Assembly: GCF_046119375.1 (NCBI RefSeq)
Contig: NW_027362764.1
Location: 457,002,001-457,066,000 of the forward strand
Direction: 5' to 3'
DNA length: 64,000 nt
Origin: Phyllobates terribilis
Taxonomy: Eukaryota
Made by a program: the position numbers and the translations under genes. The notes beneath the pieces were generated by a model. The model worked only from the letters and a program-made list of their open reading frames with translations, was not told the origin of the DNA and searched no databases. Each line of letters opens with the position of its first letter. The stretch's first letter is position 1. Below are positions 1-64,000 of the stretch, one piece after another.

Positions 1-682
1 GGCAGACATACAAGAAACAGAGGCATGTTCACACTAGCAAAAAAGAAGCAAGACAAAAATATATCTCATACCCTACCATAATTATATATAAATGTAAAGC
101 AAAATTGCATAATAAATATAGGGTACTTAGTGAACTATTTTTGATCAAAAAAAGTATACAAGCCGTCCCACCAGCGGCAAGGTGACCCTAAATTGGGACG
201 GTACCTATACTGCCTATATTAAAAACCTTACTGTATATCAAAGTTGAAGTAATGCATATAAAAGGGTAGACAAATAGGACCGGGTCCCAACTCCACACCA
301 CCTAGGCCCGTGGTAAGCTACATATATACCAATCAGCTTTGTTGAGCTGATTGGTATATATGTAGCTTACCACGGGCCTAGGTGGTCTGGAGTTGGGACC
401 CGGTCCTATTTGTCTACCCTTTTATATGCATTACTTCAACTTTGATATACAGTAAGGTTTTTAATATAGGCAGTATAGGTACCGTCCCAATTTAGGGTCA
501 CCTTGCCGCTGGTGGGACGGCTTGTATACTTTTTTTGATCAAAAATAGTTCACTAAGTACCCTATATTTATTATGCAATTTTGCTTTACATTTATATATA
601 ATTATGGTAGGGTATGAGATATATTTTTGTCTTGCTTCTTTTTTGCTAGTGTGAACATGCCTCTGTTTCTTGTATGTCTGCC
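1..682. repeat. Fold-back palindrome: 338-bp arms (1-338 / 345-682) with 6-nt spacer TTGTTG; may extend beyond the window start
   Basis: 1-338 is the reverse complement of 345-682 (ggcagacatacaag... vs ...cttgtatgtctgcc); one mismatch noticed (296 vs 387). Confidence 0.95.
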
Positions 683-2332
683 ATCTTAGACCTCAGTTCA
701 CATTGTCTGGTTTTTTGACTTGTTTGCATTCTGTGCAATTTAAGGGTGTGGCATGCCCTTTGTTGAGCTGATTGGTATATATGTAGCTTACCACGGGCCT
801 AGGTGGTCTGGAGTTGGGACCCGGTCCTATTTGTCTACCCTTTTATATGCATTACTTCAACTTTGATATACAGTAAGGTTTTTAATATAGGCAGTATAGG
901 TACCGTCCCAATTTAGGGTCACCTTGCCGCTGGTGGGACGGCTTGTATACTTTTTTTGATCAAAAATAGTTCACTAAGTACCCTATATTTATTATGCAAT
1001 TTTGCTTTACATTTATATATAATTATGGTAGGGTATGAGATATATTTTTGTCTTGCTTCTTTTTTGCTAGTGTGAACATGCCTCTGTTTCTTGTATGTCT
1101 GCCATCTTAGACCTCAGTTCACATTGTCTGGTTTTTTGACTTGTTTGCATTCTGTGCAATTTAAGGGTGTGGCATGCCCTTTGTTGAGCTGATTGGTATA
1201 TATGTAGCTTACCACGGGCCTAGGTGGTCTGGAGTTGGGACCCGGTCCTATTTGTCTACCCTTTTATATGCATTACTTCAACTTTGATATACAGTAAGGT
1301 TTTTAATATAGGCAGTATAGGTACTGTCCCAATTTAGGGTCACCTTGCCGCTGGTGGGACGGCTTGTATACTTTTTTTGATCAAAAATAGTTCACTAAGT
1401 ACCCTATATTTATTATGCAATTTTGCTTTACATTTATATATAATTATGGTAGGGTATGAGATATATTTTTGTCTTGCTTCTTTTTTGCTAGTGTGAACAT
1501 GCCTCTGTTTCTTGTATGTCTGCCATCTTAGACCTCAGTTCACATTGTCTGGTTTTTTGACTTGTTTGCATTCTGTGCAATTTAAGGGTGTGGCATGCCC
1601 TTTGTTGAGCTGATTGGTATATATGTAGCTTACCACGGGCCTAGGTGGTCTGGAGTTGGGACCCGGTCCTATTTGTCTACCCTTTTATATGCATTACTTC
1701 AACTTTGATATACAGTAAGGTTTTTAATATAGGCAGTATAGGTACCGTCCCAATTTAGGGTCACCTTGCCGCTGGTGGGATGGCTTGTATACTTTTTTTG
1801 ATCAAAAATAGTTCACTAAGTACCCTATATTTATTATGCAATTTTGCTTTACATTTATATATAATTATGGTAGGGTATGAGATATATTTTTGTCTCGCTT
1901 CTTTTTTGCTAGTGTGAACATGCCTCTGTTTCTTGTATGTCTGCCATCTTAGACCTCAGTTCACATTGTCTGGTTTTTTGACTTGTTTGCATTCTGTGCA
2001 ATTTAAGGGTGTGGCATGCCCTTTGTTGAGCTGATTGGTATATATGTAGCTTACCACGGGCCTAGGTGGTCTGGAGTTGGGACCCGGTCCTATTTGTCTA
2101 CCCTTTTATATGCATTACTTCAACTTTGATATACAGTAAGGTTTTTAATATAGGCAGTATAGGTACCGTCCCAATTTAGGGTCACCTTGCCGCTGGTGGG
2201 ACGGCTTGTATACTTTTTTTGATCAAAAATAGTTCACTAAGTACCCTATATTTATTATGCAATTTTGCTTTACATTTATATATAATTTTGGTAGGGTATG
2301 AGATATATTTTTGTCTTGCTTCTTTTTTGCTA
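338..2332. repeat. 421-bp tandem array, 4 full copies plus 1 partial, near-identical
   Basis: agctgattggtatat recurs at 345, 766, 1187, 1608 and 2029 (period 421); only isolated substitutions seen between copies. Confidence 0.95.
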
Positions 2333-3240
2333 ATGACGCAAACAAGGACTCCTGGTGGGAGAAACATTCTCTTTCCTGAATCCCACTAATTGGTTCAAGG
2401 GTCTAGGTGGGGGGCTCTCAGGGATTATACATGTATGCAATTATTATTATTCTGCTTGTTGATATATGTAGCCGTAAAAGCTGTATGTATGTTACACCTA
2501 AGTTACTCAGGTTTATATGTAAGGAAAACCGGGTCACAGAACCCCTGATTGTATACTATGGACCCCAGACAAGAAAACATCCATTGTTGTGATACAATTA
2601 TAGGCGTTTAGGTAGGGAACTGAGGCGAAGCAGGTAGGAAAGTCCCGAGGACGCGACTAGCGCGCTCCTATATACCTACTGAGATGCCATAATTGGTCAC
2701 AAAAGGGGGGAAATGTGAGAGAAAAGAATACATCTTGTTTGTCTGTGGTCTCCATTTTGTCTTCACTCTTATGTAATGGTCATCAGGTAACACTGAGGGG
2801 CAGTGAGGTTTCACATTACTGTTCACTCCCCTATGGTTACTATTGGTTCATAGGTCAGAGGGAACTATTCCTTTGTCTCTGACCCTATTTAAAGTGTCAC
2901 ATGTATTAATAAAGCAGAAGTCTTTTTCTAGTACACCATTATAAGGCTGTGCTGTACTGATTTCCCGAGCGCTCGTAAAACAAATCTTATTAATTTGGAG
3001 TTCGGAAGGCATAGAAAAGAGCGTATTTCGCTCACAATATGTTGCAGTAAATGTGGAATACGGTGGTTTCAAAATCTGTGCTGCCCAATAGTTCAAATAT
3101 GTGATCACACACGAAGGTGAAGCGTGAATGCGGTTTATGTCAACGCGTTTCAAGGTTTTCAAACCTCTTCATCAGGACCAAACCACAATTATATGATACA
3201 GCTCAAAACGTGCGGAAATATATAAACAATGTATTCAAAA
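2333..3240 (-). mobile_element. Probable Penelope-like element (PLE) pseudo-LTR/UTR remnant; second copy at about 5213-6120
   Basis: Carries a PLE-type hammerhead motif; adjacent tandem and inverted duplications fit PLE insertion structure. No RT or GIY-YIG ORF is visible, so the call is indirect. Confidence 0.45.
3129..3187 (-). ncRNA. Type I hammerhead ribozyme, Penelope-type with palindromic minimal helix III
   Basis: Minus strand UGUGGUUUGGUC-CUGAUGA-AGAGGUU(UGAA)AACCUU-GAAA-CGCGUU/GACAUAAACCGCA: intact core, helix II hairpin, helix I (GUC/GAC extended by UGUGGUUU/AAACCGCA), palindromic ACGCGU helix III; predicted cut between 3142 and 3141. Confidence 0.8.
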
Positions 3241-3373
3241 AAGGGGGCGCAGCAATGAACCTTTGTGGTCATATGTTACATTGTGGATGTTGGTATAATT
3301 CTGTAATTCTGAATATAATCTTGTATATGCATTATATACCAACATCCACAGTTTGTCACATTAAAAACTGTAA

Positions 3374-4000
3374 GGCTGTGTGCCCATTATGTGTTTTTCA
3401 AGCGTTTCCGCAGCGGCAATTCCGCTTCAGAAACGCTTAAAAAATGCTTGGTAGAAGGTCTGCCATGTTCCCCAATGATAAGCCGCATGTGGTGTGCACA
3501 TGCTGCGGAAATTTCCGCTGCGGATTATCATTGCGGAAAAATCCGCAGCACTACTGATTATTTTGTGAAATCGTGGCGTTTTTGCCGCCATTGACTTGCA
3601 TTGGACCGCATGACATCCGCATCACTGCATCTACAGATGCTGATACCATGCGGATTCAATGTGCGGATAGTACCCAGGTTTGGAGAAGAGGAGACTCTCC
3701 TCCGTACCCGGGTACCATAGTACCTGTAAAAAAAAAGAAAATAAAAAATATACATTATACTTACCTTCTGATGGCCCCCGGTCTCCATAGCGATGCGTCC
3801 TGGCTTGCTGGCAGCTCGCGATGGTCTAAAAAGGACCTGCCATGACGTCATTTAGTCATGTGACAGGTCACGCGACCGCTGATGTCGGCAAGCCAAGACC
3901 GCGAGATTTGCCGGCAAGCCAAGACGGATCGGATAAGGACACCGGGGGCCATCAGAAGGTAAGTATAATATTTATTTTTTACCATTCTTTTACGGTCACA
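3374..4000. mobile_element. Composite non-autonomous DNA transposon/MITE with internal fold-back arms; second copy at about 6254-6924
   Basis: taa|ggctgtgtgccca start (PIF/Harbinger-like end); inverted arms tacttaccttctgatggcccccgg (3758-3781) / ccgggggccatcagaaggtaagta (3942-3965). Confidence 0.55.
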
Positions 4001-4020
4001 CTATATAAATCCATGCCGGT

Positions 4021-4610
4021 TGCCCCATGGTCCTCCACGCAGTATAATGAACTCCCCATGGTCCTCCACACAGTATAATGCGCTCCCCATGGTCCTCCAC
4101 GCAGTATAATGCGCTCCCCATGGTCCTCCAAGCAGAATAATGAACTCCCCATGGTCCTCTACGTAGTATAATGTGCTCCCAATGGTCGTCCAAGCAGAAT
4201 AATGCTCTCTCCATGGTCCTGCAGTATAATGCACTCCCTATGGTCCTCCACACAGTGTAATGCGCTCCCTATGGTCCTCCAGGCAGTATAATGCGCTCCC
4301 TATGGTCCTCCAGGCAGTATAATGCGCTCCCTATGGTCCTCCAGGCAGTATAATGCACTCCCCATGGTCCTCCACACAGTATAATGCACTCCCCATGGTC
4401 CGCCACACAGTTTAATCCACTCCCCATGGTCCTCCACACAGTATAATGTACTCCCCATGGTCTTCCACACAGTTTAATGCACTTCCCATGGTCCTCCACC
4501 CAGTTTAATGCACTCCCCATGGTCCTCCACACAGTATAATGCACCCCATGGTCCTCCACATAGTATAATGCACCCCATGGTCCTGTACGCAGTATAATGC
4601 AGCCCCCACC
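4021..4610. repeat. 31-bp minisatellite (ctccccatggtcctccacacagtataatgca), about 19 copies
   Basis: ccccatgg recurs at 4023, 4054, 4085 and onward. Confidence 0.95.
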
Positions 4611-6008
4611 ATGGGGTAAAATGCAGCCTGAGTCCTACAGTATTATCAGTACTCACTGATTTAAAAATAAATAAATACATACTTACCGCTCCAAGTTCTT
4701 CGCTCTCACCACCTCAGCAGGTGCCAGCTCCACTGTCAGACACAGCGTAGCTCGTCATCCTGTTGCGTCAGACGCAGAGGAGGAATTATGGGAGAGGGAG
4801 TGTCAAATAACGCTCCCTCCTCCATCATTGCTTCACCCAGGGCCGGTTCCAGGTCTTCGTGGGCCCTGGGCGAAAGAGTCTCAGTGGCCCCTTTAATTCA
4901 TACATTCATGATGCACAAATACAGCGGAGTAATATAGGTATACAACACAGGGCCCAAGCTGTCCCCTCATCGTTCACATACACAAACATACACACACAGT
5001 ACGCAGACATGCACACATACATTACGCAGACACGCACGTACACAAACAGATACATGTACATATTTTATGTTGGCAGGCAGAGTCCACAAAAGTTTTTTTT
5101 TGTGTCGCAAACATGACTAAGTACCCTATATTTATTATGCAATTTTGCTTTACATTTATATATAATTTTGGTAGGGTATGAGATATATTTTTGTCTTGCT
5201 TCTTTTTTGCTAATGACGCAAACAAGGACTCCTGGTGGGAGAAACATTCTCTTTCCTGAATCCCACTAATTGGTTCAAGGGTCTAGGTGGGGGGCTCTCA
5301 GGGATTATACATGTATGCAATTATTATTATTCTGCTTGTTGATATATGTAGCCGTAAAAGCTGTATGTATGTTACACCTAAGTTACTCAGGTTTATATGT
5401 AAGGAAAACCGGGTCACAGAACCCCTGATTGTATACTATGGACCCCAGACAAGAAAACATCCATTGTTGTGATACAATTATAGGCGTTTAGGTAGGGAAC
5501 TGAGGCGAAGCAGGTAGGAAAGTCCCGAGGACGCGACTAGCGCGCTCCTATATACCTACTGAGATGCCATAATTGGTCACAAAAGGGGGGAAATGTGAGA
5601 GAAAAGAATACATCTTGTTTGTCTGTGGTCTCCATTTTGTCTTCACTCTTATGTAATGGTCATCAGGTAACACTGAGGGGCAGTGAGGTTTCACATTACT
5701 GTTCACTCCCCTATGGTTACTATTGGTTCATAGGTCAGAGGGAACTATTCCTTTGTCTCTGACCCTATTTAAAGTGTCACATGTATTAATAAAGCAGAAG
5801 TCTTTTTCTAGTACACCATTATAAGGCTGTGCTGTACTGATTTCCCGAGCGCTCGTAAAACAAATCTTATTAATTTGGAGTTCGGAAGGCATAGAAAAGA
5901 GCGTATTTCGCTCACAATATGTTGCAGTAAATGTGGAATACGGTGGTTTCAAAATCTGTGCTGCCCAATAGTTCAAATATGTGATCACACACGAAGGTGA
6001 AGCGTGAA

Positions 6009-6067
6009 TGCGGTTTATGTCAACGCGTTTCAAGGTTTTCAAACCTCTTCATCAGGACCAAACCACA
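6009..6067 (-). ncRNA. Second, identical copy of the hammerhead ribozyme
   Basis: Same sequence offset by 2880 bp within the tandem duplication. Confidence 0.8.
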
Positions 6068-6944
6068 ATTATATGATACAGCTCAAAACGTGCGGAAATA
6101 TATAAACAATGTATTCAAAAAAGGGGGCGCAGCAATGAACCTTTGTGGTCATATGTTACATTGTGGATGTTGGTATAATTCTGTAATTCTGAATATAATC
6201 TTGTATATGCATTATATACCAACATCCACAGTTTGTCACATTAAAAACTGTAAGGCTGTGTGCCCATTATGTGTTTTTCAAGCGTTTCCGCAGCGGCAAT
6301 TCCGCTTCAGAAACGCTTAAAAAATGCTTGGTAGAAGGTCTGCCATGTTCCCCAATGATAAGCCGCATGTGGTGTGCACATGCTGCGGAAATTTCCGCTG
6401 CGGATTATCATTGCGGAAAAATCCGCAGCACTACTGATTATTTTGTGAAATCGTGGCGTTTTTGCCGCCATTGACTTGCATTGGACCGCATGACATCCGC
6501 ATCACTGCATCTACAGATGCTGATACCATGCGGATTCAATGTGCGGATAGTACCCAGGTTTGGAGAAGAGGAGACTCTCCTCCGTACCCGGGTACCATAG
6601 TACCTGTAAAAAAAAGAAAATAAAAAATATACATTATACTTACCTTCTGATGGCCCCCGGTCTCCATAGCGATGCGTCCTGGCTTGCTGGCAGCTCGCGA
6701 TGGTCTAAAAAGGACCTGCCATGACGTCATTTAGTCATGTGACAGGTCACGCGACCGCTGATGTCGGCGGTTGCGTGACCCGTCACATGACTCAATGACG
6801 TCATGGCAGGTCCTTTAATCCACCGCGAGATTTGCCGGCAAGCCAAGACGGATCGGATAAGGACACCGGGGGCCATCAGAAGGTAAGTATAATATTTATT
6901 TTTTACCATTCTTTTACGGTCACACTATATAAATCCATGCCGGT

Positions 6945-7534
6945 TGCCCCATGGTCCTCCACGCAGTATAATGAACTCCCCATGGTCCTCCACACAGTAT
7001 AATGCGCTCCCCATGGTCCTCCACGCAGTATAATGCGCTCCCCATGGTCCTCCAAGCAGAATAATGAACTCCCCATGGTCCTCTACGTAGTATAATGTGC
7101 TCCCAATGGTCGTCCAAGCAGAATAATGCTCTCTCCATGGTCCTGCAGTATAATGCACTCCCTATGGTCCTCCACACAGTGTAATGCGCTCCCTATGGTC
7201 CTCCAGGCAGTATAATGCGCTCCCTATGGTCCTCCAGGCAGTATAATGCGCTCCCTATGGTCCTCCAGGCAGTATAATGCACTCCCCATGGTCCTCCACA
7301 CAGTATAATGCACTCCCCATGGTCCGCCACACAGTTTAATCCACTCCCCATGGTCCTCCACACAGTATAATGTACTCCCCATGGTCTTCCACACAGTTTA
7401 ATGCACTTCCCATGGTCCTCCACCCAGTTTAATGCACTCCCCATGGTCCTCCACACAGTATAATGCACCCCATGGTCCTCCACATAGTATAATGCACCCC
7501 ATGGTCCTGTACGCAGTATAATGCAGCCCCCACC
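6945..7534. repeat. Duplicate copy of the 31-bp minisatellite
   Basis: Same array offset by 2924 bp. Confidence 0.95.
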
Positions 7535-8199
7535 ATGGGGTAAAATGCAGCCTGAGTCCTACAGTATTATCAGTACTCACTGATTTAAAAATAAATAAAT
7601 ACATACTTACCGCTCCAAGTTCTTCGCTCTCACCACCTCAGCAGGTGCCAGCTCCACTGTCAGACACAGCGTAGCTCGTCATCCTGTTGCGTCAGACGCA
7701 GAGGAGGAATTATGGGAGAGGGAGTGTCAAATAACGCTCCCTCCTCCATCATTGCTTCACCCAGGGCCGGTTCCAGGTCTTCGTGGGCCCTGGGCGAAAG
7801 AGTCTCAGTGGCCCCTTTAATTCATACATTCATGATGCACAAATACAGCGGAGTAATATAGGTATACAACACAGGGCCCAAGCTGTCCCCTCATCGTTCA
7901 CATACACAAACATACACACACAGTACGCAGACATGCACACATACATTACGCAGACACGCACGTACACAAACAGATACATGTACATATTTTATGTTGGCAG
8001 GCAGAGTCCACAAAAGTTTTTTTTTGTGTCGCAAACATGATACACTCTGCTATATGTCAGCTACTACTTTAGTGGTGGTGAACGTCGGCTGTTTTCAGAG
8101 TAAAAAAAATTATTTTTTGTCTTGCTAGGCAGAGTCCACTAAAGATTTTTTGTGTGTGGCCAACGTGATACACTCTGCTAAAAGCCACATACTATTTTA

Positions 8200-8940
8200 G
8201 GCCGGTTTCACACGTCCGCATATCCGAGTGTGTCACACATGTGGCAGCTGTGTGCCGCATCAGGATCACAAAGATGGCGCCTGGGATTCAGAGCTACTGT
8301 TAGTGCTATTCCCAAGCATCGGTACTGAACACTGCCCTCATCATGGTTCCCTGCCGGCGCTGCCTTCAGCACCAGCAGGGACCATGATGAGGGTAGTAGT
8401 AGCTTTCTCCCGGTATCCACCTGTGTAAAAATAAGAAAAAAATAATAAAATCTATATTCTCACCTCTCCTAGTTGTCCCCCGCTGTATCAATGCTCCTCA
8501 CCATCAGCAGTCGCATGGAGCCATCGGGGGACACCTAGGAGAGGTGAGTATATGGATTTTATTATTTTATTCTCATTTTTACACAGGTGACAACGGGAAC
8601 AAACACCACTACCCTCATCACTGTCCCTGCTGGTGCTGATCATAGCACCGGCAGGGAACCATGATGAGGGCTGTGTTCAGTACCGACGCTTGGGGACAGC
8701 GCTAACTGTAGCGCTGATTCCCAGGCGCTAGTACGTGTCACACGGATGACACATGAATGTCATCCGTGTGGTACATTTTGCGGAGTGTGTGTCCGCAAAA
8801 AAATGGACTTGTCTTTGTGTGGAGCACAGGGACACGTGATCAGTGAAAACACACTGAGGTGTGCACAGACCCATTCATTTGAATGGGTCTACATGTGTCA
8901 GTGTCTCCGGTACGTGTGGAAACTGTCACCACTCGTACCA
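8200..8940. mobile_element. Fold-back MITE (PIF/Harbinger-like left end) inserted in hAT 5' subterminal region
   Basis: tta|ggccggtttcacacg left end; long imperfect palindrome at about 8275-8730. Confidence 0.7.
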
Positions 8941-9489
8941 GAGCCCTTAGTGGCGGTGAACCTCAGCTGTTTTCTGAGTAATAAAAAAAAGATTTTTTCT
9001 GTTGCTAGGCAAAAAAGTCCAAAAATATTTTTTTCTGTCGCAAACATGTTACACTCTGCTATAAGCCACCTAGTCCTTTTAGTGGCAGTGAAATTCAGCT
9101 GTATTCAGAGCTTATGCAGAGTAAAAAAAATCTATTTTTTGCTGTTCCTAACGTGATAAAGCAAACTAGATCTGAGTTTGAAATAGTTTGGAGAATATCT
9201 CGTATGTTATACAGGCGTCACCAAAATAAAAAAATACTTAGTTCGGTTCCTAACGTTATACAGCAGGGACCTCTCAGTTGGAAATAGTTTGGAGAATATC
9301 TCCTATGTTATACAGGCCTCATCCACACTAAAAAAATACTTTGTTCTGTTAGTAACGTTATACAGCAAGCTATATCTTACCTTGTCATTTAGTGCCTTTG
9401 AAATTCAGGTGTGTGCAGAGCTATTGCAGAGGAAAAAAATCGAATTTTGTTTTGCCAATAGCGTGCTCCTACCACAGTATCGGAGCAAC

Positions 9490-12400
9490 ATGAGTGGGAA
9501 AAAGAGAGGTTGTGGTGGAAGGCAGAATAGGCTTGGTGTTCAAGGTATACATGGGGTAGGTGGTAATGTTAGTGAAAGCACTTGTGAACTAACACCGTCA
9601 TGTCCTATCCAAAGGCAACTGGCAACTTCTGTTACTGGACGGGCTACTCCACTTCCTTTCTTTGGCAGCCGCACAGCGATACGCCTTGTTGATAAGGGCC
9701 AGAAGGAGCAGGTGCTCCAGTGGGTGGCAAGCGCTGCTTCAAGTGGCCTCTCCTCTTTTTCCTCCACCTCAACATCACACACAGTACAGTCCACAGAGGT
9801 GGCTCCCCAATTACCCTTACTTCTCCCCGCGTCACAACTGTCCATGTGCCCAACTGACTGTAGCGAACCACAGGTAGGTGAGTCTGTAGAACTGTTCACC
9901 CATTCTATACCATGGGCATCAGAAGTGTACTTCAAATATTCACATAGTCAAGAAGAGGAGGAAAGCATCTGCACCAATGCCCAAAATTTTTTTAGGTTAG
10001 ATTCAGGGCAGGACAGAGTATGGTCCGAGCAGGTTCCTGACCCTCATCACCAGATGTTATCCACTGGGGAGGGAGGTGATCCTGATGACACTCAGATACC
10101 TGAGGCTCATGCGGACTGTACTGTGCTGTCAGAGGAGAAGGGTCACTCTGAGGGCGAGAAATGGAATAACACATTGGATGATGACGAGGTTGAAGATCCT
10201 ACTTGGTTTGAACCCAGAGTCACATAGCTGAGTAGCTCATCTGAGGAGGTGGAGGAGGAAGATGAGGAGGTTACCTTTCGCCCTATGGTGCAGACACGGA
10301 GTGATGCAAGCACGAGGAGCACTGCATCCCTAGCCACAACTGTGGCCAGCAGCGGTCGCGGGTCTGCAGCTCACAGCGGCGGCAAGGATTGCCTTTCCTG
10401 GGACTTTTTTGTCACTGCAAAGGATGAGCCAACTCACATTATCTGCAAACTTTGTGATAAAAAACTCAGTAGAGGGACAAAGTGCAATAATTTGACTACT
10501 ACATGCATGAACGTTCACATGCATAAACATGCATTACACTGGGAATCTCACAGAGCTGAAATGCGGACCTCAACAACCATCAGCTGCCCCATCAACCACA
10601 TCTGCTGCTTCTTCCTTTTCCTCTGTTACCGTGCCAAGCATTGGCATGCTGGTCTCCCACCGCAGAACTTCTGGTTCTCTACCTGCTCCAGTCAGGCTGA
10701 GTGAGAGCCCGTCAGCTGTAACGGAAGCGGACATGCCTGCTGTGTTTGTTTCACTGAGCACACCACATGTTACGGTGGATTGAGAAACATCTGCGCCTGC
10801 ACCTCACTCACGGTCCAGCAGTTTGTCCGTTTCACCGTACTCTGCCCTCTCTCAGCACTGCAGCCAGCCCTCGGGCCTGCAGTTGTGGTCACATAAAAGA
10901 TAGCTTTGTCATGTGTAGGATGAAACAAAGAGGTTGCACTCCATCTCAAATCTGTTGGCCACGGAAATGCTGCCTTTCCGCCTGGTAGATACAGACGGTT
11001 TGCGAAAGCTGATGGCCGTTGCAGTCCCCCAGTACCAGTTGCCAGTCGCCATTACTTCTCTAAGAAAGCTGTGCCTGTGCTCCACCAGCATATCACAGTC
11101 AACATCACCCATTCCTTGACTAAATCTATATCTGCCAGGGTGCATTTCACCACAGACACCTGGACGAGTAAGCTTGTCCAAGGGTGTTACATCTTGCTGA
11201 CTGGGTACTGGGTGACTCTGGTGGCTGTGGGGGTAGGCAGGGAAGGGGCTGCTCCACAAATCTTGGAATTCCCAAGACTTACAGAACAAACCTCTGTATT
11301 TCACATTTCCTCCACTGCCTCTGCCTCCCCCACCTCCTTTAGGGCCTCCACCTGCGCAATCAACCTCTGCCTTAACGAGACACATGTTCCAACGTGCAGA
11401 GCGAATCCACACCACCTCTGTATTGCGCAACCAGGGCTCACCACAATCAGGCACTCTTCAAATTAATACTTGGAGATCTTCGCCACTGTCCCGGCCTGGA
11501 TGAGCTGCTTCAGAAAGTACGGAAGCTGTGTGCTCACTTCCGCCATTCCCAGCCCTCATGTCATCGACTTGCATCGATACAGAGGTCTTTCTCCATGCCA
11601 GTTAACAGGTTGATATGCGATGTGCCGACGCGGTGGAATTCCACTCTGCACATGTTGCAGCGACTGTTGCAGCAGCAACGAGCCCTGACCCAGTATGTCA
11701 TGTTGTATAGCCTGGGACAATGCAGTACAGACGTGGGGCATATCATGTTTACGGATTGGGAACAGATTAAGGAACTTTGCACCCTTCTGCACAGTTTTGA
11801 AATGGCTACTAAACTAGTTAGCGCTGATGATGACGTCATCAGCATCACTATTCCGGTCATCTTCATGCTGGAGAAGACTTTGAATAGCGTGCGGCATGAG
11901 GTGGTTATACCAGAAGAAAAGGAGGATGCGGAGAGGAAAGGGATAAGAATGTCTCAAAGTTCCAAACTGTCTTCACACAGGCGGATGCTAAGTGACGGCG
12001 GCTTCCCTTGATCGAGGGGGTTTGGTGATACCAGACATACTGTTAGTGAAGGTGCAAGAGCCGAGGAACAAATGGAGGAGGAAGAGGTGATGGGCGAGCA
12101 ACAGTCAGAAGATGAAGAGGATAATCATCCCCTCTCTGTTGAACGTGGTTGGCAGGAGGGGACGGAGGAAACAAGCATCAGTGTTACCCAGCCAACAATA
12201 GAGTCTGGCTTTGGATCACCTGGAAGAGCCTGACATATGAGTGCCTTCTTGCTGCACTATCTGCAACATGATCCCCGTATACTTAGGATTCAAAATAATG
12301 CTGATTATTGGATTGCCATTCTATTAGATCCACATTATAAGGTTAAATTTTGCCAGATGCTTCCAGCCCTGGAAAGGGACCCGCTAATGTTGGAGTATCG

Positions 12401-12925
12401 AAACAACCTTTTAAGCAACCTTAATAGAGCTTTTCCCCAAGATAGGAGTGAGGCACACAGTGTGCATTGCAGCTGTAGTCTTTCAACCTCAGGCACGTCA
12501 GTTCATCAATGGCAAAACATTAGCAGCAGCAGAGTAAGTGACTGAAGCAATTTCTGTGAGTCCTTTCACACATTTTTTTACAACAGCTGGTGCACAAGTC
12601 TGACACGTGGTGAACGACTGGAGAGGATGGTGCAGGAGTATCTAGAGCACAATATGAATACCATCAGGGAGGGTTTGGACCCTTTTCATTTCAGTCTTCA
12701 AAAATGGATGAATGGCCTGAGCTCGCCACTCACGTATTGGAGGTTTTATCATGCCCGGAAGCCAGCGTTCTCTCAGAACATGTCCTCTGCGCTGCTGGTT
12801 GTGTCCTGATGGATAAGCGCAACCGGCTGTCCCCTGAAAGTGTAGACCGCCTAACTTTCATCAAGATGAACAAGTCATGGAGCTCAAAGGACTTTTGCAC
12901 CCCAATTGCAGACTCTACAGACTAG
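9490..12925 (+). pseudogene. hAT transposase pseudogene (BED zinc finger, DDE core, hATC dimerisation domain)
   Basis: BED finger WDFF..C..C..H; HFTTDTW (first Asp); CDVPTRWNSTLHMLQRL; LLDPHYK; WPELA..SVLSE..LTFIKMN; multiple frameshifts and stops. Confidence 0.93.
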
Positions 12926-13029
12926 GCAATGTTGTAGTTTTTAGTGTGCTGCATTGATCTTGCGGAATTGCAGTCTGTGACATGGCTTGTGTGCCTGCTC
13001 TTGCTGCTGCTGCAGGTTTTAGGCCCTAA

Positions 13030-13790
13030 TTTTTTGAAATGTGGAGAATACAGATTTGGTCTCTCAATCCATTGAGTTGGCTGTAGTGGAAGAGGTGTCA
13101 TTCCTAATTCTACAATTTCTACCATACTCAAATTGATGCCACTTTGCTGGTGTTAGGCCCTATTTCAGGGAAATGTGAACACTCCAGGTTAGGTCTCCAT
13201 CTCCTGGGTTGGCTGTAGTAGAAGAGGTGTCATTCCTAATTTTGCAATTTCTACTGTACTGAAATTGATGCCACTTTGCTCGTATCTGACAAGAATTTTT
13301 GGAAATGTGGGGAATCCTAATTGGGTCTCCATCTATTGAGTTGGCTGTAGTGGAAGAGGTGTTGTGCCCCATTATACTACTTATAGTTCTGTAAAATTTA
13401 TGCCACTTTGGTGGTTCTAGGCCCAAATGTTATCAAATTGGAACACTCCTGATTGGGTCTCCATCTACTGGATTGGCTGTAGGGGAAGAGGTGTCGTTAC
13501 TAATTCTACAATTTCTACTGTACTGAAATTGATGCCACTTTGTTGGTGTCTGCCACTAAGTTTTGGTAATGTGTGGAATCCTGATTGGGTCTCCATCTTT
13601 TGGGTTGGCTGTAGTGGAAGAGGTGTCGGTCCCCATTATACTATTTCTACTGTAGTGAAATTGGTGCCACTTCGGTGGTGTTAGGCCCTAATTTAGTGAA
13701 AAGTGAACATTCCTGATTGGGTCTCCATGTGCTGGGTTGGCTATTGTGGAAGAGGTTTTGGTCTCCTTTACAATAGTTATACTCTAGTGA
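13030..13790 (+). repeat. ~132-bp 3' subterminal tandem repeats of hAT copy 1 (about 6 units)
   Basis: aaatgtg..ctcctgattgggtctccatct..gggttggctgtagtggaagaggtgt recurs about every 132 bp. Confidence 0.85.
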
Positions 13791-15577
13791 AATTAATTTT
13801 TTTGTGCAGATATTGTTCTCCACGCAGGGGTACACAGATCTGATAAATAGTGATGAGCGAGCATACTCGCAAGTACTCGGCAATCCACCCATGTTTATTG
13901 GCTGAAAAACAGCACTTAAAGTGCTGGGTGGAGAATAGAGCATGGCAGACAAGTACCCGGATACTCGTACGAGTATCTTGTGTACCGTAATGTTCTAACT
14001 AGTGATGAGCGAAAGTGCTCACCACTACTCGGTACTCGTCTGAGCGTCATGGTGTCGACAAGCTCGGTGAATATTTCCGGCTTGCTCGGGCGGGAGCTCG
14101 GGTCCTCACCCTGCATGTTTGTCGCTCTTTAGTGAGCCAATGAACATGCAGGGATTGCTTGTCATGCACTGTAATGCCGTAGCCATGTTGGTTGTGGTAT
14201 TACAGTGATTGGCTGGCCGCATAGCGTCATTGGGTCTATTTAAGACCCGGTGACGCTAGGCTCGTCACAGTCTACCCAGAAGCAGGCAGAGTACGGAGAG
14301 ATGCTGCTGCATGAGGGAGAGATTTGCTTGTTTATTAGTTAGTATAGGTATTCCACAACATATCTATATATCCATCTGAACTAACAGTCCTTCTGAGGAC
14401 TAATCCAGCTGCATATATTCAGTGGTGATAGCAGGAGTTAGGCAGGCAGGGTTTGTGACAGTGTATACAGCAGAAGAGGGTCCATTGCACGTTTTATCTG
14501 CTGCTGTTACAGATATTTGTAGACATAGCTCCAGATATCAGGGGCCAGGGCTAATATTTTTTTATCTTAATCCTGATTATTTGCTTAAAAAGCAATCCAG
14601 AGTACACCATTTTTCTGCTCCATTTGCTTTTTAGCACTGTAGAATACAGCCAGATCTTTTCCATATTACAGTGATAAAAATTCAGAAATTTGTAGTGAAC
14701 GTGGAATATATTGGCCTCCATTTACAGTTTGTAGCAGTGTGTCAGTGAAGCTATTCACATGAGGTCGCTGTGAAGAATAGTAAACTACAGGGCTGCTATT
14801 TAAAACCGTGGGTGTCCATCAGACGTTTAACATAACTGCAGTCCAAATTCAGCTATTTCTGTTGTCCATTTACAGTTTGTAGCAGTGTGTCAGTGAAGCT
14901 GTTCACACTTGGCCGCTGTGAAGAATAGTAAACTACAGGGCCGCTATTTAAAACCATGGGTGTCCGTCAGACGTATCACATATAACTGCGGTCTAAATTC
15001 AGCCATTTCTGTCCTCCATTCACAGTTTGTAGCAGTGTGTCAGTGAAGCTATTCACATGAGGTCACTGCCAAGAATAGTAACCCACAGGGCCGCTATTTA
15101 AAACCATGGGTGTCCGTCAGACGTATCTCATGTAACTGTGGTCCAAATTCAGCCACTTCTGTCGTCCATTTACAGTTTGTAGCAGTGTGTCAGTTAAGCT
15201 ATTCACACGCGGTTGCTGTGAAGAATAGTAAACCACAGGGCCGCTATTTAAAACTGTGGGTGTCCATCAGACGTATCACCACAGGCGGATTATAATGAGG
15301 GCAATCCGGGCGACCGCCCGGGGCCCCGAGCCTCCAGAGGGCCCGCGGCTCCGGGCGGGGTGTCTAATGCCAGATTGCCCTCATTATATGTGCGGGCCGC
15401 CGCGGCACATACCGGTAGCAGTGGCGGGAGGGGGGGCCCCGTACCGCTCCCCCAGCAGCGGGTGCCGCTACTTCTTCATCGGCCAGGCCAGCACTGCAGC
15501 AGTTAACTTCCCTGTGCTGGCCCGGCCGCATCACTGCTAGGAGACACGGCCCTGTGCGCGGCCGTGTCTCCTAGCTG

Positions 15578-16075
15578 ATGGGCAGATGTCATTGTGTGAT
15601 GTCTGTTTGTGTGATGTCTGTGTGTGTGTGTGTGTGTGTGTGTGGGCAGATGTCATTGTGTGATGTCTGTTTGTATGTGTGTGTGTGTGGACAGATGTCA
15701 TTGTGTGATGTCTGTTTGTGTGATGTCTGTTTGTGTGTGTGTGTGTGGGCAGATGTCATTGTGTGATGTCTGTGTGTGTGTGTGGGGGCAGATGTCATTG
15801 TGTGATGTCTGTTTGTATGTGTGTGTGTGGGCAGATGTCATTGTGTGATGTCTGTTTGTGTGTGTGTGTGTGTGGGCAGATGTCATTGTGTGATGTCTGT
15901 TTGTATGTGCGTGTGTATGTGGGCAGATGTCATTGTGTGATGTCTGTTTGTGTGTGTGTGTGGGGGGGCAGATGTCATTGTGTGATGTCTGTATGTGTGT
16001 GGGGGGGGCAGATATCATTATGTGATGTCTGTTTGTGTGTGTGTGGGCAGATATGATTGTGTGATGTCTGTTTAT
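15578..16075. repeat. ~45-bp minisatellite with embedded (GT)n (gggcagatgtcattgtgtgatgtctgtttg...)
   Basis: About 11 visible copies. Confidence 0.92.
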
Positions 16076-16149
16076 ATGTATTTTTGTGTTTCAAATGTGT
16101 TTATGCGTGTATGTATATGTCTGTACATGTTTGTGTGTGTGCGTGACTG

Positions 16150-17505
16150 CGTGCGGCCACCTGCTGAGTATAGTTGGCGCCGTGCGGCCTCCTGCTGTAT
16201 CTGGGGGGGGCGCCGTGCGGCCCCCCACTGTGTATAGATGGCTACGTGCGGACCCCGCTGTGTATAGATGGCTACGTGCGGCCCCCCGCTGTGTATAGAT
16301 GGCTACGTGCGGCCCCCCTCTGTGTATAGATGGCACCGTGCGGCCCCCACCGTGTATTGATGGCGCCGTGCGGCCCCCTGCTGTGTAGAGATGGTGCCGT
16401 GCGGCTCCCCGCTGTGTATAGATGGCTACGTGCGGCCTCCCGCTGAGTATAGATGGCGCTGTGCGGCCTCCTGCTGTCTCTGGGGGGGCGCCGTGCGGCC
16501 TCCCGCTGTGTATAGATGGCTACGTGCGGTCTCCCGCTAAATATAGATGGCGCTGTCCGGCCTCCTGCTGTCTCTGGGGGGGGCGCCATGCGGCCTCCCG
16601 CTGTGTATAGATGGCTACGTGCGGCCTCCCACTTAGTATAGATGGCGCTGTGCGGCCTCCTGCCGTCTCTGGGGGGGCGCCGTGCGGCCCCCCGCTGTGT
16701 ATAGATGGCTACGTGCGGACCCCGCTGTGTATAGATGGCTACGTGCGGCCCCCTGCTGTGTATAGATGGCTACGTGCGGCCCCCCTCTGTGTATAGATGG
16801 CGCCGTGCTGTCCCCCACCGTGTATTGATGGCGCCGTGCGGCCCCCTGCTGTGTAGAGATGGCGCCGTGCGGCTCCCCGCTGTGTATAGATGGCTACGTG
16901 CGGCCTCCCGCTGAGTATAGATGGCGCTGTGCGGCCTCCTGCTGTCTCTGGGGGGGCGCCGTGCGGCCTCCCGCTGTGTATAGATGGCTACGTGCGGCCT
17001 CCCGCTGAGTATAGATGGTGCTGTGCGGCCTCCTGCTGTCTCTAGGGGGGGCCCCATGCGGCCTCCCGCTGTGTATAGATGGCTACGTGCGGCCTCCCGC
17101 TTAGTATAGATGGCGCTGTGCGGCCTCCTGCTGTCTCTGGGGGGGCGCCATGCGGCCTCCCGCTGTGTATAGATGGCTACGTGCGGCCTCCCGCTGAGTA
17201 TAGATGGCGCTGTGCGGCCTCCTCCTGTCTCTGGGGGGGGCGCTGTGCGGCATCTATACTCAGCAGAAGGCCGCACGTAGCCATCTATACACGTATACTC
17301 AGCAGGAGGCCGCACGTAGCCATCTATACGGTGCCATCTATACACAGCGGGAGGCTGCACATAGCCATCTATACACAGCGGGAGGCTGCACGTAGCCATC
17401 TATACACAGTGGGAGGCCGCACGGCGCCATCTATACACAGCGGTAGGCCGCACGGCGCCATCTATACACAGCGGGAGGCCGCACGGCGCCAGCTATACAC
17501 CGCAG
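16150..17505. repeat. 31-bp GC-rich minisatellite with 3-mer higher-order structure; inverted after 17250
   Basis: Unit gtgcggccyccgctgtgtatagatggctac; orientation flips to gtagccatctatacacagcgggaggccgcac from 17251. Confidence 0.92.
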
Positions 17506-17605
17506 GAGTCTCAGTGCTTTGCAAGAACAGTCAATAAATTCTGCTTGACTAATTCTGAGCACCATAAAGTCTGGTTCGCTTCTAACCTGCTGTCTTCATT
17601 TTCAG

Positions 17606-17677
17606 CTTGCTGAATTCTAACTCATTTACTGTCATTCGAGACGATGCCTTTGCTGGTCTCTTTCACCTTGAATACCT
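17606..17677 (+). CDS. LGI2: Internal 72-bp LRR-encoding exon of leucine-rich glioma-inactivated 2 (likely coding exon 3)
   Basis: ttcattttcag|...|gtaagt splice sites; encodes LLNSNSFTVIRDDAFAGLFHLEY. As recalled, human LGI2 has LLNSNSFTIIRDDAFAGLFHLEY and LGI1/3/4 differ at several positions; 72 nt with symmetric phase-2 junctions is typical of LRR exons. Confidence 0.88.
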
Positions 17678-18074
17678 GTAAGTGCTCCACTTAATGTCAT
17701 ATTTTTGATTCTGTTCTTCTTCATCTTTTGGCATGTGCAATTGTATGAGCAAGTATTCATATGAATTTATGACCTACTTAAACCTTCGAGGACCTTAAAT
17801 TTTATTCAATCAAATTTTTTTCCAGTTTAAAACTATGGGACCTATATGTGCCTTGGTCCTCAAAGGGTTTTTAAAGGGGCTGCAAACATAAATACGAAAA
17901 AAATAATTCAATTAGTGCTTTTTGTGTTCATTTAATTTTTATTTGAAGTCCATTTTTTTTATATACCTTGAAATTAAGCCCTACCCCATGGAATGAAGCC
18001 CTACCTACACGACATCTGAGAGCTACATGGATCCCGCTTGTGAGGTGCCTGTCCGTCACTGCTATTCAGTTTTA

Positions 18075-18440
18075 GGGTCCACTCACTAAGCCATATATTC
18101 TCTCATGCAAGAGAATAGGGCCAATTATGCTAATGACACTCGGCTCAAACTCTGTCAGAGCTTCAACTGAGTGTGATCCGATTCTCTCGCAGCACAGATA
18201 TGGAGAAGATGGAGAAGTGTTCATCGGACTGCACTTGGATGACATCCGAGTGCAGTCCAATGTTTTACGTGCACCCATAGACTTGTATGGGTGCACATGG
18301 TCCGAATATCGAATGAGATTATTTTCTCATGCCGATAATCGCAGATCTGCACTGTCCCATAGTATAACATAGGGCCGAGTCCTATCCGATAAAACATCAC
18401 ATAGCATTCGGCCGTGTTATACGACAGTGTGAGCGAGCCC
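18075..18440. mobile_element. PIF/Harbinger-type MITE (366 bp) with TTA TSD
   Basis: tta|gggtccactcac ... gtgagcgagccc|tta. Confidence 0.65.
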
Positions 18441-18689
18441 TTAGAGTCAAGGAATATTTACATGCAGATGATGATATTACTCTCCCAGTGTATATTTTTT
18501 TAGGCGAGTTCATAGTAAATGCTTTGCCTTTTTGACATGTGATCAACTAAAGAACAGGAAAGATTTAGGACCACCCCTATAGAAAAGTGTTGAATATACA
18601 GTCTAATGTGAATTAACAATGAAAAAAAGTTAATTTCACAAATGGCTTGTATTTTTTTTAATACAAACTTTTTTGTGTTTACAGCTCCT

Positions 18690-19093
18690 TTAAAGGGAAT
18701 CTGTCATCAGGTTTTTGCCACCTAATCTGAGAGCAGCATAATGTAGGGTTAGAGGCACTGATTCCAGTAATGTGTCACTTACTGGGCTGCTTAGTGTTGT
18801 TTTGATAAAATCATTGATTTGTCAGAAGGTTATCACTAGATGACTAGTAAGTTCTGTAGGACCCCACCCCCATCACTGATCAGTAGATTTCTGTGTACAC
18901 TGAGCATGGGCAGAAAGCTGTCAATCAGTGGTGTGGGTGGGGCTATACAGAGCGCAGCAGTCAGAGAGCTGCTAGATCTGCAGCAGATAAAACGGTGATT
19001 TTCTCAAAATGACAACAAGCAGCTGAAAAAGTGACACATCGCTGGAATCAGGGTATCTGCCCCTATATTGTGCTGCTCTCAGATGAGGCGGCA
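18690..19093. mobile_element. T2/Kolobok-type MITE, truncated on the right
   Basis: TTAA + agggaatctgtca terminus; related to 38403-38700 and to the right end at 34690-34710. Confidence 0.7.
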
Positions 19094-19827
19094 CAATTAA
19101 TATTGTGCCAAATTAATTTCCCGTGAACTATCACATGATCTATCACAGGGGATCATGTGACATGTCACGTGATAAATCAGGTGTGGGGGGGGGGGCCCGC
19201 GCCTTCTAAACTGCCCGGGGCCCTTGCTACTCTTAATCCACCCCTGCGTATCACATATAACTGCGGTCCAAATTCAGCCATTTCTGTCCTCCATTTACAG
19301 TTTGTAGCAGTGTGTCAGTGAAGCTATTTACTCGTGGTCGCTGTGAAGGATAGTAAACTACAGGGCCACTATTTAAAACCGTGGGTGTCCGTCAGACGTA
19401 TCACATATAACTGTGGTACAAATCCAGCCATTTGTAGTGAACGTGGAAAATATTGTCCTCCAATTACCGTTTGTAGCAGTGTGTCAGTGTACACCATTTT
19501 ACTGCTTCATTTGCCTGTTCGCAGAATACAGACAGATTTTTTTACTTTTATTCACATTACTGTATTGTGGAAGCAGAGGAACTTTTTTCAATGATCAGAC
19601 GCACGTGATCCATATGACTGCCATAATAAAACAGAAATTTTGTGGAGCTTGCCAAATATTCCACTCCATTTAAAGTCAGCCAATTGAACCAATTGACACT
19701 TGGTAGTTGAAAAGTACCATACTATTAGGTGACTGCCTGAAACTGTGGCCATCAGACGTTATCCCAAATGAGTGCCCTAATAATCCAGCAATTTTTGTGA
19801 GCGTGTCAAATATTACACTCCACTTAA

Positions 19828-21015
19828 CCCCTTTCTGGCCTGGGGCGTATTAGTACGCCCCAGGCCATCACCCACGGTTCAGTGAGGGCTCCAGCGGTGA
19901 GCCCGCACTGAACTGAGCACATGTCAGCTGATTATTACAGCTGACATGTGCCCGCAACAGCCGCGGGTGGAATCTCGATCCACCCGCGGCTGTTAACATG
20001 TTAAATGCTGCTGTCAATCAAGCGGTATTTAACAGCCCCGCGCCGGAAGCGCGTCACTTTACCCCGCCCATCGGTGACCCTGATGGGCGGGCATGCAGCA
20101 GACCCCAGTGGTTGTCATGTAAAGATCGCTATGAGCGCCACCTAGTGGTCGGCGCTCATAGCACAGGAGCATTTCTGCTACATAGAGGTGATCTGTTCAT
20201 GTAGCAGAGGCGATCAGACAGTTGCTGCTTCTAGTCTCCCATGGAGACTATAGAAGCATGCAAAAAGTTTAAAAAAAAGGTTTTTAAAAATATTAAAAAA
20301 AATCTAAAAGTTTAAATCACCCCCCTTTTGCCCCATTCAAAATAAAATAATAAAAATAAACCCCACATACACATATTTGGTACCGCCGCATTCAGAATCG
20401 CCCGATCTATCAATATAAACAAATAATTAATCCGATCGGTAAATGGCGTAACGAGAAAAAAATTCCAAATCCCAGAATTACATTGTTTTTCTGGTCACCG
20501 CAACATTGCAATAAAATGCAATAACGGACGATCAAAACATTGTATCTACCCCAAAATGGTATAAATAAAAACTTCTGCCCGGCGCGCAAAAAATAAGCCC
20601 TCACCTGGCTCCAGAAAATGGCACCATTTTTTTTTTTAAAGCAAACTTTGGATTTTTTTTTCACCACTTAAATAAAAAAGAACCTATACATGTTTGCTGT
20701 CTACGAACTCATAATGACATGGAGAATAATAATGGCAGGTCAGTTTTAGCATCCAGTGAACGTGGAAAGAAAAAAAAAAAAAACAACTGTGGAATTGCAT
20801 TTTTTTTGCAATTTCACCGCATTTGGATTTTTTTCCCCATTTTCCAGTACATGATATGGTAAAACTAGTAATGATGTTTAAAAGTACAACTCGTCCCGCA
20901 AAAAAGAAGCCCTCACATGGCCATATTGCCCAAAAAATAAAAACGCTATGGCTCTGGGAACAAGGGGAGCAAAAATGAAAAAGCAAAAATGAAAAATCCC
21001 AAGGTTGTGAAGGTG
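19828..21015. mobile_element. Non-autonomous piggyBac-type element (~1.19 kb)
   Basis: ttaa|cccctttc ... gaaggtg|ttaa; TTAA on both sides; inserted into hAT internal sequence. Confidence 0.75.
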
Positions 21016-21699
21016 TTAAAGTATTGCAGTTGTGTGTTCAAACCTATTCACAGTTGGCCGCTGACAAATAGCATATCTGTGAACAATGTTGTCAGAGTAT
21101 TACGCCACTTTTACAGACTTACAAAAAAAAACTTTAAAAAAAACAAACTAAAATGGAAAAAATGCTAAGAAACATTCTTTTCAGAGTAATGACTTGTATA
21201 TAAGGCCAAAGAATTAAAAAAAAAAAGTTATGGACTGTGGAAGACATTGATGAGACCAGAGTGCTGTAGATGGTGATGATACCACCTAGCAGCACCTGTC
21301 CCTATTGTAAATGCATCTAACAGCGTAATCGATAGGGAATAAAATAGTTTTTAAATTTTTTTGGGCAGCACCTGCAGCACGCAGTTTAAGGCAATAATAC
21401 CTGGCTGGATCGGTATAATATGCTATCCATACTGTGATACCTCACCTGTAAACGAATTTCAGATAAGACAGTTAATAGTCTGGAATATAGAATCTATTTG
21501 AATTGTCCTTCTCATTATTAAGGAGTGTGTCTCCTATACTCTTAATTGCATATGCAACAATTTCAAAGGCTGCCAAAAATTAGGACACACTCTAATATAC
21601 ATTAGAACAGACGTAAAAAAACAAATAAATAAAAACACAGTAGGATCTTTCTTTAGTATAAAAAATAGACTTACCAATGTAACCTCAATGTAATCACAT

Positions 21700-21956
21700 T
21701 GTTCAGCTCCTGCACCTCCTCCTCTTGTTTGGCCTCCATCTCCGAAATGACCACATGCTGGAAGCACTGCCGCACTGCCTTGGTCAAGCAGCAACAAGCT
21801 GTGCTGAAGATAATATGCTTAATGCTTAGGTGACAAACTGCCCACTGCTGCAGAGTTGTTGAAAGCTGTAATACAGCAGCCTGATCTTTGGCTCTCATTG
21901 CTGAACATACAGCCAGGCATGGTCGTGTGTGATGATGGCCGGAACCTGGTGGCTGA
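21700..21956 (+). pseudogene. hAT transposase fragment (region of second catalytic Asp)
   Basis: Translates in pieces as QAVLKIICL..TAAELLKAV..QPGMVVCDDGRNLVA. Confidence 0.7.
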
Positions 21957-22258
21957 GAATTGACAGCCGGAGTAGATATGGTTTCCCTCTATGCCAGTCC
22001 TTTCATCGAGCTAAAGAATATGGCTGTGGTAAAATACAACTCTCACCGAGAAGCAGTGTCAGACAGAATAACATTGGGCCCACCACAAGATGTGATTCTG
22101 AGGGCCCACCTTTCTCCCCCGCTCAAGAGCCCCATAGCAGAAGCCAGGGCCCACCGGAGGATTCTCTGGTGGGCCCATCCAACCGTGCCGAGAAGAAGCC
22201 CTGGCCAAGAAAAGTCTGTGAAGGTTCCTGGACACTCTATGGCTACTTTTTTACTGAG

Positions 22259-22383
22259 GGGGAAACCCACGCAAACACGGGGAGAACATACAAAATCCTT
22301 GCAGATGATGCCCTTCATGGCATTTGAACCCAGGACCCCAGCGCTGCAAGGCTTCAGTGCTAAGTTAACCACTGAGCCACTTG
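22259..22383 (-). mobile_element. tRNA-derived SINE (V-SINE-like) fragment
   Basis: Minus strand gtggctcagtgg (A box) ... gggttcaaat (B box) ... tgtatgttctccccgtgtttgcgtgggtttcc (V-domain-like core). Confidence 0.75.
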
Positions 22384-22854
22384 CGCTGCATTCTCTGTTC
22401 TCCCTCTGATATCTAACATGCTGGAGAATCTTGCACCTACTGCCACTCAGTATTTTTAGCTCCTTTGTGAGAAACTAATGTATTTGGGCAGCCACTCAGT
22501 CTACCAAATAAAATTCCTGAGAAGGAAATTGTAGATGGCTTCGCTTCTGGTACTGGGTGCCAATACCAAACCACTGGAAATATTCCAGGCTGGTTGGAGC
22601 CAAGCTGATTCCCACAGAAAAGTACCAGAAGCAGGCTAAGGAGATGGTGGCCTCTATCATCATCACGACCTGCAAAGTTTGCACTATGAACTCTCCTGAA
22701 GGAGAAGCCAGGGCCCTCCGGGGGTGTCTCCGATTCTCTGGTGGGCCTAGAAGCAGTCCTGGCTAAGAAATGTCTGTGGGAAGGTTTCTGGACACTCTAT
22801 GGCTGCTTTTTTACTGTGGACTAGCTCCAGCAATCTGTAAGATTGCAATCTATG

Positions 22855-23365
22855 ATCCCTTCACTGGCTCCCCATTGCCCAGAGACTCCAGTTCAAAACC
22901 CTAACCATGACATGCGAAGCCATCCACAACCTGTCTCCTCCATATATCTGTGACCTAGTCCCCCGGTACATACCTGCACACAACCTCCGATCCTCACAAG
23001 ATCTTCTTGTCTACTCCCATCTTATCGCCTCTTCCCACAATCACATACAAGATTTCTCCCGTGCATCCCTTCTACTCTTGAACTCTGTACCTCAACATAT
23101 CAGACTCTGGCCTACTGTTGAAACCTTTAAAAGGAAGCTGAAGACTCACCTATTCCGACAAGCCTACAACCTGCAGTAACTCTCGCTCCACCATACCGCT
23201 GCACGACCAGCTATACCCTCACCTACTGTATCCTCACCCATCCCTTATAGACTGTGCACCCTCACGGGCAGGGTCCTCTCTCCTCTTATACCAGTCGGTG
23301 ACTTCTTTTCACATGTAAAGTGCAATGGAATAAATGGCGCTATAATAATAAATAATAATTATACT
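22855..23365 (+). mobile_element. L2-clade LINE 3' end
   Basis: LHWLPIAQRLQFK..NLRS..FSRA..FKRKLKTHLF, 3' UTR and (aat)n tail. Confidence 0.85.
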
Positions 23366-23589
23366 ACTTGTACTCTGGGTCAATTGATGGCACTTTCCTG
23401 GTGTCTGCCCCTAAATTTATGTGTTTTGGCAGCTTTTGGTCCCGTTTGAAGATGTTGTGTATGTGTTTGGTTTTGGCACCCATTGAATCCAATGGCGTTC
23501 GGCGAATGTTCGACAATTACATTGGCGAACATTGCAAAAACGGCGATTGTAATCCGAAACGAATATTGAAATATTTGTTTGTCTCTAAT

Positions 23590-25376
23590 CAGTTGGTGTT
23601 GCATCATGGTCAGCCTGGTGATATGGTGGTAGAAGATGAGGAGAAGGAGGAGGGCGGCATAAAATATAACAATTCCTGAAGGGTATACTCATGTCTGGGT
23701 GTGAAGGGGTGCATGGGAAAAGACCCTCCAAAAAATAACCACTGGATTTGAGTTTATGTTTGATGCTATCATCTGGTGGTGTTGAGAAGTCTGGCCCAAT
23801 CCAGCCCTTGTTCATTTTTATAAGAGTCAGGCTGTCAGCATTTTCAGTTGACAGGCGGATGTGACTATCAGTTTTTACAGTTATAATGCCCCCAGCGGCA
23901 CTAAAAACCATCTCTGACAAAACACTAGCGGCCAGGACCTCCAAGGCATAGAGAGACAGTTCATGCCACATGTCCAGCGTGGATATCCAACAGTTGTAAG
24001 GCACAGAGACAGAGAGGAATCATGGAGGACGCTGGTATGGTCGCCAAGGTAGTCCTTCAGCATCTTCCAAAACTTTTAACTACTTGTCAGAGTACCCCGT
24101 GTATCAGGGCCTGGGCACTGGGAGGGTCTGAGAAAACTGTCCCAGACCTTTGACAGCATTCTCTTGCCTCTGACGCATCTGGTTTGTGTCTCCCTCGCTT
24201 TTACTCCTTGGTTATCCAATGAACTGTCTGACTGTGACCTTTGCCACCAGCGTTGTCAAATGGGAATTTTTTTTTGTTGTTGTTATAATTCTTCAACATG
24301 AGCCTGAACTTAATATCTCCAAAAATGAACTCCTTCCTTCTCCCCCTCTACTAACCTACCTATACCTGACTTTGCAATTTCCTTTAGGTGGTGCAACCAT
24401 AACTCCCACTCGGCACGCCTGCTGTCTTGGAGTAATATTTGACACACAACTTTCCTTAATTCAACGTGGAAAATCACTCACTCGCTCATGTCACCTACAC
24501 CTTAAAAACTTCTCCAGAATTCAACCTTTTCTCACCTTTGATACTGCAAAAACTCTTACTGTCGCTCTTATTCATTACTGCAACTCTCTTCTAATCGGTC
24601 TCCCTCTAAACAAACTGTCTCCTCTCCAATCCCTTCTGAATGTAGCAGCCAGGGTCGTATTTCTATCAAGCCACTTTACCGGCGCCTGTACCCTGTGCCA
24701 GTCATTGCACTGGTTAGGTTAAACAATCAATCACTACAGAATACAACAAGCTCTCCACAGTTCTGCACCACCTTATATCTCATCCCTCATTTCTGTGTAT
24801 CACCCCTCCCATGCCCTCCGTTCTGCAAGTGATCTAAGAGTGACATTCTCCTTAATCAGAACCTCACACCTCCTTCTCCAAGAATTCTCTCGTGCCGTGC
24901 CAGTTTTCTGGAATGCTCAAAATGCATACAAAGTGGTGGTCATGATAAAGGCAGGGGAACATAAAGTCGGCCATGTGTGCCAGACTGCCAACAGCCAAGA
25001 CTTCCCTGTTCTCACCAAGAGGATGACTGTCCATGTTCTCTTCCTCCCCCTCCTCATTATCACCCAATCCGCATTGACATGAGATGAGGCTGGGCTGAGT
25101 AGCATCACCCTGTATAGTTCCTTGCTCTGTCTGCAATGCCTCCTATTTAATTGTGAGCAGCGAACATTTCAGTAGACAGAGAAGTGGGATGGTGATGCTA
25201 ATTATGGCGTCATCGCCGCTCACCATCTTGGTGGAGTCCTCAAAGTTTTGGAGGACGGCACAGATGTCAGACAACCATGCCCACTCATCAGCTCTTATGT
25301 GCGGAGGCTGACCTGAATGCAGACGGACGTGTTGAAGCTGGTACTCAACAACTGCTCTGCTGCAAAAATGCATCAA
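23590..25376 (-). pseudogene. hAT transposase C-terminal half, interrupted by an L2 fragment
   Basis: FEDSTKMVSGDDAIISITIP; WHELSLYALEVLAASVLSE..LTLIKMNKGWI. Confidence 0.8.
24310..24915 (+). mobile_element. L2-clade LINE ORF2 C-terminal fragment
   Basis: LGVIFD..LS..HL.N..RI.PFLT..AKTL..AL..YCNSLLIGLP..LQSLLNVAAR..LHW. Confidence 0.85.
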
Positions 25377-26399
25377 AAACGCTACGTGTGAACATAGCCC
25401 AAGGTGTGGAGGTGCATTTTTGTTTTAGGTTATTTATTTTGCCTTATATACAAGTCATTACCCTGCAAAGGATGTTCCTTAACATATTTTCCAGGAAAAT
25501 CCATTTTGATTTAGTTTTTGTATGTTGTATTGAGTCTGCAAAAGTGGCGTAATACTCTGACAACATTGTTGACAGCAGTGACCTAGGAGAGATGACATTT
25601 AAATGTATTTTTCACCATTGAAAGCAATGCAAAAGTGCAAAAACGCATCAAAAACGCTACGTGTGAACATAACCCAAGGCGTGGAGAAGCATTTTTGTTT
25701 TTGGTTATTTATTTTACCTTATATACAAGTCAATACCCTGGAAAGTATGTTCCTTTACAGCAGTGACCTGGGAGTCAGAGATGCTTCCAGGTGTCTTCCC
25801 CATGCTGTTCCCATGTCATTTGAGCACTGTTCTCATCGATTTTGGCAATTTTTAGGCCCTCTGTAGACCTCCAGGGGGGCCGCCGGAAAAATGCCCGAGT
25901 TTCCCATAGACTTACATTGGGCTCGTTGCTCGGATCGAGCACTCGAGCATTCCAATTTGCTTGACTCGAGCAACAAGTACCAAAGCATTTTAGTGCTCAC
26001 TCATCACTAGTTGTAATGAATAGTGAGCAGTACCGAGCATGCTTGCTCATCACTAATTCTTTCCTGCATAATGACTTGTATGTAAGGCAAAATAAAAAAG
26101 AGAAAAAACAGCCTACTCCACCCCATTAGACTATGTTCACACGTAGTGTTTTTGCTGCATTTTTGCACTTTTTCATTGCTTTCAGTGGTGAAAGCAATAA
26201 AAACTGTAGGTTTTTCATTGCTAGTGATGTCATCACACCCGTTGCACTGAGACATCAGATGCCAAGGAAGAATCATCAAGGAGGAAGAGTCAGCTGATGC
26301 TCCCTCTTTTATCATTACTTTCAACTGTATCAGCATCCAGGATGCTGATACAGTTGAACATTTGAACTTGCGGTGACTGGTGAGGAAGAATAAAGCTGC

Positions 26400-29300
26400 C
26401 TTATCTATTTTACTACACGCGGAATGACTGAAAAAAATATAAACAAAATTCTGGATTGCTGGTTGTTGTTCATGCTGCTTCCCAAAAAACAGAATAGAAA
26501 GCGATCAAAAATTGTCATGTGGCCACAAAAAATAAGCCCTCACATCACTCTGTCAGCCAAAATATGAAAAAATTATAGCTCTTAAAATATGGCAATGCAA
26601 AAACTAGTTTGGCAATAAAAAGCGTAGTTTAAAAAGCAGCCAAACATAAAAACCCGCTATCAATCTGGAATTGCTTTAATCACCCCAACACGAAGAATAA
26701 AGTCATCATATCACTTATACTGCACAAGGAACAGTGTAAAAATAAATAAAACCAATTCTTCACCTGCTGTTGATTTGTTCATTCTGCCTCACAAAGATCA
26801 CAGTAAGGCTTGGCTCACATTTATTCTGCGCTCTGCTCTTACACCTGGGTTTCCATGTATAACTGTAAAATAAGTGATTCAGACAAAACCCCCGGCAGAA
26901 GATTCCCTATAATGAGGCAGATGGAGGCACTGTGGATGCCGCCTGGCCTATGATCTGTCAGCATCCATCTTTTTATTAGGTGTGCTTAAAAGAGGCGTCG
27001 CCCACAGTTTTGTGCACTTCTGAAAAGGGCAACGCTGAACAAAGGCCAGACGGAGTCCAGGGTAACTCTTCTGCCTTATTATAGTGAATGGATCCCTAGG
27101 GGGTTCATCTGAATCATGTCAGTTGGAAATTTAGTTGGAAACCCCAATATAAGTGCTCAGTGTAAAGAGCAGGATAATTGTGATCCAAAATGTTATGTAA
27201 AATATTCTCAACAAAAGCTTCAAAAGCAAAGAAAGCAAGTCCCCACTCAGTCCGTCATCTGTTATCGGAAATATTGGGGATTCCACATTACTGTTAGCAC
27301 AAAGGCTCTGGAAAAGCGCCACGGCTCATCACAGTCCAAAAGAAATTGAGCAAATTCTACACTCCCAAATCCAAATGCCCCCTCCCTTCTGAGCTCCAGT
27401 GTGTGTCTAAACCACCGTTAGCATCCACATGTTTGGCATTTCTGTAGCGATGAGAGCCTGCCTAACTTACAGGTGTGTGTCTCCAGAAACACGAGCTGGG
27501 TACAAGGTACTGGTCACTACAACTTACTGGTCACTACAATGGCAGTTTGTAATTTTCACTCAGCAACATTCGCTGCTGCTTGCTTCTGGAAAAGACCCAT
27601 GGAGTCAAACTTCTCACTACACCTGTAGATAAATTCCCAAAGGGGTATAATTTTAGCACTTAGGGGCTCTGTATATGGAGTCCACATAATATTCTAGAAA
27701 AATCTGCGCTCCATGAGTCAAATAGCGCTCCATCCCTCCTGAGTCTTGCTGTATGGATAAGCAGTACTGTACAGCCACATATGGGGTATTTCTACATTCA
27801 GCAGAAATTGTGGTATACATTTTGGTACCATTTTTACCCTTTTCCCAGGGTGAAAATGTAAAATCTGGCTAAAACTAAATTTTGATGGTAAAAATGTAAT
27901 TACTTTTTCTTCACCTCCCAATAGTATAAAATTTTGTGATCCACAAGTGGTGTCATTATGCTCACTGCACCCCTAGATTAATTCATTGAGAGGTGTAGTT
28001 TGTAAAATGGGGTCTTTTATAGGGGGTCTGCCATTATGGCACCTCAGGGGCTCTGCCAATGTGATGTGGCACCCTCAAACGAGTCCAGCAAAATTTGAAC
28101 TTCAGTATGGGGTTTCTTCTGAGCTTTGCACTGGGCATCAAAAGTAGTTTTCGATCACATATGGGGTATCAGCGTATGTAGGAAAAATTGTACAACAGAT
28201 TTTGGGGTCCATTTTCTCCTGCTATCCTTGTGAAAATGAAAAAAATTGGGGCTAAAAAAAACATTGCGGGAAAAATATATTTTTCTTCATTTTTACAGAT
28301 CCATGTTGTAAAATTCTGTGAATCACCTCTCCATATGCAACATGGCATCCACTAATTATTCAAGCAAATTTTACATTCAAAAAGTCAAATGTCACTCCTT
28401 CCCTTCTAAGCCCTGCTGTGCGCCAAAACAGTGGTTTTCCCCCACGTATGGGGTATCGGCTTACTCAGGAGAAATTGCACAACAAATGGTATGGTGCAAT
28501 TTCTTCTGTTAACATTATGAAAATGCAAAATTTGGTGTTGAAAAGCATTTTTGTGTGAAAAATGTGAAAATTTTATTTTTACTGCTCAGTGTTATTAACT
28601 TCTGTGAAGCACTTATGGGTTCAAGGTGCTCACCACACATCTAAATAAATTCCTTGAGGGGTCTAGTCTCCAAAGTGATGTAATTTGTCAGGGGTTTCCA
28701 CTCTTTAGGCACATCAGGGGCTCTCCATATGCGACATGGCATTCGCAAATTATTCAAGCAAATTTTACAATCAAAAAATCAAATGGCGCTCTTTCCCTTC
28801 TGAGCTATGCCGTGCACCAAAATAGTGGTTTTCCCCCACATATTGGGTATTGGCATGCACAGGAGAAATTGCACAAAAAAATTTGGGTCCATTTTTTCCT
28901 GTTATCTTTACAAAAATAAAATTTGGGTCTAAATTACATTTTTTTGTGAAAAAAGTTAAATGTTCATTGTTTTCTTCCACGTTCCAAAAATTCCTGCGAA
29001 GCACCTGAAGGGTTAATAAACTTCTTGACTGTGGTTTTGAGCACTTTGAGGGGTGCAATTTTTAGAATGGTGTCACATTTGGGTATTTTCTGTCATAAAG
29101 GGACCTCAAAGTCACTTCAAATGTGAGGTGGTCCCTAAAAACATGGTTTTGTAAATTTTGTTGGAAAAAGGGTCAACTTTTAACCCTTATAACTTCCTAA
29201 CAAAACAAAAAATTTTGGTTCCAAAATTGTGCTGATTTAAATCTCTCTGATTTAAGGGCATGAAAATTCAAACTTGGAAAATTGCAAAATTTTCCAAATT

Positions 29301-29516
29301 TTCGTCAAATCTCTGATTTTTGCAGAAATAAACGCCAGTCATAACAAATAAATTTTACCACTATCTTGAAGTCCAATATGTCACAAAAAATGCTTCTCAG
29401 AATCAGTGGGATTCATTGAAGCATTCCAGATTTTTTCTCTCTTAAAGTGACACTGGTCTGAATAGTAGAAATTGGCTTGGTCATTAACGTGCAAACAGCC
29501 TTCGGAGATAAAGGCG
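26400..29516. mobile_element. Large non-autonomous piggyBac-type element with internal tandem repeats (left part truncated)
   Basis: Degenerate right end aaggcg|ttaa; reverse-complement similarity to 35337-38098. Confidence 0.65.
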
Positions 29517-29750
29517 TTAATTACACAGTGTCTTCTTGGCATCCTCTCTAGTTATGTATGGCGCCATCCCTTATTGTATAACGTCCTATGTTGTTATGTA
29601 CAGTGCCGACCGGTTATTACATAGTATCATCTCTTGTTAGCTATGGCGCCATCCCTTATTATATAGCATTGTATGTTGTTATGTAAAGTGCTGTCCCATT
29701 ATTACAAATGCATCATCTTTTTTAATGTATAGCACCATTCCTTACAATGC

Positions 29751-30197
29751 TGTGGCAAAGCGGCTTGTTCAGTTGTACACGGAGGTAGGCACGGAACATT
29801 GTCTCTATAAGTTTTGGGTTGGTTTATTAAAATGTTAAAAACCAACCTAGATTTTGTAAAATAAACACAGCCCATTCGTCATAATGGCAAAACAAAATAC
29901 AAAGATGCAGCACAGTCATACATCGGCCGGGGTCCATCCAGTCAGGGTTAAATACACATGGTTCAGCTCACCACATGCAAGCTCTCTCTGGAGCAAGCCT
30001 CTCCTGATACTGACCACCACCTTAGGGAAAAGGCTGGCTATTTAAAGCCAAGACCACACCCTGGGGTGGAGATATGGAGAACAACCTCCCGTCTGCTCTA
30101 TGGTTGTTCTCATAAAACACTCCCTTTAAATATGCCTGATTTACCCTCTCTGCAACTTCCATGTTTCACATCACTGAAGCTAATAGACTTTGTCACA
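29751..30197 (-). mobile_element. Solo LTR (447 bp) with 4-bp TSD ATGC
   Basis: atgc|tgtggcaaag ... ctttgtcaca|atgc; TG..CA ends with 10-bp terminal inverted repeat; AATAAA on the minus strand. Confidence 0.85.
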
Positions 30198-30519
30198 ATG
30201 CATATTCTCATTCCTTTTGATATTCACAGTGCACTATCTGTATTAAAAAGTACTCTTTTGTTAGATATACTGTAAAATGACAGGTGATGGAAGAACAGCA
30301 TCTGACAGGAAGACCAGTCCATCAGACTCCTCTATTAGAAAATAATCTTTTCCATGCTCCATAAACAATAATTTAATTTTATATCTAACAAGAGAGGACG
30401 CTATGAATTAAAGACAATGCATTATAAATAACAAGTGAATACAATATGTAAGGGACAGTGCTGTACATAAGAGAGGACACTATGTAATAAGTAATGGTAA
30501 TATATAATAAGAGAGCTTG

Positions 30520-33491
30520 TTCACTATCATTAGGAATGGCCAGGTGATGCAAATTTCCCAGCTTTATAAAAACCCAGCCTCCTCTAACCTTGTGCCAAAA
30601 AACAGCAGCCATGGGTTCTTCTAAGCAGCTGCCTAGAACTCTGAAAATGAAAATTGTGGAGGCCCACAAACTAAGAGAAGGCTATAAAAAGATAGCAAAG
30701 CGTTTTCAAGTTGCCCTTTCCTCAGTTTGAAAAATAAATAAGAAATGGCAGTTACCAGGAACAGTGGAGGTCAAGATAATGTCTGGAAGACCAAGCAAAA
30801 TTTCAATGAGAGATGCTCATAGGATTGATAGAGAGTCAAATCAGAACCCTCGCTTGACTGCAAAAGGCCTTCAGAAAGATTTAGCAGACTCTGGAGTTGT
30901 AGTACATTATTTTACTCTTCAGAGACACCTGTACAAATATGACCTTCATGGAAGAGTCATCAGAAGAAAACCTCTCCTGTGTCCTCACCATGAAATTCAG
31001 AATCAGAAGTTTGCAAAAGAACATCTAAACAAACCTGGTGCATTTTGGAAACAAGTCATGTGGATAGATAAGGTTAAAATAGAACTCTTTGGCCACAATG
31101 ATCAAAGGTATGTGTGGAGAACAAAGGGCACAGAATTTCAGGAAAAGAACATCTTGCCAACCATTAAGCATGGGGGTGGATCAATCATGCTTTGGGGTTG
31201 AGTTGTAGCCAATGGCACGGGGAACATTTCATGGATAGAGGGAAGAATGGATCCAATGAAATTTCAACAAATTCTTGATGCAAACATAACACCATCTGTA
31301 AAAAAGCAGAAGTTAAAAAAAGGGTGGCTTCTGCAAATTGAAAATAATCCTAAACACATGTCAAAATCCACAATTGACTTCCTCAAAAGGCTCAGGCTGA
31401 AGGTTTTACCTCACAGTCCTCTGAGCTCAACATCATTGAAAATCTGTGGCTAGACCTCAAAATAGTAGTGCATGAAAGACAAACCAGGAATCTCACAGAA
31501 CTAAAAGAATTTTCCAAGGAAGAATGGATGAAAATCTCTCAAACAAGAATTGAAAGACTCTTGGCTGGCTACAAAAAGCGTTTACAAGCTGTGATACTTT
31601 CAAAAGGGAGTGCTACTAGGTACTAACCATGCAGGGTGCCCAAACTTTAGCATCAGCCTATTTTCCTATTTGTAATTTTTCAAATGTAAAAGATGAAAAT
31701 AGATATACACTACAGACCAAAAGTTTAGACACACCTTCTCATTTAAAGATTTTTCTGTATTTTCATGACTATGAAAATTGTACATTCACACTGAAGGCAT
31801 CAAAACTATTAATTAACACATGTGGAATTATATACTTAACAAAAAAGTGTGAAAGAACTGAAAATATGTATTATATTCTAGGTTTTTCAAAGTAGCCACC
31901 TTTTGCTTTGATGACTGCTTTGCACACTCTTGGCATTCTCTTGATGAGCTTCAAGAGGTAGTCACCGGAAATGGTCTTCCAACAATCTTGAAGGAGTTCC
32001 CAGAGATGCTTAGCACTTGTTGGCCCTTTTGCCTTCACTCTGCGGTCCAGCTCACCCCAAACCATCTCGATTGGGTTCACGTCTGGTGACTGTGGAGGCC
32101 AGGTCATTTGGCGTAGCACCCCATCACTCTCCTTCTTGATTGGTTAAATAGCCCTTACACAGCCTGGAGGTGTGTTTGGGGTCATTGTCCTGTTGAAAAA
32201 TTAATGATGGTCCAACTAAACGCAAACCGGATGGAATAGCATGCCGCTGCAAGATGCTGTGGTAGCCATGCTGGTTCAGTATGCCTTCAATTTTGAATAA
32301 ATCCCCAACAGTGTCACCAGCAAAGCACCCCCACACCATCACACCTCCTCCTCCATGCTTCACGGTGGGAACCAGGCATGGAGAGTCCATCCGTTCACCT
32401 TTTCTGCGTCGCACAAAGACACGGTGGTTGGAACCAAAGATCTCAAATTTGGACTCATCAGACCAAAGCACAGATTTCCACTGGTCTAATGTCCATTCCT
32501 TGTGTTCTTTAGCACAAACAAGTCTCTTCTGCTTGTTGCCTGTCCTTAGCAGTAGTTTCCGAACAGCTATTTTACCATGAAGGCCTGCTGCACAAAGTCT
32601 CCTCTTAACAGTTGTTGTAGAGATGTGTCTGCTGCTAGAACTCTGTGTGGCATTGACCTGGTCTCTAATCTGAGCTGCTGTTAACCTGCGATTTCTCAGG
32701 CTGGTGACTCGGATAAACTTATCCTCAGAAGCAGAGGTGACTCTTGGTCTTCCATTCCTGGGGCGGTCCTCAAGTGAGCCAGTTTCTTTGTAGCGCTTGA
32801 TGGTTTTTGCAATTGCACTTGGGGACACTTTCAAAGTTTTCCCAATTTTTCGGACTGACTGACCTTCATTTCTTAAAGTAATGATGGCCACTTGTTTTTC
32901 TTTACTTAGCTGATTTTTTTCTTGCCATAATACAAATTCTAATGGTCTATTCAGTAGGACTATCAGCTGTGTATCCACCTGACTTCTGCACAACACAATT
33001 GATGGTCCCAACCCCATTTATAAGGCAAGAAATCCCACTTATTAAACCTGACAGGGCACACCTGTGAAGTGAAAACCATTTCCGGTGACTACCTCTTGAA
33101 GCTCATCAAGAGAATGCCAAGAATGTGCAAAGCAGTCATCAAAGGAAAAGGTGGCTACTTTGAAGAACCTAGAATATAAAACTTATTTTCAGTTGTTTCA
33201 CACTCTTTTGTTAAGTATATAATTCCACATGTGTTAATTCATAGTTTTGATGCCTTCAGTGTGAATGTACAAGTTCTAAAGTCATGAAAATACAGAAAAA
33301 TCTTTAAATGAGAAGGTGTGTCCAAACTTTTGGTCTGTACTGTATATATTTATATTTTTTGCCTAAAATACCAAGGAAATGTGTCATCTTTAACTTTAGC
33401 CCTTTTAGAGATCATTTCATATTCAACTTGCTTAACTGTTCACAATAACAGTAATTTTGACCAAGGGTGCCCAAGTTTTTACATGCCATTG
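30520..33491 (+). mobile_element. Tc1 element A: degraded transposase 30611-31626; 3' IR split by Tc1 element B
   Basis: MGSSKQL..GRP..KHGGGSIMLWG..NPKH; right TIR gggtgcccaagtttttacatgccattg|ta at 33491. Confidence 0.85.
31708..33342 (-). mobile_element. Full-length Tc1 element B (1,635 bp; long IRs; DD34E transposase with 2 frameshifts)
   Basis: ta|cactacagaccaaaagttt ... aaacttttggtctgtactg|ta; WSDESKFE, QDNDPKH and SPDVNPIE motifs; probable true ATG at 32928. Confidence 0.93.
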
Positions 33492-33616
33492 TATATTAGA
33501 AAAGAGATTAGATTATTACATTAAATAGACAGACATTTAGGATTAAAATAAATGTTAGTTTTGAACCTTTTCTTTAATAAAATTCTTGTAAACTAAAGTA
33601 TGTAAACCTCTTGCAG

Positions 33617-33745
33617 GTTGGTGGATCAAGGAAGCTATTTGGTTAGCTTTTACATCCCAAATCTTGATCCTTCTGATTTTTTTAAAGTTCACTCAACTCA
33701 TGCAGTCTCCACTTGTACAAAGAAGTCTGTTTCCTTTAGGTGCAA
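33617..33745 (+). pseudogene. DIRS tyrosine-recombinase fragment
   Basis: WIKEAIWLAF..KVHSTHAVST resembles WIKKAICEAY..KAHSTRA in the full DIRS at 41923-42519. Confidence 0.55.
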
Positions 33746-34710
33746 TCAGTTCCCACATTTGACCTATCAAAACTATTAATATGGGCATACAGGTTCTAGA
33801 ATACTGAAAAAAGTCCTACCTCAGATGCCTTATTGCTGAGAAATCATTTTTTATCACTTTATATAAATGACCTTTTCGAGGCTATGTTGCCTGGAAGATA
33901 ACTCAGCCCCCAGAGCTTGTTTTACATGAAGTGGAAGATATCAGTGAGACAATTAACTAACACAGAACAGAAGAAATGAAATTTGTCTTCTTGCAAACAC
34001 ATTTTTTGCAGCTCTCTGAGCTCTGCTGTATTGTAACAATATTACAACCCTGTCTGTCTATTAGATGGAAGCTGAAGCTGAGAGGAACCTGCAGATATGT
34101 CAGGTATAATCACACACAGCTCTGCAGTAAGGTCAGGAGAGTAGAGAGCGGCCATTACACACTGGGAACTCCTCCTTTATGTAAAATAAGCTCTGGAGGC
34201 AGTTATCTTCCAGGCACTGTCCACCCTAGAGCCTGTAAGAGGTCATTTATATAAAGTGATAAAAGATTATTTATCAACAAGACATCTGATGTGAGACATA
34301 CAGGTATCACTCTCCTCAGCAGTCTATAACCTGCATGCCCATATTAATAGTTTAGATAGGTCAAATGTGTCGCAGAGTGCATCTTCTTACAGTCACCACT
34401 GTACTTACGAGAGCTTCAGTCAGCAAGATATCTTGAGTAAACAGTATTTACTTCATACTGGTTAAACATGAGATACAATTCAGTGTCACACAGTCCGTGT
34501 GCTGCTTACATAACACATTCAGGAAAGAAAGAAAACACAGGAAGTAAGAACAACCAACAATTGAGAGCTTTCCTCCCACCATACAGCAAGCATATAACTT
34601 TACACACTATCGCCATCTGCTGTCTGGTTAGTATAAAGTCCTCCTTTCACTTATAATAAGTTCTAATCTGTTGCATATGGCAGCAAAATGTGGTGACAGA
34701 TTCCCTTTAA
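33745..34710. mobile_element. T2/Kolobok-type fold-back MITE region
   Basis: Long imperfect palindrome at about 33745-34380; right end gtgacagattccct|ttaa at 34710. Confidence 0.6.
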
Positions 34711-35336
34711 ATCAGATTTGTAGTGCAATGCCTTGGAGCTCGCAGTTTGCCTTGATCAACCAGTTGAATTTGAGATAGCTTTTGGGTGGTCAATTTTGAC
34801 TTCTGCTTTGCAAGCGGACCCTCCTGATGGAGATATTTCTTGTTTATAATTATGCTGACAATAGTACTTAGAGAAAACAGTAAAGGGGTGGTCTGAAGTT
34901 AAAGATGATTTTAATCTTAAATGTCCATTGAAAGGGGTTCCTTGCCTCCAGTAATATACTTACCAGCTGCTGTATTCTTCTGTTATCAGCGCTGCTCTGC
35001 TCAGTCTTCTGCAGGTTACGACTTGCCAGATCGCTCCAGTGAATGCTAGGCAAGACTAAAGTCACTACTCAGTGTAAGGGTATGGGAGCCAGCCAGAATG
35101 AAGTCAGTATGAGGTTCTCACATATTTAGATTGAGAATTTGTGATGGTTACTTCTGACTTCCAACAAGTCAGAAGTAGCAGTCAAAAGATGGCGAAACGG
35201 GAACGGAGCGGCACCGGGAAGAGCTGAAGACAACGGCTGGTGAGAATAATAATAGGGGCAGGGAACTTATATTAGTAGCACCACTCCAGCGCTGAAATAA
35301 AAAAAAGCAACAAAAAACGCTGAAGTGATGTTTTAA

Positions 35337-38098
35337 CCCCTTAAGAACGGAGCCAATTATGTCCCTAATGACCGGGCCAAATTTTACAATTCTGATCAGT
35401 GACACTTTATGAAGTAATAACTCTGGAATGCTTCAACGCATCCCACTGATTCTAAGATAATTTTTTCGTGACATATTGTACTTCATGATAGAGGTAAAAT
35501 TTATTCAATAGGACTTGCGTTTACTTGTGAAAAAAATGGAAATTTGGTGAAAATTTTGCAATTTTCAAACTTTGAATTTTCATGCCCTTAAATCATAGAA
35601 ATATCTCACACAAAATAGTTAATAAATAACATTTCTCATATGTCTACTTTACATCAGAACAACTTTGGAACCAAAAGTTATAAGGGTTAAAAGTTGACCA
35701 GCGATTTCTCATTTTTCCCACAAAATTTTCAAAAATCCATTTTTTTAGGGACGACATCACATTTGAAGTGACTTTGCGGGGTCTATATGACAGAAAATGC
35801 CCAAAAGTGACACCATTCTAAAAACTGCACCCCTCAAGGTGCTCAAAACCATGTTCAAGAAGTTTATTAACCCTTCATGTGCTTCACAGGAACTGAAGCA
35901 ACATGGAAGGAAAAAATGAGCATTTAACTTTTTCTCACAAAATGTTTACTTCAGACCCAATTTTTTTTATTTTCACAAGGGTAACGAGAGAAAATGGACC
36001 ACAAAATTAGTTGTACAATTCTTCCTGAGTAAGCCGATGCCCCATATGTTGGGAAAAGAAACACTGTTTGGGCGCGCGGCAGGGTTCGGAAGGGAAGGAG
36101 CGCCATTTAACTTTTTGAATGTAAAATTTGCTTGAATAATTAGCGGATGCCATGTCGTGTTTGGGGAGCCCCTGATGTGCCTAAAAAGCGGAAACCCCAC
36201 ACAAGTGACATCATTTTGGAAACTAGACCTCTCAGGGAACTTATATAGATGTATGGTCAACACCTTGAACCCCCAGATGCTTCACAGAAGTTTATAACAT
36301 TGAGCCGTAAAAATAAAATGTTCACATTTTTCCCACAAAAATGTTTTTCAGTCTCCAATTTTGCATTTGCATAAGGGTAACAGGAGAAATTGCCCCATAC
36401 CATTTGTTGTGCAATTCCTTCTGAGTAACGCGATACCCCAAATGTGGGTAAAAAACACTGTTTGGGCACATGGCAGGGTTTGGAAGGAAAGGAGCACCAT
36501 TTGACTTTTTGAATGTAAAATTTGCTTGAATAATTAGCGGACACCATGTCGTGTTTGAGGAGCCCCTGATGTGCCTAAAAAGTGGAAACCCCACATAAGT
36601 GACCCCATTTTGGAAATTAGACCCCTCAGGGAACTTATCTAGATGTGTGACGTGTACCTTAAACTGCCAGGTGCTTCACAGAAGTTTATAATGTAGAGTC
36701 GTGAAATTAAGAAATACATTTTTTTTCCACAAAAATGTAATTTTAGCCCCAATTTTTTATTTTCACAAGGGTAACAGGAGAAAATGTACCCCAAAATTTG
36801 TTGTGCAATTGCTCCTGAGTAAGGACATACCCTATATGTAGGGAAAAACTATTGTTTGGGCGCATGGTAGGGCTTGGAAAGGAAGGAGTGACGTTTGGAA
36901 CGCAGACTTTGATGGAATGGTCTGCGGTGTCATGTCACGTTTGGAGAGCCCCTGATGTGCCTAAACAGTGGAAAACCCCAACAAGTTACCCCATTTTGGA
37001 AACTACACCCCTCAAGGAATTTATCCAGGGGTATAGTGAGCATTTTGAACCTACAAGTACTACACAGAATTTGATAACATTAGGTTGTCATACTGAAAAT
37101 TTTCATTTTTCTCACAAAAATGTAGTTTTAGCCCCAAATTTGTAATTTTTGCAATGGATAATAGAAGAGAATGGACCCTATAATTTGTTATGCTATTTCT
37201 CCCGAACGCGATGATGCCTCATATGTCATCATAAATTACTGTTAGGCCACACGTCAGGGCTGAGAAGGAAGGAGCACTATTTGGCTTTTGGAGCATAGAT
37301 TTTGGTAGAATAGTTTGTGGGCGACATTTACGGCTCCCTAAGGAGCCAGAATAGCAGAAAAAAACCCAAAAGTGACCCCATTGTAGAAATTACACAAGTC
37401 AATGAATTCATCTACTGCTGCAGTGACTATGTAACATCCACGCCAGGTTTTATTATGGAGAATTCAAATATGCCAGTTTAGCGCCCATACATTGTGCCCC
37501 CATAAAGTGTAGTGCCTCCATACATTTCTTCTGGTGTGCACTTTTTGTGTTTTTCTTTTACTTTTTTATATATTTTAACTTTTTTTTACTTCTTCACCAA
37601 GTCCCACTGTGGGACATGTGTGATTGTCACTTTGATAGCTAGTCTCATACTCTGCAGTACCTCTGTACTGCAGTGCATGAGACCTGTCAGTGAGTCACTG
37701 AACTCACTGACTCTGCCTATGAGATCCAGCTTATTGCTGGAACTCACAGGCCACTGTAGTCAGAGGATCATCACATGATCTCAGGGTACCATGGTAACCA
37801 TCGGACCCGCGATTCTCATCGCGGGGCTCCGATGGTTACTAAGGGGGTCTTGCGACCACGTAGTAAGCACTTAAATACCGCTGTCACGATTGATAGCGGT
37901 ATTTAAGGGGTTAATCGGCCCCGATCGGCTGGTGTCCATACTGTAGGGTGTCAGCTGTCACACACAGCTGACACCCGCAGGAATTGCCGCCGCCGGGCGA
38001 CACTATGCACTTATTCCACAGCGACGCATTTTTATGGAGCTGTGGAATAAGTACCCTTAATGACCGCCATAAAATGCGTTATGGCAGTCATTAAGGGG
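35337..38098. mobile_element. Large non-autonomous piggyBac-type element (2,762 bp) with internal tandem repeats
   Basis: ttaa|ccccttaa ... ttaagggg|ttta. Confidence 0.8.
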
Positions 38099-38402
38099 TT
38101 TAGATGTGTGGTGTAGTGCGCCCTTGAATCTCTCCTGTTTTCATTGAAATATTTATCGAGTGCACAAAACATGTCAGAACTGGAATTTTTAATAGAAAAG
38201 TTAGCCAACTTTCTAATATACGGCACTTTATATTCCAAATGACCTTGTTAGAACTAGATAATACATGAGCAGGTTTTTGTCCTCTGAAAGTAAACATCAG
38301 TTTTTCTATTTAACTGCAAAATAATTAAATATTTAAAATAAATATATAAAATTGCTATGTAAATATCTTAAAGGGCTTGTCCACTGTTCGAATAATTGCT
38401 TC

Positions 38403-39260
38403 TTAAAAGGAATTTGTCACTAGGTCTTTGCTACCCCATCTGAGAGCAGTATGGAGTAGAGACAAAAACCCTGAGTACAGGAAAGTATCAATTACTTTGC
38501 TGGTTACTGCAGTTTTGATTAAAGACTGTTTCATCTGCTGTAGATCTAGCAGTTCTCTAAATGCTGAGCTCAATCCCATCAGTAAATGTCGGATTTCTGT
38601 GTACACTGTGCTTAAGGAGAAAGCTATCAATGGATGATAGAGGTGGAGTTATAGAGATCTCATGAATACAGAGGACTGCATGGCAGCAGATTTAATTGTA
38701 TCCTAGTGATAAATGGCGTAATGAAAAAAGTAAAAAAAAAATGTCACAACTACTTTTTTTTGGCTACCACAACATTGCAATAGAATGCAATAACAGGCAA
38801 TCAAAACATCGTTTCTACCCCAAAATGGAATCATTAAAAACATCAGCCTAGGCTGCAAAAAATATGTCGTCACACAGCTCCATATCCTGAAAAATGAAAA
38901 TGCTACAACAATAAAAGCAAAAAAATGCTTTAATACAATGTTTTGTATCTTCATACTTGAACTGAACTCGAGAATCATATTGCCAGGTCAATTTTACCAT
39001 ATAGTGAACATGGTAAATAAAAAAAAACAATTGTGGATTTGCCTTTTTTTTTTTGCTTTTTCATCCCACTTTTTTTTGTTCTTTGTTATACTATATGGTA
39101 AAATTAATTGTGTCATTCAAAAGCACAACTAGCCTCGCAAAAAATAATCTCTCATACAGCTATATTGAAGGAAAAATTAAAAGAGTTATAGTTCTTGGAA
39201 GAAGGGTAGAAAAATGAAAATGGAAAAAAATGGAAAATGGTCCAGGGATGAAGGGGTTAA
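38403..39260. mobile_element. T2-type MITE left part fused to the right end of a piggyBac-type element
   Basis: ttaa|aaggaatttgtcac at 38403; gaagggg|ttaa at 39260; similar to the right half of 19828-21015. Confidence 0.6.
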
Positions 39261-40407
39261 AATGCAACTGACTTTTTTTCATGTATTTTTTTTCAAGCTT
39301 CACATAGAAGATTAAGAGAAAAAAAACTCTTGAGACGTATAGTAGGCAGGAGTTTTCATGAAATCGCATCCACTGTGCTTGAACATTTGGACCATGTTCT
39401 CATGAAGTGTAAATGCTGAGATTTTTTTGCACAAAAATTCTGCTGTGTTTAACTGTCCAAGCAAATCTGATGTGATTTAAAAAAACCTCTGCCCACTGAG
39501 TGCCTAAGCGGTGTGGAGAATGGTGCTGGATGGGAGATACATATTCCTTCTAGCAAGTGCCTTTCACACTGGTAAACAGGAGGGAAGTAGGTCAATACCT
39601 GGCCTGGATCTTCTCTGCTATTCCTGGTTTTTGTGGCAATGCCTGGATTGCACAGCTGCTGGTCTGAGGACAGCATAAATAGATAGCCAGAACTCCCCAC
39701 TGTATGGATGGCTGGGAAAGAGCTGAAGGCTGTTTTGTTGCAACATCAGACCTGTACGGACTGACACGTCCGAGCCCTAACCTATGTGGTGGAAACAAGC
39801 AGGACTTTTGCTTTGTCTGATGTAAGACTGTTTTTTCCTCCTGCTACCAGTGTGAATAATAACACTGAGCTTTAACTGAAAATCTGCTTGTGTCTCCTTA
39901 CTGCGTCCCTGCCATTGCCTACGAGAGCGAATCCCCACAAAGTACAGTGTTGAACTGTGCAATTTTGGTGCTTTTTTTTCTTTAGAGGTTTCTATGTGTA
40001 GCCTAAAGAAAATGCACGTAAAAAACTGCAATTACAAAATCCACATTAAAAGCGTTGCTTCACATCACTTCACCAAAACTGAATACATTAAGGGGAAAAT
40101 GCATAAAAAAATGCAGCAAAAATGCAATAACCAGAGAAGATTGTTATTGTGTAGTTTGATGCGGACACCTGGAATAAACAAAAAATAGAATTAGACTTAC
40201 CGGTAATTTGGTTTCTAAGACCCTCCACGACAGCACACCTGGAGGTAGCCTCCCCATCCTAATTAGGGACAGGAAAACAAGAGGTTAAATAGCCCCTCCC
40301 CGCTACAATCCCCAGTGTTTTCAAAGGACCACACAGTATGAATGCTCTAAATATTTATTAACACTAAGGATTTTTCCAATCAAATAAGGAAAGGGCGGGA
40401 ATTACCC

Positions 40408-40494
40408 GTGCTGTCGTGGAGGGTCTTAGAAACCGAATTACCGGTAAGTCTAATTCTATTTTCTCCAATCCCCTCCATGACAGCACACCTGGAG
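40408..40494 (-). other. DIRS internal complementary region (ICR)
   Basis: 40408 to about 40462 is the reverse complement of 40185-40238, joined through a T run to a copy of the element's other terminus (ttctccaatccc..tccatgacagca). Confidence 0.9.
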
Positions 40495-40500
40495 TAATAC

Positions 40501-41840
40501 TGTAGCACCCCGAGGACTCGGCTGCTACAGGGGTATTGCACCTCGAACCAGAGGTGTGATATTCCACTCCCGGGTAAGGATGGAGTGTGGACCGGGGCTC
40601 AGTAGGCTGCATGCACCACACACACCCCATTTCCGAGGAACAGACCAACGGTGCTCCCACTAGACAGAGTGCAGGCACGACAGCTTCTGTTCCTGGCTGG
40701 AGTGGGGAGGGGGAGGAAAACCCAGTGGTGTAGGAGCAGATAGGGGTGGGTTTCTGGGCATAGGTAGGAGCCCATTGGTTGCTAGTCACCTGGGCTCACA
40801 CATAGAGGAAGGTATATAAGGTGGGCACCATCTTAGATCAGGGTTCAGTCCGGTTCAGTTCAGAGAGGAGGAGAAGAAGAGAGGAGCTCAGCCAGAGAGG
40901 GCTGACAGGGAGCTGTGGCTCAGTCTGGGCCCAGCTCCAGAGGCAAGCCTGGAGTGGAGGCCTGAAACAGCAGAAAGAGAAAGGAGAAGGAACAGGAAGG
41001 AAAGTAAGAAAGGAACTGAAACGGAGGAGAAAGGAGGCAAGGAACACAAAGAAAGGCCCAGAGACACGAAGGCAGAAGGAACCCCATATTCCCAGAGGAG
41101 ATACTGGGTGAAGGGTTGGCAGAGCAGGGTACCGGAACCCGAATTGGTGGAGGCGACTAATCCTCAGCCAAAACCGGAGGTCGTGACCACATCTTGGTGC
41201 GACCCCTCACTACATCCACCAGAAAGGCATACCGCATAGGGTCAGGGAGACCGGAGAGAGGTTTCACCAACAGAAGGCCCGAGGAAGCTGGACAAAGGTG
41301 GGTCACTGGTGGGGACGGCCAGTAGAAAGGAAGAGAGGGGAGCTTTCAGCCACACTCTGGAATTGCTTGGGAGTTGACCGAGTCCCTCACCTGGTGGACG
41401 CAGCACGGCTCGGGCGGTCACTGCTGGCCGAAGTGACCGGAGCAACAACTGTGAGTAAAGCTTTGGAAACTGCACCACACGTCTCTGTGATTCCTTGCCG
41501 CTCCAGCACCACTAGCACTGGGACCCTCACACCATCACTACCACCATCATCCACATTAGCTGCCCTGAGGCAATACTTCTCCCGTGGGGAGTCATCCCAT
41601 ACTCAGCTGCGCAAACAACATCAGCCTCAGCGGTCTGCAGCGCAGCGGCGGTCCCCACTGACCGCAATCCACGGGTGGCGTAGTCGGACACTTATTACCA
41701 TACAAATAGACTGCCACTGGTTTGACCACCCTGGGCACGGACCGGGTCACCGCCACGGAGAACTACAACCCCCAGCGATCCGGCTCCGGGTATTCCCCCT
41801 GCACAGCAGCAGCAGCAGCACAGGCCCAGGGGGCGCGTCA
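40501..41840 (+). mobile_element. LTR-like insertion (probable Gypsy solo LTR, ~1.34 kb) between the YR stop and the ICR
   Basis: tgtagcacccc ... gggggcgcgtca (TG..CA ends); interrupts the DIRS 3' region; no clean TSD seen. Confidence 0.6.
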
Positions 41841-41857
41841 ATTTAAAAGAATGAATT

Positions 41858-44137
41858 TTAGGGAGGGACAACAGCCTGAATGACTTTCCTTCCAAATGCT
41901 AAGTCTCTATTAGATGTTACATCTAGTCTATAATGTTTAGCAAAGGTATGGACAGACAACCATGTAGCTGCCCTGCAAATCTGCTCGATGGATGCACTAG
42001 CTTTTTCCGCCCAGGAGACAGACATACTGTAGCTCTAGTAGAATGAGCTTTCAAGGATTCCGGAGGAGGCAAATCTTGAACCATGTATGCTTCACAAATT
42101 GCTTTCTTAATCCAATTTGCTAGCGTATTTTTTGCAATTTTCTTTCCTTTATTTGGGCCTCCATATTGGACAAATAAACCTGGAGGAAGGATCAGAACCT
42201 CAGTCTCCCTCAAATAGCGGATTATAGTCCTTCTTACATCCAACGTGTGGAATACTTCTTCCTTGCTATTTGATGGATTTTGACAGAATGACGGAAGAAT
42301 TATGGGCTGAGATATATGAAAATTAGACAACACTTTGGGTAGAAAAGAAGGATCCAACTGGAGGATGATCCTGTCCTCCACAATACGACAATAAGGCTCT
42401 CTGATAGACAGGGCTTGGATTTCACTCACTCTTCTGGCTGTAGCCAGAGCTATAAGCAATGCTGCTTTCCAAGACAATTTGTCTATGTGTGCCTCCGCTA
42501 TTGGCTCGAAAGTATGCATAGTTAGGCCTCTAAGAACTACGTTAAGATCCCAAGGTGGAACTATTTTAGCTCTTGTTGGATTAAAGAAGCAGCTATCATG
42601 AACCTCTTAATCCATCTGTTTTGGGCCAAATCAGCATCAAAATAGGAACTTAAAGCCGAGACTTGGACCTTCAGTGTGTTTGGTCTTAATCCTTTAGACA
42701 GACCGTCCTGTAGGAAATCCAATATTCTGGCCACGTCAGGCCGAAAAGGATCTAATTGATGAGGCTCATACCACAGCTTGAAAGCTTTCCAGATTTTTCC
42801 ATAGATGGAATTCGTGACCGGTTTTCTGCTTTTCTGCAGTGTATGGATCACCTGTACTGAGAAGCCTCTGGCTTTTAAGAGGGCGGTCTCAGAAGCCAAG
42901 CTGCTAGAGACAAATTCTGAGGGGCCGGATGGAAAATCGGGCCCTGATGCTGTAGATCGCGGATTCGAGGAAGCATCAATGAATCCTCCATTCTTAGACT
43001 GCTTAATGTTCTGAACCATGCTCTTTTTGGCCACATTGGACCTATTAGGATAGTTTTGACCCCTTCTGACCTGATTTTTTGTAAAGTCCTTGGTATTAAC
43101 GGAATCGGGGGAAAAGCATAAGCGAGCCCGACTTTCCAAGGGTGAGCGAATGCATCTATCCCTGTTGCTGAATCCTCGTGGTCCAAAGAGAAAAAGGCTC
43201 TTACTTTTGCGTTCTTCTGGTTCGCAAACAGGTCCACATCTGGGTATCCCCACTTTTGAACAATCATCTGAAATATCTTCGAGTTCAGACTCCACTCCCC
43301 TGGATGAATGTCTTTTCTGCTCAGAAGATCTGCATGATAGTTGTCGGAGCCCCTCAGGTGCAGAGCCGATAAGGACAGTTGATGCTGCTCTGCCCAGTGG
43401 AAGATTCTTTCTGAAATCATCTGTAACCTCCTGTTTCTTATACTTCCCTGATGTCTCAAATGGGCTACAGTTGTCATATTGTCCGAGTAGACTCTGACAT
43501 GCGACCCCTGAAGCAGAGAATTGGCTGCCCTTAGGGTTTCTTCCACCGCTTTCAGTTCTCTTAAGTTCGAGGACTGCTCTGCTATTTCTTGCGACCAGAC
43601 CCCTTGGAAGGCCTCGTGGGAGACTACTGCTCCCCATCCCCTTTTGCTTGCGTCTGTTTTGACAGATAACAAGGGAAGTTGAATCCAAGCTGAACCTTTC
43701 TCCAGATTTCCTGGATAGAGCCACCAATTTAAAGATACTTTCACCTTCTCTGGCAGATGAATTCTGTTGGAGAGGGAACTTGGAGATCTGTCTCAACAGG
43801 AAAGGATGTAGTTTTGAAGGACCCTTGAATGTGCCTGAGCCCAAGGTACCGCCTGAATAGATGAGGTCATGGACCTGAGGACGGACATGGCGAATGTTAA
43901 TGACACTCCGCTGCGGGTCTTTAGTGCATAGACTTTCGACCTCAACTGAATCTGCTTCTCTTTTGGCAAAAAAGAGGCTTGTTGCTGAGAATCCAGGAGA
44001 ATTCCCAAGAAGGTCTTCCTGGTGGAGGAAATCAGATCTGACTTTTTGTAGTTTATCAACCATCCCAAAGATTCCAGGATCTGGAGGGTCATCTGAAGGT
44101 CTCTTTCCAAACTTGAAACCGAGGGAGCCATCACCAA
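41858..44137 (-). pseudogene. DIRS tyrosine recombinase (ORF3), frameshifted, overlapping pol
   Basis: ILDFLQDGL..NTLKVQVSALS; ARRVSE (Arg); KAHSTR (HxxR); ATW..HY (catalytic Tyr) in a shifted frame near 41930. Confidence 0.9.
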
Positions 44138-44687
44138 AAAAATTGTCTAAATATGGGATGATGCAGATATTCTGTTTCTTTAGATAAGCTACTACCTCTG
44201 CCATGATCTTTGTAAATAGGCGGGGTGCTGACGAAATGCCGAAGGTGAGTACATTGAATTGAAAGTGAAGTAGCTCTCGGTTCTGAGTTACAGCAAATAT
44301 GAGAAATTTTCTATAATCCGGATGAATTGGCACGTGGTAGTAAGCCTCTTGCAGGTCTACTGTTGCCATGACAAATCCTTTCCCAATCAATGGAATCGTG
44401 GACTTTATCGACTCCATCTTGAACCTTCTGTATTTCACATATTGGTTGAGATGTTTCAGATTGAGGATTATCCTGTAAGAACCTGAAACCTTCCTTAGCA
44501 GAAACACCCGAGAATAGTGTCCCTCTCCTTGTTCCCTGCGAGGCACTGGTGAAATGACTCCAGAGTTTTGAAGCTTCTGAAGACCTAACATTAGGAGCCT
44601 GTGTAATCTTGTTGATGGTAAAGATGTTACCTCTATCACTCTTGGAGGGTAGGTGGTAAAGTCTATTTCTGCTCCTACCGTCACCAT
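42875..44687 (-). pseudogene. DIRS pol: reverse transcriptase, RNase H and methylase-like domain
   Basis: DLQEAYYHVPI, FG..SAPR, YLDN (YxDD mutated), frameshift in the T7 run near 44140, stop at 43793; TDAS..GWGA/ELKA/SDN (RNase H); DLFA..YAFPP. Confidence 0.92.
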
Positions 44688-44766
44688 GTCCAGTATCTTC
44701 CTGTCTGAAGATATCAGCTGCCATTGAGGAAGGAAGCTTGTAATTCTGCCTCCTACCTTCTTGGCA

Positions 44767-46196
44767 TCATTGTCTGTCCTGCCTAGAACCTTGAAAGATA
44801 TTCCTTCCTCTTCCCCCTTTTGGGTAACTCCAGCGACCAGTTTTACCCTTGCCTCTGTACTGAAATGTTTGCTGCTGTTGTTGTTGAGGGGGGAGAAATG
44901 GTCTCTTTCTGAAACTTCTTGGGTTCTTTGGCTCTGGCAGAGACTTCTTCTTCTCGGATGCTTTCTCCAACAACTCGTCTAGGACCGCCCCAAACATATA
45001 CTCTCCTTTAAATGGAATGGAACAAAGCTTAGATTTTGATGCGTTGTCCCCACTCCACATCTTCAACCACAGGGCTCTTCTCGTAGAATTCGATAATGCT
45101 GCCAATCTTGCCGCAATCTTGACCGACTCCGCTGAGGCATCAGCTAGGAATCCAGTGGCCTTCTGAAGCAAAGGAAGAGATGCTAGGAGGTCTTCTCTAG
45201 GAGTACCTTTCCAGTGATGTTCCTCTAGTTGTTGGAGCCAGAGGAACATGGAACGAGCTACACAAGTTGAAGCAAGATTAGTCTTCAGTGAAGCCGCCGA
45301 TGTTTCCTATGCCTTCCTTAGCAGACTGTCCATCTTCCTATCCATAGGATCTTTGAGCTGTGATGAGTCTTCAAAGGGAAGGGTTGTTTTCTTCGCAACC
45401 CTTGCCACCTGTACATCAACCTTCGGGACTTCCATCCAAAGCTTAGCCACCTTTTCATCTAGAGGGAATCTATCCTTCATTTCTCCTGCCATACTAAGCC
45501 TTTTCTCAGGTGACTCCCATTGATCCAAAATAAGACTCCGAATGTTGTCATGCATGGGGAACACTAACTTCTTTTTGGATTTCAGACCCCCAAACATTTC
45601 ATCCTGAACTGTATGGGTTTCCTCCTCCTCCTCCACCTGCATCGTGTCTCTCACATGCGACAACAATTCCTCCATATTCTCGGACGAAAAGTAATATTTC
45701 CTAACTTCCTCCTGATCTTCACTTAGGACCCCTTCTTCCGGTTCCTGCATAGACCCTAATTCTGAATCAGAGGTCTCCCTAACCGTATATTTTCTCCTTT
45801 TGGGGGGAGATGGACCTTCAGCTCTGGCTTGTGAAAAGGTCTGTGAGAAGGAGGCTAGGGAAGATTGTATTTCCTGCTGAACCATTCCCCTTACTTCTTC
45901 CATAAGGGAAGGCTGTTCTTCCTTCATAATGTTGTCAGTGCATTTCCGGCATAGGGGTTTCTTATGCCCTGAAGAAAGCTTTTTTCTACAGATGGCACAT
46001 TTGCAAACTGTAGTGCTTTCTCTCACTCTCGGTGCAGGATCCTTGTCTCCCTAATTAAAAATAAAAAGAGGGAGATTTAAAATATATTTAGGATCCTGCT
46101 CAAAAGAGAGTGGGGAATAACCTAGGACCTAGTACTTACTGGGGCCGGGTTAGCGCTGGGCTCTGCAGACGCACACTTTACAACAGCACCCTCCAT
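44767..46196 (-). pseudogene. DIRS gag-like ORF1 (Cys-rich N-terminus, LAP2alpha-like domain), two exons, one premature stop
   Basis: Exon 46196-46140, intron 46139-46051, exon 46050-44767 in frame; CAIC..CRKC; PKVDVQVARVAKKTTLPFEDSSQLKDPMDRK; TAG at 45307-45309. Confidence 0.82.
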
Positions 46197-47102
46197 AGTA
46201 GCAGAATATTCTGTCCTACCTTAATGGAGTCTTCTCATCTTGGTCTTTTGTAGGGGAGACCGAGATCCAGCGCCAAATTTTCACCTATTCGGTGAAAGGA
46301 TCGTCATTTTCGGGGCAAACCGCGGCTTCTCCATTTGAATTTCCCGCCGCGGCCCCCATGCGTTCCACGGTGGAACGCACCGGAAATGACGTCCCGCAGG
46401 CCGAAAGCCTTACTTCTGGCACATCCTGCATGCGCGCCGGAACGCCGTCATGGAGCACAGAGGAGACTCCGGCCGGGGAGCTACAGGAGGTCCCCAGCCC
46501 GCAAGACCCTACTCGGCTTTACCCACAGGCGCTGGCGAGTGAGGGGGTCCCGCTCTCAAGGAGACACGGGAGCTGCCAAGGAAGGCCGGAGGCGATCGCT
46601 CCCTGCAGCCCGGCAGGTAAACTTAATAGGGCCCTGCTTGCCGGCTGCAGGCACCCCAGGTAACCTCTTCATCTCATAGGGACAGGAAAACACTGGGGAT
46701 TGTAGCGGGGAGGGGCTATTTAACCTCTTGTTTTCCTGTCCCTAATTATGATGGGGAGGCTACCTCCAGGTATGCTGTCATGGAAGGGATTGGAGAAATA
46801 CAGTATTTATGCAACACCAAAAAGCCAGATGTCATATAATGAAGCTTACATAAAAGTGAGAATGTTCTGGCTGTTACATCTATGAATGAATAAAAATTAA
46901 TCCATATGTCTCAACAAGAGATGAGCATAATGTATAAAGGACATCACGCCAGGCCTGGCTAATCAAAAGCCACGCAGGAGATGCCAGAAGGTAAGAGATT
47001 CGCAGGCCTTCCTTATAGCCGCAAGGTACCACTGACCTGGACGCTGGACTTTAGTCCCATGAATCAATTTGCTTATCTCTAGTCCCAACTGTCCCAGATG
47101 TA

Positions 47103-47153
47103 CAGCAGGTAAAATAAGTATTGAACACGTCACTAATTTTCTAACTAAATATA
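47103..47153. mobile_element. Terminal fragment of a Tc1-type element
   Basis: ta|cagcaggtaaaataagtattgaacac TIR-like end, interrupted at TA by the next Tc1. Confidence 0.55.
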
Positions 47154-47860
47154 CAGTCATGGCCGAAAGTGTTGGCACCTTTGAAATTGTTCCAGAAATT
47201 GAAGCATTTCTCCCAGAAAATGATTGTAATTACACGTTTGTTATACAAATGTTTATTTCCTTTGTGTGTATTGGAACAACACAAAAAAACAGAGGAAAAA
47301 GGCAAACTGGACGTAATTTCACACAAAACCCCAAAAATGGGCCAGACAAAATTGTTGTCATCCTCAACTTAATATTTGGTTGCACACCCTTTGGAATAAA
47401 TAACTGCAATCAATCACATTCTATAACCATCAACAAGCTTCTAACACCTCTCAACTAGAATTTTGGTCCGTTATCCCTTTGAAAACTGCTCCTGATCTCT
47501 CATATTTGAAGGGTGCCTTCTCGCAACAGCAATTTTAAGATCTCTCCACAGTAGTGATGAGTGAGCATGCTGGTTTAACCCTTTAATTGAGCACGCTCCG
47601 GTGTTCGCCGAGTATTTGCGGCAAGGTCGGCATCCATGTTTGATCCTCCGTGGCTGCGTGTGTCACGGCTGTTAGACAGCTGCGACACATGCAGGGATTG
47701 CCTAACAATCAGTGTTTGATAAGGGAAGGGGGTGGGGAGAGGTAAGAGTAGCGGCGTGCTGTTATTCTAATTTTTTTTCTCTTAGCTTCATGGGTGCAGA
47801 TTCCGGCAAGCCAATCGGGACGCAGGAACCATCCACAATGACCAGACACAAGGGCTTGTG

Positions 47861-47930
47861 CCATTGGCTGCTGAAGTCACATGTCCCTCTGCATATAAAG
47901 AGCGGACATATTGTTTTAGTGCCATTTTGT
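47861..47930 (+). promoter_or_regulatory. Putative hAT internal promoter (reverse CCAAT, TATA, YY1-like site)
   Basis: ATTGG at 47863, TATAAA at 47894, GCCATTTTG at 47921; similar arrangement at about 14205-14245. Motif-only inference. Confidence 0.35.
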
Positions 47931-48258
47931 TAGTATAATAGCCAGAGAGGCTGCTCCTGACGCTGGTCCTGATATGGAGAGATTTTAAATAGCTAGGTGG
48001 TTGCTTCTAAGTCAGATAGTTTAGATAGATAGGATCCTGTGTGGCTGGGAAATCAACCTACCTTTTGCTATTAGTGAGGTCCAGACAGAGACAGCAGGGC
48101 ACATTTCAGCATAGGACTCTGTTGTGCACTGCTTATATTGTGCTCCATGCACGAGTACACCTTTGAAACTCTAATTCTTACTGTTCCTACCGTGCTACAT
48201 TAAGCATGCTACATCTGACCTTGAAATTCTTTTATGCTGAGATTCAGCTGTATCCAGG

Positions 48259-51060
48259 TGTCACAGCTGGACAAGGGGATGTCCGGTGGACAGTACAACA
48301 CACAGATTCAACGGGCTGATATAGGGGGAGGAAGGCCCTAAGGGTAGGGGACGAGTGAAGAGACTCCTGACACCAACCTTTGCCTGTCCCTAAGCTCCCC
48401 TATCATCAATAGATGGGTCCCTCCCCTCGTGCGCGATCACGTGCCTAAGCACTAGCTGGGCCTGGACTTAGCCTGCACACTAGCCAGGTTACCAGTACAC
48501 TAGTCTCATGAGTACAATAAGACAACACGAGGAAGGTATGACAAACAATGGGAAGACAAAAACATAGAATACACTTAGCTCTCCAACAGGAAACTTCACT
48601 GCTGCAACAGCAACGAATGCCACAGCTCCTTCAAAGAGGTCAGCATAGAATGAACTATAACTGGCGGTCAGCTGATGGATCATGTGGCTATTTAAAGGGA
48701 GGTGGGAGTGACTCCAACCACCATCACCTGACCGTCCTCAGAAGGCTGCCAGCAAGAGACTAACATTAACCCTTGCTGGACCAAAGGGAAAAAGACATTT
48801 AAATTACAGCATAACCAGAGCTGCAACAAAGCTCCAAATTATTTGTGACAGTAGCCCCCTGCCTACTAGGGGCCTCAGGACCCTCAAGACCGGACATGTC
48901 CGGAAATCTCACATGGCAGGAACTCCAAGAAACATTAATATTCACCTCCGTAGACCCTTGGTTCTCAATTTTTCGGCCAATGCAGACCGATGGTGATGGT
49001 AATGACGTAGGCTCCTGAGGAACAACAAATCTCCTAAGCATCGACCTGTGGAATACGTTAAGGAAATGGATCACTGGGGGTAACTCCAACTTGAAGGTCG
49101 TAGGGCTGAGGATGGCCATAACCGTATACGGACCGATCACCCTAGAACCCAGCGTCCCCGAAGCGTACTTCCCCCTGATCTTTTTAGTGGACACCCACAT
49201 GTACTCATTCACACACAGGTCCAGACCTGAACGTTTATTACCACACGTACGTTTGGAACCAGATGATACTCTCCTTGCAGGACCGACAACAGAGGTGTCT
49301 CTCCGTGTCACAAAACTCCTACCCTTAGGAGACTCAGTGGTAACAAGCACCCTCCCATGACCAATCCTCTCGACACTGAGGTCTAGAGTTAACCTGGGGT
49401 ATGGGTAGAGTCTCACCCCTATTCTCTGGTAGCTACCTCCACCGGAGAAGGAGGGTTGGGTTTCACCAAGACGGCAGAGATAGTAGCACTCAAGCAACTG
49501 TTCTCACAAAATTTACCCCAACTGACTACTGCTCTGAACCGCCAATCTATGACCAGATTGTGTTTCTTCAGTCAGGGAAGGCCTAAGACGATGATCATAG
49601 GCAGACCCTCCAAGACATAGCACGACAGGAACTCACTATGCAGAGTCCCTATGTGCAAGTTCACATTATGTACGACTTGGGTCAAATTCCTCTCACCAAA
49701 ATGAGCGGAATCAATGGCAAAAATAGGAATGGATCTCACTAGTGCCCTACAAATAAGACCATGGGTCTGAGCAAAGTGAACATTCACCAAGCTGACTCCA
49801 GCTCCACTATCCACCAAAACCGGAATAGTCTCAGTTTTCCCACCCACTACTATGTCAGCAGAAATGGAAAATGAAGACGTATTAATGGAGGAAATGTATA
49901 CACCCTGATTGTCTCCCTCCACACGACCAGGGGGACGCGGCTCATGTGATGGAATAGCAAGTTTGAGTTTGGCACGAGATGGACAGACATTGATGTAATG
50001 ATCCGTAAGACCACAGTAAAAACATGCCCTCTTCCCACAACGAACCGCAGGGTGACCTAGTGTGACCGCAAAGATGGAAAGTCAGTTGGTAGGGAGAAGG
50101 CCCAGTACTAGGGATCACCCCCAAGAAGGGAGACCACAATCCCCACTCATTGTTCCTCACTCCCTGAGGAACGAGGGCAGAGCTTAAAGTAAGGTTTGCA
50201 GGCTTCCCTAAAAACCATAAATTTATCTCTCCCTCAACAGAATTTGTCAGAGAGAGATATTTTGGGTTCAGGTTGAGCCTGGGCTTGAGCCGAGACCGAA
50301 TACCCAGATAATTGCTGAAGCTGCTGCACTACCTGTGACCACAACTCAGTAACCTCATCTGTGAGGGTCAGAGGAAGATGTGCAAAAGCTTGAGCTTTAG
50401 CCATAGGAACCCAGGAAAAAAAACAAACATTGCTGTCCGGTTATAATGTCACGGACAGACAAAGGGATGTCCAGCAGACGACACAACACACGAATGCAAC
50501 GGGATGATATAGGGGAGGGGAAGACACTAACGGTAGGCGACAAGGGAAGGGACATCTCTTGACACCAACCTGTGTCTGTCCCTAAGCTCCCCTATCATCC
50601 CTAGAAGGGTACTTCCCCCTGTGCACGATCACGTGCCTAAGTCCTCTCTGACCCTGGACTTAACCTGGCTAGTGTGCAGGCCATCGGAACACTAGTCTCA
50701 CGAGTACAATAAGACAACACGAGGAAGGTAAGACAAACAATGGGAAGACAAAAACATAGAATACACTTAGCTCTCCAACAGGAAACTTCACTGCTGCAGC
50801 AGCAATGAACACCACAGCTTCTCCAGACACTAGCTCCTTCAAAGAGGTCAGCATAGAATGAACTATAACTGGCGGTCAGCTGATGGATCATGTGGCTATT
50901 TAAAGGGAGGTGGGAGCGGCACCAACCACCATCAGCTGACCGTCCTCAGAAAGCTGCCAGCAAGAGACTAACATTAACCCTTGCTGGACCAAAGGGAAAA
51001 AACTACATTTAAATTACAGCATATCCAGAGCTGCCACAAAGCTCCAAATTATTCGTGACA
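48259..51060 (-). mobile_element. Internally deleted Ty3/Gypsy LTR retrotransposon (2.8 kb) with 5-bp TSD CCAGG
   Basis: LTRs 48259-48850 and 50447-51060 (TGTCAC..GTGACA); purine-rich PPT next to 48850; zinc knuckle CFYCG..H..C, protease LVDSGAG, integrase C-terminal GPY..FH.S.L; RT, RNase H and IN core absent. Confidence 0.92.
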
Positions 51061-51079
51061 CCAGGGCTCCACAGCAAAA

Positions 51080-52470
51080 AAAAATCACATTTTTTCTGTT
51101 ACTACCATGATGCGTACAGCAGGTCACATCTCAGCTTGAAATTTTTTGGTGCATATATTCTACTGTATTGAAGCCTCTTCCACAGTAAAAAATCAAATTT
51201 CTTCTGTTAATAACGTGATAAGGCAGGCCATATCTCAGCTTGAAATTTTTTGCCGCATATATTGTATTGTATACAGGCCTCGTCCACAGTAAAAAATCTA
51301 ATTTCTTCTGTTACTAACGTGATAGAGCAGACCACATCTCAGCTTGAAATTTTTTGGTGCGTATAATCTACTGTATCCAGACCTCTTCCACAGTAAAAGA
51401 ATGTAATTTCTTCTTCTAATAATGTGATATAGCAGGCCACATCTCAGCTTGAAATTTTTTGGCACATATATTGTATTGTATACAGGCCTCGTCCACAGTA
51501 AAAAATCGAATTTCTTCTGTTACTAATGTGATACAGCAGGCCACATCTGAGCTTGTAATTTTTTGGTTATATATTCTACTGTATTCAGGCCTCTTCCACA
51601 GCGAAAAAAGTAAAAAATCTAATTTCTTCTGTTACTAACATAATACAGCAGGCCACATCTCAGCTTGAAATTTTGTGGCGCATATATTCTACTGCACACA
51701 GACCTCATCCACAGTAAGAAATCTAACTTCTTCTGTTACTAACGTGATACAGCAGGCCACATCTCAGCTTGTAATTTTTTGGCGCATATATTTTATTGTA
51801 CACAGGCCTCTTCCACAGTAAAAAAAACTAATTTCTTCTCTTACTAACGCGGTATGTACAGCACGCCACATCTCGGCTTGAATTTTTTTGGTGCATATAT
51901 TCTACTATATACAGGCCTCTTCCACAGTAAAAAATCTAATTTCTTCTCTTACTAATGTGATACAGCAGGCCACATCTGAGCTTGTAATTTTTTGACACAT
52001 ATATTCTACTGTATACAGGTCTCTTCCACAGTAAAAAATCTAATTTCTTCTGCTAATAACGTGATAGAGCAGGCCATATCTCAGCTTGAAATTTTTTGGC
52101 GCATATAATCTACTGTATCCAGGCCTCGTTCACAGTAAAAAATGTAATTTCTTCTTTTACTAATGTGATACAGCAGACCACATCTGAGCTTGTAATTTTT
52201 TGTCGCATATATTCTACGATATGCAGGCCTTTTCCACAGTAAAAGATCTAACTTCTTCTGTTACTAATGTGATACAGCAGGCCACATCTCAGCTTGTAAT
52301 TTTCTGGTGCATATATTCTACTGTATCCAGGCCTCTTCCACAGTAAAAAAATCTAATTTCTTCTGTTACTAACGTGATGTAGAAGGCCACATCTCAGCTT
52401 GAAATTTTCTGGCACATATATTCTACTGTATCCAGGCCTCATCCACAGTAAAAAAATTAATTTTTTGCTT
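51080..52470 (+). repeat. ~104-bp 5' subterminal tandem array of hAT copy 2 (about 13 units)
   Basis: gcaggccacatctcagcttgaaatttt at 51222, 51327, 51432, 51536 ... 52381. Confidence 0.92.
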
Positions 52471-52505
52471 CTACTAGCGAGCTCCAATCACACTATCTGA
52501 GCAAC

Positions 52506-55500
52506 ATGAGTGGGGAAAAGTAAGGTCGTGGTGGAAAGGGGAATAGGATTGGTGTTCAAGTTGTACATGGGGTAGGTGGTAATGTTAGTGAAAGCTCTAG
52601 TGAACCAACACATCGCGTTCTAGCCAAAGACAACTGACAACTTCTGTTACTTGACAGGCTACTCCCTTCCCTTTCTTTGGCAGCCGCACAGCAGTATACC
52701 TTATAAATGAGGGACAGAAAGAGCATGTGCTCCAGTGGATGGCAAGCGCTGCATCAAGTGGCCTCTCCTCCTCTAACTCCACCTCAACATCACACACAGT
52801 ATAGTCCTCAGAGCTGGCACCCCAATTACCTTTGCTTCCCCCCGCGTCAGAACTCTGCAACTGCCCAACTAACTGTAGGGATCCACAGATGGTCGAGTTT
52901 GCAGATCTGTTAACACATTCTATGCCATGGGTGTCAGAGTTCTGCTCCAAAGATTCACAGACTCAAGAGGAGGAAAGCATCTACACCGATGCCATAAATT
53001 TTTTTCTGTTGTATCATGGGCTGGACAAAGTAGGGTCCGAGCAAAATCCTGACCTTTACCAGCGTTAACCACCGTAAGGAGAGTTGACACTGATTACCTG
53101 AGACACCCACCCACTGTACTCTGCTGTCAGGGCAGGAAGAGGAGGGCGGTGACTTTCAGGGTGAGGAATGGGAGAACAGAGAGGATAATGATGAGGTTGT
53201 AGATCCCACTTGATGTGAACCCAGAGGCGTGCAGCTGAGTAGGTTATCTGAGGAGGTGGAGGAGGAGGAAGACAAAGAGTTTATGTTGCAGCCTACATCC
53301 TAGACACGGAGTGATGCAACCACAATGAACACTGCATCCTTAGCCAAAACTGTGGCTGTGGCCATCAGTGGGAGTGGGTCTGCAGCTTGTAGGGGTGGCA
53401 AGGGTTGCCTACCCTTGGCTTTTTTTGACATCACAAAGGATGAGCCAACTCGCGTTATCTGCCAACTTTGCAAAAAAAGACTCAGTAGAGGGAAAAATTG
53501 CAATAATTTGACTACTCCATGCAAGAACCGTCACATGTGCGATCAACATGCGTTACTCTGGCAATCTCACTGCGATAAAATGTGGACCAGCAGGCCTTAC
53601 CAACCATCGGCCGCCGCATCAACCGCATCTGCTGCTTCTTTCTTCACTGTCACAATGCCAAGTGTTCTCACGCAGGTCTCCATCTGCAGAACCTTCGTTT
53701 GTTTACCTGCTCCAGTCAGGCTGAGTGAGAGCCCGTCAGCTGTAATGGAAGTGGACCTGCCTGCTATTTTTGCTTCAATCAGAACACCACATTTTTCTCA
53801 ATCCACTGTAACATCTCCGCCTGCACCTCACTCACGGTCCAGCAGTTTGTCGTGTTCACCCTACTCCGCCCTCTCTCAGCACTGCAGCCATCCCTCGGTC
53901 TCGCAGTTGTGGTCACATAAAATATTGTTTCTTCCTAAACATGACAAAGCTAAAAGGTTGAACTCCACCATTGCCAATCTATTGGCCACTGAAATGCTGC
54001 CTTTCCGTATGGTGGATACAGACGGTTTCCAAAAGCTGATTGCCATCACAGTTCCCCAGTACCAGTTGCCCAGTCGCCATTATTTCTCTAAGAAAGCTGT
54101 GCCTGCGCAACACCAGCATGTCACAGACAACATCACCCGTTCCTTGACTAAATCTATGTCTGCCAGGGTGCATTTCACCACAGACACCTGGAAGAGTAAG
54201 CATGGTCAGGGGCGTTATATCTCGCTGACTGGGCACTGGGTGACTCTGGTGGCTGTGGAGGCATGCTGGGAATGGGCTGCTCCACAAGTCTTGGAATCCC
54301 CAAGGCTTCCGGGACAAATCTCTGTATCTAACACGTACTCCACTGCTTCTGCCTCCTCCACCTCCTCTAGGGCCTCCACCTGCACCCTCAACCTCTGCCT
54401 TAATGAGACATGCATTCCAACAGTGCAGAGTGAATCCCCACCACCTCCGTACTGTGCAGACGGGGCTCACCGCAATAAGGCAGTGTTAAAATTTATATGA
54501 TTTGGAGATCACAGCCATACAGCAGAAGAGTTGTGGACAGCTATCCAGGCCGAGTTTGAGCAATAGTTGTCTCCGCTGAACCTGGAGCCAGGGAAGGCCA
54601 TGTGTGATAACAGTGCAAACCTGGTGGCGGCCCTACGGTGGGGCAAGCTCACACACATGCCCTGCATGGCTCACATCCTCAACCTGGTGGTACAGCAATT
54701 TCTCAACCACTATACCGGCCTAGATTCATTGCTGCTGAAAGCACGGAAGCTGTGTGCTCACTTCTGCCATTCTCACCCCTCAGGTTATTGACTTGCATCA
54801 ATATAGAGGTCTTTGTCCATGACAGTTAACTGGTTTATATGTGATGTGCCAACACGCTGGAATTCGACTCTGCACATGTTGCAGTGACTGTGGCAGCAGC
54901 GACGAGCCCTTACGCAGTATCTCATGACGTATAGCCTGGGCCAACACAATAAGGGCGTGGTGCAAATCACACTTGCAGAGTGTGTACAGATGAAGGACCT
55001 TTACACCCTTCTGCACAGTTTGAAATGGCTACTAAGATTGTTACCGCTGACGATGCCATCATCAGCATCACTATTCCGGTCAGCTACATGCTGGAGCACA
55101 CTTTGAATAGTCTGCGGGAGGAAGTGGTGTCCCCAGAGGAAGAGGAGGAAGTAGAGGAGGATGCGGAAGGGATAACATTGTCTCTAAGTTCCAGACTGTC
55201 CTCACACAGGTGGATGCCAAGAGAGGGTGGATTACAGCGATCGAGGGGGTCTGGTGATACCAGACAAACTGTTAGTGAAGGTGCAGGAGCCGAGGAACAA
55301 TTTGAGGAGGAAGAGGTGATGGGCGAGCAACAGTCAGGAGATGAAGAGGATAATCATTCCCTCTCTGTTGTCCGTGGATGGTGGGAGGGGACAGAGGAAA
55401 GAAGCATCAGTTTTACTCAGCCACCAACACACCAAGGGCTTGTATCTCATGAAAGAGCCTGACACACGAGCGCCTTCTTGCTGCACTATATGCAACATGA

Positions 55501-56164
55501 TCCCCATACAGTTAGAATTAAAAATTGTGCTATCTACTGGGCTGCCACTCTGTTAGATCCACATTATAAGAGTAAATTTTGCCAGATGCTTGCCATCCTG
55601 GAAAGGGACCTGCGCATGCTGGAGTATCGAAACACGCTTTTACACAACGTTTATAGAGGTTTTCCCCAAGACAGCAGTGAGGCACACAGTGTGCATCGCA
55701 GCTCTAGGCTTCCAACCTCAGGAACGTCAATTCATCAATGCAAAAACATTAGCAGCAGCTGAGGTGTAAGCAATTTCTGTGAGTCCTTTCACATATTTTT
55801 TACACCAGCTCGTGCACCAGCACAACAGAGTACAAGTCTGACATGTGGTGAACGACTGGAGAAGATAGTGCAGGAGTAACTTGAGCTCAACATCAATACC
55901 ACCATGGAGGGTTTGGACCCTTTTACATTTTGGTCTTCAAAAATGGAAGAGTGGCCTGAGCTCACCTGTCACACCTTGGAGGTTTTATCATGTCTGGCAG
56001 CCAGCGTTCTCTCAGAATGTGTCTTCAGTGCTGCTGGTGGTGTCCTGACGGATAAGTGCATGCCGCTGTCCCCTGAAAGTGTAGGCAGCCTAACTTTCAT
56101 CAAGATAAACAAATCATGGATCTCCAAGGACTTTAGCCCTGCAATCACAGACTGTGCAGACTAG
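52506..56164 (+). pseudogene. hAT transposase pseudogene (copy 2)
   Basis: BED finger; HFTTDTW; CDNSANLVAA; CMAHILNLVV; CDVPTRWNST; LDPHYK; hATC; several stops and frameshifts. Confidence 0.93.
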
Positions 56165-56274
56165 GCGATGGTGTAGTTTTTAGTGTGCTGCATTGATCTT
56201 GCGTAATTGCAGTCTGTGATATCTTTGTCATGGCTTTCATGCTTGCTGTTGCTGCTGCTGCAGATCTTAACAAT

Positions 56275-57000
56275 AAATTTTTTAAATGTGGAGACTCCTG
56301 GTTGGATCTCCATCTGGTGGGTTGGCTGTAGTGGAAGAGGTGTCGGTCCCCATTATACTATTTCTTCTGTAGTGAAATTGATACCAGTTTGGTGGTGTCT
56401 GCCCCTAATTTTTGAAATGTGGAGACTCCTGGTTGGATCTCCATCTGGTGGGTTGGCTGTAATGGAAGAGTGTCGGTCCCTATTATACTATTTCTACTCT
56501 AGTGAAATGGATGCCACTTTGCTGGTGTCTGCCCCTAATTTTTGGAAATGTGGAGACTTCTGGTTGGGTCTCCATCTGCTGGGTTGGCTGTAGTGGAAGA
56601 GGTGTCTGTCCCCATTATTTTATTTCTACTCTAGTGAAATTGATACCACTTTGGTGGCATCTGCCCCTAACTTTTGGAAATGTGGAGACTCCTGGTTGAG
56701 TCTCCATCTGCTGGGTTGGCTGTAGTGGAAGAGATGTTGGTCCCCATTATACTATTTCTACTCTGGTGAAATTGATACCACTTTGGTGGCATCTGCCCCT
56801 AATTTTTGGAAATGTGGGGACTCCTGATTGGGTCTCAATCTGCTGGGTTGGCTGTAGTGGAAGGGGTGTCAGTGGCCCATTATACTAGTTCTACTGTGGT
56901 GAAATTGATGCCACTTTGGGGGTTTCTGCCCTTAAATTTTGGAAATGTGGAGACTCCTGATTGGGTCTCCTTCATGTGTGTTGCCTGTAACAGTAGGGCA
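56275..57000 (+). repeat. ~132-bp 3' subterminal repeats of hAT copy 2 (6 units)
   Basis: aatgtgg at 56285, 56416, 56547, 56679, 56811 and 56944. Confidence 0.9.
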
Positions 57001-58796
57001 GACCAGCAGGCCTTCACCTACTTTCAGTCAACTATCTGTGTAACTATCCTTAAATTTTTGTACCAATAGTACTCTATGAAAGCGATGTTTGTGCCACCTG
57101 AGTGTGGCAGAGCAGAAAAGCAGCTTGAGCTGTTGCATGTAGTATCAGGGCTCCCAGTACAGCAGACCTACACCGATCATTCACCCACCTCGTCTTAATT
57201 TGAAGTTAAATTCAAAGCTGTAAATGCTGGCCCAGACCTCATGCATGGCCCATGGCTGACTGCTGCTGTGCCATCATAAAATTTATACTGTGGGTCAATT
57301 GATGTCACTTTCCTAATGTCTGGCCCAGTTTGAGCTGTTTTGGCAGCTTTTCGGCCTCTTTGAAGGTGCTGTGTATGCTTTTGGTTTTGCCTCCCATTGA
57401 ATGCAATGGGATTCGGATATGTTCGTCGAACTGTTCGACGAACATCGGGAAGTTTGCCGATCTGAAACTAATTGAATCTTGAGAGGTTCGCTCATCTCTA
57501 CTGGCCACTTCATAACTCTCCAGTGCTTTGTTTCCATCCATTTCTGGGTTCTTCTTGAAGTATGTTTGGGGTTATTATCATGTTGCAAGACCCATGACCT
57601 AGGACGGAAACCCAACTTTCTGACAGTGGGCACTACATTGTAATGTAAAATCCTTTGGTAATCTTCAGATTACTCACAGTCAAGGCACCCACTACAGAGG
57701 CAGCAAAACAATCCCAACCACCACCATATTTGACTGCAGGTACTGTGTCCTTTTCTTTGTAGGCCTCATTCCATTCCAGTGCCATGGGTTGTAAACTTCT
57801 TGATTATGTTGTGCACCGTGGACAAAGGAACATCAAGATCTCTGGAGATGAACTTGTAACATTGAGATTGTTGATATTTTTCATCAAATTTGGCTCTTAA
57901 GTCCTCAGACAGTTTTCCTCTCCTCTTTTTGTTCTCCATGCTTAGTGTGGCAAACACAGACACATAATGCAAAGATTAAGTCAAGTTCTCCCCTTTTTAT
58001 CTGGTTTCCTGTGTGATTTTCACATTGCCCATACCTTTTATTTGTCACAGGTGAGTTTGAACAAGCATCACATTCTTGAAACAAAGTGGTTTACCCACAA
58101 TTTTGGAAAGTGCCAATTTTGACTGGTCCATTTTGGGGTTTTTGTGTGAAATTATGTCCAATTTACTTTTTCTCTGTTTTTTGTGTTGTTCCAATACACA
58201 AAAAGGAAATAAACATGTGTATAGTGTAAGGTGGCTGCCGGACACATAGTGGATGGGAGATATGTATCACAGAGGTGCATGTCCTTTGTTATATAAACCT
58301 GGAGTAATGCTCTAGCACAAATACTACTAAAGGGGGTTAATTGACCAGCTTACATACAGCTGTAATTGTGAGCAGCTGAAGAGTTAGGGCAGGTAGGCTT
58401 CTCACCATATCTCCATCCCTGGGTGTGGTACACAATGTAAAATGAGACCTGTGTATATGACACTTTGCTTTGTATTAATGTCGGTAGACCTACTGGATTG
58501 AGTGGCTTTGCAAAAGGGCTAAAAAGCTGGACTCTAAGGCAAGCATGCGTGGAAATCCCCATGACGTCAGTGACCCGCACGCGTCATCATAGATCACCGT
58601 CAGGAGCGCACCAGATCATTACGAACACTGCGCATGTGCACCTGCTGGATTGCGTCCTGCATAGAGGCACACAAGGAAGGAGAGATACTCCGATACAATG
58701 AACTATATGTACATATAAAAGCATGTATCTAAGGCTTTGGTGAATATAAGAGACAAAACATATGTCATATAGTGAATATATAGAGCAAATAGTATA

Positions 58797-60081
58797 CAGG
58801 TGTATCTCACAAAATTAGAATATCATCAAAAAGTTCATTTATTTCATTTCTTCAATACAAAAAGTGAAACTCATATATTATATAGAGTCATTACAAACAG
58901 AGTGATCTATTTCAAGTGTTTATTTCTGTTAATGTTGATGATTATGGCTTATAGCCAATGAAAACACAAAAGTCATTATCTCAGTACATTAGAATACTTT
59001 ATAACAACAGCTTGAAAAATGTTTTTAAAATCTGAAATGTTGTCCTACTGAAATGTATGTTCAGTAAATACACTCAATACTTGGTCGGGGCTCCTTTTGC
59101 ATCAATGCGGTATGACATGGAGGCGATCAGCCTGTGTCACTGCTGAGGTGTTATGGAAGCCCAGTTGGTTGTTTTACCTTCTCACCCGGAAGGTGTTCGG
59201 CCGCAGTCCACCAGGCTGCATCACGGACCCCGGGTTCAGTTGCTTTCCATTATTTAATAAAGTTGTTTGCAACCGTTCCCTTAACAGCAGCCTTCAGCTC
59301 GTCTGCATTGTTGGGTCTGGTGTCTCTCATCTACCTCTTGACAATACCCCATAGATTCTCTATGGAGTTAAGGTCAGGCGAGTTTGCTGGCCAATCAAGC
59401 ACAGTAATACTGTTGTTTTTAAACCAGATATTTGTACTTTTGGCAGTGTGGACAGGTGCCAAGTCCTGCTGGAGAATGAAATTTCCATCTCCACAAAGCT
59501 TGTCGGCAGAGGGAAGCATGAAGTGCTCTAAAATTTCCTGGTAGATGGCTGCGCTGACTTTGGTCTTGATAAAACACAGTGGACCTACACCAGCAGATGA
59601 CATGGTTCCCCAAACCATCACTGATTGTGGAAACCTCAAACTAGACCTCAAGCAGCTTGGATTGTGTGCCTCTCCTCTCTTTCTCCAGACTCTGGGACCT
59701 TGATTTCCAAATGAAATGCAAAATTTACTTTGCATTTACTTAGTGTGTCAATGACTGCCTTCTGGACATCTGTCAAGTCAGCAGTCTTCCCCATGATTGT
59801 GGAGCCTACTGAAACAGACTAAGGGGTCTTTTTAAATGCTTAGGAAGCCTTTGCAGGTGTTTTTTGGTTAATTGTTTCAATTTACTGAGATAATGGCTTT
59901 TGTGTTTTCATTGGCTGTAAGCCATAATCATCAACATTAACAGAAATAAACACTTGAAATAGATGCCTTTGTTTGTAATGACTCTATATAATATATGAGT
60001 TTCACTTTTTGCATTGAACAGCTGAAATAAATTTTGATATTAATATTTTTGATGATATTCTAATTTTCTGAGATGCACCTG
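58797..60081 (-). mobile_element. Internally deleted Tc1 element D (1,285 bp) with TA TSD
   Basis: ta|caggtgtatctcacaaaatta ... taattttctgagatgcacctg|ta; FPQSVMVWG..QQDLAP..SPDLNSIENLW. Confidence 0.9.
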
Positions 60082-61394
60082 TATATGGTTATATGAACAT
60101 TAAAAAGGTTCACATCGATAGTACATACAATTATTAAGTACTGAAGGCAGTGACAATATTTACGTGAAAAAAAAAAACAAATACACAAAAAATGTAAAAA
60201 TATTTATACGGTGTAAGCAATAAAAGTGAAAGTGAATAATGTATTACAGCATTAGAATACATGATCAGTAATCCCAGTACAAATAAATATCCATATTATA
60301 CGAACATCATGATGTGATGTTCAGATCCACATACAGTTCAGACATCATATAATAGGTACTCAGAATTCAGAAAGAACACCATCACTAAATAAAAAAGGGA
60401 ATAGCCTTGTTACATTTGGAAGTGCAGACAGAGTTCCCAAGGAACACATGTGACTGCTACAGAAGTGCTGCAAGTCGTGGGTGAAGGCAGCTATTGGTCA
60501 GAGAGCAACATCAGACAACATGGAGGACCTGATTAAACACCTGATGCAAACCTTGCAGCAACAGCAGGTCCATCAGCAGCAGCACCAACAACAGCTGGTG
60601 CAACAGGAGACTAGTAAGCTGCCTGTGCAACAACTCCAGCAGCAGCACCAGCAACAGCACTGACAACAGCAGCAGATTGAATTGCTCACAGAGGTGGTTC
60701 GTGACACGGCGGCAGCTCCAACTTCAAGGTTAAGTGATGATTTTTCTATTCGGAAGGCGGTGAGGAGAGCTTTACAGAAAATGATCCTGGGAGACAACAT
60801 AGAGGTCTTATTAGCCGTTTTTGAAAGGGTCACCGAAAGGGAGAAACTTCCAACAGAGCAGTAGGTGGAAGTATTGACGCCATACATAAAAGGGGAGCCA
60901 CAAACCTGTGATTTAGCTTTACAGGACGCCAAAGAATATGTGAAATTGAAAATGGAAACTTTAGCAAGCTTGGGGGTGACAATGTCTGTCAGAGCGCAAC
61001 TGGTCCAATGCTGGGCATATCATCGGGTCAAACCCCATCGCTCCCAAATGATTAATCTGCTGCATCTCGTCCAAAAGTGGTTGCAACTGGAGTAACTCAG
61101 CGCAGATGGTAGAGCGAGTTGTAATGGATTGGTTCGTGCACTCCCTTCCAAGCCCGATGCAGACTTGGGTTGACCAGGGAGATCCCCGAAATATTGATGA
61201 CTTGGTCAGACAGGTTGAAAGATATCAGCGGGTTGAGGGTTCCTTGGGGAGGCAACCTACTTCATTATGGGGGTCCCATCAGAGAGTGGAGGCTAAAAAG
61301 GGGGTGGGGCATCCAAAGTCCAAGGGGGCGGCTGAGGTCATGCCAAGGGTCTCATGAGGGGATGTAATTTGCTGGAAATGTCACGGATAAGGTC

Positions 61395-62070
61395 TGTAAG
61401 GCAGCGCTACTCATCACGCTGGGGGCACTCGCTTCACCGGGTCAATCAAAGCACACATGCAACGTTTTTCCGGTAATTCACAGTACAGCAGTTTATTACA
61501 TCTCATAAACCACTCATAACATAGTTCATCTCAGTGGCTCGCCAACATGTTACACATAATATCCCAGAGCCTTTCTAGTGACAGATATGCCCACATGGCT
61601 CCAGATACAGCCTTCAGCAAGGTAACAATACCAATGTCCACATCAAGCAGCGTTTTTACCTTTGCTGGGTCGTAGCTGCTTCAGTCAGCTCGATTCTGCC
61701 GCAGCTGTGGCTTTAAGGCTTCCCAGATGGTGCCTCCGGGCCACGTACCTTCAAAGGCTACTGGTATCTCAAACACAGGGGAGATCCAGCCTCCGCATTC
61801 CAGGCTAGTGGAGTCCCACACAGGGACCAGGCCTCTCACCCTCCAAGGCTACCGGCATCCTAAACACAGGGGGATCCAGCCTCTGCCTTCCAGGCTACAC
61901 CAGGCCACTCTTTCTCTAGGCCTCACCAGGCCTCTCTTTCTAGGCCTCACCAGGCCACTCTTGCCTCTTCCAGCCTCTCCAGGCTAACGGTGTCCCACAC
62001 ACAGGGACCAGGCCTCACGCCTCTCTCACACCCTGTTTCAAAACCACCAGGATTTATATATCCTTCAGTG
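61395..62070 (-). mobile_element. Partial LTR-like insertion inside the Gypsy gag zinc knuckle
   Basis: Starts tgtaaggc immediately after CWKCH; gtttatt (reverse poly-A signal); internal short direct repeats. Confidence 0.4.
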
Positions 62071-62954
62071 CACACAGGACCTGTGATGATGTCATGTGAT
62101 CAGTCCTTCTGTGCGCACAGGACCTGTGATGATGTCACAGTCATGTGATCAGTCACCTGAGGGAGAGGTACATGGTCAGCCAGAACACACCCCCTCGACC
62201 ATTACAGTAATGCCGCAAGCCGCTGCATTACAGGTCATATAGCTGCCCATTGTCCCTTGGCCACCGAGAAAATGGACTGAAGCATGGGACACCGATGTTC
62301 ATACTATGCATAACCGGCCTGCAGTGTGGACTGTCGTCCTAGCGCGGAGCCATAAGTTTGTCTCATAAAAGTTAATTGTCCACAAGTGACTGAACTACTG
62401 GACTCAGGAAGTTTGGCGAGCTTCGTGAGTCCAAACTTCTCTCCAACTGATGCCTGGGAAGAAGATGGGTGTCTGCTGCATTTATGGGGATACTAAAGAC
62501 TATCCAATGGCCAGAGTGGTTATTGAGATGGCCCAAGGTACTGAGTCCCATGAGGTCGGAGTGGTCTAGGATTTATTTCACTCAGTTATCATAGGACAGG
62601 ATTTTGTGTTGTTTTGAGAATTGTGGGGGAGGGGCAGAGACCTCCATTGCTCGGGTAAGAGACAGGTTGTACCTAAAGATGTCCCACCAACTCCAGAGCT
62701 TGATGGGTTTCTCTTCTGTGTGATCGTTGGGGATGAGGAGGTAGTATCCCCTTATCCAACATTCCTGAGATAGGGGTGACCAGAGAATATTTTGGTCCCC
62801 TCAACATAGGGACCGAAGTCTAAAAAAAGTGTTCAATAATGTAACCGTTATAAACTGCATAACACTGGAGCTGGGGCTGACACCAGATTCCCTAATTTTA
62901 TGAGTGAGGACTTATTGGGTTGCTAAGGTTAGAGAGGAAAGAGTGGAGCAATTG

Positions 62955-63905
62955 TTGGGGGCTGATGCTGGTCAACACTGAGTTTCAGCTCCCTCCAAAG
63001 ATTTTCTATTGGGTTCAGGTCTTGAGACTGGCTAGGCCACTTCAGAACCTTGAAATGCTTCTTATGGAGTCCCTCCTTAGTTGCCCAAGTTGTGTGTTTC
63101 GGGTCATTGTCATGCTGGAAGACCCAGCCACGATCCATCTTTAATACTTTTACTGAGGGAAGGAGGTGGTTGGCCAAAATCTCACTAAACATGACCCCAT
63201 CCATCCTTCCTTCAATATGGTGCAGTCGTCCTGTCCGCTTTGAAAAAAAGCACCCCACAAAGTATGATGTTTCCCCCACCATGCTTCACGGTTCGGATGG
63301 TGTTCTCGGGGTTGTACTGATCCTTCTTCTTCCTCCAAACATGGTGAGTGGAGTTGAGACCAAAAAGTTCTATTTTGGTCTCATCTGACTACATGGCCTT
63401 CTCCCATGCCTTCCCTGGATCATCCAGATGGACATTGGCAAACTTCAAATGTGCCTGGAGATGTGCTGGCGTGAGCAGATGGAACTTGCATGTCCTGCAG
63501 GATTTTAATCCATGATAGCGAAGTGTGTTACTAAAGGTAATGTTTGAGATTGTAGTCCCAGCTCTCTTCAGGTCATTGACCAGGTCCTCCCGTGTATTTT
63601 TGGGCTGATTCCTGACCTTTCTCAGAATCACCCTTACCCCAAGAGGCGAGATCTTGCATGGAGCCCCAGACTGAAGAAGATGACCAAAATCATTTTGTGC
63701 TTCTTCCATTTTCTAAAAATTGTGCCAACAGTTGTTGCCTTCTCACTAAGCTGCATGCCTATTGTCCTTTAGCCCATTCCAGCCTTGTGCAGGTCTACAA
63801 TTTTGTCACAGGTGTCCTTAGACAGCTCTTTGGTCTTGATCATGGTCATGGTGGAGAGGTTGGAGTGTGATTGATTGAGTGTGTGGGCAGGTGTCTTTTA
63901 TACAT
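62955..63905 (-). mobile_element. Tc1 element E, degraded transposase
   Basis: SDETKIELF-type region, [28 protein letters not shown]. Confidence 0.85.
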
Positions 63906-63913
63906 GTAACTAG

Positions 63914-64000
63914 TAGAGATGAGCAAATGTTTCAATATTCTATTTGGATTACGATCATCGAATTTACAATATTTGACGATTTATTCGTCGAATATTACTG
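63914..64000 (+). mobile_element. Terminus of another hAT element
   Basis: tagagatgagc TIR followed by ttcg/cgaa subterminal motifs. Confidence 0.6.

Follow-up and report, generated by a model that had tools for sequence, protein, structure and literature searches.

An LGI2 exon inside a hAT-like insertion in frog DNA: most likely an orphan copy carried by a Pack-type element

How does an intact coding exon come to lie inside what looks like a DNA transposon, and is it still the exon that its gene uses? The question is raised by a 64-kb stretch of frog DNA (hereafter, the window) in which exon 3 of the brain gene LGI2 sits between two short hAT-like inverted ends. The initial annotation offered two answers: either a composite or Pack-type hAT had brought the exon here as an orphan copy, or the functional exon had been moved locally inside a transposon. 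In plants there is ample documentation of DNA transposons that shuffle exons, and animal cases have been catalogued; to our knowledge, few clean vertebrate cases involve a whole, symmetric, splice-competent coding exon.

Results

A single insertion interrupts a 150-bp array

The insertion and its surroundings comprise the following features.

12674..12868, plus strand: remnant of a hAT transposase dimerization domain, given as context only (PF05699, E=3.3e-7, 30.5 bits against a cut-off of 21.4)
14715..15279, no strand: stretch of the 150-bp tandem array to the left of the insertion, whose target it was (TRF period 150, 3.8 copies, 88%; in register)
15272..15279, no strand: left copy of the target site duplication (TSD), cgtatcac (sequence and array units)
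15280..15292, plus strand: left terminal inverted repeat (TIR), CACAGGCGGATTA (10/13 against the reverse complement of 19234-19246)
19234..19246, minus strand: right TIR, whose reverse complement is CAGGGGTGGATTA (10/13 against the left TIR)
19247..19254, no strand: right copy of the TSD, cgtatcac (sequence and array units)
19255..19440, no strand: the 150-bp array resumed, in register (unit alignment)

The array is broken exactly in phase by a 3,967-bp block at 15280-19246: when it is cut into 150-nt units, one unit ends at 15279 and the next resumes at 19255 in exact register, and the block is flanked by a perfect 8/8 duplication. Because the register is kept across the block, the second cgtatcac represents 8 extra bases and is thus a true TSD and not a product of array periodicity. 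The motif itself is present in most array units (14972-79, 15272-79, and 19397-404), and it agrees with the usual hAT preference, nTnnnnAn, at position 7 only. Where the TIRs must lie is given by the array break, independently of their sequence. They look hAT-like and are short; against the CAG(G/A)G type of short inverted repeat seen at hAT ends, the left one reads CACAGGCGGATTA and the right one CAGGGGTGGATTA, and past the first 13 nt their similarity is weak (40-mer alignment, p ~0.03). Matches at the 10/13 level occur at only 8 sites per strand in the 64 kb (~1e-4 per position), and a chance control requiring a perfect 8-bp TSD together with a TIR of at least 10/14 returned only 3 hits, all A/T-rich, in ~1.4e8 position pairs. 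Neither end has a partner TIR within the unit (<=3 mismatches in 13), neither recurs in the 64 kb (<=3 mismatches in 30; self-BLAST), and metagenome scans for the two ends gave no match. The block at 15280-19246 is a single insertion into the 150-bp array, with a true 8-bp TSD and short hAT-like inverted ends. The initial annotation had described the in-phase split, the perfect duplication, the hAT-type TIRs at 15280 and 19246, and the lack of a partner for either end, and all of these were borne out. It had also assigned the array to another hAT: a hAT domain remnant does lie upstream, and the array may be part of the element that bears this remnant; a search for the termini of this host element gave no convincing TIR and TSD pair.

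The block carries an intact LGI2 exon among satellites and MITEs

Within the block, the following features can be distinguished.

15280..15592, plus strand: G+C-rich region next to the left end, containing a short local hairpin at ~15290-15391 (sequence reading; ORF without a Pfam domain)
15593..16079, no strand: TG-rich tandem repeat of 39-45 bp, within the element (TRF)
16150..17251, plus strand: G+C-rich 31/94/468-bp satellite, forward (TRF)
17255..17508, minus strand: G+C-rich 31/94/468-bp satellite, inverted (fold-back), stopping abruptly at the LGI2 junction (TRF)
17509..17605, plus strand: final 97 nt of LGI2 intron 2 (92-95% to three frog LGI2 loci)
17606..17677, plus strand: copy of LGI2 exon 3 (24/24 aa; 71/72 nt; cassette in frogs)
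17678..18074, plus strand: first ~400 nt of LGI2 intron 3 (colinear with E. coqui intron 3 up to 18075)
18075..18440, no strand: nested MITE flanked by TTA duplications at 18072-74 and 18441-43, its termini (9/12) of the GGGTCCACTCAC type (sequence reading)
18441..18689, plus strand: spacer, possibly further LGI2 intron 3 (no match to three frogs)
18690..19097, no strand: second nested MITE, boundaries +/- 30 nt (arms 18713-18823 and 18986-19096)
19098..19233, plus strand: region next to the right end, containing short palindromic ATCACATGAT and TCACGTGA motifs (sequence reading)

The exon is 72 nt long, is preceded by a pyrimidine tract and AG and followed by GTAAGT, and is symmetric (phase 2-2), encoding one LRR of 24 aa; its description as LGI2 exon 3 with intact splice sites and reading frame was therefore correct. 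All 24 residues are identical to residues 96-119 of Bombina LGI2 (tblastn), 71 of the 72 nt are shared with both E. coqui and Engystomops LGI2, and the best PDB relatives are LGI1. Frog LGI2 isoform X2 lacks exactly exon 3, which is thus a cassette exon in frogs. Given its symmetric 72-nt phase 2-2 structure, its AG/GT sites, and the ~175 nt of frog-conserved intron flanks that it has kept, the exon may be spliced into local transcripts. Three Logan contigs from distant species match the exon alone, at 87%, and are not informative here.

Compared with the LGI2 loci of E. coqui, Nanorana, and Engystomops, homology is demonstrated for 17509-18075 only, with a colinear core at 92-95% over 193-247 nt. 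The stretch of about 1.6 kb earlier taken as host-like therefore stands in this part, whereas 18075-18440 and ~18690-19097 are MITEs: E. coqui has an uninterrupted site where the first one sits (alignment), and a relative of the second lies at 38403-38691 (67-72%). Between them, 18441-18689 gave no detectable match to the three frog LGI2 loci, and neutral intron divergence would mask one. Across 241 aligned sites, the cargo shows only 3 lineage-specific substitutions, which does not exceed what is expected of a true exon under constraint; it is either very young or constrained. Elsewhere in the block, the fold-back satellite arms (16752-16930 and 17328-17506) are 85% alike, and ORFs of at least 70 aa all lie within repeats or MITEs. 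No transposase domain was found in the six ORFs scanned (Pfam), so a transposase would have to come in trans. Pfam SH3_CYT4 matches in satellite-encoded ORFs were rejected as repeat artifacts, and an Rfam search of the whole window gave no match. Of the other ORFs in the window, a 707-aa RT ORF gave no hit at E<=1e-100, and exact look-ups of those of 391 aa and 296 aa came back empty.

The LGI2 piece is clipped, and the rest of LGI2 is absent from the window

Homology to all three frogs begins abruptly at 17509/17510, 97 nt upstream of the exon, at the end of the inverted satellite, where the host junction adjoins a satellite unit cut mid-repeat and has no TIR. The three frogs themselves are mutually alignable from -188 to -290 through +95 to +246. 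Neither the -98 to -290 flank nor a ~550-nt conserved block of LGI2 intron 2 had a match anywhere in the 64-kb window (positive control E=4e-90). No other LGI2 exon was detected in the window by tblastn, exons 2 and 4 being absent from the 17.6 kb upstream and the 46.3 kb downstream; in the three frog loci, intron 2 measures 6-9 kb and intron 3 measures 4-13 kb. The statement that this is the only host exon of the window thus holds for LGI2, the gene for which it was tested. The features of a native locus (a contiguous flank to about -190 to -290, the intron-2 block, exons 2 and 4) were all missing from the 64 kb, distance alone being no proof in a genome bloated with TEs. What the window contains is thus a truncated LGI2 fragment, cut off from the remainder of the gene.

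Dendrobatid genomes provide a further comparison. In Phyllobates terribilis, LGI2 is a 57.4-kb gene on a 1.24-Gb chromosome and has its own exon 3. The chimeric gene model XP_073504165.1 of the same species, on a 417.9-Mb chromosome that is not that of LGI2, includes the identical 24 aa with the same exon borders, spliced between unrelated exons. In this dendrobatid, an additional copy of exon 3 is thus demonstrably present away from the LGI2 chromosome. Among proteins of 117-371 aa, XP_073504165.1 was the only chimeric gene model with the exon. The possibility that the window is the XP_073504165.1 locus was rejected, as the other exons of that model are absent (tblastn; exact 6-mers in six frames); a scan of the window for the P450 heme motif was also empty, which argues weakly in the same direction. 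In Anomaloglossus, LGI2 spans 97.5 kb.

Discussion

The exon at 17606-17677 is most likely an orphan extra copy and not the exon used by LGI2, and we consider it probable that 15280-19246 as a whole is one non-autonomous hAT of the Pack-TIR type that carries a captured LGI2 fragment. Of the two answers first proposed, this one is favored by the in-phase array, the TSD, the TIRs, and the ORFs devoid of a transposase domain, together with the identity of the cargo (24/24 aa, 71/72 nt, and 92-95% to frog LGI2). That the exon is an orphan is further suggested by the clip at -97 within a block conserved among frogs, by the absence of the missing part, of the intron-2 block, and of the neighboring exons, by a junction at the fold-back satellite that is not a TIR, and by the extra exon copy on another P. 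terribilis chromosome. Published animal Pack-TIRs provide the precedent. On the other hand, the few lineage-specific substitutions in the cargo would equally befit a true exon, the length of Anomaloglossus LGI2 means that a lone true exon in 64 kb is possible in a TE-bloated genome, and the window differs from the XP_073504165.1 locus, all of which count against an orphan; that only 10/13 bases are common to both ends counts against their belonging to one family.

The captured cargo would consist of all of cassette exon 3, the 97 nt of intron 2 immediately before it, and no less than 400 nt of the intron 3 that follows. Because the left junction is neither TIR nor TSD and lies where a satellite, having just reversed its orientation (fold-back), comes to a stop, the fragment may have been acquired by template switching at a break inside the element during repair or replication (gap-filling or a FoSTeS-type event). 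Capture could have preceded the transposition of the element to this site or have occurred in place after insertion, and the two MITEs may have inserted later into the cargo or been copied with it.

In most respects, such an element would be a fresh example of an already published mechanism, and this is how the block is most likely to be viewed, frog Pack-hATs being known. Pack-TIRs were found in 100 animal genomes, including the multicopy Pack-hAT-N8_XT of Xenopus tropicalis; 13.4% of them have exonic cargo, the median cargo of the class is 224 nt, chimeric transcripts are documented, and the elements are held to originate by template switching, whether through gap-filling or through FoSTeST (Tan et al. 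2021, Nat Commun 12:4280, PMC8277862). As in a Pack-TIR, the block contains host sequence with an identifiable parental gene (LGI2) and no transposase; a Pack-TIR would further leave its parental copy elsewhere in the genome, for which P. terribilis, with LGI2 and its exon 3 on one chromosome and the extra copy on another, offers indirect evidence. Like Pack-hAT-N8_XT, it would be a non-autonomous frog hAT with TIRs and a target duplication, enclosing a short piece of a host gene that is not TE sequence. It differs from animal Pack-TIRs in that its cargo includes an entire internal coding exon, its two splice sites and conserved flanks intact, is longer (at least 567 nt against the class median), and is accompanied by satellites totaling ~1.9 kb, which fold back exactly where the capture junction lies; its TIRs, on the other hand, are poorer (10/13). 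Rice Pack-MULEs and plant Pack-CACTA elements likewise hold gene fragments captured between cut-and-paste transposon ends and have a potential for exon shuffling and chimeric transcripts, but they are Mutator and CACTA elements of plants, with 9-bp or 3-bp duplications in place of the 8 bp of a hAT, and plant Pack-type elements often hold several fragments each.

The second answer first proposed, that of a functional exon moved locally, requires more events and is unlikely. It holds that two one-ended hAT remnants moved the sole exon 3 a short distance, in a macrotransposition like that of maize Ac/Ds pairs, into a neighboring transposon of the same huge intron, and that LGI2 still splices the exon. 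Macrotransposition resembles what is seen here in that hAT ends not derived from one intact element pair up and mobilize the host DNA between them. The intact splice sites, the very low divergence of the exon and its flanks, and the lack of an internal partner TIR at either end would all fit, hAT elements prefer linked targets, and a gene of at least 97.5 kb in a relative makes single-exon windows possible. However, this course needs two insertions, two deletions (of the inner TIRs and of the -98 to -290 block), and a correctly oriented two-element transposition, and it has to account for the absence of that flank and of the intron-2 conserved block from the window, for 64 kb without exon 2 or 4, and for P. 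terribilis, whose LGI2 is compact (57 kb), with its own exon 3 and an extra copy elsewhere. Moreover, Ac/Ds macrotransposition begins with a pair of elements, complete or fractured, on either side of host DNA that is still in its original place, whereas here neither inner ends nor donor-site duplications are seen, no TIR-like site lies beside the host DNA inside the unit (<=3 mismatches in 13), and a satellite truncates the host piece. That the exon is the frog's only LGI2 exon 3, which a two-ended hAT move carried into a neighboring transposon and which LGI2 still splices from there, appears improbable.

We also see little to recommend the idea that the block is not one unit and that two unrelated hAT-like elements inserted at cgtatcac in different array units, a later rearrangement (deletion or recombination) importing foreign DNA. 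The recurrence of cgtatcac in most array units could make it a preferred target, and the ends, 10/13 alike, are dissimilar further in; yet an exact array register with exactly one 8-bp duplication is what a single insertion predicts, recombined inserts would give a hybrid element without importing an LGI2 fragment, and no inner-end remnant is present. An assembly artifact, in which a chimeric join placed an LGI2 read segment between repeats, is barely credible: the region is rich in satellites and fold-back sequence and difficult to assemble, but a mis-join would not produce an exact 8-bp duplication, inverted ends that match each other, and an array that resumes in phase, and the window has no N runs.

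If the exon is an orphan carried by a Pack-type hAT, its transport together with frog-conserved flanking intron sequence, presumably involved in splicing control, would make it a ready-made module, an LRR cassette that could be spliced into any gene through a phase-2 intron. Orphan exon copies of this kind may also mislead the annotation of giant amphibian genomes, leading to inflated introns and split LGI2 models, whereas relocation, if true, would mean a working vertebrate exon inside a potentially mobile unit. In the RefSeq model XP_073504165.1, a copy of the exon is already spliced in an unrelated P. terribilis transcript.

Boundaries of the insertion

The window is free of N runs, and its 150-bp tandem array can be cut into 150-nt units, of which one ends at 15279 with cgtatcac and is continued in exact register by the unit starting at 19255. 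These two units are separated by 3,967 bases (15280-19246) and a second cgtatcac (19247-19254) that exceeds the array period by 8 bases and is therefore a genuine target-site duplication. The start of the insert, CACAGGCGGATTA, is identical at 10/13 positions to the reverse complement of the opposite end, CAGGGGTGGATTA. Each strand of the 64-kb window has ~8 inverted-end matches of this quality; unlike these, the terminus is fixed independently by the array break. Past 13 nt the ends resemble each other weakly (p about 0.03). A brute-force scan of ~1.4e8 position pairs, requiring a perfect 8-bp duplication and inverted ends matching at >=10/14, returned three A/T-rich chance hits. Together, the duplication, array register, inverted ends and scan indicate that 15280-19246 is a single hAT-style insertion.

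Features of the insert and the array (window positions)
about 12674-12868: remnant of a hAT dimerisation domain, belonging to another element upstream of the insert
14715 to ~19440: 150-bp tandem array, interrupted by the insert
leftmost part of the insert: subterminal stretch, rich in G+C and containing a small hairpin
15593-16079: TG-rich 39-45-bp repeat
16150-17251: G+C-rich satellite with periods of 31/94/468 bp
17255-17508: inverted copy of this satellite
17509 onward: LGI2-derived DNA
17606-17677: LGI2 exon 3 sequence, pyrimidine tract and AG before it, GTAAGT after it
18075-18440: first MITE, with TTA duplications
between the two MITEs: 250-nt stretch
about 18690-19097: second MITE, with a relative at 38403-38691
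right end of the insert: ~150 nt

Every ORF of >=70 aa in the insert lies within repeats or MITEs, and no transposase domain was found in the six insert ORFs scanned against Pfam. The satellite (16150-17508) has nested periods, its orientation flip at 17251/17255 forms a fold-back, and its repeat ORFs give spurious matches to Pfam SH3_CYT4. The lead-in to the array at 14600-14715 reappears past it at 19428-19545, so the array belongs to a larger, degenerate higher-order repeat. Upstream, 12674-13756 comprises a decayed hAT transposase C-terminus (the dimerisation domain) and, after it, tandem repeats of 132/264 bp (13011-13756); this decayed element may also own the 150-bp array.

The LGI2 exon and its counterparts

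The exon comprises 72 nt with phase 2 introns on both sides, and its 24 residues are all identical to Bombina LGI2 96-119; the best solved structural relative of the peptide is LGI1. A 31-aa query run with HMMER against 1.84 billion representatives recovered LGI2 proteins of frogs and others (92-96% over a match that takes in up to two of the query's intron-encoded residues). The initial annotation, which had described an intact LGI2 exon within a hAT unit flanked by an 8-bp duplication and splitting the array in phase, is confirmed. No further LGI2 exon was detectable in the 64-kb window. Isoform X2 of P. terribilis LGI2 skips exactly these 24 residues, and X2 isoforms of 515-516 aa are on record for ~ten other frogs, making exon 3 a cassette exon, in agreement with its unusually conserved intron flanks.

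Compared with the LGI2 loci of Eleutherodactylus coqui (L004), Nanorana parkeri (L005) and Engystomops pustulosus (L006), window 17509-17755 is 95%, 92% and 93% identical, and the exon 71/72, 70/72 and 71/72, respectively. Homology begins at 17509/17510 in 3/3 comparisons, the base next to the end of the inverted satellite, and can be followed through intron 3 as far as 18075. Around exon 3 the three frogs align with one another over a block that starts at -188 to -290 and ends at +95 to +246. Intron sequence in this block (L004 20767-21303, L006 13655-14158, L005 16867-17244) shows 79-95% conservation across hyloid and ranoid frogs and is likely a splicing-control element. Intron 2 holds a second non-coding conserved block of ~550 nt (L004 16396-16941, L006 9638-10172, L005 11828-12035), 75% identical between E. 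coqui and Engystomops and weaker in Nanorana (67%). Neither this block nor the -98 to -290 stretch has a match anywhere in the window (positive control E=4e-90). In these frogs intron 2 spans 6-9 kb and intron 3 4-13 kb; neither exon 2 nor exon 4 lies in the 17.6 kb upstream or the 46.3 kb downstream. By these alignments, the LGI2 piece is a clipped, isolated fragment. The cargo carries only 3 lineage-specific substitutions over 241 aligned sites, against 2 at the true E. coqui locus and 9 in Engystomops; the copy is either very young or constrained.

P. terribilis LGI2 (XP_073502785.1) spans 57.4 kb of a 1,240,528,919-bp chromosome and has its own exon 3. The same 24 residues with the same exon borders occur in XP_073504165.1 (RefSeq 'uncharacterized protein', 212 aa), a gene model that uses the splice sites of this copy and places it between unrelated, partly TE-like exons. 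This protein consists of a TE-like N-terminal part, the exact exon 3 copy and a 27-aa tail. Its locus lies on another chromosome (417,890,895 bp), on the strand opposite a P450 gene, so a dendrobatid carries at least one orphan copy of exactly this exon. That locus and the window are distinct, since the window lacks the other exons of XP_073504165.1.

Origin of the insert

The simplest account is that the insert is a non-autonomous hAT with captured LGI2 cargo, a Pack-TIR sensu Tan et al. 2021 (PMC8277862). The left LGI2 junction lacks a TIR or duplication and cuts a satellite unit mid-repeat, which is typical of template switching in repair or replication and unlike insertion into an intron. 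The LGI2 fragment would have been acquired by such switching, and the fold-back satellite at the junction suggests serial switches. Two routes would fit one copy: capture before transposition to this site (FoSTeST), or capture in place within a resident element (gap-filling). The clipped piece, missing neighbours and non-TIR junction support the earlier proposal of an orphan copy in a Pack-type hAT. Its alternative, local relocation of the functional and only exon 3 by a two-ended hAT event, is disfavoured and we consider it unlikely: it retains some weight because the cargo has diverged about as little as the true E. coqui locus and the 97.5-kb span of Anomaloglossus LGI2 makes giant introns possible, but it requires two insertions, two deletions taking out the inner ends together with a conserved block, and a local jump with orientation preserved. 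Two independent insertions plus a rearrangement are quite improbable, a poor fit to the array register and the lone duplication. For the same reasons, mis-assembly is hardly credible.

Pack-TIRs number 370 across 100 animal genomes, 25 of them in Xenopus tropicalis, including the multicopy Pack-hAT-N8_XT; 13.4% of animal Pack-TIRs carry exonic cargo, and many are transcribed as chimeras (PMC8277862). The insert is a new, clean case of this published class and no new kind of system, and a good vertebrate illustration of exon shuffling carried by a transposon.

Other elements in the window

On the minus strand, 42561-44687 encodes a reverse-transcriptase domain in an intact ORF of 707 aa; of the 8000 database proteins ranked best by shared words, none reached E<=1e-100. 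A 296-aa ORF (32124-33017, minus strand) with Tc1/mariner-type HTH domains (HTH_Tnp_Tc3_2, HTH_32) is the N-terminal half of a transposase or a truncated copy.
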